Source of the DNA: Octopus sinensis
Lineage: Eukaryota
Assembly (NCBI RefSeq): GCF_006345805.1
Contig: NC_042998.1
Span: 90,458,001-90,522,000 of the forward strand
Reading direction: 5' to 3'
Length of the DNA: 64,000 bases
Below the pieces are notes generated by a model. The model did no database searches and was not told where the DNA came from. It was given only the letters and a program-made list of their open reading frames with translations. Shown piece by piece: positions 1 through 64,000 of this stretch. A program made the translations under genes and the position numbers. The first letter of the stretch is position 1. Every line of letters begins with the position of its first letter.

Positions 1-1904
1 GAGTCATAAGACACAAGGATGTAAAACTTGCAATGCTACATTAACATGAATGTTATATCTCACCATTTTGTAGCTCTAACTTTTGGTATACTCTTATTTT
101 CAAATACATTGTGATTGGGTATGGATTAGTTTTCAAACTCATGGTGTCTAGGCATAAATTAGCTTTCAAATTCAGTGTCTGGGTATTGTTTAAGTTTCAA
201 GCTCTCTGTATTTGGATATCAATTAGTTTTCAAACTTGTGTTTGAAAATAGATTACCTTTCAACCTTATTGATTGATGTAGAAGTCATTTCCATCAGATT
301 ACTTTTATTGTAACAAAATTTCTGAAAATCAAGCAAAAAGAACGATGATTCACTTTCCTTGCAGATTTACAAAATTACCAATTTGTGTTGGTTTGTTTGG
401 TTTTCTTCAAAAGTTTCTGACATAGAAATCTGCTGAAGAAAATGATTCTAGAAGCATTAGAATAACTTTAAACATAACCTGAAAAAATAGTAAAGAAAAA
501 GGATAGTTTGAGTTGAAATTCTAGTAATTACAGCTAATACATTTGCAATAAATGAGATAAAATGACCAGTAGATAAAAGCAATTATGTCAAAGTTTTGTG
601 ATACGTATCATGCTTTGGTAAGTGTAGTGTTGTGTCTGGTAATAGTCAAGGAATTGTGGATAGGGGCAGTCATAGTAGGAGTATAGCATATAGATTCTAT
701 TTTTGTTGTTAAGGTAGGGGTCACATTTGAGCTTTGTAGCATGCTAACAGATTTTTAGAATTCAAAAATTAAAGTTTCTTAAACTGGCCATATCTTTCTG
801 TGAATTGCTGTTTTTATCTACTGGTCATTTTATCTTGTTTATTGTAAATGTATTATCTGTGCTATTCTTTCATGTTATGTTTAAAGTTACATTTTCCATT
901 GTAAGATATGATTGTATGCCACTTGCAAACATATTTTTGTTCATGGAGTCATTAGTATTTGGAAATGTCAGCAGTATAGACAGAGATATCAGTATCTGGT
1001 AGGTCATATTCTAGCTACTTATGAAAGTGACATTTGCAACAAATATTTTTCATTCAAGTTGCTTACTGAAGATTTATTGCTGTTTATTTTCTATGTAAAA
1101 TCCTTGTTTTCTTAAGTTAAAACTTACTAGTATTAGTTGAGTTTATTTTCTGGGTTTCAATTTAAGATTGCAACTGAATTCTGACTTTATTTCCTAACTA
1201 AAACATACAATTCATTTGTGCAACCTTAAGTTCTGCTGTTCATCACTTTACCATTTCTCAGTAGATATCAGCCCATTGACAATTGTAAGCGTCTTGGCAT
1301 TTCTTACCAAGTTCTTTCACAAATACTTTGATGAGCCCCATATTTTAAGATATTTCTTGAATATGAGCTTTGTATGCTTGATTAGTCTCTCCTATTAATA
1401 CATGGCATTTGTACAATGTTGATTTGTTTTCATATAGTGTATTGAGCTAAATTTTACTTGTCATCATTATAAACCAGTAATGAAACCTTGCAGTAAAATA
1501 TGTATTCAAGTAAAGCCATAGCTGTTGGAGGTTCTTTACTTCTGGAAGCTTTATTGTATTTCATAACCCAAGCTTTCACATCAGTCTGTTAATCTTCTTA
1601 AATAGTATGATCATCAGGTTGAATCACATGACACACATGTAAGACAGGCAGCACAACATCATGAATGTTATATTTGTTTTCATTATTATAAGCAATTTGT
1701 ACAAGCCAGTCAATCTAGACTAACATATAACTTTAAGATTTACATGTCAATAATCATTTTTAGCTTTTAAAAGTTTTTAAAAAATATCTTGCCCATCTTA
1801 AATTTTTGTCTCAGACAAATTCTATTAAAACTTGCCAAAATATATAATTTTATTATAAAATTTTCTGAGATTGCTAACAATTAAATTTAATTTTGCTAAT
1901 TGAA

Positions 1905-2400
1905 AACATTGCAAGTCAAAAGTTTTGCAATATTTTGGTAACCTATTTGCTTTATTCATCAAGTTATGACAAAAGTAGCCTAGCATCCAAAATAGAGGCC
2001 ATCATATTGAACCATCTGAAGCCACCTTTCTGCCAGTTCTTTGATCCTAGACCAATACCAGTTCTTGTTCTTCAAGGTGAACTCCTTCACTGAAGTTTCC
2101 ACCTCCTCTTGGTTGATAAAGCATCATGAGCACAGAAAGTAAGCCATGGATCAGAATAATAATCTGAGGGAGCCAGGTCCAGGCTAAATGCTGGCTGTAG
2201 CATTAGTTCAATTCCCTCAAGTTCCTGGAGTTTATTCCAGGTTGTGTGAGTGGTATAAGGCCTTGCATTGTCTTGCTGCAGAAGAGCTCACTTTCTGTTA
2301 ACCAATGCTGGGTATTTTTGCTGCATAATTGCATACATCCTTTCCACTTGTTCAGAGTACAGGTTGGAATCAATGGCTCGACTATCTGAAACAAACTCAT
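1905..2400 (-). mobile_element. Decayed mariner transposon, 3' half (transposase C-terminus plus 3' terminal repeat remnant)
   Basis: Minus-strand translation gives ...LYSEQVERMYAIMQQKYPALVNRK*ALLQQDNARPY...FSLDLAPSDY, i.e. the mariner DNARPH and YSPDLAPSD motifs, with stops and frameshifts. A TIR-like AAGTCAAAAGTTTTGCAATATT lies near 1913. Confidence 0.8.
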
Positions 2401-2539
2401 AGTGAATTATACCCTCATAATTCTATTAGACAGAATCATGTTGCATTTGAAACACCCACGTTTGGCTATAAGTTCCAGAAGTTAGCCCTTGCTTAAAACC
2501 ATTGCTTATACACATTAGGATTGCGGGAAAATATTTCTC

Positions 2540-2801
2540 TTGGATTATTACTTGTTCTGGTCCATGACTCACTTCCTGTGCTTTCAATGCTTCATCAAAG
2601 AAGAGAAAATGGAAGCTTCAATGTAAAAGTTCCTTGCCTTGAAGGACAAGTGCTGGTATCAGTGTGGAATCAAAGAACTGGCAGAAAGGTAGCTTCAGAC
2701 AGTGCAACATGATGGCTTCTACTTTAAATGCTGGGTTGTTTCTGTTATAACTTGATGAATAAGTTACCAAAATATTGCTAGACTTTTGATTCAACACAGT
2801 A
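2540..2801 (+). mobile_element. Second decayed mariner 3' end, inverted relative to 1905-2400
   Basis: GGAATCAAAGAACTGGCAGAAAGGTAGCTTCAGAC...ATAACTTGATGAATAAG...TTACCAAAATATTGC aligns by eye with the reverse complement of ~1905-2170. It ends in ACTTTTGATTCAACACAG-TA. Confidence 0.7.
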
Positions 2802-3581
2802 TGATTATGAAATTTATTGAGTAAACTTTACGAAATTGTATAAAATCATTATTCATTGTTTCTTTTGCTTTTTAAGGATTTTAAATCAAACTGCATTCCC
2901 AGTTCTGTCATTAAAATTTTGAAACTAGTGAAATTTTGATCTAAAACAATCATTGGGTGAAATATGTACCTTAATGTTAAGTCAGAATTGTTGCCTATCT
3001 CATGAATTAGCAGAGCATGATGTAAAACTAGAAGTCCCAGTGAGTTAGGATGGTTCCGCTGAAGTTTTCATGTAGTAATTGAGTGTAAAGACACTAGAGT
3101 GGTTCCCATGGTTTTCTCCAAGTATATGAGAATATTTGTGTTTAATATCAAAAGCTAACACACCTATCAATGATACACTTCTCCACACTGGGGTATTCTA
3201 ATGATATTTTTGTTATAGAATCATGTCTCTGTTAAAGGCTGGAAGCAGAGCTAGTGATGAACATGAACCAAGTTGCACCACAATTTTTATGTCCATGATT
3301 GATAGCAGTAGTTATGAGATAATTTTATTTCATACTGAAATATTCAAGTTTAAATCAGTGGTTGAATTCTTTACTCAAGAAAATAATTATGCAGCTTGTT
3401 GTATGTTAGGAGTTTGAAGACTGGATGCTCTTTTCCTAAACCATTTCACAGCATGAACTGGGACTAATGAGAATGTTAATCAGAATTAAAATATCCCTTC
3501 TACTCTGTATCAGTTTATGTTTCAAATTAGTACTGTCTTTATTGGGTTGCTTTTTTATCAGTATTCAATAATTTTTTCTAG

Positions 3582-3710
3582 GTGGTAATGCTTCCAAGAC
3601 AGAAAATGTCTCTCGTCCTAAGAGATATTCAACACAGCGTCAAAGGAATGTACCAGAAGTAAACTACCCAGAGCAGATACCAGTTGAAGGAACTACATAC
3701 TATAGCCCAA
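3582..3710 (+). CDS. CASC3: CASC3/MLN51/Barentsz (exon-junction-complex subunit), internal coding exon
   Basis: AG at 3580-3581, GTAAGT at 3711; 129 nt, phase 1/1. Encodes GNASKTENVSRPKRYSTQRQRNVPEVNYPEQIPVEGTTYYSP. RPKRYSTQRQR matches the conserved KRYSSQRQR motif of CASC3 family C-terminal halves. Confidence 0.88.
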
Positions 3711-4626
3711 GTAAGTGCTTAACAAACAGTCTATTTATAATATTCTGTAATGTCTCATTGTTTGTATCTGAAAACAAATGCTACTAGTCATCTTAATTAG
3801 TTTGAAACTAATTGTTTACCTTGGGAATTTATATTTTTATACTCATAGAAATTACTTCTAAAACACCCTTATTTGAACAAAGTATGTATGATGGCTCTTT
3901 AGCAAAAAAGCATTTCAGTATAGAGTGTATCCTTCTAATGTGAAACTGATTTTTCTTTTTAACTTATGCGAGAGCTTTTCATCTGTTTTATGAACTCCTC
4001 AATATTCTGTCTACTGAGTAGCTGTTAGATTGTTTTCATTTTATTTAAGCTACTTGAATATATTCATTTCCTTTCCCAGGATATAATATAATACTAATAG
4101 TGGGACAAACTTACGATTCTTCAATTGAGAAGCCAGTACATTATCCTTCACATTTCAATATATTTCATTACATATTCATATAGAATAGTGTGTGTGTAAA
4201 TATAAATATCTAGATAGATACATAAGCACTCAGTAGTGATCTTAATAGTTCTCATATTTTATTTAACCACCATCACAACCTCTCATCCACAGTAATGTCA
4301 TTCTCCTATTCTATATACTCTTTGGGTGATTGAAATGAAGTCCACTCTACTTTCATCATGTAATTCACAATGCATTCTCAGAATATGGCCAAACAAATTC
4401 AAATATTCACACTTGATCTCTGGTATCATACTTGCAGTTTTTTTTTTTTTTTTTAGAAGGCTTCATTAAGAATTATCTGGCCCAAAAATGCAGCAGCCGT
4501 TAAGAAAGGTGTTGATATTTTCCATCACCCCTTCAATATCATTCTAGTACTTAGAACAATGCAGTAATACTTACTGGTTTAATATTACTATTATACATTT
4601 ACATCTTTATCTTTAAAGTAAGCTTG

Positions 4627-4866
4627 TTAGATATCTAGAAGCAGCTGAGTTTTGCAGTAGCTACTCACAATTTTTTCCCAATTTTGCTTTGATACTTTTT
4701 GCATGTTATTTTTACTAATAAAAGTTCCCACCCTCTTGTACTTCTTTGTGGTACTGTTAATATACATAACGTCCATGTTGGAGGTGTTGATATTAAACTC
4801 AGTTGGCTTTGCAGGGTAGTTTTCCACTTTCTTGGTTGTATTCAGTAGATAGCATTGCCAGATCAT
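4627..4866 (-). mobile_element. Highly decayed RTE-like LINE reverse-transcriptase fragment
   Basis: FNINTSNMDVMYIN...YKRVGTFIS loosely resembles the INxxKTxVM...FKYLGSxI RT C-terminal motif. Confidence 0.3.
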
Positions 4867-7800
4867 CTACAAAGCTTGCCTCCTCTAAGTACAATTTGAA
4901 GATCCATAAGATTCTCCTTCTTTTCTAGTATTTAGAGAATGAAACACAGGCCTTCCATGTGCCCAGGCTGGGATGGAGTGGGACAGTTGGACTAGTTAGC
5001 ATGGACTTATGAATTTGAGGGGTTCTACTCTTGCTAAAGGCAAAAGAAGGACTTTTTGGTCGAGAATAACCTTTTTTCGTTCAATAAATTGTCCTACTTT
5101 TATTCTAGTCTACTATTTGTAAGTGTATCATGTACATATATATATATCCATAACATATTCATAAATCATGTGTATGTATCACTGATCACTAAGATCCTTC
5201 ATTTTTGTGTCTAGCCTGGGTGTATTATCTGACTTAATTGAGAATCACTCTGAGATGGTGCTGTTGAACATTATGTCACCAAAGAAGTAATGATAGAATT
5301 GCTTTATCAATGTTAAGAATGTCTTCAGCTATTCATTTAAATATAGTCTTGTAAACAGTGTTACCATACCTCTATATAGAAATATGGTATAATGCAGTTC
5401 ATAGATCTATACAAGATCTTTCAAATCTAGTATCAGCTGGGGGTTTTTCTGTTTGCTCTCTTAAAATTTCCAACAAAATACATCTTCCTTCCTCTATTTC
5501 TATTCTATTTATTTCTTCATATCACAGTAGGAACTTTTCCAATTTTTAATTACAATTTACTTCAAAAGTACAGTAGATTAATTTTTTTCTTCAACATAAC
5601 AAATATTTCAGCTACTATGGTGATACTTACAACTAGATCTTTTAAAATAGAAATTTGCTGTATATTTAACCTTCTGGTGCTTTTCGGGGTATGCTTGATC
5701 CAGAATGAAGAATCCATTTTTTTATAAGATCTTCAAATTTCCAGGCAAGCTATTCGGTTCTGTCTTTCATCTATAGGTATTGATCCCAAAGGTTATTTGT
5801 CTTTGTATCTGCATCTTAATAAAAAAAATTGTAGTATATGCTAATTTATTTATACAATATTTTTTATATACCTTTTATATGAATGTATATTCTTTTAGAA
5901 TAGTAAGATTAATGCTATTGTTCATCATTGCTATTTTGGTCTTATTTGGAATGAAATATTTACAGCAGTTCTTTAAAAAAATACCATTAAGATATTGAGC
6001 ATTAAGACTACTCTTTGTGAGAATCTTCTGTTCTTATTTTCCAGGGAAAGAAATGCAATGTTAGTGTGATTGGATATATTTACTATCCAGATCTTTTGAT
6101 TACTGCTCATTTTTAGAAATGATCTTTAATTATGAATATTTCAAAATAGTTTGTTTTAAAATACTTACAAATCTTAGTAAAAGCATTTTAGTTAAGCAGT
6201 TACAAGCCATATTTTTCATATTTAATTTTTCATGGATGTATAGCAGAGTCTTAATTTTTTTTCCCCCATTATGCAACATAATGAAGCATCTTGAAATGAG
6301 AGGCCCACATCTGGCTTAACATCATTGCCATGTCTCAGGGTAACTTGCAACAGGGTCTGCTCAGTTGCAAGCAAACAGGTCAGATCTCTGGCCTGAGGAT
6401 AACTTCTTTCTTTCCTCCCACCTGTTTCAGAAACCCTGAAAAGGATTGTGGTCGTTGTCTTTTCTACTCTGACAAACAATTAAAAAATCTAAAGACACTG
6501 TCATGTTTATAGTTTCATTTATTCATTGACCGTAATAATAATGTTTTGAATGAAGTTGATTAACAATTAATGAGTATACATTACTCATATATATTGTAGT
6601 TTTCTTACTAAAATTTCTAATTTGTTTTCCATCATATTTTATAACCTATTTATGTTGGTATAATATTTCATATAATTATTTAGAACAAACGATTCTGATG
6701 AATCAGATTAGTTGGATGATTAAACATTTTGTGCTCTAATATATTTAATACAGAAAGTGATTGTTGTAGTCCTTAAAATTAAAGTTGTTGGTATGGTTTC
6801 ATTTTTACCTTTTATTTAATCTTAATTGATAGGATTACAACTTATTAATTTACATCAATATAGATTAAATAACTTCATAGATGTTTTTGGATTAAATAGT
6901 TTGTCAGTTTTGAGATTTGCATCATCAATTAACTTATAAACATTTGCAATTATTATTATGTAAACTCTCTATAAATCACATGAAATAATTCGGTATATGA
7001 ATATATTTATAATCTTGCTCTAAAATTATTTTGGGAGTATCGTCCATGAAAGGAATATATATACAGGGGTCAAAATTAATTTAGACTTAGGTGGGTCTTA
7101 TTCAGCAAATGCTCTAAGATGTGTTATATAATATTCCTTAATAGAAAGAATGTGGGATTTTGAGAACTCCAAAGTGAAGGAGACCCAAATAATCAACATT
7201 AAGTTTTGTCTTCAGTTGTTAGATCTATGTTTTCTGTTGGGGTTTAACTCCAGAATTAATTTAGGTCGAAACTAGAAATACAGTTGTATATTGAATTTGA
7301 TTTACCATATTTAAAAGCTGCTAAATTCATGCATTTTTCTTTGTTTATAATTGATTTTGCTTATAATTTCAATACTTTCGTCAATTAAAACTTAATTTTT
7401 TGTATTTATTACAAATGTGAATTAAAACATGATAGTTAAATTGACATGATAATTTTAAATTTTAAATTTTGTATGATGTTATGAAAGCAATTATGAATTC
7501 TTTTTTTTTTTAACATTTATTGTTGATCTAAACACTGTTAATGAATCTAATATGCTTTTCTCTTAGCAATATTCTTTTGGTAATTGATTGATTTATTTGC
7601 TATCTTTTGTGAATAAATCATGTTTTTTTGTTTTTTTTTGCATGGTTATATTTTTAGTTAAATTGATTTGTGTAGCCTATGGCTGATTTGTCACCACTGA
7701 CAAGTTTAGTCAGTGGGTTTTGATGTTGTTTTTTTGTCTTTGGGTTGTTTATCTCTGTGTATTTGTTTAGTAGAATAGCACATGTGTTATAATGAACACC

Positions 7801-10795
7801 ATGTATATATCTATATTGTATCACATGTATTTTGTTATTGATGGTGAAATAGGTCTTTTGAATTTTCAATTTCATTGAACTGAAAATTCCAGAACTATTG
7901 TGTTTTATAATTATTTAAGGCTATTTTCTATTATATTGCATGCTTGTACACTTTTTATAAATCTAGCATTTATATAATTATTGGGACATGGAGGAGGGCA
8001 TCTTCTTTAGAATAAGTAATTTCAAGACACTTTTTGTGCTTCATAAACTCCATTAAAAAAATGTGCACTACAAAGACATATGCAATACTTGAAATGGAAA
8101 AAGGCAAGGTTTATAATAGTGAAAGAACTGAAGATTGAGATGATAACAATGGATAAACTGAAGAGGATTGTATTCTAGTACCTGAGGTGGACCACTTTTC
8201 AGTGATATAGGTTATAGGAGGAAAAAGTAAGGGATTGTATATTTTTAGGTGTGACACAAGTTTCTTCAATCTATTACCAATATTCACTTACTCCTTATGA
8301 TCAAAACTTCCCACTTGCAATAACTTAGGGTACAGAAATCCATTTTTGCCTGATTCGTTTGCAAGATTTAACAGTAAAATGGAGGATCTCTGAAAAATGG
8401 CCTTCAAAAGTTCCAAATATTATCACCATGAATGTGACACAAGTGAAATTAATGATGTAATCTTCAATAGTGCTATAATACTAGTAATGATTTCTTACTT
8501 TGGCACAAGGTAATATATTGGGAAGGTGGATAGTTAATTGTAGTGACCCAGCACATACTTGAAAAGAAAGAACATTATTGATTAATTTTTATTTTATCAA
8601 ACCTAGAGGGTCCTTACTGGGATCTGTAAGGTATTTAGTCTGACACTAAATTGTTTTTGTGGCTTCATTGCATTAAAACGATAATTCCCTCCACACATCT
8701 TTCAAATTTATATCAGTTATCAATAGATTATCTAAGCTTGTAAAGGACTGCAGGAAATGGGTCAGGGAAGATGAACTACCCAAGTATTTGTGTAATTCTG
8801 TAGCATCAAACTATTCAGTTAAGGGATTTATTAATATGGTAGCACTCTAAGTAGTAGTTGATGACAAATTTATCATCTTAGAAGCCATTGGTGATAGATC
8901 AGCATTGTTATAGAAATATATGATGGCAGAACTTTCAAACTTTGCAAGCATTGGAGGTAAAATATTTAATGACTTCATGGTCACATTGCATTGAGTGAAC
9001 AGACCCAGCAGAAGGCAACCCCACTACTGTTGGTGTACTTGATAAAATATGCTGAATGCTGTTATTACCCAATGCAGAGTAGGCTTTACTGGCCACTGCA
9101 ATCTTGCTGAATAACATATATTAGATGTTATATTTTGAAGACTGTGACACCCCAGTAAAGAATGAAGGCCACTCAGATGCTTTGATATTAATTGGCAGAG
9201 ACACACAACATAAAATTGAGGATCTACCCAAGCTAATGGATGGGTGACAAAAAATTCCAGCACAGTTTTGTTGTTGCTCGAAGAAGCAGTTTGGTAAAAA
9301 AAAGGAGTTACTTTAAAGATTTGCTTTACATAGGATCCTTTATCAACTTGGGATGCTATAAGGGATTCTTCAAGAACTATAGCAGAAATTAATTGTTCAT
9401 CATTTAAACAAACAAATCTACTTATAAAGAGTACTGCTAGCTGACCTTGTTTAGTAGCATGAATAATACTCCTGTCAAATCTCAAGCATTTTTCATACTT
9501 TCATAACTTTTTTTTTTTTTTTAACTGCATCTACTTATCAAACATCATGACTATAATTACTGAAATGTTATGGTAAAATAGCTTATCTTCATAAACTTTT
9601 CTTCTTTTTTCTTTGAAAGAAAAAGAAAAAAATCTCATCAGAATAGACATCTTTTAAGTAAGATGTCTCTGCCAAAAATATATTTTATGTATTCAGTAGA
9701 ACTAGATTTGAAAAGTGTCATTCATTTGAATTGTATTTCCCATTAGCTTGAATGTATAAGTATTATTTTAAAACACGATATAAAGCTTCTTATAAAAGTC
9801 AGATATAAATATGAAATATAACTCAGGTTATGTCAAATATTAAAAGATTTCTTTACTTTTAAGATATTTATCATTATGACAGCATTTAATTTTAGTTTTG
9901 ATATAGTTATAAATGGCCATAGATATACTATAACTATTAGAATTGAGTTTTATATAATGACAAACTACTACTTTGTTCTTTCTAAATATATCTACTAGAT
10001 GTGCATGCCAACAGAGTGGTCTGATAATTCCATTCTTCTTTGTTATATAATTATTACAAATCTCAAATGAACCCTGATTGATTGTTGCTCTATAATTTTG
10101 TACTGAACTGATGACATACTGCATGTAAAATTACTTTCCTATGCTATTAACCCAACTAGGCATGTAAGGATTTAAGTTTTCATTTCAACCACATCTAGAT
10201 AATTCAAATAGCTTAAGTTATGACATCACTTCTCTTTTGTTTGAGAACATGCGTACACACATGCACATATATATATATATATATATATATATGTTTCATG
10301 TACCTACACCTGATAAATTATTAGAATACTTTGTTTATCTGTGTAATTCTATGTCTGGATTGAGATGTTTGTTGAGTTAAATTTTATTAACTGTATAGAT
10401 GTGTGGCATTTTTTTCTTTCATTTCATTTTTGTGCATGGTGTTGCTGTACTTTTATTTTGTTGTTTTTTTTCTTTTTGGCTCTGGAACATGTCATTATCT
10501 GCACTAGTTCATTTCAATTTGTTTGCTTTATTTTGTATATTTTGTAAATGTTTTAGATTAGTGTATATGACCTATATCTGCACCAAATGTCATGGATTGG
10601 TTTATTCTCTTTTCTTTTGGTTTCTCTAGTTAGCTAAAAGTTCTGTCTGTTTATTATTTCAGTTCCCTTGTTTTCTGTTTCTCGTGTTTGCTTATTTTAA
10701 TCTTCTGTGTCTCCTCTTCTGTCTGGGATTTGTATTTTGATTGATATTTTGTTTACTCTATTGGTTGTTTCCTATTTAAAATATTTGTGTTCCAG

Positions 10796-10918
10796 ATTTT
10801 ACCCAAGGTCCACCACACATATTTCATCCTGAACAAGGTCCACCTACTCATCAGGACGGAGCAGCGTTCCAGCCTACCATGTTACAGGCTCCTACCCCTA
10901 TCCCTTACACATTACCAG
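10796..10918 (+). CDS. CASC3: CASC3 internal coding exon (Pro-rich)
   Basis: TTCCAG acceptor, CAG|GTACG donor; 123 nt, phase 1/1, in frame with the flanking exons. Encodes FTQGPPHIFHPEQGPPTHQDGAAFQPTMLQAPTPIPYTLP. Confidence 0.8.
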
Positions 10919-11799
10919 GTACGACTCGAGATACTAGCTCTGTGTCAGTAGCACCCAGTCTGTATTGGTGTGATAGTTATTGTCATAGTTGTCCGTGTCA
11001 AGAAATTACAACTATTGAACAATTTACTATTGAACTATTTGCTATTGAACAAATGAGGAATTGCTGATAATTATTGGTTAGTTCTAGGCTAAAAAGCTTC
11101 TTCACAAAGAATGGATAGTTTAGTTTTGCTTACTGGATTTTTGTCTTTTAATTCCTTCGTCTTATTTTAAATTAGCAAAGCATAATTGCCAAGCTTTACT
11201 GATTTTCTGTTGATATCATTCTTATCATTTAGGTTGCTCTTTGAATTTGGAATGTATTTTATAACGTAATTTTCATATGATTTCAAAATTTAAAAAAAAG
11301 GTTCACAGATAGTTGGTTCTTTATCAGAGATTTTGTCTGCTTGTTGGCATCTTTATTCATGTTCATATTTTAGTAAGATGAATATCCGGTGTAAATCATT
11401 CATGTATTTTCATTTCCAAGCTATTACAACAAATGAAATTAATTATAAGGCATTTGTTGAATTGTAAGGTAATAGTCATAATAACTGGTAACTTATATAC
11501 AGTTTCTTCTAAAAAAGGAAAAGCATAGAACATGTGTCCTTTATTCCTTTATTTTTGTAAACTACTCCTATATAAACAAACATCATATTTGTATTGTTTC
11601 TTACTTGTTTGTTTTTTTGTTGTTGGATTCTCCCCCACCCCCATCCGTAGTGAAGCAAACATTTTCAGTGGATGGAAATAAAATCAGGAAACATATGTAC
11701 TAGAATTAAGCTTTGGTAATTGTAACATTAATTTACTCCAACAAAATCTTCAGTTAGAGATGTCAAAATCCTTCTCAAAGAAACAAAATGATATGTTTC

Positions 11800-12140
11800 T
11801 TTATAGGCATGGTATTGTAGTTTCAGATTCTGTCCTACTCTACAGCACCTTGGGCAAGTGCTGTTTGCCATAGTCCTGGACCAACTGATGCCTTATGAGT
11901 AAATTTTGCTGATAGAGACTGTATGCAAGCCTGCCATTTGTGTCTGTGTGTCTTTGTGATTCTCCCCACCATGGGTTGACAACCCATGTTTTTGTTTATG
12001 TCCCTGTAACTTAACAGTTTTTCAAAAGAAACTGATAAAGTAAGTACCAGGTTTTAAAAATAAATACTGGATTGATTTATTCAACTAAGCTTTTCAAGAC
12101 AATGCCCCAGCATGATTACAGTCCAGTGAATGATGCAAGT
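11800..12140 (+). mobile_element. Degenerate tRNA-derived SINE
   Basis: Diverged copy of the element at 12170-12560 (shared blocks CACCTTGGGCAAGTG, CCCTGTAACTT, ATAAAGTAAGTACCAGG, CCCCAGCATG). Confidence 0.65.
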
Positions 12141-12169
12141 AAAAAATAATATATATATATATATATATA

Positions 12170-12560
12170 GGTGCAGGAGTGGCTGTGTGGTAAGTAGCTT
12201 GCTTACCAACTACATGGTTCCGGGTTCAGTCCCACTGCGTGACACCTTGGACAAGTGTCTTCTACTATAGCCTCGAGCTGACCAAAGCCTTGTGAGTGGA
12301 TTTGTTAGATGGAAACTGAAGGAAGCCCGTCATATATGTGTGTGTGTGTATGTATATGTTCATGTGTCTGTGTTTGTCCTCCCAACCTTGCTTAACAACC
12401 GATGCTGGCATGTTTACGGTCCCGTAATTTAGTGGTTCGGCAAGAGGGACTGATAGAATAAGTACTAAGCTTACAAAGAATAAGTCCTGGGATCGATTTG
12501 CTCGACTAAAGGCAGTGCTCCAGCATGGCTGCAGTCAAATGACTGAAACGAATAAAAAAA
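12170..12560 (+). mobile_element. tRNA-derived SINE (octopus-type), near full length
   Basis: Head GGTGCAGGAGTGGCTGTGTGGTAAG (A-box-like) and GGTTCAGTCCCA (B-box-like), internal (TG)n, tail ...GACTGAAACGAATAAAA. Related copies occur at 33005, 43403, 41425, 31520, 56960 and 62430, and reversed at 29580, 34770, 44790 and 49010. Confidence 0.85.
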
Positions 12561-12599
12561 TATATTCTTGTCCTGTCAACAATATCATCATTACTGTCT

Positions 12600-13626
12600 G
12601 CTGCTCTCTTTCTGCTTCCTCTGCTCTTTACCTTACCCAACTCATGCAACATTGGTTATCCACTCTTCAACTTGACCCAATCCTTACAGTTGTTGCCTAC
12701 CTTCCCTCTCCCATACCCTCAGGTTTTGCTCCCCCAGACACTACTGCAAACCTACCCATCCACCAACACTTAGTTCTATTGCCATTCACTTCTATTCACC
12801 TTGTACCTTGAGAAACCACCTGGACACCACATCATCACTATTTATGTCTTTGCAGCTCCTCTGATCATTTAACCCTTTCTTCTAAATGTGTGTAGACATG
12901 TTGCTCCTCTACAGCAAGAACATGCTCTCCCTACTCTTCTCTCATAACTCCTCATCTCCTCACATAAAGGCTCCTCCCCCACTTCCAGGTTCATAGTCCT
13001 CCAAACTTCATGGCAATGTCACAAGTGCTGGTGGCATATAAAAAAGCACCCAGTACATGTTGTAAAAGTGCTTGGTGTTAGGAAAAGCATCCAACTGTAG
13101 AAACCGTGCCAAAGCAAGCACTGAGACACAGTGCAGTCCTTCGCCCCATTGGGTCCTGTCAAACACATACCAGCATGGAACATCGTTCTGATATATATAT
13201 GTCAGTGAAGCGTTATAAGCACATCTGAGCATGATTGTTGCCAGGGCCAAGGATTGGCTCCCGTGCCAGTGACACATGAAAAGCACCATTCGAGCGTGAT
13301 TGTTGCCAACGTCGCTTTACTGGCACATGAAAAACAACATTCAAACATGGTCGTTGCCAGTGCCACCAGACTGGCTCCCGTACAGGTAGCACGTAAAAAC
13401 ACCTTTTGAGCGTGGTCGTTGCCAGTACCGCCTGACTAGCCCTCGTGCTGGTGGCATGTAAAAGCACCCACTACACTCTCGGACTGGTTGGCATTAGGAA
13501 GGGCATCCAGCTGTAGAAACTTTGCCATATCAGATTGAGTCTGGTGCAGCCTCTGGCTCACCAATCTCCAGTCAATCCATCCAACTCATGCCAGCATGGA
13601 AAGCAGATGTAAAATGATGATAATGA

Positions 13627-13635
<9 letters not shown>
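12600..13635 (+). mobile_element. RTE-LINE 3'-tail-derived repeat with internal ~60-bp tandem units and (GAT)n tail
   Basis: Contains GGCATTAGGAAGGGCATCCAGCTGTAGAAAC...CCAGCATGGAAAGCAGATGTAAAATGATGAT, the same tail as the RTE at 34927-37045. Repeated GTAAAAGCACC...GTTGCCAG units. Confidence 0.7.
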
Positions 13636-13663
<28 letters not shown>

Positions 13664-13665
13664 TA

Positions 13666-13990
13666 TCATCATTTGATGATTTAGTGTCCATTTTCCACTC
13701 AGGCATGTGTTAAACAGTTTCACTGGAACTGATAAACTGGAGAGCTGTACCAGACTCCAGTCTGTTTTGGCTTGGCTTCTATAGCTGGATGCCCTTCCTA
13801 ATGCCAACCACTCCACAGTGTAGTGGGTGCCTTTATGTGTTACTGACACCAGTCACGACTACGATTTCATTTAGTTTGGTATGTCTTCTCAAGCACAGCA
13901 AATCTCCAAAGGACTTGATCACTTGTCATTGTGTTTGTGAGGATCAACATTTGAAGTTCATACTTTACCACCTCATCCCATGTCTTCCAC
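13666..13990 (-). mobile_element. RTE-tail-derived repeat (reverse orientation)
   Basis: ATCATCATT start, CTATAGCTGGATGCCCTTCCTAATGCCAACCACTC core shared with 20407, 29851, 37380 and 59090. Confidence 0.65.
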
Positions 13991-16517
13991 AGTTTCCCTC
14001 TTCAAAAATATTTTGTGCATCATCTCTTTATAAATATTCATTGAGAGATTGGATTTTTTATACTATTGTTTTGTCTCATACATTCATTTGGCTTCATGTC
14101 AACAAAATTTAATCCATCTTTATTAGATAATAGTCTCATCATGCTAACCTACATATTATTACTAACATTTAATATAAACTGGGTTACTTTACGTATTATC
14201 TGATGTCTCATATTTTTACTAATATTTTCATAGTTTTGTTATAAATTATTGTTTTTCCATTTTGAAGTACTGAATTTTCATTAATTCAGTTTCTTGTTTA
14301 AAGTGAAAAATCTATTTTACTATTTAAATTTTGTTCCAATATTTTTGTTTTATTTATTTATTTATATTTGTTTGGTTTCAGGTATTTAATTTTTCTTAGC
14401 TTTAATTACAATATCTCCTTTTACATTTTGGACTTTTCCCAACTTAGTATTAAATTATGTGAATTTTACCCTGTGATGATAAAATTCATCAGGGATTGAG
14501 GTTTACTAAGCTTTATTGTTATAGAGTGACACAGGTAGAAGTGAGACTGTTCTTCACCTTATTTGGTGTCCGAGGTTAGTTAAACTCGTATTATATTTCT
14601 GGCATTAACTTTTTCTTATCCCCGTTTTTCTATAAAGCAAACACCTGATTGAGCCAGTTGACTATACCTTTTCCCTTCCAAAAGGACATTGTGCTTAGTC
14701 AAAAATAATTGTTATTTTTAACCAATAATTATATTTCTCTTAAGTGATTTTTCTAGGTATAACAGTGCTTTGTTAACGTTATAAAAGAAACAAAAAAAAA
14801 AACAAACAAACAAAAATACTTGTTTGCATGCTTGTTTGTGTGAATTGTTTTGTTTGTAAACTAAAAGTTCACTTTGTCTTCCTTCCAAGGTCAATAAAAT
14901 GAGTATTAGGGTTGTTGTAATAGACTGTAATAACCTAGAAGGTGATGCTCTAATGCCAAAACCAGTTAAATAATAAAAGAATGTTCCAACTAAATAGAAT
15001 TTTCAAAGTTGTAAAATGAAAATCTTTAATGTACTTTGTCTCAGGTCAAAAAACTTAATTCAACATTGTTTTACATTTACCTAACTATTTAGAAAATAGA
15101 TACTAAATTTTATTGAGAAAATTCTGTAGAACTGATTAACAAATGAGAACTATCTCTGATCCTGTAAGGTTGAATAATTCCATTTATCCTACAAGTGTGT
15201 AAGATTATCAATTTTCATTATATTATATAAAAATTAAATTTGAAAATGGAGCATTCTTTACTTTTTTTAAATGAGTGACTTACATCATAATTTTGAATGA
15301 GTATTGACATGGCACTGAAGTGTGTGTTTATCAAATAGTACAGCTGCAAAGTATCAAGACATTTATTTGTCTTATTTATGTTTATTCTTTTGACTGGATG
15401 TTTGCATTTTCTTTCTAAACTATGTAAATTATGAAAGTGTATTGTTTTGTTGATGTTCAATCTAAGATCAGCCTTGATTGAGCAGATATATAAACAAGAG
15501 CATTCCTGTAATGATTATCTCATTTTTTTCTTGGCTGTTGCACATCTATGAATACATTCTTCAATATGTAATTCCTTTTTCAAGATAGTAGGGTGTAATT
15601 TGAGGGAGATTTCAAGCAGGTTGAACGACCACATAGAGGTTCCTTTAGTGACTTTTTCATAAACTAGTTTTGATGTTTTTTTCAATTCTATTTTTGTAAA
15701 ATACTGTAATACTGCTTCTTTAAAACATTTTTCAAATTTTGTTTTATAGAACGTTTTCACTCTGAAGGTACTTGTGTAAATCTAAGTTGTTCATTGATGT
15801 ATTATAACAGTTTTTTGATATTAGTTCAGTGTAGCAAACTGCTAATTAATCTATGTAACGTATAAAGTACTACATTTGTTTGAGGGTGATTGAGGTTTCC
15901 ACTAAATTCAATGCTAAGTTCATGTTATAGTCATTTCATATTGCATTGTCCATTCATTGGGAAATGATATTTTTATTACTATTTGCAATAGTTTTCAGTG
16001 GTATATTAGTTTAAACTAGTTTTAATCACCTTCTATAAAATGTATCAAAAGTGAATCTCATTTATATTTGACCCATTTTATCTGATTTTACATAATTGCT
16101 GAAATTTGCTTAATATCAAGTAAAGAATACTGCTAAGTATTTTTTTTTTTTTTTTTTGTGCATTTCTTGATTTATAAAAAGAAAATTTATTTCAGTCAAA
16201 CCACACATTTCTCAATTTTTTTAATTATTATAATTTACCATATTGCAAATCTTCAAAATTCCACTTATATATTTCCTGAAATATAATTCATTATATATAG
16301 ATATATTTGTAGATATCTTTAAATTAAAATTTAGTTGTTTTCTCAGATGTACTGTTTTAGAAATATCTGATTTTATAGCATTTGTACACCAAACACTATT
16401 TTTTGCAAGTAACTATATAGATAGTTGGTCAGTTTTTATTAGAAAGGGAAAAGAATTATGCTAAGTTGGGACAAAATTTCAACCAAATTAACTTTTTATA
16501 TAGTAAAATATAAGACA

Positions 16518-16872
16518 CTAGCACTATGACCCAGCAATGCCGGGTCATAGTGCTAGTGCATGCACACATACACGCAAGTACTGTCCAAATCTCCGACCAA
16601 TCACATACAGCTAGTTGGCATTCATTTGGCGTATCAAGTTTCGGGCATTTTGATTGGGTTTTGGATAGAAAATTCACAAAAATGTCACTTCTATTGATTT
16701 ATTAATGGCTTTGCGGGATGACTGGAGAAATGTAAAGATGTGCACGACCACCCTTGGACGGTTTTGAATGACCATAGAAAGTGCGAGCCCTCTAACTGAA
16801 AAATGTGGATTTGTATAAAGGACACGCACGCACACACAGGCAGACATTTTGCCGTTTATATATATAGAGAGA
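16518..16872 (-). mobile_element. Non-autonomous Helitron (355 bp)
   Basis: The minus strand begins TCTCTCTATATATATAAACGGCAAAATGTCTGCCTGTGTG and ends with a hairpin plus CTAG. It sits between A and T with no TSD, the canonical Helitron termini. Confidence 0.75.
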
Positions 16873-17684
16873 TTTCCTTACTGTTCTTTAACATTTCAAT
16901 TCATACTACACTTTCACATGAATGCAAGAAAAAGAGTTATTCATTTGCACTAAAATATATTCTGGCTTTACTAAGACGTCTTTGATTGTTAATAATTTCC
17001 TTGCTGGTGATGTCAGAGCCTTCAAATCTTTCTAATGGCATGGACAAATTTCTTAAAAACAGGGATAAGTAATAACTATATCCTGAAACAAATGGAATGG
17101 TTGGATATAGTATAAATGATGCACCAAATTTTAAGAATAATTCATGCTCTCGGGCTCTTGCCAATCTAATATCAATAAAACATGCTATAAGACAACAGTA
17201 GAGTTTCATGATTTGGGCATTAACTGACTGGGAGGTAGTTTGTTTATTTATTTATTTTAGAGGTACAGTATCTTGAATTACTCATCCTCTATCAGTTTGA
17301 GCCACAGATAACATTTTTTCTGATAAATTTGAATAATTTGGATAAAGAAATGTTTCCAAGTATTGGATATCTATCTGTAAATGTATATACATATAGATAA
17401 ATATTTATGTTTGCAGAAAAGTCCTAGTATGATGACAAAAGAAATTAATAGTGTAAAACATTCTTATTGAACTGATGAGGTTTCTTGAGGAATTGTTTCA
17501 TATATATATTTCAAGGATTGACTAAAAGGAACAAATGGAAAAATTTAACAAAAACATATTACAAATATATATATATATTGAAATATCATTAATTTCAGTG
17601 TACAGACTTAAAATACTAGTATAGTTTATTTAACTTTAGATATTTTTGTTCAGCTTACACATAGCGATATATCCTTCATTTTAG

Positions 17685-17884
17685 TTTCTACCACTGGCAT
17701 TCCTTCAGCTCCACGTATGTTTGGTCCTGCACCAGTGCCTGTGAGTATTCCTACTGCTCCTCCTGCCATGTTGCCTCCACAGTATATTGGGGCTGGGATG
17801 ATATATGGAGCCCCACCACATGGTCCCTATCAAGTTCCAGTGATGCCTGGTTATCAATCACCACCACCCTCTACTCATTCACAG
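17685..17884 (+). CDS. CASC3: CASC3 internal coding exon (Pro/Tyr/Gly-rich)
   Basis: TTTTAG acceptor, CAG|GTAAGT donor; 200 nt, phase 1/0. Encodes STTGIPSAPRMFGPAPVPVSIPTAPPAMLPPQYIGAGMIYGAPPHGPYQVPVMPGYQSPPPSTHSQ. Confidence 0.85.
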
Positions 17885-18641
17885 GTAAGTTATCTTTCTC
17901 ATCTTCAATAAATAATTTTATTTTTTTGAATTGTGAATAGACAAAAAGGGCAGAATGCTGCCCGCAAGGCTTGAACCATGCATTTTCTGTACCCAAACAA
18001 ACGTATTTCCAAGTACAGTAAAGCAGACCCATATTTCCTCCATCAAATTTCATCTTTAATCTTATCAATGAGAAAGTTGTTTACATTTAGAACACAAATG
18101 CTGAAGAACACAGAAATATGTAACTAAGTCTTTATTAACAATGTGTCTTAAAGCAAATTCAGTTTTAAATAATATACATTGGGTTAAAAGCCCCTTGAAT
18201 AAAAAAAAAATAGGTAGAATACTATCTGTGAGGCTGAAAGTGTATTATTTTCTCTTTGTGCATTATAAATTTTATATTTTTATAAATTGTAATACTTTAT
18301 TAAAAAGCATATTGACAGCTTTTCATACATGTGTAGAAATTTATATGTTGTATAATTTAGCTAATGTAATGTAGTTCATTAAATAGCTATACTGATGTCA
18401 ATTTTCAGCTGAATCCCTAGAATTTATGGCCTTTAACATTTCAGTAGTAATGAAATTATTATTTAAAAAATTGTAATATTTATTCAAGGTATGAACAGAT
18501 TCACAAATTTGTCCAAATCTGTGGCTGCATAGTTAAGAAGCATGACTGCAATAAGATAAAATCTGCTCTTATCAATAGTTTTATATTTATTTGTATAACT
18601 TTTTCTTTGTTTAATTTATTTTGATATCTTGCTTCTTTCAG

Positions 18642-18767
18642 ACTTCAGCTTTATCAGAAATGTTCAGAGGAGGCACCACCTATTATTCAACTGATTTACA
18701 ACAACCAAGCCCCAGCCGATCACCAGTTCGCAGGCATAAATCGGCTATCCCTATTATTGACCCTCAA
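18642..18767 (+). CDS. CASC3: CASC3 penultimate coding exon
   Basis: TTTCAG acceptor, CAA|GTGAGT donor; 126 nt, phase 0/0. Encodes TSALSEMFRGGTTYYSTDLQQPSPSRSPVRRHKSAIPIIDPQ, matching the GGVTYY...PSPPRR motif of vertebrate CASC3. Confidence 0.88.
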
Positions 18768-19460
18768 GTGAGTTAAAGAATGCACTTTTTATAAACCTTT
18801 CCCTTCTGTACCATTGTGACATTAAAGGCCCACATTTATCTCTTGAGTTCTTTAATATTAAAGGCATAATAGTCAAATCATTTTTTAAAGAAAGTCTTCT
18901 CAGAACCACTGCTATCTACATTTCAACTGAGCATTATTAGGTACATGTACTCTGTGTGTGTGTGTGTTGTGCCTTGCTTAACATTAAAGCATTTTTTTTT
19001 TTAGATCTTTTTGCCTTTTGTGTAAGTTAGTGATATGTACATACTAGCACCTTAAGCCAGTATCTGTTTAGATGTGTATGTTAGGTCTTTTTTGTTTTTA
19101 TGTTAAACTTGTACATCAACAAAATCTCTTGGCAACCATCTGTTATAAGATTTGATGTTATGTGTATATGCTGCAATGTAAACTGGATATAGAAATGTTT
19201 GGTGTCTGGCCAATTTAAATTATGAAATGGCCATTGGGATGCAATAGCAATTATGGTGAGACAATCTGCTGTAAACTACCATTTACATATAATAATTAAA
19301 AATGTATTTAGAGCAACAATTCATATTTATTTAATTATTTTGATATATCTTTTTACTTTAATTGGATTTTATTGTTGTATTTATTTATATTTTTAAAGAA
19401 CATATTTAGTTATCTTTTAATCATAATATTGATATATTGGAATTTTTTTTCTTTCTTTAG

Positions 19461-19778
19461 GATGTAAAAATTCAAAAATCCCAAAGTGCCAACAGCTCTA
19501 CTCCAGGTGAGACCACCACATCTGCTGCAGAGAGCAACAGTTCAGAAGCTCCCTCTAATTTTGCAGCTGAATCAAATGGTAGTCACAGCAAAGATCTAAT
19601 AGTGAACTCATCCTCCACTAGTGATTCAACTTGTACTTCAACAACAGTAGCTAGTGGCGGGAAAAGTATAGAGGAAACGAATTCTACTCCATTGAACACA
19701 GCTCACAAGCAAGTTGAGCTTGCTGAAACATGTACAAATGAACAGACAACACAGCCAATATTAGAGGCTGCAGCTTAG
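19461..19778 (+). CDS. CASC3: CASC3 last coding exon (Ser/Thr-rich tail, ends at TAG)
   Basis: Pyrimidine tract plus TTTAG acceptor; 318 nt open frame DVKIQKSQSANSSTPGE...QPILEAAA*, in phase with the previous exon. Confidence 0.8.
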   Translation, partial: DVKIQKSQSANSSTPGETTTSAAESNSSEAPSNFAAESNGSHSKDLIVNSSSTSDSTCTSTTVASGGKSIEETNSTPLNTAHKQVELAETCTNEQTTQPILEAAA

Positions 19779-20350
19779 AATTTATTACCATCATTATTAT
19801 ATTTTGTGAAATATTTGGACAAGATCAGCTATTGTTTTCTATCAATTGTGCTTTCAGAAAATACAGATTAGATTTATACTGGTTCTTTTCACCAGAATTG
19901 ATCTTTTTTTTACAAATTCTGCTCACATATGATGTATTAAAAAAAATAAGCATAAAAAACAAATTTCCATTGTCGGTACACTTGGTGCTTTGTGAACATT
20001 TTCTATGAATGGGATGAGAAATGTATGCCCCTCTCTGTCAACTAAAATGCTGATATTTTGCTATGTCAGCAGTGTGTTTGCACCCCAACCCCAGTTACTG
20101 ATATATTGCTTGTGCTGATCGTGACTAGTTGTCATTGATCAAAAGATTGTCGTCATTGGTTACTAAATCTTAAAAACAGAAAATATTAAAAAAATATGCA
20201 GAGCAAAATCCTTTTCCCTGCTGTTCATTTGTCTATAAAGATTGATATAAACAGATCAACAGATAAAATATTTATTAAAAAAAAATGAAAAAACACTTGC
20301 ATTGTCCCTTGTTTGTTTATTTTTGTAAATAAATTTCTCTAAATTTTCGG
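19779..20350 (+). other. CASC3: Putative CASC3 3' UTR with AATAAA at 20328-20333
   Basis: Repeat-free AU-rich sequence after the stop codon, an AATAAA followed by U-rich sequence, then an RTE-derived repeat from 20407. The cleavage site cannot be determined from sequence. Confidence 0.5.
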
Positions 20351-20406
20351 TATAGTATTTGTTTTTCAATTGAAAAAAAATTGCATTGTGTTTTAAATTG
20401 GATTTT

Positions 20407-20965
20407 CATCATCATCATTTAGCGTCCGCTTTCCATGCTAGCATGGGTTGGACAGTTCAACTGGGGTCTGGGAAGCCAGAAGGCTGCACCAGGCCCAGTC
20501 TGATCTAGCAATGTTTCTACGGCTGGATGCCCTTCCTAATGCCAACCACTCCGTGAGTGTAGTAGGTGCTTTTTATGTGCCACCAACACAGGTGCCAGGC
20601 GAGGCTGGCATCAGCCACGATCGGATGGTGCTTTTTACGTGCCACCGGCACTGAGGCCAGTCGATGCGGCGCTGGCAACGGCCACGTTCGGATGGTTCTC
20701 TTACATGCCCCCGGCACTGGTATCACAGCTACAATTTCTATTGATGTTGATCGATTTCGATTTTGATTTTGATTCTGATTCTCACTTGCCTCAACAGGTC
20801 TTCACAAGTAGAGTTTTGTGTCCCAAGAAGGAAAGGTATGCATAAGTGGACCGGCTACATCCCAGGTAGAGGCCACGGGTTATGGTCTCACTAGTCCTGC
20901 CGGGTCTTCTCACGCACAGCATACTTCCATAGGTCTCGGTCTCTTGTCATTTCCTCGATGAGACT
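20407..20965 (-). mobile_element. RTE-tail-derived repeat with internal tandem units
   Basis: (CAT)n start then TTAGCGTCCGCTTTCCATGCTAGCATGGGTTGGAC...GGATGCCCTTCCTAATGCCAACCACTCC; three GTGCTTTTTACGTGCCACCGGCAC-like units. Confidence 0.8.
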
Positions 20966-22380
20966 TGCTAAATAATATCTAACGGATAAAATTCGTCTCC
21001 TGCTTTTCATTTGACTGATATATGTAATCAAAATTGCCTTAACTCATTGCATACATACATGTACATCTATTTTCCTATCCTTGGGTTGACCGATGCCTTG
21101 TGAGTGAAATTCGGTAGAAACTACAAGAGCCTGTCGTGTATGTGTTTGTTTCTACTAGTCTTTGCATTAACATTACTTGAGTATCAATATTATCGTTTAT
21201 CATCATCGTTTATATCCTCCATAAACAAAACGTCTAGTGACTTAGAATTTGAACATGCAAAAACAAGAAAAACAAGGGTTGGAGTCAAGCTGGGCATCTG
21301 GATATAGAATACTGTCTCAGTTAAGTATCATACAACTCATCTTAGCATGAAAAAGGGAGGCATAAAAAAAAGTGACAATGATAAAGATGATTAGGATATC
21401 ATATTTGTATTTCCACAAGATAATTTGTTACTCCTGCTCTGGTTGAGTAACTAATAAATTTTCTTGTGAAAATACAATAGCTCAGAGTCAAAATATACAT
21501 GGTCCAGTTGCTATTAGTGCACTTCATTCTCTTTTCTCTCTCTCTCTCTCTGGTTGTAACCAATTCATGATTGGAAACTCTGACCTACACTTGATAAATG
21601 TATTTAATTCATTGTCTTACATACAATACTGTAATATTCCCAAATGGTTCATTTATCAGTAGCTTGCAGCACTAAATTCACTTCCTCCACTTGTAGGCCT
21701 GGAAAAAATCTCCAATCCTACCCACTAATTGCCAGCTACATGCCTTAGTCTCAATTTAGATGCAGATTTTAAGTTCTGATTATGGCTACTGTACAACACC
21801 TCATTCTACAAACGTCTCCATAGCACAATGGAATATTCTCTTTCAAGTGGATGGCCATCCAATACTCCTTTGAAAGTTGAGCAATCTGGTAAATTACCTG
21901 AAAATTTGAGACTCTAGTAATTGGTGGCAGACTTTATCTGTTACCTGATTTAACACCACCATCTGTCCTTTGGACCAGGTCTCTTGTTCTGGGAATATTT
22001 TTTCTCCTACCAGTCCCAAATGCTCTGCAAAGAGCCATGGGCACTGACTAAATCATTCTTTAAAAAATGTAAATGTATATCTTAACCACAGGTTGAACAA
22101 AAAATAAACTGTTTTCTATTATTTCTATTATGACAACAGCTTTCTGTGGCATCTTTCATCTTGCTTAGTTTTCTGTACATGTTGCAAATAATTTGCTTGC
22201 ATCAAAATTGATAAATACATGTTCCCTGCTATAGCCTAATAAACAGATAAGTGTTCTCCAGTATTTCTTCTAAAAATCAAAGACAAAAAATTCAGGGTTT
22301 TTTTTTTTTTTTGGTAATAGGCTTGAAATCTAAATTAATAAAGCCAGTTTCTTTAAGCTAGGCTTGGACAGGTTGAATAT

Positions 22381-22517
22381 TTAACTCTTTTGATACCAAT
22401 CTGATAAACTGCCCTCTGTTCTATGATACAAACTTGTTTCATACTGATCTGAATAAAAACCTCCCATAAAAATTTCATGTTTATGTTCCAAACATCAGTT
22501 TCTTAAAGACTGAGTTA
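22381..22517 (+). mobile_element. Left half of a TTAA-ended (piggyBac-like) MITE, interrupted by mariner at TA 22516-22517
   Basis: Starts TTAACTCTTTTGATACC; ends ...GACTGAGT-TA immediately before the mariner TIR. Confidence 0.55.
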
Positions 22518-23212
22518 CGAGGGGCGTTCAATAAGTAATGCCCCTGACCCACTTCCCATAGCAGTAGAGCAACGAAACTTGGCACAGTTATTAGTCTTTT
22601 TCTACATAGGAACCACCCAGAGTTACGCATTTCTCCCATCGTTTGATGCGGCTCTGGAGACCATTTTTGTAGAAGAACCCAGCTTGGTCCTCCAACCTCA
22701 ACGTGACTTCAGAAATCAAGGCTGCATCATCTGGGAAACGCTTTCCTTTCAAAAACAACTTCATGATTGGGAAGAGGTGAAAATCAGAGGGTGCAAGGTC
22801 AGGAAAGTAGGGGGATGGGGAGGAGTTCATAGCCATACGCCTGTGCTTCTGATCTGGCGACAAGCGAGTTGTGGACCGGAGCGTTGTCCTGCAGGAGGAG
22901 GATGCTTTTGCTGATCTTGCCCCGCCTCTTGATTTTGATAACTTCTCTTAATTTCCTCAAAAGTGAAGCATAATAGGCTCCTGCAATTGTGGTACCCTTT
23001 GCCAGGAAATCTGTCATCACTACTCCGTCCTGGTCCCAGAAGACTGTGAGCATGACCTTGCCAGCGGAGGGCTGCACCCTTGCCTTCTTTGGAGGGGGTG
23101 AGTTGAGTCACGGTGCTTCCACTGCATTGACTGTGTAATCAGTCTTTTGAAAAATTTTGACTCATCTTGGCACATCTCAAAATTCACCCTCGAGCACTTG
23201 ACGCGTTCTTGC
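22518..23212 (-). mobile_element. 5'-truncated copy of the mariner at 23932-25209 (3' ~0.7 kb), inverted
   Basis: Near-identical reverse complement of ~24475-25209 with an intact 3' TIR (TA|CGAGGGGCGTTCAATAAGTAATGCC). Carries a 45-bp internal deletion and a small insertion. Confidence 0.95.
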
Positions 23213-23857
23213 GTACCATAGCTTGATAAGTTGATAGTATCATCATACTCTGTTTCTGATGCGAAAAAGTTCCCAATCAAAACACCTTGAAATGGTTTAG
23301 AATGTATACAACTAAATTGGTATCCTGTATTAGGTACAGTTAGCTAAAGACAGACTCTTATGTTCATTTCATAGTATGAGCATCTAGTTGTTTGATCACT
23401 TCTGAATTAGCTTTTGAACTGGCTGAGTATTCCACAGATGTATGTACCTTAAATGTAATTCTCAAGCAGAATCAAGTGTGACAAAGCTAGACCTTTCACA
23501 GTCCATCTAACAGGTTCTGTCCACTCAAATATACTCACAAGGCTGACGTTGACCTGAGGCTAGTGAGTGCATTTGCTCAAGATGCCACCCAATGGAATTG
23601 AACCTTGAACTTTATGGTCGTGTAAGAAACTTTTTAATTACTCAGCCACACAATTTACTACAGTAAAGAACAATTGTGTAATTTAAGGGCTTTTCTTTAC
23701 CAGGATCAAGGAATAATCAGAAAAATAATAACATTCAAAGTTCCAAGTAAGGATGGGAAAATACTTTTTCCTTATTTTAGAAATCATCATTCTAATAAAA
23801 TGGAATTTAAAATTTAATGAGTAGAAATTTTGTATAAGCATTTGCTCTTCTAGTTTA

Positions 23858-23931
23858 TTAATCCTTTTGTTACTATATTTGTGCTGAAATATGCTATCTT
23901 TGTTTCAAATAATGAAAAATTTAGTAAAATA
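23858..23931 (-). mobile_element. Right half of the same TTAA-ended MITE, now inverted
   Basis: TTAATCCTTTTGTTACT is a direct repeat of the 22381 terminus. It runs into ...TTAGTAAAA-TA and the mariner 5' TIR. Confidence 0.55.
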
Positions 23932-25209
23932 CGAGGGACGTTCAATAAGTAATGCCTCTGACCCACTTGCAGTTGTTTGATCTAGCATGTGCAATCATTT
24001 ATATCTCTATAGAGTAAGTGGCAAATTACAGCTCTGAATTAATTGTGGTTTCTGATTTACAGGTGTTTGGACCGAGTCAAGTGTGAAATGGAGCCTGTTG
24101 AGTGTCGAGCAGTGATCCGGTTTTTGTATTTGAAAGGACGCACACCACGGGAGACTTTTGATAAAGTGAAAGTAACTTATGGTGATGATGCCCCATCATA
24201 TGACCTTGTAAAACGCTGGCATCGTGAATTCAAACATGGTCGGAACTCTGTGGAAACAGCTCCCAGATCTGGTCGCCCCCTTCTGCCATTGATGAGGCAT
24301 CTGTCCGTCAAGTTGAGGCTGCCATTTTGGAAGATCGACGCATAATTATTCGCCAAATAGCCCATGAGGTCAAGATGAGTACCGGGTCTGTGGAAACTAT
24401 CATTCATGACCATTTGCATCTGCAAAAGGTGTCTGCCAGATGGATTCCCAGGTTGCTCACGCCTTTCCAGAAGCAAGAACGCGTCGAGTGCTCGAGGGTG
24501 AATTTGGAGATGTGCCAAGAAGATGAGTCAAAATTTTTCAAAAGACTGATTACACAGGATGAAACCTGAGTCCATCACGATGACCCAGAGACCAAAGCCC
24601 AGTCAATGCAGTGGAAGCACTGTGACTCACCCCCTCCAAAGAAGGCAAGGGTGCAGCCCTCCGCTGGCAAGGTCATGCTCACAGTCTTCTGGGACCAGGA
24701 CGGAGTAGTGATGACAGATTTCCTGGCAAAGGGTACCACAATTGCAGGAGCCTATTATGCTTCACTTTTGTGGAAATTAAGAGAAGTTATCAAAATCAAG
24801 AGGCGGGGCAAGATCAGCAAAAGCATCCTCCTCCTGCAGGACAACGCTCCGGTCCACAACTCGCTTGTCGCCAGATCAGAAGCACAGGCGTATGGCTATG
24901 AACTCCTCCCCATCCCCCTACTTTCCTGACCTTGCACCCTCTGATTTTCACCTCTTCCCAATCATGAAGTTGTTTTTGAAAGGAAAGCGTTTCCCAGATG
25001 ATGCAGCCTTGATGTCTGAAGTCACGTTGAGGTTGGAGGACCAAGCTGGGTTCTTCTACAAAAATGGTCTCCAGAGCCGCATCAAACGATGGGAGAAATG
25101 CGTAACTCTGGGTGGTTCCTATGTAGAAAAAGACTAATAACTGTGCCAAGTTTCGTTGCTCTACTGCTATGGGAAGTGGGTCAGGGCATTACTTATTGAA
25201 CGCCCCTCG
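23932..25209 (+). mobile_element. Full-length mariner (Tc1/mariner, DD34D-type) transposon, 1278 bp
   Basis: TA TSDs at 23930-23931 and 25210-25211. TIRs CGAGGGACGTTCAATAAGTAATGCC / GGCATTACTTATTGAACGCCCCTCG. Confidence 0.97.
24088..25137 (+). pseudogene. Mariner transposase pseudogene
   Basis: MEPVECRAVIRFLYLKG HTH, PRSGRP, WIPRLL, QDET*, QDNAPVH and PDLAPSDF motifs. Disrupted by a 1-nt loss in a C-run near 24280, a TGG>TGA stop at 24567-24569 and a 1-nt loss in a C-run near 24910. Confidence 0.95.
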
Positions 25210-25447
25210 TAAGTTTTTACAGGTAATAACTTCATTCTTTGAGTTACATACACTGAGTTCACCTAAAACGTTCCATATCTTTCAAGACCGCCAGTCTTGA
25301 GGTATTTAGAATGACTCTTAATCTTGCTTTGCCTGAGGTTATTGGGGGGGAAAAGAGAATGATGTACATTTGATATATAACCAAAGAAACCCCTGAGAAA
25401 AATGTACTCTTTTAGAGATTTTATTCTGAACAGACATTGCTATAGAA

Positions 25448-25741
25448 CAGTGATTCCCAAACTTTTTCGGACTGCTACCCACTTGACACCCAGGCCACAT
25501 TCCTACCGTCCCCACCCCCAACTAACCATCACAAACAGACCACTTTCTGAAGCAAATTCAAAGCAACTGTATTTCACAAAAAAAAAACTTAACCCAATGA
25601 ACCCATTATTTTGTTGTTTTTACATGAATTTCCACCCCATTATCGCCCCAATTTTTACATGAATTGCTACTCCCATCATCACCCCCTTGGAACTTTCCAC
25701 CACCCCCAGGGGGACAATACTGCCCACTTTGAGAACCACTG
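25448..25741. mobile_element. hAT (Charlie-like) MITE, 294 bp
   Basis: TIRs CAGTGATTCCCAAA / TTTGAGAACCACTG (12 of 14 match); perfect 8-bp TSD CTATAGAA at 25440-25447 and 25742-25749. Confidence 0.88.
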
Positions 25742-26049
25742 CTATAGAATGTAGTGACTATAACTGTTTCTTTTTTTACTAACAACCCACAGCTGAATGA
25801 ACATGTGCCATAATAAACCCAACTAGGACTTTCAGGTCAGGCTAGAAAGTTCATACTCCAAATGCTTAGTATATGTAGTTTTAAAGATCTTTGAACTGCA
25901 CTGCTCCATCAATTCAGCCATTAAATCTTTTGGCACTTCTTCGTTCTTACTCAGCATTGTAAATCAAGTTTTTCGTTGGTCCTTTTGACATGATTAAATA
26001 CAGCCTGCCATTCCAAATTATTAGAAAATTGGAAGAAATTCAGATTGTT

Positions 26050-26528
26050 GTTTCCCTATGATATATATGCTCATCATCGTTGGGGTGGGAGACGTTGGTG
26101 ATTCCATTCCAGTGACTGTCGCAAAGAAACATCCATCAGAATGAATGCATTATTTGAAAATAGTAAATTGAAATTAGGAAAGAGAAACAGTACATGTATT
26201 CATACAAACTCATTCGTACATGTGCATTAGAACGTACGATGTTTCCTTTCAATGTACATATGTACAATATTTTCTCCTATTCATGTAGTTTCATCCAAAA
26301 ATGCAAGGTAACAACGAAAAAGTGCTTGGAAAACAAAATATTCGATAAAGGTTTGTCATAAATGAATAAAGAGAAAGCTTGGTTGGTCATGTATCAAAGA
26401 GAGATAATAACGTCGACTTCAAAGAGGACTCACGTGATTACGTCCCCTCCTTTTACGAAACTAAGAAACCCATCTTCGCTGTGAAAGTCACGAAACGGCG
26501 GAGGTCATAGAATACATGTCTATCAATA
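26050..26528 (+). promoter_or_regulatory. NDUFB3: Putative NDUFB3 promoter / 5' leader (CpG-retaining, E-box TCACGTGA at 26430-26437)
   Basis: Visible local CpG enrichment against a CpG-poor background, directly upstream of the start ATG. Confidence 0.55.
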
Positions 26529-26647
26529 ATGGGAGGTGTGAAATTTGAAGTTCCTGACTGGAGACAGTATAAAGTGGAAGATGCTCCACGATTACAAATT
26601 TTAGAGAAGAGACTGGCCTCCCACGGGCTAAAAGATCCATGGATTAG
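26529..26647 (+). CDS. NDUFB3: NADH:ubiquinone oxidoreductase subunit B3, coding exon 1
   Basis: MGGVKFEVPDWRQYKVEDAPRLQILEKRLASHGLKDPWI(R) matches the PDxRQWK...LAxxGLxDPWxRNE family motif. ATG context AATAATGG; donor AG|GTTGGT, phase 2. Confidence 0.95.
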
Positions 26648-27689
26648 GTTGGTAAAGTATTCGTGAATATTTCTTTATGAAACCAACCCTTTATACTTCG
26701 TTGTTATTGAATTATACACTCTTAAATATATAACTAGATAATATGAATTACTGAAAGTGGGGAATCGTGCTTATAATATTTATATAACATATATTATGAA
26801 TGATCATTTCTTTTTTTCCTTTTAGTTTTGCTTTTTTGTAACATGTTTCTTTCAAGGACATTAGCATAAATATCGTCTTTTATTATACATCGCGGGGGTT
26901 AAATCTTTGTCAAGACAGAGATCTAACTTTAACAACGTCTTTTAAAAAATATATCAAATTAACGAAACATAACACACTTCAAATTTTAAGTATATTGAAC
27001 TTAGTTTCTTACTCTGAGAGCCTACACCTTATTAATACATTGAGTGCACCTTCAGGATTCTGCTACAATATACACTTCGTACCATTGCATTCTTCTAAAC
27101 AATAAATAAATCACATATAAATGTATAGGCTCAAATCCTCCGATTTGTTGGTGAGTATTACAAGAATTGTGGGTAAGTGCCTTTCCCAAGTGCTTACATA
27201 TGCCAATAACTTCAGACAATAGCCAAAATTGGATCGTTATCTAGGCTTGTTAGAATTTACTACTGTCTGCCATCTCCACACTCCAAACATTTGTCTTTTG
27301 GCTATAGGTTAGCCTTGATCGATTATGATCAAAGGCATTCCAAGCTTTACAATTTCTTTTTCCGGGTCCAGCGTACGCACGACCCCATTACCTAATGTGT
27401 CCTGCTGTTTTAAAAAGTTGACTCGAAGTTTGGTTGGTATTTCTAAGAGGTCGTGCGACTACATTGGTCCGTTTAGAGGCTACCTAGTTGCTTGGCTAAA
27501 TAGTTATTTAACTCCATGTCAAATTCTGTCAAATAGCCAGTCGATCTGTGATCATTCTGTCCTTTTGCAAATCCAGGTATTTATTTTCCAATGCATCATT
27601 CCCTTTTTTTAAAGATGGTCTGGTGTTTTTATTTATTTTCAGGAGCTGGCTGGTTATTCTAGCAAGTCAAACGACTCGTACATTGATAA

Positions 27690-27900
27690 AAATGTTTTAT
27701 ACTATTAGAAAGGATAATGTGAAGATTCTATACCATACAGATCATCAACATATAAACCTGGTCATTGCTATATTATACAAACTTACATGCCAAGTGTGGA
27801 AATATGTCCAGTTGCTTCAAACCAACAAAGTCAAGGCCCTGACAATGCCCTATTCAAACTCTGTGCCCCAGAACTTGCCTTTATACGTTCCAAACTTTTT
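27690..27900 (-). mobile_element. Possible decayed Ty1/copia-like RT fragment
   Basis: One minus-strand frame reads ...SGP*LCWFEATGHISTLG...PGLYVDDLYG; only the YVDDL motif supports this call. Confidence 0.25.
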
Positions 27901-28007
27901 AATCCCACACACTCTACAAGGATATAGCTTGTTTTTACAAAACGTGCTACAGTGTATCCCATTCCAAAGAAAAGCACTCTGACCTAAACAACTATTGTAC
28001 TTAACTG

Positions 28008-28362
28008 TAACATTCCTAAGGTAATGTGGTGACCCCCTTCGGTCAGACACTGACCATGGGTTTGCACCTATAGAGTTACCCTCTGAGGCACAAGTCTGGG
28101 CAAGGTTGTTTTATGGAAGACCAGCAGTCGCCCATGCATACCGGCCTCCCCTCTCCACGTCACCGATGTCCAAGGGAAAGGCAAGGGCTGATACAGCTTG
28201 GCACCTGTGACGTCGCAACTCATTTCTACAGCTGAGTGAACTGGAGCAACGTGAAATAAAGTGTCTTGCTCAAGAACACAACACGCAGCCTGGTGCGGGA
28301 TTCAAGCTCACAACCTCACGATCGTAAGCTTGACGCTCTAACCACTGAGCCACGCACCTTTA
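28008..28362 (-). mobile_element. tRNA-derived SINE with CORE-like central domain (second family)
   Basis: GAAATAAAGTGTCTTGCTCAAGAACACAAC...GGGATTCAAGCTCACAACC...CTAACCACTGAGCCACGC is a reversed tRNA-like head. The same family is at 57985-58720. Confidence 0.75.
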
Positions 28363-28469
28363 TAATGTAATGTAGACAGCTAATAATAGTGTTCCCTCAC
28401 ACCTTAATACCTCTCTCTCTCTCTATTTATCTCTGTCTATCCATCCATCCATCCATCCAACACAGCTTC

Positions 28470-29460
28470 TGTAAAGCTAGATCTACTGGAAATTTACTCT
28501 CTTATGTCATTCATAAGAGAGATCTTGCTTTAGAGAAGTTTGGCAAAAGCAGTTCTGTTGCCCTAAACATCAGCAAAACCTTCAGCGATGTTCAGCATGC
28601 AAATTTCCTATCAGATCTTCCTGTCTTTGGACTTCACTCATCTCTCATTTTTTGGACTGACAGTCTAAAGTGTGGCTTGTATTAACAGAGCTCTTTCTGC
28701 CCAACACTTAATCAACTCTCTTACACCTCTGAATTCAGTTTTATCCTCCACCCTCCTCCCTTTATATTTGTCACTAGAACAACACCTATTGTGCAAATGA
28801 TACAAGTCTTCATTCTTCCCTTATCTTTCCTCAACCATACATCATCCCCAAGTAGCCTAGACACTAACATGTTAAACATGCATGGATTCCATGAATGGAG
28901 ACCTCATAAGCATCCACCATTCAGTGTCATACCAATTTTGTCTCATGTAATAGCAAAACCCCCAGGAATAGTCATAAAGAAAACAGCATCACACTGTACC
29001 CTATTAAACATGAGCAGCGCTAAACAAGGTTGCTACAAATGTAAAGTCTTACTGCTGCTGAGGCAAATGTATGTCCTTAACATTGCTAGGACCACATTTC
29101 AAAGACTCTCTTCTTTTTAGAGTCAGAAAATATTGCTGACATTCTACAAGTCTTGAATGTAGCCCACAATATAGTACTGCTCTGCATTTGGATAGTGTTG
29201 CTGCTATGCACACAGATATCTTAGGCCACATCCAGAGAAGAGCCATCCAACTGACAAGCATTCAATCACTAACAGACATTCCCCAGTTTGTGCATTCTCC
29301 TTATCTTTTCTATCACTACCACAGTGGTCTCTGCTCTTAGAGCTAGCTAGTTACATACCTATTCCATTCAGTTCTGGCTCATTCATTTGTCCACCTGCCA
29401 CTACCCTTATTGTGTCCCCATCCACACTAATCACTATGCCTTGTTCTTCCTCTCCAAAAC
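28470..29460 (+). mobile_element. Decayed CR1/Jockey-type LINE reverse-transcriptase region
   Basis: FCKARSTGNLLSYV...VALNISKTFSDVQH resembles FRxxRSTxDLL...LDISKAFDRVWH. Downstream RT C-terminal remnants contain stops. Confidence 0.7.
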
Positions 29461-29850
29461 GTAATCACTCTAGACTCCTCTTCCTACTCATGTTTTCCCT
29501 GCAGATGTTTATTTTCAACAATTTAAACAAAACCTCAACAGCATCAAGATTGCTAACTTTGGAAGGCTGACACACACATAAACACACACAATGGGCCTCT
29601 CTTAGTTTTTGTCTACCAAAGCCACTCACAAGACTTTGGTCTGGAGCCACTGTAGAAATTTGCCCAAGGTGCTGTACAGAGAAACTGAACCCAAAACCAC
29701 ATGGTTGCAAAGCAGTTCATGAAATGAGTGGATCAGAGTAAAATCATTGGGATTGTAGATGTTGTCAAGTATATATCATACTTTCTTCTGACCTTTTTGC
29801 TTTTGGCATCTTGTTTGACTTCCAATCTTCCTTTAATCAAATTCCAATAT

Positions 29851-30250
29851 ATCATCATCATTATCATCGTTTAACGTCCACTTTCCATGCTAGCATGGGT
29901 TGGACGATTTGACTGAGGACTGGCAAACCAGATGGCTGCACCAGGCTCCAGTCTTGATCTGGCAGAGTTTCTACAGTTGGATGCCCTTCCTAACACCAAC
30001 CACTCCGAGAGTGTAGTAAGTGCTTTTACGTGCCACCGGCACAAGGGCCAGTCAAGTAGTACTGACAACGGCCACACTCAAATGGTGTTTTTTACGTGCC
30101 ACCTGCACAGGAGCCAGTCCAGCGGCACTGGCAACAACCTCGCTGGAATGCTTTTACACGTGCCAGTAAGGCAACACTGGTAATGATCACGCTTGAATGG
30201 TGCTTTTCACATGCCACTGGCATGGAAGCCAGTTAGCTGCTCTGGCAGGT
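29851..30250 (-). mobile_element. RTE-tail-derived repeat with internal tandem units
   Basis: Same family as 20407-20965 (TTTAACGTCCACTTTCCATGCTAGCATGGG...GTGCTTTTACGTGCCACCGGCAC). Confidence 0.8.
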
Positions 30251-31041
30251 AGTAATTACCATGCAAAGATAGCATTTTTGTTTTAGATATTCTTTAAATA
30301 CATTTATGTTAGGCACTTAAAACATTTTATCAAAAATTTATATCTAAAAGTGGATTAGAAGTCAAGAGAATATTCGTATAGTTTTAAGAAAGCAAAATTC
30401 AATCAATATGAGAAAACTATATTTCTTAATATATGTTAGGTAAGTTTAAAATAAGAAAAAAAGGAAAAAAAAAATTACTATTGTTTTCTCAATGCTCAGC
30501 ACTCTCTGTCTCTCTTTCTACAGACACACATGCATAGAGAGAGGAATTTGTGGAATGTCAAATACTAGTGAACTTCCCTTCATTGATGCCTCCTTTGTTA
30601 GCTGAATATATTGTTTTATCATCATCATTTAACATGTCTTCCAAGTTGGCATAGGTTGGATGGTTCCAATCTGATTTGGTTTGGTTTCTATGGCTAGATG
30701 CCCTTCCTAACGCCAACTACTTTACAGTGTGTGTGCTAGGTGCTTAAGTACAAAGATTATTTTAATTTTTGTATCTGATAATTAATGATGTTAATGCTTC
30801 CGTAGTTGTACTGTTTTAAATATAATCCTTTTATTAGCTACCGGTTCCACTTCTAAACTTTCTTCACCTAACTACTGACAGGGTGAATTTACTTCAAATG
30901 ACAAACAATTTAGATATTTTTACAAATAGTTTTAGCCCTTAACAGTTTTCTAATTTGGATAATGTAATGACGGATGGGATTAAAACAAAATGTCACTTGG
31001 TTATCTCCCTTATGTTTTAACTTATTTCAACTAATTTATAA

Positions 31042-31075
31042 CTAGCTGCACCTGTGGAAATTCCACGGTTATTTT
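31042..31075 (-). mobile_element. Helitron-like 3' terminus (5' end not resolved)
   Basis: Minus strand CCGTGGAATTTCCACAGG hairpin followed by TGCAG-CTAG|T. Confidence 0.45.
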
Positions 31076-31794
31076 GATAGGTGTTAGATGATTTGAAGTT
31101 TATTGAGAAACGTGAAATGTATAATTTCTTTGGAAATTGTATTTTATTTGATTCTTTGTATGGGTAAAAGTCTACCTAGTATTAGAAGTCAACCTCACTG
31201 AAATTTTCAGTTCTTCTCATACACTTGTTACTTCGATCTTGAGATGTTATTTCTTATTTTTATTATACATCGAGAAGTGAACAATCTTAACTATGAAACG
31301 GAATCGAAAATATAATTCATTTATCATATTCTACTACTGTGCAACTATGTTTGTAAAGTTTTAACAAATCTTAATTCACTGTATTCCACTATCAATGTCT
31401 TATCAAAGTAAAGTTCATATGGTTAAACTTGAACCTACAATTTTAATGAAGGAAGTATAATACATTCTCCAATGTATTCTAAAACAAAGCATATCAATAA
31501 TATAGTAGCAAACATAACTATGGTTAATAAGTTTGCTTCAGAATAATGTGATTCTAAATTTCTTTCCCACTGTGTTACACCTTGGACAAGTGTCTTTTAT
31601 TATCACCTCAAGTTGATTAATGCTTTGTGTAAACTTTGGTAGACAGAAACAGTGTGGAAGCCCATTGAATCTACTTATCCATATATATATGTATGTATAT
31701 TTAAAGTTAAATGACTATTATAATTTTCCTTTCTGGTGTTACATTGCTAAACTGCTGCCTAATTTAATTAGAAATATATATAAATATGTATGTA

Positions 31795-31842
<48 letters not shown>

Positions 31843-32265
31843 ATATCACTGTGATCACCGTGACCGACCAGGCTATCAGATGTTGCTACACATCACTGGT
31901 CACAATGCGCTTCACATTGTTTTAGCCTCCAAATGACACCACCCCGCTGGCTAATCAAGCAGGCCAATATATATATATATATAATTTATATCTGTATGTG
32001 CATGTGTGTTTTATATCTACACTGCTTAAAATTAGTAATGTTTTTGATGCCATAACATAGTAGTTTAACAAATACACATTGATAATATAAGTACCAAACT
32101 TTAAAATAATTACTGGGGCCAGTTTGCTCATGGGAGTTTTTTTTTTTCTTTTTTTACTACAAAGTTATGGAGACTGAATCAACTTATATGAAACATCTCA
32201 TGGAGTTTGTGTTAGCCCTGACCTTGAGCTATTCAAAATCAGATATTTGAAAAATAAAATTACAT

Positions 32266-32559
32266 TATTAATAGTTATCGCCAAGCTAACATGGCAGTCC
32301 AGATAAATTGGACGAATGCTGCCATTGATTAGCTCCAAGAGGCCATCGCCTCTAGCTAGCTATAAACACCTCAAAACTAGTTTGTGGATGCCAGACCAGC
32401 AAGGGGAAGCTGCTGACCTCCCCTGTTCGAAGGTTATAATGGACACAGGTTTGTGTGTCACATAGCTAGCTAGAGGCGATGGCCTCTTGGAGCTAACCAA
32501 TGGCAACATTTGTCCTATTTATGTGATCTGTCATGTTAGCTTGGTGATAACTATTAATA
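32266..32559. mobile_element. MITE with 98-bp terminal inverted repeats (TA-ended) in the NDUFB3 intron
   Basis: Arms 32266-32363 and 32462-32559 match at 89 of 98 positions by manual alignment; the innermost 35 bp are perfect. Confidence 0.85.
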
Positions 32560-32668
32560 TCCAGTACTGCTGCCATAGTCTCCTTTAGAGAGGATTAGAA
32601 ATAATGACATTTCTATGAAATTACCTTAGAATATGTTAAATGGAACTTACTTTTTATTCTCTTTTCAG

Positions 32669-32837
32669 AAATGAAGTCTGGCGTTACCATAAAAAGAACT
32701 GGAATCCTGTTATAGTGAACTTAAAGAATTCTGCTTTATGTGGTTTTAAGTATGCTTTTGCTGCAATGGTTGTAACAGTCTTGGCTGAAAAATTACTGTC
32801 AAAAAGAAGTTCCAAGAAAGATGAAGCTCATTGTTAG
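32669..32837 (+). CDS. NDUFB3: NDUFB3 coding exon 2 (TM helix, stop)
   Basis: TTTTCAG acceptor. (R)NEVWRYHKKNWNP...GFKYAFAAMVVTVLAEKLL...DEAHC* completes a 95-aa protein. AATAAA at 32942-32947. Confidence 0.95.
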
Positions 32838-33004
32838 ACTAAGCATTTAATAAGATCTACATTTATTGAAACAGCTAACTGTTTAGCAAAGAAGTATCCA
32901 GTCATGTGTAGAAACTGAGATGTACTGATTTGTTTCTTGAAAATAAAAAAAAATATTTCTCTTCGGATATTAATTTGGTATTTTTGTTTGTATTATTTTA
33001 ACAT

Positions 33005-33445
33005 AGGCACAGGCATGGGTGTGGTAAGAAGCTTGCTTCTCAACCACATGATCTTGAGTTCAGTCCCACTGTGTGGGACCTTGAGCTAGTGTCTTCTACC
33101 TTAGCCTCAGGCTGACCAAAGCCTTGTGAGTGGGTAGATGGAAACTGAAAGAAGCTCATCATCATCATCGTTTAATTCTTCCTTCCATGCTAGCTTGGGT
33201 GGGACTATATATATGTGTGTGTGTGTATATAATAAATGTTTGTGTCTGTGTTTGTCCTCCACCTCTGCTTGACAAGCGGTGTTTGTGTGTTTATGTCCCT
33301 GTAACTTAGTGGATTGGCAAAAGAGACTGATAGAATCACAGGTCTAAAAAAGAAACAAGTACTGGGATCAATTCATTCAACTAAAAATTCTTCAATGCAG
33401 TACCCCAGCATGGCTGCATCTCATCTGAAACAAGTAAAAGACAAT
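33005..33445 (+). mobile_element. tRNA-derived SINE just 3' of NDUFB3
   Basis: Same head and tail as 12170-12560, with a short RTE-tail insert near 33157-33205. Confidence 0.8.
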
Positions 33446-34582
33446 AGCAATATGGATAGTGGACTGACAGAGATGTTAGAGCATCACACAACATACCTGG
33501 CTCTTTACATTCTAGTTTCAAATCCTACCAAGGTCAACTTTGCCTTTCATCCTTTCAAAGTCTATAAAATAAAGTACCAGTCAAATACTGGAGGAAATGC
33601 TATTCAACTACATTTCAAATAAAAAAAAAAAGACGAAAAGTTTTTTGTCTCCATTTGTTTAGTACAACATGAGTAGAAGAGAGGGCAATGACAAGATGAA
33701 CTTAGGTGAGAGCATAAAAGAAGCAAGTTATTGGGGTGAAAGAGTGGGAGAAAAGGAAGTAATGAAAGAGAGTCGGTAATGAGAAGAGTTAATGAGAGAG
33801 AGAGAAGTAGTGATGATAGCTACATGTTTGATGATATGAGAGACAGCAAGTGATGGATAGTCATAGAGATGGACAACAGTTAAAGAAAAGCAATGTATGT
33901 CAATCACAAGTGATTCCGGTGGAGAAGAAAGAGTAGTGACTTACAGTCTGGAAGTTTGATGTTGGGTATGTTAGGTATAAGCAGATCTGATAGAATCCTG
34001 TTTCACAAGCACTGTGACAGGAGTGAGTGAAAGTAATGATGATGGTGAAGAAAATTGAATATCAGAACCCCAACATTATTTCATGTTATACAGTAGCATA
34101 TTACAGTGAACAGGAGTGATAAAGAGATGAGTGTGAAAGATGCAAGGGGACAGACTGAAAAGAGGAGAGGATGTGAGACAAAAGGTGCTAAAGAGGCAGT
34201 GAGGAATAGCTGGAGATTTCACAAAAATATAATGGATAAAAGAAGAGACTTTGTAGATATATTATGCATTCCAGCCTCACCATACACGCATAGATGGACG
34301 GAGCTCCAGCAGCAGGTATCAATCATGCAGTCTTTCTTACTTTGTTCCATATCTTGCTAGGTTTCCTTCTTCTGTAAGTTCCACCCTCTTTGAATGCTCA
34401 GCAGTTCATTATAAGTTGCCATCCTGTAAATGTATCATTTACCTATACCAATGCACTCTTCCCTTTAGTCCACTGAATCTGATTTGAGAATATCGTTCAG
34501 TTTTCTCTTAGTCGATTTGTACTTCATTGTTTGTACACCAAAACATTACATATCCAGTGGAGCATGAAACAAAGAATACACA

Positions 34583-34584
<2 letters not shown>

Positions 34585-34623
<39 letters not shown>

Positions 34624-34640
34624 GTCTGTCTGTCTATCTG

Positions 34641-34708
<68 letters not shown>

Positions 34709-34752
34709 CCTACCTATCTATCTACATATCTATCTATCTATCTATCTACCTA
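34585..34752. repeat. (TCTA)n tetranucleotide microsatellite
   Basis: Directly visible. Confidence 0.98.
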
Positions 34753-34926
34753 TATGTATATCTGACAGGCTTCTTTCAGTTTCCATCTACCAAATCCACT
34801 CAAGGCTTTGGTCAGCCCAGGGCTATAGTAGAAGACACTTGCCTGAGGTGCCATACAGTGGGACTGAAGCCGAAACCATGTGGTTGGGAAGCAAATTTCC
34901 ACATAGCCATGCCTACACCGATTAGG

Positions 34927-37045
34927 CTTAGGGCTAGAAGGATCCAGAGACACAAGCTGATATGGACAAAGAGGTTGTGGAAGCTCAAGAACCCTTCAAA
35001 TAGGCAGAGATTTAGAGATGTTCTTAATGAAGCCTTTGATGAGAAGAAGGAAGAGATAGAGATATATGACATAGAGGACAACTGGAAGTTCCTACACGAC
35101 AATCTACTGAGGGTGACAGACCAAATATGGTTGGAGTAAAGCCTCTGCCAGACTACAGGTGACATGGTGGAACAGTGATGTTGACAGGACTATAAAAGAG
35201 GTGAGGGGTCTTGAAAGGAGGTGGTAGCAAAGAATCATCAGAACTCTGAAAGGGAAACTAGATGTCAGGTTTATCTAGCTAGGGCAAAATCAGAAAAGAA
35301 GAGGTTTATCAATGTCCTGCTACATGAAGATCAGAGACTTAACATGTTCCAGATTGTTAGACGGTGTGTCATTGAGAATTGAGAAATATGTGTAGATGGA
35401 TAATGGTATGCTTGGACAAGAAAGAGGCATGGAAGAGTTACTATGCAAGACTGCTGAATGGAGAATAAATGGGATAAAGGGAGTCTCATGTGAACCCAAC
35501 AAGATAAGCTCCTGGTCCATCTAAAATCATTGCTGCAATGCTCAAAATGTCCAGTAAAGTAGAATAAAGGCTAAGGCATGATGAAATGCAGTTTAGCTTC
35601 ATCCTGGGAGAAGCACTACTGATGTCAGTTTCATAGTCATGCAATTTCAAAAGTACTTAGCTAAGAATAAACCATTATACTTGGCATACGTTGATCTAGA
35701 GAAAGCCTTCAGTAGAGTATCCTGCTGTGTGATATGGTAGGCTCTGAGGAGGATAAGGATAGACAAGTAACTTGTGAAAGCTGTACAGGCCATGTACAGA
35801 GATGCTGTCAGTAAGATTAGAGTTAACTATCTGTAAAACCAAGAAATTGGTGTGCCGGTAGGTGTTCATCAAGGCTTAGTCCTCACTCCCTTCCTTTTCA
35901 TCATTATCTTTCAGGCCATAACAGGGGAATTCAAGACCGGCAGCCCCTGGCAACTACTATATGCTGATGATCTTGCCCTCATAACAGGTTCCATATCAAA
36001 GCTAGAAGAGAAATTCTAGGTGTGGAAGCAACACCTGGAATCTAAGGGCCTAAAGGTTAACTTAGTAAAGACTAACGTCTTAAGCAAGAAAACAGACAGG
36101 ACGCTACCCACTTCGGGTAGGTGGCCCTGCTTGATTTATAGGAAAGATGTAGGCAGGAATAGCAGTGCAAGTTATAAACACATAAGATGTGCAGCAGAAT
36201 AATAGGAAGGTTATCAGAGGAAACCGTGTTTGTATATGGAAGATGCACAGGATCCATAAAACAATAAATACTTGGGAAATTGATTCTCTCAAATGCTCTG
36301 GTGGCTCATTTGCTTCTGCTACTTAGGGGACCAAATTAGCAGTGGGGGAGGATGTATAGAGAATCTAATAGCTAGAATAAGAATAGGAAGAAATTCAGAG
36401 AACATTTACCTCTGTTGGCTATGAAAAGTTTCTCTCTCTGAGTGAAAGGAAGATTGTATGATGCATGCATATGGACTGCAATTCTACATGGTAGTGAGAC
36501 GCATGCAGGCCTTGAATGCAGAGGACATGCAAATAGCAGAGAGAAATGAAGCTGGTATGCTCCACTGGATGTGTAGTGTAAGTGTTCATTTATTGAGAGA
36601 GAAGTTAGGCATAAGAGGAAGACTGCATTGGTTTGTTCATGTGATGCAGATAGATGCTGACATTTCCATAAAGAAGTGCTGATCTCACAATGTAGATGGA
36701 ACACATGGAACAGAGAGACCTTGGAAGACATGGGATGAAGTGCTGAAGGACAACCTCAGGACACTGAACCTTCCAGATGAGCTGACAAAGGAGCAAGATA
36801 CCTGGCATCTTGCTGTATTCAAGAAGACCTATATTCCACAGCAGAAATGTTAAGGGCACTCCCCCAGGTGAAGAGGATTGGCCAACAAGAGTCCTGTGCT
36901 GGTGCCATGTAAAAGCACCAAGTACACTCTGTAAAGTGGTTGATGTTAGGAAGAGTCTCCAGCTGTAGAAACCATGCTAAATCAGGCTGGTGCCTGGTGC
37001 AACTCTCCAGCTTGCCACCTGTGGTCAAACCATCTGGCTCATGCC
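34927..37045 (+). mobile_element. Decayed RTE-clade LINE (5'-truncated; RT domain to (GAT)n tail)
   Basis: MQFSF..GRSTTD, YVDLEKAF, VGVHQG, LLYADDLAL, GLKVNLVKT and LKVKGRLYDAC motifs with many stops; tail GATGATGATGAT at ~37031. Confidence 0.9.
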
Positions 37046-37151
37046 CACATGATGATGATGATAATGTTTGTTTTTATGTTATAATAAAAACAGTTTTACA
37101 GGATTACTCAGTGTATTTAGAGCACAAATTTAGTATTCTTTGACAAGAATT

Positions 37152-37248
37152 GTATTAACCGTGACTTTGAAGTTTTGACCAGCTAAGCCATCATCGGACT
37201 GCCTGATGATGGATTAACTGGTCAAAACTTCGAAGTCACTGGCAATAC
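37152..37248. repeat. ~97-nt near-perfect palindrome (hairpin)
   Basis: GTGACTTTGAAGTTTTGACCAGCTAAGCCATCATCGG / CCTGATGATGGATTAACTGGTCAAAACTTCGAAGTCAC with a 4-nt loop. Confidence 0.9.
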
Positions 37249-37379
37249 TCATCATCACCATCATAGCCATTATCTTTCTTCTATGCTGGCATGAGTTGGA
37301 CTACTCTTGTGAAAGAACAATGAGTGTGTGGTGGGATACATGTGTGTGCAGCAGGGGAGGGGTACGTGTGTGTGTGTGT

Positions 37380-38110
37380 GTGTGTTATTTAACGTCTATT
37401 TTCCATGCTGGCATGGGTTGGATGGCTTGACAAGAACTGGTATGACTAGGGACCATACCACTTTCCACAGTCTGTTTTGGCTTGTTTTCTATGGCTGGAC
37501 GCCTTTCCTAATGCCAACCCCTTTTTATAGAATGTACTGGATGCTTTTTACATAGTACCATCACCAGTACTTTTCATGTGGCACCTTGGTTTTAGGATCT
37601 CAATTCTGTTGTGTTGGGCAGGTCTTCGTGAGTACAGTGATGTGTCACATATCTCAACCCTCTGTGATTTTCTTTTTAAGGCTCAGTATTTTGAGATCAG
37701 CCTTCAATACTACATCCCATTTCTTCCTGGGTTTCCCTCTTCCACAACTTCCCTCCACTTAAGTAAGCACTTCTTTATGCAACTGTCCTCATTCAACCAC
37801 ATCACATGACCAAACCAGTGCAATCTTCTCTCTTGCACACTACACCTGTGTCTCTCTCAATACACCTGTGCTCTGTTGCACATGTATACTGACACTGCAC
37901 ATCCAGTGGACCATACTAGCCTCATTTTCCTGCAGTCCTCACATGTCCCCTGCATTCAGAACCCATTATGTCCCTACCATGCAGTGTTGCAAATTGTACA
38001 CATGCATCATAATGCATCATACAATCTTCCCTTCACTCAAAGAGAAGGACCTTTGGTTGCTAACAGAGGTAAGAGTTCTCTGAACTTGCTCCCTCCTATT
38101 CTTATCCACA
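37380..38110 (-). mobile_element. RTE LINE 3' remnant (reverse)
   Basis: Minus strand AKFRELLPLLATKGPSL*VKGRLYDA plus the same tail as 36830-37045. Confidence 0.8.
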
Positions 38111-38168
38111 AAAGGCACTGGACCCATTGTTGTAGTCATACATATATGTGTGTGTGTGCATATATATA

Positions 38169-38481
38169 CAGTGGTTGGACAAAATAATGGAAACACCTAG
38201 TATCATAACATCACAATTTTGGAACATCTATAAAACCATCAAAAACTTGTTTATTTTTATGTTTTTTGATTTATTATTAGTGTTGCTTTATATGCTTTGC
38301 TAAAATTACTGTTTCTTTTCAGATATCATCAGAAAAGGGTAATTAAAATTCATTAAAATGACAGATCTATCCATATCTCATTGAATTTAAGCTGTTATTA
38401 CTGCCAAAGGCAGTCCTACCTCATATTAAAATACATTTGTTTGAAATTTTAAGGTGTTTCCATTATTTTGTCCAACCCCTG
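38169..38481. mobile_element. Tc1-like MITE, 313 bp
   Basis: TA TSDs at 38167-38168 and 38482-38483; 30-bp TIR CAG(T/G)GGTTGGACAAAATAATGGAAACACCT with 29 of 30 matching. Confidence 0.92.
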
Positions 38482-38489
38482 TATATTTA

Positions 38490-38980
38490 GGCATCAGATG
38501 TAGCATGCAGGAGAACTGCATTGGTATGGTCATGGATAAGGACAACTCTGTAAAGAAGTGTTGATTTCTAACTGTAGAGGAAACCTGTGGAAGAGGTAGA
38601 CCCAGGAAGATATGGGACAAGGTGGTAAAGCATGATCTTCGCATGTGGAGTCTCATGGAGGCAATGGTCAGTGATTATGACCTTTGGCAATTTACTGTGC
38701 TTTAGATGACTCATCAAGCCAAGTGAATTTGTAGTTGTGACCAGTGCTGGTAACATGTAAAAGCACCAGGGCTAGTGACATGTAAATGCACCCATGCTAG
38801 TGACACATAAGAGGCATCCATTACACTTTTTGATTGGTTGGCATTAGGAAGGACATCCAGTTGTAGAAACCAAGCCAAAATTAGACTGGAGCCTGGTACA
38901 GCTCTCCAGCTTACCAGCTCCAGTCAAACCATCTAACCCAAGCCAACATGGATAGTGGATGTTAAATGATGATGATGATT
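38490..38980 (+). mobile_element. RTE LINE 3' remnant
   Basis: GRGRPRKIWDKVVKHDL-like coding remnant, short tandem units at 38740-38815 and a (GAT)n tail. Confidence 0.75.
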
Positions 38981-39881
38981 TATATATATAATTGTTGGTT
39001 ATGGCTGAGGTCAGAGAGTTACAATTGATTTCTCACTTATAAAGCTTCTAATGATATAGGTAACTCATCAGACCTGCTGACCAGAGATACATAACTTTCT
39101 ACTACAAGAGGTAGGAAAACAGTCTTGGTCAGTCAGGGTTGTGAAAAAACCCTGAAGCAAAATTCTACTGAGCAACATCTCATCTAGGTGAGATGGAGTT
39201 ATCTCTCTTTGACTGGTTGCTGCTGTGTTCAAAAAGGGTTAGCGTATGCATGATTTCTGTTTGCTAATCAGCAAGTGGGGAATTCCATGTCTGCAACATG
39301 AATTTCCTCTCATGAGGACATCAACTAAACATCTCACCTTTGGCATTTAAGAAGGCCCCCAGGTCAAGTGAATTGTTTAGGATCCTTGCTCTCTCAGCCA
39401 AATAAAGTTTGCATCATCTGTTCTCATTAAGGTGTGGTCCAGTTCCAAGAGTTTCCATCTAATTCTGTATGGCATGCCCTCTTCTAAATGCTATATGTAG
39501 CTGGCTGTGTTTTACATAAGCCTGACCTGACACACCTATAGTTGTCAGATGTGCTTCTGTGAATGGTCTCTGTTTAGTAACTGCACTAAACCCAAGCAGA
39601 CAAATCTACCTAGTGTACGTCTACATGTATGTCAGACTTACATGAAACCTTTAGTTATGTAATTTGTTTTGTTTGTATGATCCTTATAAAGCTATATATA
39701 CATTTTCTCTATTTTGTATATTGATTACTCCTATTTTTTTATTATGAACTACACCTGATCACTTATAAACATATAAAGAACTCAATGTGTCTGTAAAGTA
39801 ATAGATTTATTGTACATACTGGAAAATACAATACCTTATGATGACAAGAAGCTTCAACACAAGTAGGCATATATTCATATG

Positions 39882-39973
39882 CATGCATACATACATACAT
39901 ACATACATACATACATACATACATACATACATACATACATACATACATACACACATACATACATACATACATA
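39882..39973. repeat. (CATA)n microsatellite
   Basis: Directly visible. Confidence 0.98.
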
Positions 39974-41150
39974 CCATAAACTAACAATAATAATATACAA
40001 AAATGCTAAAATAAAAATCCATCTAATCAAAAAAATAAATAAATGAATAAAGACAATGAACTTGTAAGCCAACAAGCGAACTATTAATAATGACCTTCAC
40101 ATAAGATTACGAATATGAAAACTGTCAACTTTATAACTCCAATTCTCATATTGTTCATGTTAGAACATCACTCTTCAGGTAGGTCGTCATGCACTTACAA
40201 CAAAGAGATGTGGCAATGCACTACATTTCATATAAACAAAACTAGATAAGAAATCATTAGCAATTCCCCACAGAAAATAAACTGTCAAACAATGATGGAA
40301 TCAATATTAATAACATAACACAATAATAAAATTTAGACGCAGCCAACGTACATTAGTCAAAATTAAAACAAAAATGGTCCATGACATGTGAAGAAGAATG
40401 CTATTGACCAAAAATTCAAATATTAGCAGACAATACAACACAAATCCATATCATAAAGTGGTAATAAAACCTGCCTACAACAATAATTTCATTCTGAAGA
40501 TGAGTCAGTGAAAGTTTAGAAACATTGATGATTGGTTTAGGAATATTATTGTTCAAATTAAACTGCAGAGAAATCATACAAAAATATGCAAATAGATAAG
40601 AAAAAATAATAAAAAGAATAGTCTTCTTTTTTATTCATGTTTAAAAGAAATTAATTTCACAATCATACAAATATATGTTAAATTGAATTAATGATAAAAG
40701 TGAGAGGAAAAGAAAAAGAAAATTACTTTTGTTATTCGACATCTGAGCTGTTGGAAGGGAATTTCAACGAGATTATTCCTACCAAATAAAAAAGGAGGTC
40801 ATATAGCAAAAAAAAAAAGGGAAAGTCTTTTTAAGGAAAACCTATTAAAGAGTTTTATTCTCACAAAAGTATATCAAAAGTGGAATTAAAGATGATGATG
40901 TGAATACTTTGAATAATAGTTCAGTAGTTTCAGCTACACATAGGGCATTTCATGCTACAATATCAACTACATGGAAAATGATAAAAATATATTGTTTAAT
41001 GCACTGCTTAACTATACTGGCTTCATTAATTCATCTTAATTTGTATAAACAGTAGTTCTTGAAGACCTTCCAATAAATTTAAACACATACACACACACAC
41101 ACGCACACACACACACACTCGCACACATACATACATACATATATATATTT

Positions 41151-41400
41151 GGTAAACGGACAATTCGTCAACAGACAATTGTCCGACAGACATCTTACAA
41201 ATAAGACAATTGTGTGGTATGGTGCAGAGTCCTGTTGCCAGGCATAGGAATGTTCCAGCAGTCACCCTCTTGACCCAGGGCAACACAACCTCCTCCAAGC
41301 ACTTGATGTAGGTCTCCATGTTGAGTCTGAGGTCATGTAGAAATTGTCTGTCAGCAAATTGTCTGTTGACGAATAGTCTGTTGGTGAATTGTCTGCACTT
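41151..41400. mobile_element. Foldback-like element: inverted arrays of 15-bp repeats flanking a Tc1/mariner transposase fragment
   Basis: Left units CGGACAATTCGTCAA, CAGACAATTGTCCGA; right units AAATTGTCTGTCAGC, AAATTGTCTGTTGAC, GAATAGTCTGTTGGT, GAATTGTCTGCACTT. The insert (minus strand) reads HDLRLNMETYIKCLEEVVLPWVKRV..., then SYAWQQDSAPYHT after a frameshift. Confidence 0.7.
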
Positions 41401-41597
41401 GATATATTTATATATAGATAAAGGCATGGCTATATAGTTTATAAGTTTGCTTCCCAGGTGGTTTTGGGTACAGTCCCACTGTATGGCACCTTATCTTTTA
41501 CATTGACGTATCTTCTATATGGACAAGTGCCTTGCACTGACAAAAGCCTTGTGAGTGGATTTGGTGGATGAAAACTGATAAGAGCTCATCATATATA

Positions 41598-42807
41598 TGA
41601 GGTCTGATCAATAAGTATCCAGACTGGTGCTATAAAAACAAAACTACAACAGGTACCAATTTGGAGTTTAATCTCATTCAGAGTAGTCCCCTTCAGAAGC
41701 CACACACTTAATCCAGTGCTATTTCCATTGATGGAATCATTTCTGGAACTTGTTTTTCAAGATAATCAGCAGCTGCCTAATTGCATTCACTTTGATTTCC
41801 ATGATGTCCTGAAATCTCCTTCCTTTCAAGTGGCATTTGAATTTTAGAAAGAGGAAAATGTCACAAGGGGCGAAATGTGGGGAATATGATGCCTGTCAGA
41901 CCTAGGGAATGCTGTGCCTAGCCAAAAATTGCTGCACAAGCTGTGCGGAATAGGCAGGTGCATTGTCATGGTGCAATTGCCACTCATCAGACTCATGCAA
42001 TTGTTGCCTTTTCCGAGGAAAAGTATTCTGCAAACAACGTAAAACGTCACGGTAGTATTCTTTGATTACTGTCTGACCAGGTGGAGCATACTCATGATGA
42101 ACAATCTCCTTGTAGTTGAAGAAAATGGTCAACAGTATTTTGAGGTCATAGCCATAAACCCATAATTCATCACCTGTTATGACCATTTTCAAAAAGTTTT
42201 ACCCATTCTTGATACAATCAAGGAGATCTTGTGCAGCTGAAACTCGAGTGTCTTTTTGGTCAGCTGAAAGCAGTTTTGGCTCAAACTTGACAGACACGCA
42301 TCTCACACCCAAATCTTCAGTGATAATGGACCGAACTGAACTGTAACTAATCTTCACGTCCTCTGATGACTCACGGATGGTGATTCGACAATTTCGTTTC
42401 ACAGCTGCACAAACATCTGTGATGGTTTTCTCAGTTCTGCTGGTTGCGGATCTCCCAGAACGTTCATTATTATTGACATTTTTTCAGCCATCTTAGAAAC
42501 ATCTGAACCACTTGTACACTTGTGTGCAGCTCATACACTCTTCTTCATGCACTTTCTGCAACTTTGCGTAGGCTTCTGAGCAGATAGCGCCAAGCTTTTG
42601 GTTAAATTTGATGCAGGTTCTCTGCTCAACTTTCTGCCATGGTCAATGCGATGATCACATGCTATACACATTCCTTCCAAGCACTGTTGTAAACAATGGA
42701 AGTAAGCTAAAATGTTAAAACTTCGTGCACATGCACAGTAGAGTTCAAGGTCAATCTGTACTAAGCAGCTTCACTAAGGCAACAATCCGGATACTTATTG
42801 ATCAGAC
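41598..42807 (-). mobile_element. Decayed mariner (second family) inserted into a tRNA-SINE
   Basis: TIRs TA|TGAGGTCTGATCAATAAGTATCC and GGATACTTATTGATCAGAC (outer end missing). Minus-strand ITGDELWVYGYD, LHHDNAPAY and YSPHFAPCD motifs with stops and an internal deletion. SINE sequence lies on both sides (41425-41597 and 42808-42975). Confidence 0.9.
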
Positions 42808-42989
42808 AATCACGCTTATTGATAACAATCACTGTATAGTCATAAATAAGCATCACCATCATACAGGCAATGTGTCTCATTTCCAAGTGTTGGTTGGTGA
42901 CAGGAAGGGCATCTGGCTGTAGAATATCTGCCTCACCAAATTCTGTCTGACCCATGCAAGCATAGAAAAGTGGGTATTGAAAAGAAGGA

Positions 42990-43100
42990 CGATGATGATG
43001 AGGAGGAGGAGGAGGAGTATAGGAGGAGGATAGGAGGAAGGGAGGATAAGGAGGAGGAGGAGGACAACTACGACGATGATGACAATGATAATGATGTTGA
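42990..43100. repeat. Compound (GAT)n/(GAG)n/(GAC)n trinucleotide tract
   Basis: Directly visible, at a SINE/RTE tail. Confidence 0.9.
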
Positions 43101-43402
43101 TGGCAGTATGTGTATGCATAGGCATATATGTGTATGTATGTGTGAAAGAGAGAAGGAGAGAGTGAAGAGATTAATAGCCATATTGGTCTTTCAAGTGTAA
43201 GTACATAGTATTTCAAGTGCATTTTATTATGGTGAAATAAACAAGAAATATCTTTCTAATTTTTGATTGCTGGTTTGTATTGAAAAAAATGAAATATCTG
43301 TGAAGCATAAACAGGCAACTTATGACTGAAATTGCAAACTCCAAGGCAGCAACCATCACTTTCTGCAATCACATTTAAAGAACTTTCTCTAAAGAACACT
43401 CT

Positions 43403-43545
43403 AGGTGCAGGAGTGGCTGTGCAGTAAGTAGCTTGCTTACCAACCACATAGTTCCGGGTTCAGTCCCACTGTGAGGCACCTTGGGCATGTGAGTGGATTT
43501 GGTAGACGGAAACTGAAAAAACCCGACGTATATATATATATGTGT
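43403..43545 (+). mobile_element. 5' portion of tRNA-derived SINE
   Basis: AGGTGCAGGAGTGGCTGTGCAGTAAGTAGCTTGCTTACCAACCACATAGTTCCGGGTTCAGTCCCACTG. Confidence 0.85.
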
Positions 43546-45588
43546 ATAGGTAAAAGAAAGTCTTTATTTCTGATTTTGGTCACATGGAAAAGTGGCTTCA
43601 CTATATTCACTATATTCAGTTTAAAACACATGCTCCAACTATTTTTACCTTAAAATTTTTTTTGTCATGGAGAAAGATATCAATTTGGAAGAAAAATAAA
43701 AAGCAATGTGGGAAGAAACTGAAAGTTTGCTTCTATTGAAAATAACTTATTGTTAACTTATATGGGGAAGGTCAGTGCAAACACTTTATTCCAAGAATAA
43801 ACATTACATTAATCACTTATCACTAAAGTTAAGGTCATACGGTATGATAACATATTATTGATATATTTTTACTAGGTGAGATAACACATTGAGTTTATAT
43901 TTTTCTATTGCATTATTTAGTAATGATGTCATGTAATTACATAAGTAAAGTCTGTTTTGAAAAGCTATGCATGAGACAAAAATGTGATGGTCACAGCCAG
44001 AATGGCATATGTTATTTTAGTGATGACAAGAACTAAACATCAAGAGTTTATTGCTTATGAAATATGTTCATGGAACTCATTAGCAGGATGTTTAAGAAAC
44101 CAAATAAGAAAGACTCTATGTCAATAATTCTCACTTTGTAAATGTTTGATTAATTTTTTCATAACTTGAAAAATTTGAAAATGAAAAAGTTTTCCAATAA
44201 ATAATTGACTTTATTTTTTTAGAAAATTGAATCACATATTTGTACATTATCATTGATTTCATCATTGATTAAATGTCCACTTCCTAAACTTACATAAGTC
44301 AGACAGAATTCATTGAGGTAGACTTCCCATGATCAGATGCTCTCCTTGTCACTTACCCTCACTTGTTTCCAAGCAAAGTAATACTTTCCCATGGTTGGAC
44401 TTTTTCATGGAAGACTGGAAACAAAAGCCACCACTTGTATGATGGTGACACTAATTTTACAACAATTATGTGATGTCAAGACAAGGAAACATATACACAC
44501 TTATGTACAGACATGTATATGAATGTTTCTTTTACTTATTTAAAACCCAAACAATGCAATAATACAGGCCAATGGTTTTATACAGTATTTGAATATTTCA
44601 GGGCTAGGAACCCCTTCTTCAGGAAATCTTTAGAGAAAGGGTGTTGTTAGCTTAAGTGTGTGTGCATAAAGGGCAGTTTTGCGTAAAACCACCAGCCTGT
44701 ATTATTTTGATAACTTGCGTATTTTGGCTAAAAATATATCATAATAATTAAAGACATTTATATATACAAGACATACACTCATATACAATAGGCTTCTTTT
44801 GGTTTCCACCTGCCAAATCCACTCAAAAGATTTTGGTCAGCCAGTGCAGGAGCTATAAGAGAAAACACTTGTCTAAGGTGCCATGCAGGGGGACTGCAAC
44901 TGAAACTGTGCCAACCGTGGAATAACAAAATTCCTGGTATATGCAATACAACAGAGATATTTTTAAGATTTAGTAAATAATTTTATTCTGATAGTATATA
45001 CTTTCATTGTTGCACCACTAAAATGCCAACTTGCACTCTTAGGGAGTGCTGACACTTTCAAATCCAGACCTACTATCTTAATCAAACAAACAAATAAAAA
45101 AAGAAAAGACATGTTAGCTTATGTAGCCCTAGATACACTATGCATGAAAAATATGTGATGGTCAGTTAATGATGAAAAAGAACTGAACAACATTAACAGC
45201 TTAGTGCTAATGAAACATGGTGTTGAAGCAAAATACTACCAACATTGTCAAAAGTGGTGAAAATTACTCAGCTTTTCTAGAAATTCTAAAAGAATACTAA
45301 TTACAAATGCTACCTGTTAGGTAAAGGAGTGTCTTTGTAGTTCCCAAGCACAGCACTTTCTTTCTGATTTAATCAATGAAAAAATATATTATAGATATTA
45401 AAAGATAATTAAAAAACAATTTCATTTTTCGTAATGCAACCATACTTCTAAATCAGTAATCATCCAACCTTTTATTTTGAAAGGATCAATTTGAAAAAGT
45501 CAAACATAGTGGATGGTGATATTTTGGAATATATGTCTGTGAGTAGTGCACATTATGCTGTCAATGGCAAAACAGATTTAGAGACATT

Positions 45589-45806
45589 GTAACCATTTAA
45601 TATAAAACAGCCTAAATATTATGCCTGTTTTATGTTCAAACTGACCAGGTGAGGCCTCTCACACCTACCCAACAATATTGTTCTAAAAATAAAGTCACAT
45701 CATTGAAATCTTGAAGTTACAAGATAATGCATTATTAATAATTAAAAAATGTGAATAAATAAAAGCATTACATTTAACAGAATAATATGAATGCTAAAGG
45801 GTCGAA
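45589..45806. mobile_element. Degenerate TTAA/CCCTTT-ended (piggyBac-like) MITE
   Basis: Ends resemble TTAACCCTTTAGCAT (left GTAACCATTTAATAT, right ATGCTAAAGGGTCGAA); no clean TSD. Confidence 0.35.
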
Positions 45807-46912
45807 TACAAGTTTTATTTTGAGGGAGATTCTTCAGACTGAACTTTCTTGACAAGTTTGATATTGTCTACTCTTATGTTGGTAACAGAAATCCTTAAAA
45901 TTTGATGCTCATCCGTAAGCCCCCACTCCCTACATGTTTTGAATGTTATATAATCCTTGATATTGATCTCTCTATAGAAGACTTCAAAATTTTAGTTGAG
46001 GGTTGCATGTTGGGGCCATTGGGCTATATTATATGTTTCTTTCACAATATTTTCTTAACACAGCTAATTCCATTTCTGATCAGCGGTATTTGGTGATATC
46101 TAAAAGTACTTTTTATGTTTATTATTGCATGTTCCCTTTCTTCTCAACATATTTAATAAATGAAAATATATCTGTAGAGATAAAGGTTTAAATTATAGAT
46201 ACACAACTGATCAGAAATTTAGGAGAATGCTGAGTTCTTGCTGTGCTATTCTTTGAATATAATATTCAAGTAAATATTCAACAGAGGCTCCTTTACTTCT
46301 CTTCAGTCATGATCATTAAAACTTTCAGATTACAGTTTAAGTTTTGGTACGCATGGATCTGTTATTTTAAAAGTAACTTAGATATTCTTTGCAAATCCAA
46401 TATAAAGCAAAAGAAGTTTGTTTGAAATGTAGAACAGAATTTCAAAGATCTGATTCTGAACTTTACTATGCTTAAAGAAATAATTAATAAAAGGATTTCT
46501 AGATCCAAACAGGATAAAAAAAATGGGTATGCTATATATAGAGAAGGTGTGTTGGGAGGAACTCTACATTATGAATACACTGCTTTTAACAGGTTTTAAA
46601 AACAACACTTGTAGTGTTAGTATGACTGATACTGTGAGCATCTGTGAATTATTGCTTTGATGAAGTCACTATTAGCTATGTCTAAATTAAAAAATACTTT
46701 TTGAAAATTTGTGAATTGCTTCTTTCTTTGTACAAAGTGTTGGCTTCATGATGTGTATATTAGAATCGTGTAGTGTACTGAGGTAAAATACAGGATCTGT
46801 AATAACAAGAAAAAAATTAGTAGAGTATGATTTACAGATTGTACAGCATAAATTTGAGAGACTGCTAGAGTTCTTCTAGAGGACAGAAAATGTATTCAAT
46901 GTATCAATCAGG

Positions 46913-47297
46913 CAGGTACATGCCATCAGTAATTACTCAGGGTAGGCAGTTGGTGACCTTTATGTAATAAAACACACAAAAAATAACTGAAATACAGGCA
47001 TGCGACTGAGTTGAAGGCAGATTTACTTCTGCCTTTATAGCCTGTAAAGAAAATGTAGGAGTGTACTGCAGTATTACTATGCATAGTTTAAATACTGAGA
47101 TTGAAAGGCAGGGGCAAATTATGCCTACCTAATCTACGAAAAAATAAAATATTTTGTATTTTATGCATAGTAATCAGAGTAACCTTCAAAATTTTATTTT
47201 ATTTACATATTTTGCTATAAAAGGAAAATGTTGCTATCAATCTATTTTATTCATGGTAGGCACTGTATACCTTGCCTACCTAGGTGGCACATACCTG
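46913..47297. mobile_element. hAT-like MITE, 385 bp
   Basis: TIRs CAGGTACATGCCA / TGGCACATACCTG (11 of 13 match); 8-bp TSD CAATCAGG (46905-46912) vs AAATCAGG (47298-47305). Confidence 0.7.
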
Positions 47298-50149
47298 AAA
47301 TCAGGGTATATAATGCTTATGTTTGTTTAACCGTCACATTTTTTATGTATACCATTGAACTAGTTACCTGACAAGAAATGATGATGAGTGCTAGAAGAAA
47401 AAGAGTTATAACAAAATTTAAGATAAATCTGAGATAAAATAGTTTGACTTAATTTTGGCTAATAATTATTCACAAGGAGATGATGGTCCTCTGCATAAAT
47501 GTAGCAACATTAACATGTTACTGCAGTCAATGGAAATAATATGGAGAGCAAATTAATAAAGCAGGAGCTAACAGAGTTAAGTAATGATAGTTACAATGAA
47601 AATTGAGTGAAGATGGTCTCCAATCTTTAAGAAAAGTTAATGTGACATTTGTTAGGCCAGACAAAATAAATTTCAAAATACATGGCTTGATACATTGGTT
47701 TCTGCAGAAAAAAAAAAATTGATCAATATCAAATATAAACAAACACAAAATTATCCAGCTTTTGGTAAACACATGAAACACCTTTTTCTTGTTAATTATT
47801 GATAAAAATAGGGATTTCTTGCCACAGAACTCTTTTTTGTTAGAAAGGGTTATACTCAATTAAATGGTATTGGTTTTAATGATTTTTAAAGAATGTGGCT
47901 TCAAGACAATAGGGCACTGGATATAATCTATATAATGAAACATGGGCCATGACTGCTAAGGACATGTGTAAGCTTGCAAGGAATGAAGCCAGTATAATCC
48001 GATGGATGCGTAATGTCAGTGTGTATACTCGACAGAATGTAGGCACCTTGAGAAAAACTACCAAATTCATTCATAAGGCAATGGTTAATCTAAGGCTACA
48101 GAAGAACGCACTTATTCAAGGTGCTGTGCAATAGGATTGAACCTGAAACCACTTGGCTGTAAAGCAAACCTGTTATAATTACACTGTTTTGCCTGAACCA
48201 CTATTCTTATAAGTACCTTTACACTACTTCTACAATGTTTCATCCAAAAGTCTATAAACATTTCTTTTGATAAGCTTTTTTTTGTTAAGCTATTGAATTG
48301 TAATACTTGAAAACAGATGAATAGAAAAAATATTTTTTTAACGTAAAGCTTAATCAAAGTTCTATTTTTATACTTGACTTAATAGTAAATTACTGATTGG
48401 TGTGAATTTTAAAAATAATTTGACTTTATCATGTATATTATCATGTTAACCCTGGCACATAAATTGACAACTAGAATTATTAGCAATAACAACTATAAAA
48501 CAAATGGCTTATTCTGTAACCCAGATTTCTGGCTAGTCGTTAACTTCTTTTTCAGAGAAGGCTTTGCAGGATTGGTTTCTAAGGTTTGCAAGAATACTTG
48601 AACTAACCACTGAAAGCTAATATTGATTTTGTAGCACTGCTTTTACATACATTAAGTACCTGCAATTAAAGGTTAAGTGACTTTATCAATGACACAATAC
48701 AAACTTCCAGCCTCTCAGCTAATTGTTCACCACACCTATACATTGACCAGCTGATCTGTGAAAATAGTATCATCATCATTGTTTTAATGTTCACTTCTCA
48801 CTGGAATTTGTTGAGGTGGATTTTCTATGGCTGGATGCCTTTTTTATTGCTAACCTTCACCTGTTTCCAAGTAAAGTAATATTTTCCCATGATCATGAAT
48901 ATTTTCATAGAAGTCTGGAAGCAAAGACACTACTAATGTGATGGCAACAATTGTTTACAACTCTTATGATGTCAAGGCAAGGACAGTAACACGTACACAT
49001 ATACGATAAGCTTCTTTTCAGTTCCTGCCAACCAAATTCACTCGGAAGGCTTTGGTCAGCTGGTCACCTCTTCACAGTGCTACACAATGGAACTGAACTT
49101 GAAACTATTTGGTGGGAAAATAAAATTTCTCACCACACAGCTATGTTGGGGCTTACATCTAATATCAAAGCTCTATGGAACTTCTACATTAGATATATTT
49201 CAACTTATGGCTCACAAACATACTGTTTCTTCACTGCTTTTTCTATAACTCAATGGTTATGAAGTTCATTTCACAATCATGAGGCTCAGGGCTTGATCCT
49301 TGAACATCATGATTGCATGGTACCTTGGACAAATGTCTTTTATGTTAGACTTTGATCAACCCAGGTAGAGTGTATCAATAATTCAAAGGCCCAGTCTTGT
49401 CACTTACTGTATTATGCTGATTCTGCTCAAGGATTAATTTAAGGATGTGCATCTCTTTGAAATACTCAGTCACTTAACTGCTAATTCAGTGAATATGTAG
49501 TTTGGATAATCGAACAACAGAACGCTCATTATTGAAACAGACGAAGATCCATTTTACATCCTCTGCTCTTCTGAACAAGCAGGTTGCAAGTTATTTCCAC
49601 CCAAGTCTACATTACATTCACTTTTCATCTTTTTAACTCTCTCATAGCGTCTCACAGGCCTTAGAATTCATACGATTATGGTCGTTTTTGTCTCGAATCA
49701 CAACTCTCTGAAATTCTCTTCCTGCCCACATTTTCCTTACAAATGTGGATTAAGTCTCATAAGTTTAGGCGAGCCTGCCAAAGTGATGCCCATCGCCCTT
49801 TACACCTGACTTAACCCAAGGAAAGCAACCATGCTTAGTGAATGATATATGATACTAATATCTACAAAATCTGTAGTTTCAAATACAACGAACAACAAAT
49901 ATAATCATTCTTGAGTATGTAAACATATACGTGTACAAATAACTATAAATAAACATGTTTAACATCAAGGATAAAATTGAGTATAAATAAACATCAAGGC
50001 CTCCGCAAGTAAATTTAATTAAACGAGTTACTGTCTTTTCTTAAATACCCTATCCTTTTGGTTTTGGGATAATCAAAACATCTGATTCTAAATATTTCAA
50101 CACATTATTTAAATTATTTACTTCTGATTCTATTTATTTTCTTTTTCTT

Positions 50150-50350
50150 CCCCATCATACGTACACACAATGGGGAAAGAAGCTGATGTGTAAACATTTT
50201 CACGTGTGCAAAACTTGTTTATCTTTGATGAACACGTCATATTGGCGGGTCTGAAAATGGTGGTAGTAGGGGATGGAAACGGGACGATATAAACCAATAC
50301 ACAAGCCGTAATTTGTCATGTGACTATTTTTTGTATCCACCTACTTTGGT
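50150..50350 (+). promoter_or_regulatory. ABCA2: Putative ABCA2 promoter / first non-coding exon (E-boxes, CCAAT boxes, candidate donor TTTG|GTAAGC at 50349)
   Basis: CpG-retaining region with TCACGTG (50200-50206), ATTGG (50241-50245), CCAAT (50294-50298) and GTCATGTGAC (50315-50324). The TSS is not determinable from sequence. Confidence 0.45.
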
Positions 50351-51294
50351 AAGCGTCTGATAGAAGGTGAATTGATGGTGCGGTGTGTGTTGTGCAATAA
50401 TCTGTTAACAACTGAACGAGTAGGCGACTGAAATTGCTGACTGACCGTCGCCTGCTCTAAGTAGACAGAAAGTCCAAACAAGATAAATCTCTCTTGTATT
50501 GCATTATACAGTATCGAAGTTGCAGTCAAATATCTGTGAACAAGTGTTCAAATGTATGGAGTATTTTAACATAGAGATGGAAGAACTATCTTGGCATGGG
50601 AAGTGACTATTCCACAGCTTAAATGAAACCCCAACATTCATTTCTTTTCCCTTAAATCCTCACTATTATTTATTGTGGTTGTTGTGTCATTTATTTATCC
50701 CAAAACTAGCTTCTTTATTGATCACATCAGCAACAATTTCCTTCTGAGTATATGTTTGAGAAGGCTTCATATAAAAACAGTGTTCTTCACGATTTTTTCC
50801 TGCTTGTATAAAATTCATATACTTCGTAAATTTTCATCCAATTTCACGAATACCCAGGAAGAAAGGAACCAAAATATAGTTAATGTAACTACATGACTAA
50901 CTAAATGTAATAGGAAAACTTGTTATTTTTTGGACTATTATCTTAGACATTTGCTATCCTCTGTTTTATAGAAGTATCCAGTTGCGCACTTATCACGAAG
51001 GATTACAAGATTCGGATTTTACTTCGAAACTAGTTACACCTGTAATCACTAAAATTTTTGCACTGTACCTCACTTTATTTATATCCTCCTTTTGCCTTAA
51101 GGATACATGACTGCTCTAAGAATGGAACACCTGGTCTCATTATTATCACTGGTTGTGACGTTATCTACCGTCTTCTCCTCTTCAGTATTCTCAGCCAGCC
51201 TTCTTGTAGCATAACAATATTCTTCTATTTCATATCGAACTAAGCCAGCCGTGTCCTTTCTCTTATTGAGCAAGCTAACCATATTTGCATCAGT

Positions 51295-51360
51295 ATGGGC
51301 TTTTTACATCAACTTCGTTTGCTACTTTGGAAAAACTTTACTCTGAAGAAGCGTTCACCG
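51295..51360 (+). CDS. ABCA2: ABCA-family lipid transporter, first coding exon (best match ABCA2)
   Basis: MGFLHQLRLLLWKNFTLKKRSP closely matches the ABCA2 N-terminus [22 protein letters not shown] and the family LLLWKN motif. Strong ATG context; CCG|GTGAGT donor, phase 0. A candidate acceptor at 51100-51101 suggests the exon is 51102-51360. No exon 2 was found before 64000. Confidence 0.85.
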
Positions 51361-54300
51361 GTGAGTAAACTAATTTCTTTTAATATCCAATCTGGTTTAT
51401 TTAATATAATACATTTTTCCCTTCGAATTCTTTAAAACAGTGTCATATATTCTCCCTTTCAGCATTTATATATAATTTTTGGGGAGCTGTTTGTTTTATT
51501 CCTTATACTTTGGTCTTGTTTAAAATTTCACTCGGAAAATGTTTCATTCAAAAAGGATAAAAAAAAAATGACGTTTAATATACTCTAATTGTTGTTTTTC
51601 CTTCTGTTTTTTGTTTCATTGCCCACGTTAGTCTAATATTCTTAGCATAAAAACAAAAGGTAGTCTTTCTTCGTAACCTTAGCAGAATTGTCATTGAACT
51701 CAGACAGGTTTAGACTGTTCAGTGTTTGTATTAAATAATGCCACGCAAAATGTTTTCTAGATCAATATTGTTTATTAGTACTAATAATAATAATAATACA
51801 TCTCTAACCTAAATAATATATATTCGTTTGTAAATCACTAAATTGTAGAATATATATTAAACAGCGGATTATTTATGAATGAATGGCCTCTTATTTTTAT
51901 TATTTACGTAGGAATAGTATATTTTTTTTTTTGCTTTCTACATGTTTACTCTGTCAACTACAGAATATAATCATATTAAAGATTATATTGTTGAACATAT
52001 CTCCGTTTTTGACATTTTGTTCATGATAATGTCAAGTACACTAGAATCTCGATAAAATCAATTTTTATAATCGAAGTTGACTTTATCCAAAACCGAAACT
52101 CTTTTCAAAACATCTGAATGTTGAATCCAATAAAACAAAATTAACTTGTTTTGTTTCTTTTTCATTTTTAATAGCTACCAACTACAATTTCTCATTGTTA
52201 TCATAACATAAGCTTCGTACAGTGGACTGCTGTATTCTAAAACATACAATAAGATCTAACACTCAACAGTTGGCCAAATCTAAACAATTCTTGCGTATTG
52301 TATCCTGGCCTTCCAATTTCAGTACATGCGATGATTTCCTCCTGTACAAGTTTTGAGGCATGAACGCCACGACATTTCATTCACTTTTATAAAATCTAAG
52401 AATTATTGCCTATGCAAGCTATCATCTATACTATCAACGTTGTCCGCGTGGTAAATAAGGGGAGAAACATTCCCATTGTCGTTATTTATTATATAAAATT
52501 GTCGTCCTTAATGTCCAGAAACCAATAAGTAAATCCTAATCACTCACATCTGCTATGAGGTTGATTCAGTTGACCATACCTCTCAATATGTGGCCATCTA
52601 CCAGTAGAGATTGTTGTCGATAAAAACATTCAAGCTACATCTTGTTTTTATTCCTCTTTAATAACAGCTGACAAAAAGCTTTAAAAAAATATTTTAGTAC
52701 ATGTTAAAATGAAAGCAGGGATAATAAAAAGCAGTAATATTTTAAAGTCCCCAAAAATTAATCCCAAACAACTGTACAAAAAGAAAATAAACCAATACGT
52801 ATATTTGTTTTGATGTTGGGTTATTAAATGTTTGCGTTAAATAACATTTCCCAAACATCGCAATCATTCAAACCTTTAGGAAACTGAGGTAACTGTTGTT
52901 CGGCAATGGTGTATATGCATGTGCGTGTGTATATGTGTTTATATAATATAATTGTTAGTTTCATCACATTGAGTGATTTACTGTATGTTATGTTACAGTA
53001 GAAATTATTAAACTCTCGTTCAGTATAGGTTAGCTGCAAAGTGGCCTACATACACACATTGCTCTGGAGGTATTTAAATATTGTAGCTTTGTTTATTAAT
53101 CATCACTGAACAGGTCTAATAAAGAAAACCTGTTTAGTTTCATAGCTTCAGTTTGAGAATATACGACTTAAAACATGTTTATTTATACGACTTGAAACAA
53201 TTATTTAAAAAATTTATATTTATGCAATTTAATTATTTGAAAATCGTAATAATCTGAGTGTTTTTCTTTTTTTTTGTGCGTGCGATGTATTTTAGGATTA
53301 AAAAATTGTTTCGATCTGAGCTTTTTATTTCGTAAGACACAAACGTATTTTTCTAAAGGATGTGCAGAGAGCTAAATCAATCCTACATTTCTTTTACATA
53401 TGTTCTGGTTATTTCAGTTTATTATTGTTATTTCACATCTATCTTTACTGTTGTTTAACATATCTGGTCTAATAAATGGCTTTTGTTCTTAATGTTTATC
53501 AGGTATGCTATGTCGTACTATTTGTATAACTCATTTAAGCAATTTTTTTCAGTAGCTTCCCGTTATCAACATAAGGAACATTTCTTTTAATTTTACCTCA
53601 TCAGTTTATATATAAAGTGATTTCTTTGCTTCAGTTCTCTTAACTTAGCGTCTGATTATATAGCTCACCTTGATATCTTGAAAATAGTAAACTAAAATAT
53701 TGTTTGACCATTTGGTTCCTAAACGTGTCTTTTTTTTATATTGAAAATAAACTTAGACGTTTATCGTCTTCATAATTGTAAAATGCGCCAGTTATATATA
53801 TTAAATTTTTACGAAGACTAGGTTGATTGGTAATTTTGCTACTTTGGAAACAAATCTATTTGCTGTCATTTACTCTTGAGTTGACCCCTCCTAACATTAA
53901 TTTTTAGGCGAATGACATTGAAACGGGCAGTTGAATTCATATTGACCGTATGAAAATCGAACAAGATAATTTATTAGTTTAGTATGATCAACACATATTT
54001 TGTAAGTTAAAGAAAGGGATCTCGCCATTTTATTCCTTCCTTTTAGCATGTTGAGTGAAAGTAAATTTTAAGATTAAAGGAACGAATGGACCGAGTGCTT
54101 TAAAAGTATTGGAATAGCTGTTCATGGGTTTGGAGTTCGAATTTACTACAAGTATTTCATTGTGTTTCTAGCTTAGAAAAAATTTCTTTCGCTTTTGTTT
54201 TACACCAGTTTACTTAGATGTTGGAGACCTGAACATCTGGAAGTAATGCAAACCATGTTCCTAATCAGAATAATTATTTCTCATCTACCTAACATGAAAC

Positions 54301-55620
54301 CAAAATTTCCCACTAGCCGTGAGACATGCATACATTTACATTTGTCTTTTCCTATTGACAAATACTAGAATAATATGTAACGCTGGGAGATTGCTTCGAC
54401 TTACTAAAAAAATCAATGTTTCATGTCATGATTTCCTTCAATTGGATATGACATGCTCATTTTACATTAAGACAGATGTAAATAATTTTAGATAATTTTG
54501 TTAAAGATTTATTGGATTATTTCCTTTCCTCTTGTTACATTCAATGATTTTTCTTCAAAAGATATTGACATCCAGTTGATTTATTTGAAAGTTATTGAGT
54601 TTAATTACTTGGATCTTTATATACTGCTGTGAACAGTTTTGCCTTTTCTTTGATGTTTCTTTTAAAGATCCTAATATTTTAAGTCTCAAAGCTTGTCTTG
54701 TTCATTGGTTGTTGCTTCATATCCTGTTGCTAGCAGTATAGAATCTGTGATCAAGCCCCTTACCTCTAAATCAACTGGTTCACTAAGTATTAATAGATAT
54801 TTTTGTATGCTACAACTTATTATAAATGGCTGGAACATTTGATGTTATCCTTTATAAGCTTAGTTAAACTTTTTGAGTGTAAATATTCACAGAACTTTCT
54901 TTGAGTCATCTGAGTTCCACTAAAATCACTTGCTCGGGGTTCATTGCTAAAACAAAGTATTTAGGGGTGGTCTTGATAACCTATTCATTATGGAAGCAGA
55001 CATTTACCACCATCTGCATATTTGTGTTTTCAATACTAGTAATTGAATTGACAATATGCTGGTGTCATGGGATGTGTCATCCTGAGTGTGAGTCAGATTG
55101 ATGTAACAGTCAATTGGGAAAACAACTGAGTATCTTGTACGTTAGTACATGGAAGAAAGTTTGCTATATACTCTTATTGTTTAGACCCAAATCAACTCTG
55201 ATCAGATGTACCTACAGTGAAAGACATTCCAGTCATGACCATCTCGTCCTTTTATCAGGCTATGATGTACCTCAGGCTGCATTATCCACTGTTGTGTACA
55301 ACTTTCAAGATTGATCACAAGGTTTGAAGGATTATTTTTAGCTGGGTAAGCAAACACATTGAGTCTCTTTTTGGCTTACACACACACACACAACACACAC
55401 ACACACAGCTATGAACATTGCTTTGTGTAGAGGCTTCACCAAGTGAAGTATCCAGAATAGTAATGAAAATGTGAATCTGTTTATCTTTTGTCAATAGTTA
55501 AAATATGGATACAATGGTTATTGCACAGGAGAGGCACTATTTACTGATAAAGAAAACTATTAGAATATTAGCTTTAGGAACAATAAAACCAGAATATTTT
55601 TCTCAAATTTTGAGAAAACT

Positions 55621-55621
55621 C

Positions 55622-55666
<45 letters not shown>

Positions 55667-55683
55667 GTGTGTGTATATATATC

Positions 55684-55740
<57 letters not shown>
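55621..55740. repeat. (TG)n(TA)n compound microsatellite, duplicated unit
   Basis: Directly visible. Confidence 0.97.
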
Positions 55741-57984
55741 GTAGTAATAACAATAATAATCCTTGGATGCAATTTATAAATATTTTAATGCATTGCTACC
55801 TGTGTTTCACAGATTTCTTAAGATCACAGTCTGTATTCCTGGGATGATTGCAGTGTAATCTGACGCCCTTCCCCCCAAAAAACTGGTATAACCAGTTGGT
55901 ATCATTAGGTTGTAGCATGCATTATGGAATAGGAACTTTTATATGCATACTCAAAACGTTTTCCATAAACAAACTTAAAGGATATATGTCATTTGTCCAG
56001 CTATTATTTTAAATATATATTTCAAATAATAAATGGATAAGCATTTCTTTATGGTATCAAAGCCATAAGCCACTATTTGTTATAAATAAGTTAACCAAAT
56101 ATGCATACAGACATAATTAAGCAGTCCATGGTAGTCTTTCATAAACGGGTAGAAATCCAGATATTCATAATCAAAAATACAATTAAGAAAGAAGAAAATT
56201 CAAGGTAGATTTTTTGACTGCTGTTTTAAGGATTTGGTAGCAAATTGATGCAGTAATGTGCATTACGTATACATAGACATACTAAATTGGTGTTAACAAA
56301 TAAAATATATCAATTTATGTTATAATTGTGGATATATTGTGACAATTTTCCCCATATATTCTGAATCTCATTCTAAGTTGTGCTGCTTTTATTTTTATTA
56401 GTGTGTGGCTATACTAATTAGTCAGTTGTGAAAGTTACATTCTAATTGTGAAATTTACACTCTAATTAACTGAATAAAGACTAAATATTTAATATGCATC
56501 AGCAAATGCCTTTTGAATTTTGAGTGTGAGATAACTTGGTTAATGATAAAAAATATTTTCTCAGTAAGTTTGTTTTTGTAATCAAGTGAAATAATCTTAC
56601 TCTGTATTATGAAGCTATGCCAATACAATGTAGAATTTCCTTTCTGAGAAGATTTGTTGTTCCACACTAGCAAGTGTTTTCTCTGTGTTAGAAGCAGATG
56701 TTCTAGCAGATCAGTTTGTAAATATGCCACTCAGACTATGACATTTATGACAGACACCTGTGGGTAATAAGGTGTCTGCTGGATTAGAGACCATAAGAGT
56801 CTTTTGATTTCACAGCCTTCTGCTTTCTAGGTTTTGTTGATCGTCACTAATGTGCATTCTATAGAATTGCTTTCAAATGAAATGCTTCAATTAGTTGATC
56901 TGACACTGATCAAAATGTCAGAGAGACTTGTTACAGCCATGTTTGTGTTGTACAATTGAGAAGCTTGCTTCTTAACTATGTTGTTTTGGGTTCAGTCCCA
57001 CTGTGTGATACATTGAGCAGGAGTTTTCTATAGCCTTAATACAGTTAAAAGAAGTTTGTATGTGTGAGAGTTTGTACTCTTGTCTAAACATCACATAACG
57101 GTTGTAAATGAGTATAATCACCATACAAGTGAGGCTGTTTGTTTCTAGTCTTCCATGGAAAACCTGTCAGGCTGTGGTAAAAGTACAAGTGTTATATACA
57201 TTGTCAACTGTTTCTCCATACCAATCAATATTTAGCCTGTATTGGGATTCAGCATTTTATGAAGATATTCACTTGTTAAACAAGTAGATAAGATGCAAGA
57301 CCAAGTGAATAAGGTGTTGGACTAGCAGATCATGGGTTCTAAGTTCAGGAGCATTGTTGCATTTATGATCAGCTTAGGTTGAGGAAACAATATTGTGTCT
57401 GGAGATGTTTATGCAACAGACGAGCATCAACTTCTATAAGAAGAATTCATTTCTATTTCTCATTTGTCTAATGCTCTACAAACTGATATTACTTAGAATT
57501 TTTGATTTATGAAAGGACTATCTTTGTATCGATCAAGCTGCTTTGATTGGCTGCCACTAAAAAGGGGTTTTAGCTATCAGGTTGATTTGCAATGGGATCA
57601 CTTTTTTTTGTGTATGTGCATTAACTTCTGTATGAAATCTTAATCATTTAATTCTTAAAGTTATTACAATCTGACTTGCCAGAATTCTTGTTTCTAACTT
57701 AAAACAAATTCACCTGCTGGTGTGGAACAACCTATCTCCTCTGAAATGAGATATTCATAGTTGGGGGTCCAGCTTGATCATTTGATGATGGTTGCTGCTG
57801 AGAGGACCCTCTGGATGGCAAGTCTGAGAACTCTGATCCTATCAATCCTCACAAGAATAAGTGGGTAATGAAGACAGATGGATATGAATACCTAAGCATT
57901 AACATTACATCTTCCAAAACACTAAGTAGAAATTAAAAATGGGTTACAGAGTGGTTTGTTGAGCATTTGTGATATACATGCAGA

Positions 57985-58338
57985 CACATCCTGGCACTCT
58001 GTCAGTTATGACAATGTGGGTTCTAGTTGTTCCGATCAATGGAACAACCTGCTTGTGAAATTAATGCTCATGTGGCTGAGCACTCTGTACACATGCATAC
58101 CCTTAACATAGTTCTCAGGGATATTCAACATGACACAGGGTGTGACAAGGCTGGCCTTTGAAATACAGGTACTACTCACTTTTTCCAGCTGAGTGAACTG
58201 GAATAACATGAAATAAAATGTCTTGCTCAAGAACACGTCACTGGGAATTGTCCTCACAACCTTACGGTTGTGAGCCAAATACCCTAGCCACTATGTCTTG
58301 CGCTTTCACATGTCTATGCAGACACACACACGTGTATT

Positions 58339-58384
<46 letters not shown>

Positions 58385-58715
58385 TATAGAGAGAGAGAGA
58401 GAGAGAGGGAGCACTCCGTCTATTATGACAAAGAGTGTTCCAGCTGATACGATCAACGGAACAGCTTGCTCGTGAGATTAATGTGCAAATTCTGAGTACT
58501 CCACAGATACACGTACCCCTTTTTACATATTTCTCAGAATTTCAGTGTGACACAGAGTGTGACTAGGCTGGCCCCTTGAAATACAGGTACTCATTTTTGC
58601 CAACTGAGTACTGTAAAATAAAGTGTCTTGCTCAAGGACACAATGCACTGCTGGGAATTGAACTCACGATACTATGATCATGAGCCGAATACCCTAACCA
58701 CTAAGCCAAGCGCCT

Positions 58716-58720
<5 letters not shown>
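57985..58720 (-). mobile_element. Two tandem tRNA-derived SINE copies separated by (TA)n(GA)n
   Basis: Copies at ~57985-58300 and ~58415-58720 share TGTGACAAGGCTGGCCTTTGAAATACAGGTAC...AAAGTGTCTTGCTCAAG...CTAACCACTAAGCCA. Confidence 0.8.
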
Positions 58721-58788
<68 letters not shown>

Positions 58789-59030
58789 GTGTATAGATGT
58801 GTGTGTGTGTGTATATACATGTGTATATATGTGTATATATATATATATATACACACGTGTATACATGTGTATATATATATATAGATACACACGTGTATAT
58901 ATGTGAATATTTCTTGTATATATATATATATATATATATAAATACACATACACACACGTGTGTATATACACATATATACACACACACATACGTTCCTATG
59001 CAGGCACACATATATACGCACAGAAGAAGC
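58720..59030. repeat. (TA)n/(CA)n/(TG)n compound microsatellite
   Basis: Directly visible. Confidence 0.97.
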
Positions 59031-59089
59031 ACACTATAAATATTGAATATTTTTACCTATTGATTTCTTTTTAGAAAATTAGTAAATAT

Positions 59090-59440
59090 ATATCATCATT
59101 TAACATTAGCTTTCCATGCTGGCATGGGTTGGACAGTTTGACATGAGCTGGCAAGCCAGAGGACTACATCAACCTCTACTATCTACATTGGCATGATTTC
59201 TTTGGCTGGATACCCTTCTTAGTGCCAACTACTTCACGAGCATACTGAGTGCTTTTTATGTGACACCAGCAAAGCCACTTAATAACTTGCAAGAAAAAAT
59301 CCTCTCAGGTGACTGGGGAGTAGTATTGAGAGAGGTGGCTTTATTCAAGGTGAAAGGATATAGTAGAAGGACCAAAACAGGTGTCTTGCTGTAGAAGAGA
59401 TACATGGCTACCCTAGTTTGAAAAAGAAATAGGTGAGAGA
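59090..59440 (-). mobile_element. RTE-tail-derived repeat
   Basis: ATCATCATTTTAACATTAGCTTTCCATGCTGGCATGGGTTGGAC, same family as 20407. Confidence 0.75.
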
Positions 59441-60736
59441 TATGTAGCCAATTTCATATGATCACAAGTAATCTTAAAGTTGCGAAAAAAGAATATTGTT
59501 CCATTCAAGAAACTCAAAATATTCCTTTATTTAAAATAGTTCAATACTTGAAGTTTACAGATATTCATAATGGCAACATATGGTTAGTTTATACTGAATT
59601 CAGTGTTTTCAAACAGTTAATTTAAATTTGCATTAAAAACTAAAGGCTACTTTTCTTTTCAGTTTTGATATTGTTTTACAACATGCTTGTTTTATTTAGC
59701 TTAGAGACATATTATTTAATGAAGTGTTTCTCAACTAGAATTAAATAGTGTCTGACATGAATTGCTGTTAATAAGATTATTTTTCAGGCTATTACCCTTA
59801 CCTCTAAATAATAGATGGATACTAATAGTTATAATCTTAGAATTAAGTATTTTTGACCTTAATTCAATTGTTTCCAGCTAGTTAAAACCGTCAAGTTGGG
59901 AGTTTTTTTACCTACTAAAAATTCTGATTTTTAAAATTTCTCATAGCACTAATCTTTTCAAACTTTGCTCGACAAAATACCACAGATTAAAATTAAGATT
60001 TTAATGATATTTAAGTTTCTTATGTTGCTAGTTTCTTTGACAATTTAAGTAGTCTCAATGACCTCGACTTCAAAGAGGTGGGAAAGAAAATTATATTAAC
60101 AACAGAAAAATTTTATTGATTCATAAATTTCAGTCTATAATTTATGATTCTCAGAAACCTTTTAAATGTGAAATCATTCTTTTTTATTTAGTTTATTTCA
60201 ACCAGTGTGTGTGTGTGTATGTGTGCATGCATGTCAAGTATACTATGAAATATCTTTATGTTCATGTTTCAATGCTAGCATTGGTTGTGATGGTCTGATT
60301 GGTTTTTATTCAGATTTATTGCCCTCCTTTCTGGGCTGAGGACCACACATCGGGTGATCTAAAGTACATTATTCTATCACTGACACTTTATTCAATAAAT
60401 AAATCCTAGAATATGTCGTATCTGTCGTTACTATTTAATCATAGATATCAGTTTAAAGGTCAAAATGCAATGCAACAGAAGTGCAAACAATATTAGTAGT
60501 CTGCACTGCACTTCCTGTTTGGGTACTTTGTGTTGTTAAATAAGGAAATATTGTTAGATAGTTCAGCTTCCGTGAAAAATTTAATAAAAAGCAATAGAAA
60601 CTATTCAAATTTTGAAGCATCTATATTTAACTGAAGTTTATATTTGTATAGTTTAATCCAGTAACCAGGAAAACATTTTTAAAAGGAAACAACTTTTATA
60701 TATATATATATACATACATATATATATATACATATA

Positions 60737-60777
<41 letters not shown>

Positions 60778-60970
60778 GGATAGAGCAGATTCACACATCT
60801 CCGGATTTGTTTTTCTACAAATGATATACCATATTTTAACATGTATAAAGAACCCATTTTTGTCAAAAATTAGGTTAAAAAAATATGGGAGTTTCTTATA
60901 CATGGATAGTATTATAATCCCTTACATAACCTTTTTCCAAATTTTAAACCCCCCCAAATTAGTGAGTAAG

Positions 60971-61013
<43 letters not shown>

Positions 61014-61154
61014 CGATTCAGAGCGGATCTCAGAATTAAACAGCCGAAATCTGCGATGAGAATCGGTTTCTGACTGAAGAACGAAGGCTTTGAATGACCC
61101 GTCTGTCTCTTATGTTCGTCCCTTCGTGTATTTCACGTTATTTATTTATGTAAA

Positions 61155-61546
61155 GGTTTATATTATATATATACATACATACATATATATATATATACAT
61201 ACATATATATATATACATACATATATATATATACATACATACATATATATATATACATACATATATATATATACATACATACATATATATATACATACAT
61301 ACATACATATATATATATACATACATATATATATATACATACATATATATATATACATACATACATACATATATATATATACATACATACATACATATAT
61401 ATATATATACATACATATATATATATATACATACATATATATATATACATACATACATATATATACATACATACATAATATATACATACATACATATATA
61501 TATATAAATACATACATATAATATATACATACATACATATATATAT

Positions 61547-61642
<96 letters not shown>

Positions 61643-61657
61643 TATATATATATATAC

Positions 61658-61707
<50 letters not shown>

Positions 61708-61800
61708 TATTACATATATATATTATATACATATATATATATATATATACATACATACATATATATATACCATATATATTATATATATATACATACATAC

Positions 61801-61835
<35 letters not shown>

Positions 61836-61836
61836 C

Positions 61837-61911
<75 letters not shown>

Positions 61912-61912
61912 C

Positions 61913-61943
<31 letters not shown>

Positions 61944-61977
61944 CATACATACATAATACATATATATATATATATAC

Positions 61978-62008
<31 letters not shown>

Positions 62009-62009
62009 C

Positions 62010-62044
<35 letters not shown>

Positions 62045-62069
62045 CATACATACATATATATATATATAC

Positions 62070-62102
<33 letters not shown>

Positions 62103-62124
62103 CATACATACATATATATATATA

Positions 62125-62157
<33 letters not shown>

Positions 62158-62216
62158 CATACATATATATATATAATATATATATATACATACATATATA
62201 TATATAGATACATATA

Positions 62217-62257
<41 letters not shown>

Positions 62258-62293
62258 TATACATACATATATATTATAGATACATATATATAT

Positions 62294-62327
<34 letters not shown>

Positions 62328-62363
62328 TATATATACATACATACATATATATATTATATATAT

Positions 62364-62414
<51 letters not shown>

Positions 62415-62420
62415 CATACA
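61155..62420. repeat. ~1.27-kb compound (TA)n/(TACA)n microsatellite in ABCA2 intron 1
   Basis: Directly visible; source of the spurious Y/I/C/V/M ORFs. Confidence 0.99.
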
Positions 62421-64000
62421 CATAATGACCAGTGGGTAAGAAGTTCTCTTTGCAAGCTCATTGTTTTTAGTTCAGTCCTACTAAACTGTGTCTTGGGCTT
62501 GGGCAAATGTTTTGTATGTAGCTCAAGGGCATCCATTGCTTATAAGTGAATTTGGTGCATGGAATTGTGGGAAGCTCATTGCATGTGTGAATGTTGGCAT
62601 TCCTTGGCTTCACTTGAGTAAAATTGTGAATAATGTTTTACATTCCTTGTTGATACAATTAGTTGTTCTCTGCTTTAAAGACCCGTGAAATATAACATCC
62701 CTTACTAGAAAAACAGGTAAGGATTTGCACCAAGAATAGTACCTGGCAGCAGATTCTGCCTCAAAAGTCCCTTCCCAACTCGTTTCTGCATAGATTATAT
62801 GGGAGGTACATTTGAGGCAGTTAAATGAATGATGTGAGTGAGTGTTGTAAAGTAACTTGGCGAGTCAAAATTGATTTTTGTTCTTATTCGCTTTTGCACT
62901 ATCATTAATGCTTCTGGGAAAGTTATCACATTTCTGACTCTTTTAAATTTATAGACTTCAGTACCATATTGAACATTTTATTGGTTTTTTAGCATTTCAT
63001 TGAAATTGAACTAAATTTTTATTTGGTGGCTTAATCAAAAAGAAAGTATGATCCTAAATTGATTTCCAAAAAAGTTGAGGATGCAATGAGTAATAACGGT
63101 GTTTGTAGGCAGTATTTTATTTTCTTTATTAATAGGTGTATCAATCAAAATTTTAGCTAAATTTCTATTCTGAATGTAAAGTAATTTTGCTTGAGAAAAA
63201 AATCCAAATTATAGCATCTTGTACTATTTAGTATCCATTCTTATTTTGCGTCTGCTTTCCATGTTAGCATGGGTTGGATGGTTTTACAGGATTCAGCAGA
63301 TAAGATGATTGTGTCCAGCACCAACATAATCTTCTTTTATTGAGTGGGAAGTGCAGTGCCTATGACTCTTTACAGGGATCTGAGACTTGTGGGAAGGAGG
63401 TGGGATGGTGTCCTCAAGCCAAAGCATTAGGTGTTGGTGTTAATCTGAGTGATGGATTAAGTTAACCTCCCACGTAGGCCACAGTTGGATTTGAACTCAG
63501 AGTGCAAACATTCAAAACAAGTTTTAGTGGGGCATGAGTTTGATTTTTGCCATTTAATCACTGTTGATAGTACTTTAGTGGGCTGTGTGTGAAGTAGAGA
63601 ATGATCATAAGTTTCCATATTTTTTAGGACTTCGAACATTTGCATTTACAAATGTGCAACAATTATTTGAGTTATATGAAAACCATTCATGGTTACTAAA
63701 GACAGAATGAGTAGAAAGAATGAGAACACATTATCACAAAACTAGCCAACAGAGTTCTATGTAGCACCTAAAGCTATTCTGTTGGGAGTTCCATATCCTA
63801 GCTTTTTATAACCAATCTTCTGGACCCTTCAGCAGAAGTATCTGACAGGAAAATTTGTAAAACTTATTTGCATAAAAGGCATTAATGCCTTTTATGGTGA
63901 CTGTTTCTTGCAGCTAGCCTTTGCTTTTATGGCAGTACAGTTAGGCCGTGTTTCTAAGCTGGGTATCTGAGCAAGATGGCTCAAAACATAGAAACCTTGC

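What the first reader, a model, noticed from the sequence alone, without database searches (positions are those of the whole stretch)
22381..25211. Frozen mariner-driven inversion plus duplication that split and flipped a host MITE
Order on the + strand: MITE left half - TA - mariner 3' half (reverse, 22518-23212) - g - TA (23214-23215) - ~640 bp - MITE right half (reversed) - TA - full mariner (forward) - TA (25210-25211). Three direct observations support a single event. (1) The two MITE termini, TTAACTCTTTTGATACC (22381) and TTAATCCTTTTGTTACT (23858), are direct repeats, whereas TIRs should be inverted; flipping 23214-25209 back restores GAGT-TA-TTTTACTAAA and inverted termini. (2) A TA sits at both ends of the flipped block. 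(3) Both mariner copies share the same inactivating C-run frameshift (CTCCCCATCCCCCTACTTTCC). Inference: an already non-coding mariner was mobilised in trans. Only its 3' end was cut and inserted into a TA ~0.7 kb away, inverting the element and its flank. The donor end was then repaired by abortive gap repair that copied ~0.7 kb from the sister chromatid. The product (22518-25209) has two outward-facing intact 3' TIRs, so it could move as a compound element carrying host DNA. It is a rare, fully readable snapshot of how long-TIR palindromic elements arise.
Basis: partly seen in the sequence, partly recalled or inferred. Interest (0 to 1): 0.8.

Follow-up and report, generated by a model that had tools for sequence, protein, structure and literature searches.

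The report
Mariner copy beside its broken stump
A dead mariner transposon sits 0.7 kb from an inverted half-copy of itself, which looks like the scar of an excision that was only partly repaired; this is an ordinary transposon history, and the proposed inversion of a split MITE is not supported.

Summary
There is a 1278-bp degenerate mariner (23932-25209, +) and an inverted 695-bp 3' stump (22518-23212, -). Each is bounded by TA, and both share the same C-run frameshift.

The "split MITE" part is not supported. The two termini match at 13/17, which is chance level: four independent matches that good occur between the same two 300-nt flanks. There is no TSD, no significant hairpin and no other copy in 64 kb. 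That match was the only evidence for an inversion.

A simpler history fits every base:
- A mariner inserted at TA 22516.
- It was excised and probably re-inserted 0.7 kb away at TA 23930 (a local hop).
- The donor gap was repaired from the left end only, for about 0.7 kb, then end-joined to the right flank.
- That join kept the second TA (23214-15) and a G (23213) that could be a remnant of the lost 5' end.

New evidence supports aborted gap repair. All five stump-specific changes (two substitutions, -3, -45 at CAG microhomology, +5 tandem duplication) lie within 152 bp of the truncation point, and none lies in the other 584 bp (P about 4e-4).

The spacer's ancestral orientation cannot be determined here, because no same-species sequence was reachable. 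This is a new instance of a known kind, of low to moderate interest.

The parts
22516..22517 (.). TA flanking the 3' TIR of the stump (left target-site copy of the first insertion)
22518..23212 (-). 5'-truncated mariner stump: 3' 695 bp, equivalent to 24473-25209 of the full copy; 3' TIR at 22518-22554
   Evidence: inverted match to the full copy; alignment with outgroups
22807..22825 (-). C-run lesion in the stump, identical to that of the full copy
23103..23212 (-). Innermost part of the stump, holding all five stump-specific derived changes: G>A, G>T, -3 (AAG slip), -45 (CAG microhomology) and +5 (ACTCA tandem duplication). Proposed scar of error-prone, aborted repair synthesis.
   Evidence: polarised with L003, L004, L001, L005; P = 3.9e-4
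23213..23213 (.). Single G between stump and TA. It fits a 1-2 nt remnant of the lost 5' TIR end (...CTCG|TA), with C 23212 as possible 1-nt microhomology.
   Evidence: sequence; 5' TIR end read from 23932-23937; inference
23214..23215 (.). TA.
   Evidence: TA background 9.5%
23216..23929 (.). 714-bp host spacer of undetermined ancestral orientation. It contains a dispersed SINE-like repeat at about 23402-23650.
   Evidence: no orientation signal, no junction-spanning repeat
22381..22515 (.). No evidence that it is a repeat or is related to 23858-23929.
23930..23931 (.). TA left of the full copy
23932..25209 (+). Full-length (1278 bp) degenerate mariner. TIRs at 23932-23968 and 25173-25209. 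Lesions: 1-nt loss after 24275, TGA stop at 24567-24569, C-run lesion at 24908-24921.
25210..25211 (.). TA right of the full copy

Best explanation
Proposed history: two ordinary TA insertions of one non-autonomous mariner lineage in opposite orientation, with the present order of host DNA being the ancestral order.

1. A mariner that already carried the C-run frameshift sat in reverse orientation at TA 22516, between ...GACTGAGT and CCATAGCTTG....
2. Transposase supplied in trans excised it normally, by cutting both ends.
3. The element re-inserted about 0.7 kb away at TA 23930, giving the full copy with its own TA duplication (a local hop).
4. The donor gap was repaired by copying from the sister chromatid. 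Synthesis ran only from the left end and became error-prone over its last 150 bp or so.
5. Synthesis stopped after about 0.7 kb, and the end was joined to the right flank. That flank still carried its TA and 1-2 nt of the 5' TIR overhang (G 23213).

Shown: the anatomy, the TAs, the shared lesion and the error cluster. Inferred: the hop itself, the template and the order of events.

The resulting 2.7-kb unit has two perfect outward-facing 3' TIRs and about 0.7 kb of inverted homology. It could in principle move as a composite, or flip its interior by recombination between the arms.
For: - Anatomy and the four TAs.
- Identity as a mariner.
- No third copy in 64 kb, so two copies 0.7 kb apart point to a local event.
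- With four outgroups, the stump has 5 private changes. All lie within 152 bp of its truncated end, and none lies in the remaining 584 bp. The full copy's 4 private changes are spread 1/3 across the same two parts. P(all 5 inner) = 3.9e-4; Poisson P = 1.7e-3 at the full copy's rate.
- All three stump indels are slippage or microhomology types.
- Aborted homologous repair after transposon excision, with synthesis from one or both ends and then end joining, and with translesion polymerases taking part, is well documented in Drosophila (PMC3330096). Abortive gap repair is the standard account of deleted mariners.
- Closely linked, inversely oriented pairs arise from single elements at about 1% frequency for Ds in rice (PMC3429523).
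- G 23213 matches the last base of the lost 5' end...CTCG|TA.
Against: - No same-species copy, haplotype or orthologue could be reached. It is therefore not shown that A-TA-B is the empty site, that the two copies are sisters rather than two members of a young subfamily, or that the frameshift predates the event.
- The error cluster rests on 5 events.
- The G footprint is a single base (about 19% by chance), and the TA next to it is 9.5-27% by chance.
- Strand skew, palindromy of the flanks and junction-spanning repeats gave no signal for or against this order.
Confidence: 0.5

Rival explanations
1. Independent history of the two copies. Two separate insertions of a young, already frameshifted mariner subfamily landed 0.7 kb apart. 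The left one later lost its 5' part, either by excision with aborted repair (template: sister chromatid, or the neighbouring copy in cis) or by a plain deletion. Gene conversion between the inverted arms may have kept the outer 584 bp nearly identical.
For: The same anatomy is explained. The copies differ by 5 substitutions and 4 indels. The C-run is a recurrent lesion site in relatives, so a shared lesion could be subfamily-wide. Family copy number is unknown.
Against: No third copy in 64 kb makes chance proximity unlikely unless the family is very abundant. A plain deletion does not predict the one-sided error cluster or the G-TA at the breakpoint. In the inner 153 bp the stump has 5 private changes and the full copy has 1, which is not what two equally old independent copies would show.
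Confidence: 0.2
2. The ancestral order was A-TA-[reverse mariner]-TA-MITE right half-rc(spacer)-TA-C. Only the 3' end was cut and inserted into a TA about 0.7 kb beyond the element. This inverted the element plus its flank, and the broken donor end copied about 0.7 kb from the sister chromatid. A variant reaches the same ancestral order by canonical steps: a hop in the mirror-image direction, followed by recombination between the inverted arms that flipped the interior.
For: All four TAs are compatible with it. The product has the topology of an intramolecular inversion flanked by inverted element copies. The aborted-repair component is supported. About 0.7 kb of roughly 99% inverted homology could mediate a flip.
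Against: Its only specific evidence, the direct 'MITE termini', is at chance level, and the rebuilt MITE has no TSD, no fold signal and no other copy. A single strand transfer does not create a TA duplication, and mariner cleavage requires synapsed ends (established knowledge). G 23213 is unexplained. It needs more, and rarer, steps than the preferred model.
Confidence: 0.12
3. The composite 22518-25209 was built elsewhere, by a hop plus aborted repair, and then transposed here as one unit using its two 3' TIRs. The spacer would then be passenger DNA, and the empty site would be ...GACTGAGT-TA-AGTTTTTACAGG....
For: The unit has perfect 27-nt terminal inverted repeats with TA on both sides (I4). 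Macrotransposition by the outer ends of linked elements is known for Ac/Ds (PMC3429523).
Against: No second copy of the spacer or composite in the window. It needs one more step. There is no positive evidence that A and C were contiguous.
Confidence: 0.05
4. Assembly artefact: an inverted partial duplication created by mis-joined or chimeric long reads.
For: Inverted repeats around a short spacer are a known artefact pattern. No reads were available here.
Against: The arms are not a perfect palindrome. They differ by 9 events, including a 45-bp deletion. The spacer is unique, and every junction falls on a clean TIR/TA boundary.
Confidence: 0.05

Closest known systems
mariner family (Tc1/mariner superfamily, DD34D), type element Mos1
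   Same: About 1.3 kb long, TIRs of about 37 nt, TA target duplication, HTH_48 + Transposase_1 domains, D,D34D spacing, and a full-length match to Mos1 transposase.
   Different: Both copies are non-coding. The full copy has two frameshifts and one stop, and the stump lacks the 5' 541 bp of the element. The nearest intact relative found is 89% identical in protein and 93% in DNA, from an unnamed sequencing run.
Aborted homologous (SDSA) gap repair after transposon excision, as in the Drosophila P{w^a} assay, and 'abortive gap repair' as the origin of deleted mariners and MITEs
   Same: A donor-site product that keeps one element end, has a limited synthesis tract, and is closed by end joining at or near the other flank. 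Error-prone polymerases take part (PMC3330096; PMC3814204 and others).
   Different: Here it is inferred from a fossil, not observed. Synthesis appears to have come from one end only, so a whole TIR was lost rather than an internal segment. The mutation cluster at the end of the tract is an observation made here, not a described hallmark.
Closely linked Ac/fAc (fractured Ac) and paired inverse Ds elements of maize and rice, the substrates of alternative transposition
   Same: A full element lies next to a terminally deleted or second copy in inverse orientation a short distance away. The pair arises from a single element by short-range transposition and can drive macrotransposition, inversions and deletions (PMC3429523).
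   Different: Those are hAT elements in plants with 8-bp TSDs. No rearrangement product of the pair is demonstrated here. Here the usable outer pair is 3'+3'.
Inversion by intramolecular replicative transposition (Tn3, Mu, IS elements)
   Same: The topology is the same: an inverted segment flanked by two inverted element copies, with the target duplication split between them.
   Different: Mariners are cut-and-paste elements, not replicative ones. The left copy is partial, and inversion of the segment is not demonstrated.

Membership tests
mariner (DD34D Tc1/mariner) | TA target-site duplication flanking the element | tested here: met
   TA at 23930-31 and 25210-11 for the full copy; TA at 22516-17 next to the stump's TIR.
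mariner (DD34D Tc1/mariner) | Short terminal inverted repeats and a length of about 1.3 kb | tested here: met
   The element is 1278 bp. The ends match over 27 nt at 96% including the TA (I6), and over 39 nt at 95% between the stump's 3' end and the full copy's 5' end (D1).
mariner (DD34D Tc1/mariner) | Transposase with N-terminal HTH and a DDE-type catalytic domain with D,D34D spacing | tested here: met
   Pfam HTH_48 (E 1e-8) and Transposase_1 (E 8.5e-23). Match to Mos1 3HOS at E 4e-41 over residues 5-348. There are 34 residues between the second and third D in the conceptual translation. The reading frame is broken, so the copies are not autonomous.
   The match is 13/17. Four independent matches of at least 13/17 occur between the same two 300-nt flanks. 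Only 18/40 match when extended.
   The flanks are ...GTTGAATAT and TAAACTAGAA.... The only shared motif is the TTAA inside the proposed termini.
   No copy of either half occurs elsewhere in the 64-kb window, even at E<10. The rest of the genome was not available.
Transposon-mediated inversion (alternative or one-ended transposition) | The segment between the two junctions is inverted relative to the ancestral or allelic order | not testable with these tools
   No orthologue or haplotype could be reached. Strand skew of the spacer is about 0. No repeat spans any candidate junction.
Aborted gap-repair product of excision | One intact element end, a truncated interior, and a junction at the original flank with retained TSD and footprint | tested here: met
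   Intact 3' TIR plus TA, truncation at the position equivalent to 24473, then G-TA. The G-TA alone is weak evidence.
Aborted gap-repair product of excision | Copied from a sister or homologous template that still carries the element | tested here: inconclusive
   The outer 584 bp has no stump-private change against the full copy plus outgroups. That fits a recent common template but does not prove one.

The most novel reading that the evidence does not exclude
A mariner end acting alone or in a non-canonical pairing would have inverted the element together with 0.7 kb of host DNA, while the broken donor end copied half an element. That would be a readable natural example of a cut-and-paste element producing the inversion-plus-duplication topology normally associated with replicative transposons. 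A more modest novel reading is that the error cluster is a natural fossil of mutagenic, non-processive repair synthesis at an aborted SDSA event in a wild invertebrate genome.
Probability: 0.12. Interest if true: 0.6.

Novelty: new member of a known kind. Interest (0 to 1): 0.25.

Why it matters
This is mainly a corrected annotation. The locus is a degenerate mariner plus the stump of an excised copy, not a demonstrated inversion of a MITE.

Its modest value lies in three points:
- The stump carries a compact, polarised cluster of slippage-type errors next to its truncation point. That is the kind of signature expected from aborted, low-fidelity repair synthesis, and it could be looked for genome-wide as a marker of past excisions.
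- The pair forms a 2.7-kb unit with two perfect 3' TIRs and 0.7 kb of inverted homology. It is therefore a candidate substrate for composite transposition or flip-flop inversion.
- Intact relatives at 87-95% identity in unrelated marine samples suggest that a still-active lineage moves among marine invertebrates.

Tried and rejected
- Other copies in the window. BLAST of 22300-25300 against the window found none of the mariner or of either 'MITE' half. A sensitive search with rebuilt ancestral sequences for three histories found no repeat spanning any candidate junction.
- Orientation of the spacer from strand asymmetry. The AT and GC skew of 23216-23929 is about 0, so this test has no power.
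- Palindromy of candidate empty sites. None stands out. The best is the full copy's own flanks, at P = 0.13.
- Same-species copies through the protein collections. Exact look-ups of 11 window ORFs failed. A search with the frameshift-containing 107-aa ORF gave nothing above 92% identity.
- DNA pattern scans. The left flank and the frameshift allele gave no match in metagenome contigs, and the frameshift allele gave no match in viral contigs.
- L001 alone as outgroup. It mis-polarised site 24621. The closer outgroups L003 and L004 showed that the full copy is the derived one there (CpG to TpG).
- A remnant 5' half of the stump's element downstream of 25211 (the nested-insertion idea). None exists.
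- tRNA scan of the window. Nothing was found.
Full report
**What is there**

- TA (22516-17).
- A reverse-oriented 3' part of a mariner (22518-23212).
- A single G (23213).
- TA (23214-15).
- 714 bp of unique, AT-rich host DNA (23216-23929).
- TA (23930-31).
- A full-length forward mariner of 1278 bp (23932-25209).
- TA (25210-11).

The outermost 29 nt on either side are perfectly complementary (I4).

The conceptual translation of the full copy has Pfam HTH_48 and Transposase_1. It aligns end to end with the Mos1 transposase of PDB 3HOS (E 4e-41). It has 34 residues between the second and third catalytic aspartates. This is a true mariner.

The element is dead:
- One base is missing after 24275.
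- TGG has become TGA at 24567-69.
- The run CCCC-AT-CCCCC-TAC at 24908-21 is two bases short of intact relatives.
- The stump carries the identical C-run lesion.

Neither the mariner nor any flanking piece has another copy in the 64-kb window.

**The two copies are not identical**

They differ at nine places. I retrieved four related elements from public assemblies to polarise the differences: L003 at 95.5% DNA identity, L004 at 94%, L001 at 93% with an intact 350-aa ORF, and L005 at 87%.

With these outgroups, the stump is derived at five places:
- G>A at the position equivalent to 24486.
- G>T at 24506.
- A 3-bp AAG slip.
- A 45-bp deletion between CAG microhomologies.
- A 5-bp ACTCA tandem duplication.

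The full copy is derived at four places: a CpG>TpG at 24621, A>T at 24771, T>G at 25014, and one G lost from a G-run in the 3' TIR region.

The stump's five changes all lie within 152 bp of its truncated end, and none lies in the other 584 bp. The full copy's four are spread 1 and 3 across the same two parts. The chance that five uniformly placed events all fall that close to the end is 3.9e-4. At the full copy's own rate, 0.83 events are expected there (Poisson P = 1.7e-3).

This is what a repair tract that lost fidelity and processivity just before it was abandoned would look like. Aborted homologous repair after transposon excision is well documented in Drosophila: synthesis runs from one or both ends, then end joining closes the gap, and translesion polymerases take part (PMC3330096). 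Abortive gap repair is also the standard explanation for deleted mariners.

**The MITE and the inversion**

The case for an inversion rested on two 17-mers, at 22381 and 23858, being direct rather than inverted.
- They match at 13 of 17. Between the same two 300-nt flanks there are four independent direct matches of at least 13/17, so the match is what chance gives in 34% GC DNA.
- The rebuilt 209-bp element matches at only 18/40 terminal positions and has no flanking duplication.
- It folds no better than shuffles (z = -1.4).
- Neither half recurs in the window, even at E<10.

The TA on both sides of the "flipped block" is weak evidence. TA is 9.5% of dinucleotides, and a TA lies within 0-2 nt of an arbitrary point 27% of the time.

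The shared frameshift is real, but the same C-run is independently broken in relatives: a 22-bp deletion in L003/P0032, and different shifts in P0122 and P0127. The site is therefore lesion-prone, and whether the lesion is subfamily-wide remains untested.

**A simpler history that fits every base**

1. A non-autonomous mariner sat in reverse orientation at a TA between ...GACTGAGT and CCATAGCTTG....
2. It was excised canonically.
3. It re-inserted about 0.7 kb away at the TA between ...TTTAGTAAAA and AGTTTTTACAGG....
4. The donor gap was extended from the left end only, by copying the sister chromatid's element for about 0.7 kb, and was then end-joined to the right flank.

This assigns the TAs at 22516 and 23214 to the first insertion, and those at 23930 and 25210 to the second. 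It also explains the otherwise orphan G at 23213. The lost 5' end reads ...CTCG|TA, and mariner excision leaves a few element bases on the flank (established knowledge of Mos1 excision, not tested here).

A one-ended reaction, by contrast, makes a single strand transfer. It does not by itself duplicate the target TA, and mariner transposases cleave only after the two ends are synapsed (established knowledge). Short-range generation of inversely oriented pairs from one element is known for Ds in rice, at about 1% of regenerants (PMC3429523). The configuration of a full element plus a nearby terminally deleted copy is that of the maize Ac/fAc pairs that drive alternative transposition.

**What cannot be decided here**

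Four histories give exactly the present sequence:
- A local hop without inversion.
- Two independent insertions, with later truncation of one.
- Arrival of the whole composite as one unit.

They differ only in which flanks were once contiguous. I looked for internal signals and found none:
- The spacer has no strand skew.
- No candidate empty site is unusually palindromic.
- No dispersed repeat spans any candidate junction.

- Exact look-ups of eleven window ORFs failed.
- The best protein fragments were 91-92% identical.
- Pattern scans of metagenome and viral contigs found nothing.

My ranking therefore rests on parsimony, known mariner chemistry, the G footprint and the absence of any real evidence for a split MITE.

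**Verdict**

The locus is a new instance of a known kind of transposon scar. Its most useful feature is the polarised error cluster at the stump's inner end. Its most interesting potential is that the unit, with two perfect 3' TIRs and 0.7 kb of inverted homology, could move as a composite or flip its interior.

Noticed in passing
window 23402-23650; diverged copies at 12179-12318, 33025-33131, 48062-48182, 49078-49141, 49418-49489 and 58052-58555: A dispersed SINE-like repeat (62-77% identity between copies) lies inside the spacer. It touches none of the mariner junctions, so it does not help to orient the spacer. ARAGORN finds no tRNA in the window.
   Followed up: partly
L001/L002 (Logan SRR31412027, SRR31412068), L003 (Logan SRR9105617), L004 (ENA ERZ27277065), L005 (TARA Oceans metagenome scaffold), P0048: The closest relatives of this mariner are in unnamed sequencing runs and ocean metagenomes. 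They show 87-95.5% DNA identity, and one has an intact 350-aa ORF. An annotated mantis shrimp protein (Oratosquilla oratoria 'GVQW3-like') is 87% identical over its 201 aa. This patchy spread suggests horizontal transfer among marine invertebrates.
   Followed up: partly
window 24908-24921 and 22807-22825; L003, P0032, P0122, P0127: The C-rich stretch that encodes ...LLPHPPY... just upstream of the third catalytic aspartate is independently deleted or frameshifted in several relatives. It is a lesion hotspot (or an error-prone homopolymer in assemblies), so a shared lesion there is weaker evidence of common descent than it looks.
   Followed up: partly
window 22518-23212 versus 24473-25209: About 0.7 kb of roughly 99% inverted homology lies 1.26 kb apart. 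Recombination between the arms would flip the interior and swap which site holds the full-length copy. The locus could therefore be polymorphic for orientation, and any orthologue test must score both isomers (inference).
   Followed up: no
window about 34500-34900 and 61100-62300: These are microsatellite-rich blocks, visible as long repetitive ORFs. The 60-62 kb tile has only 21% GC.
   Followed up: no
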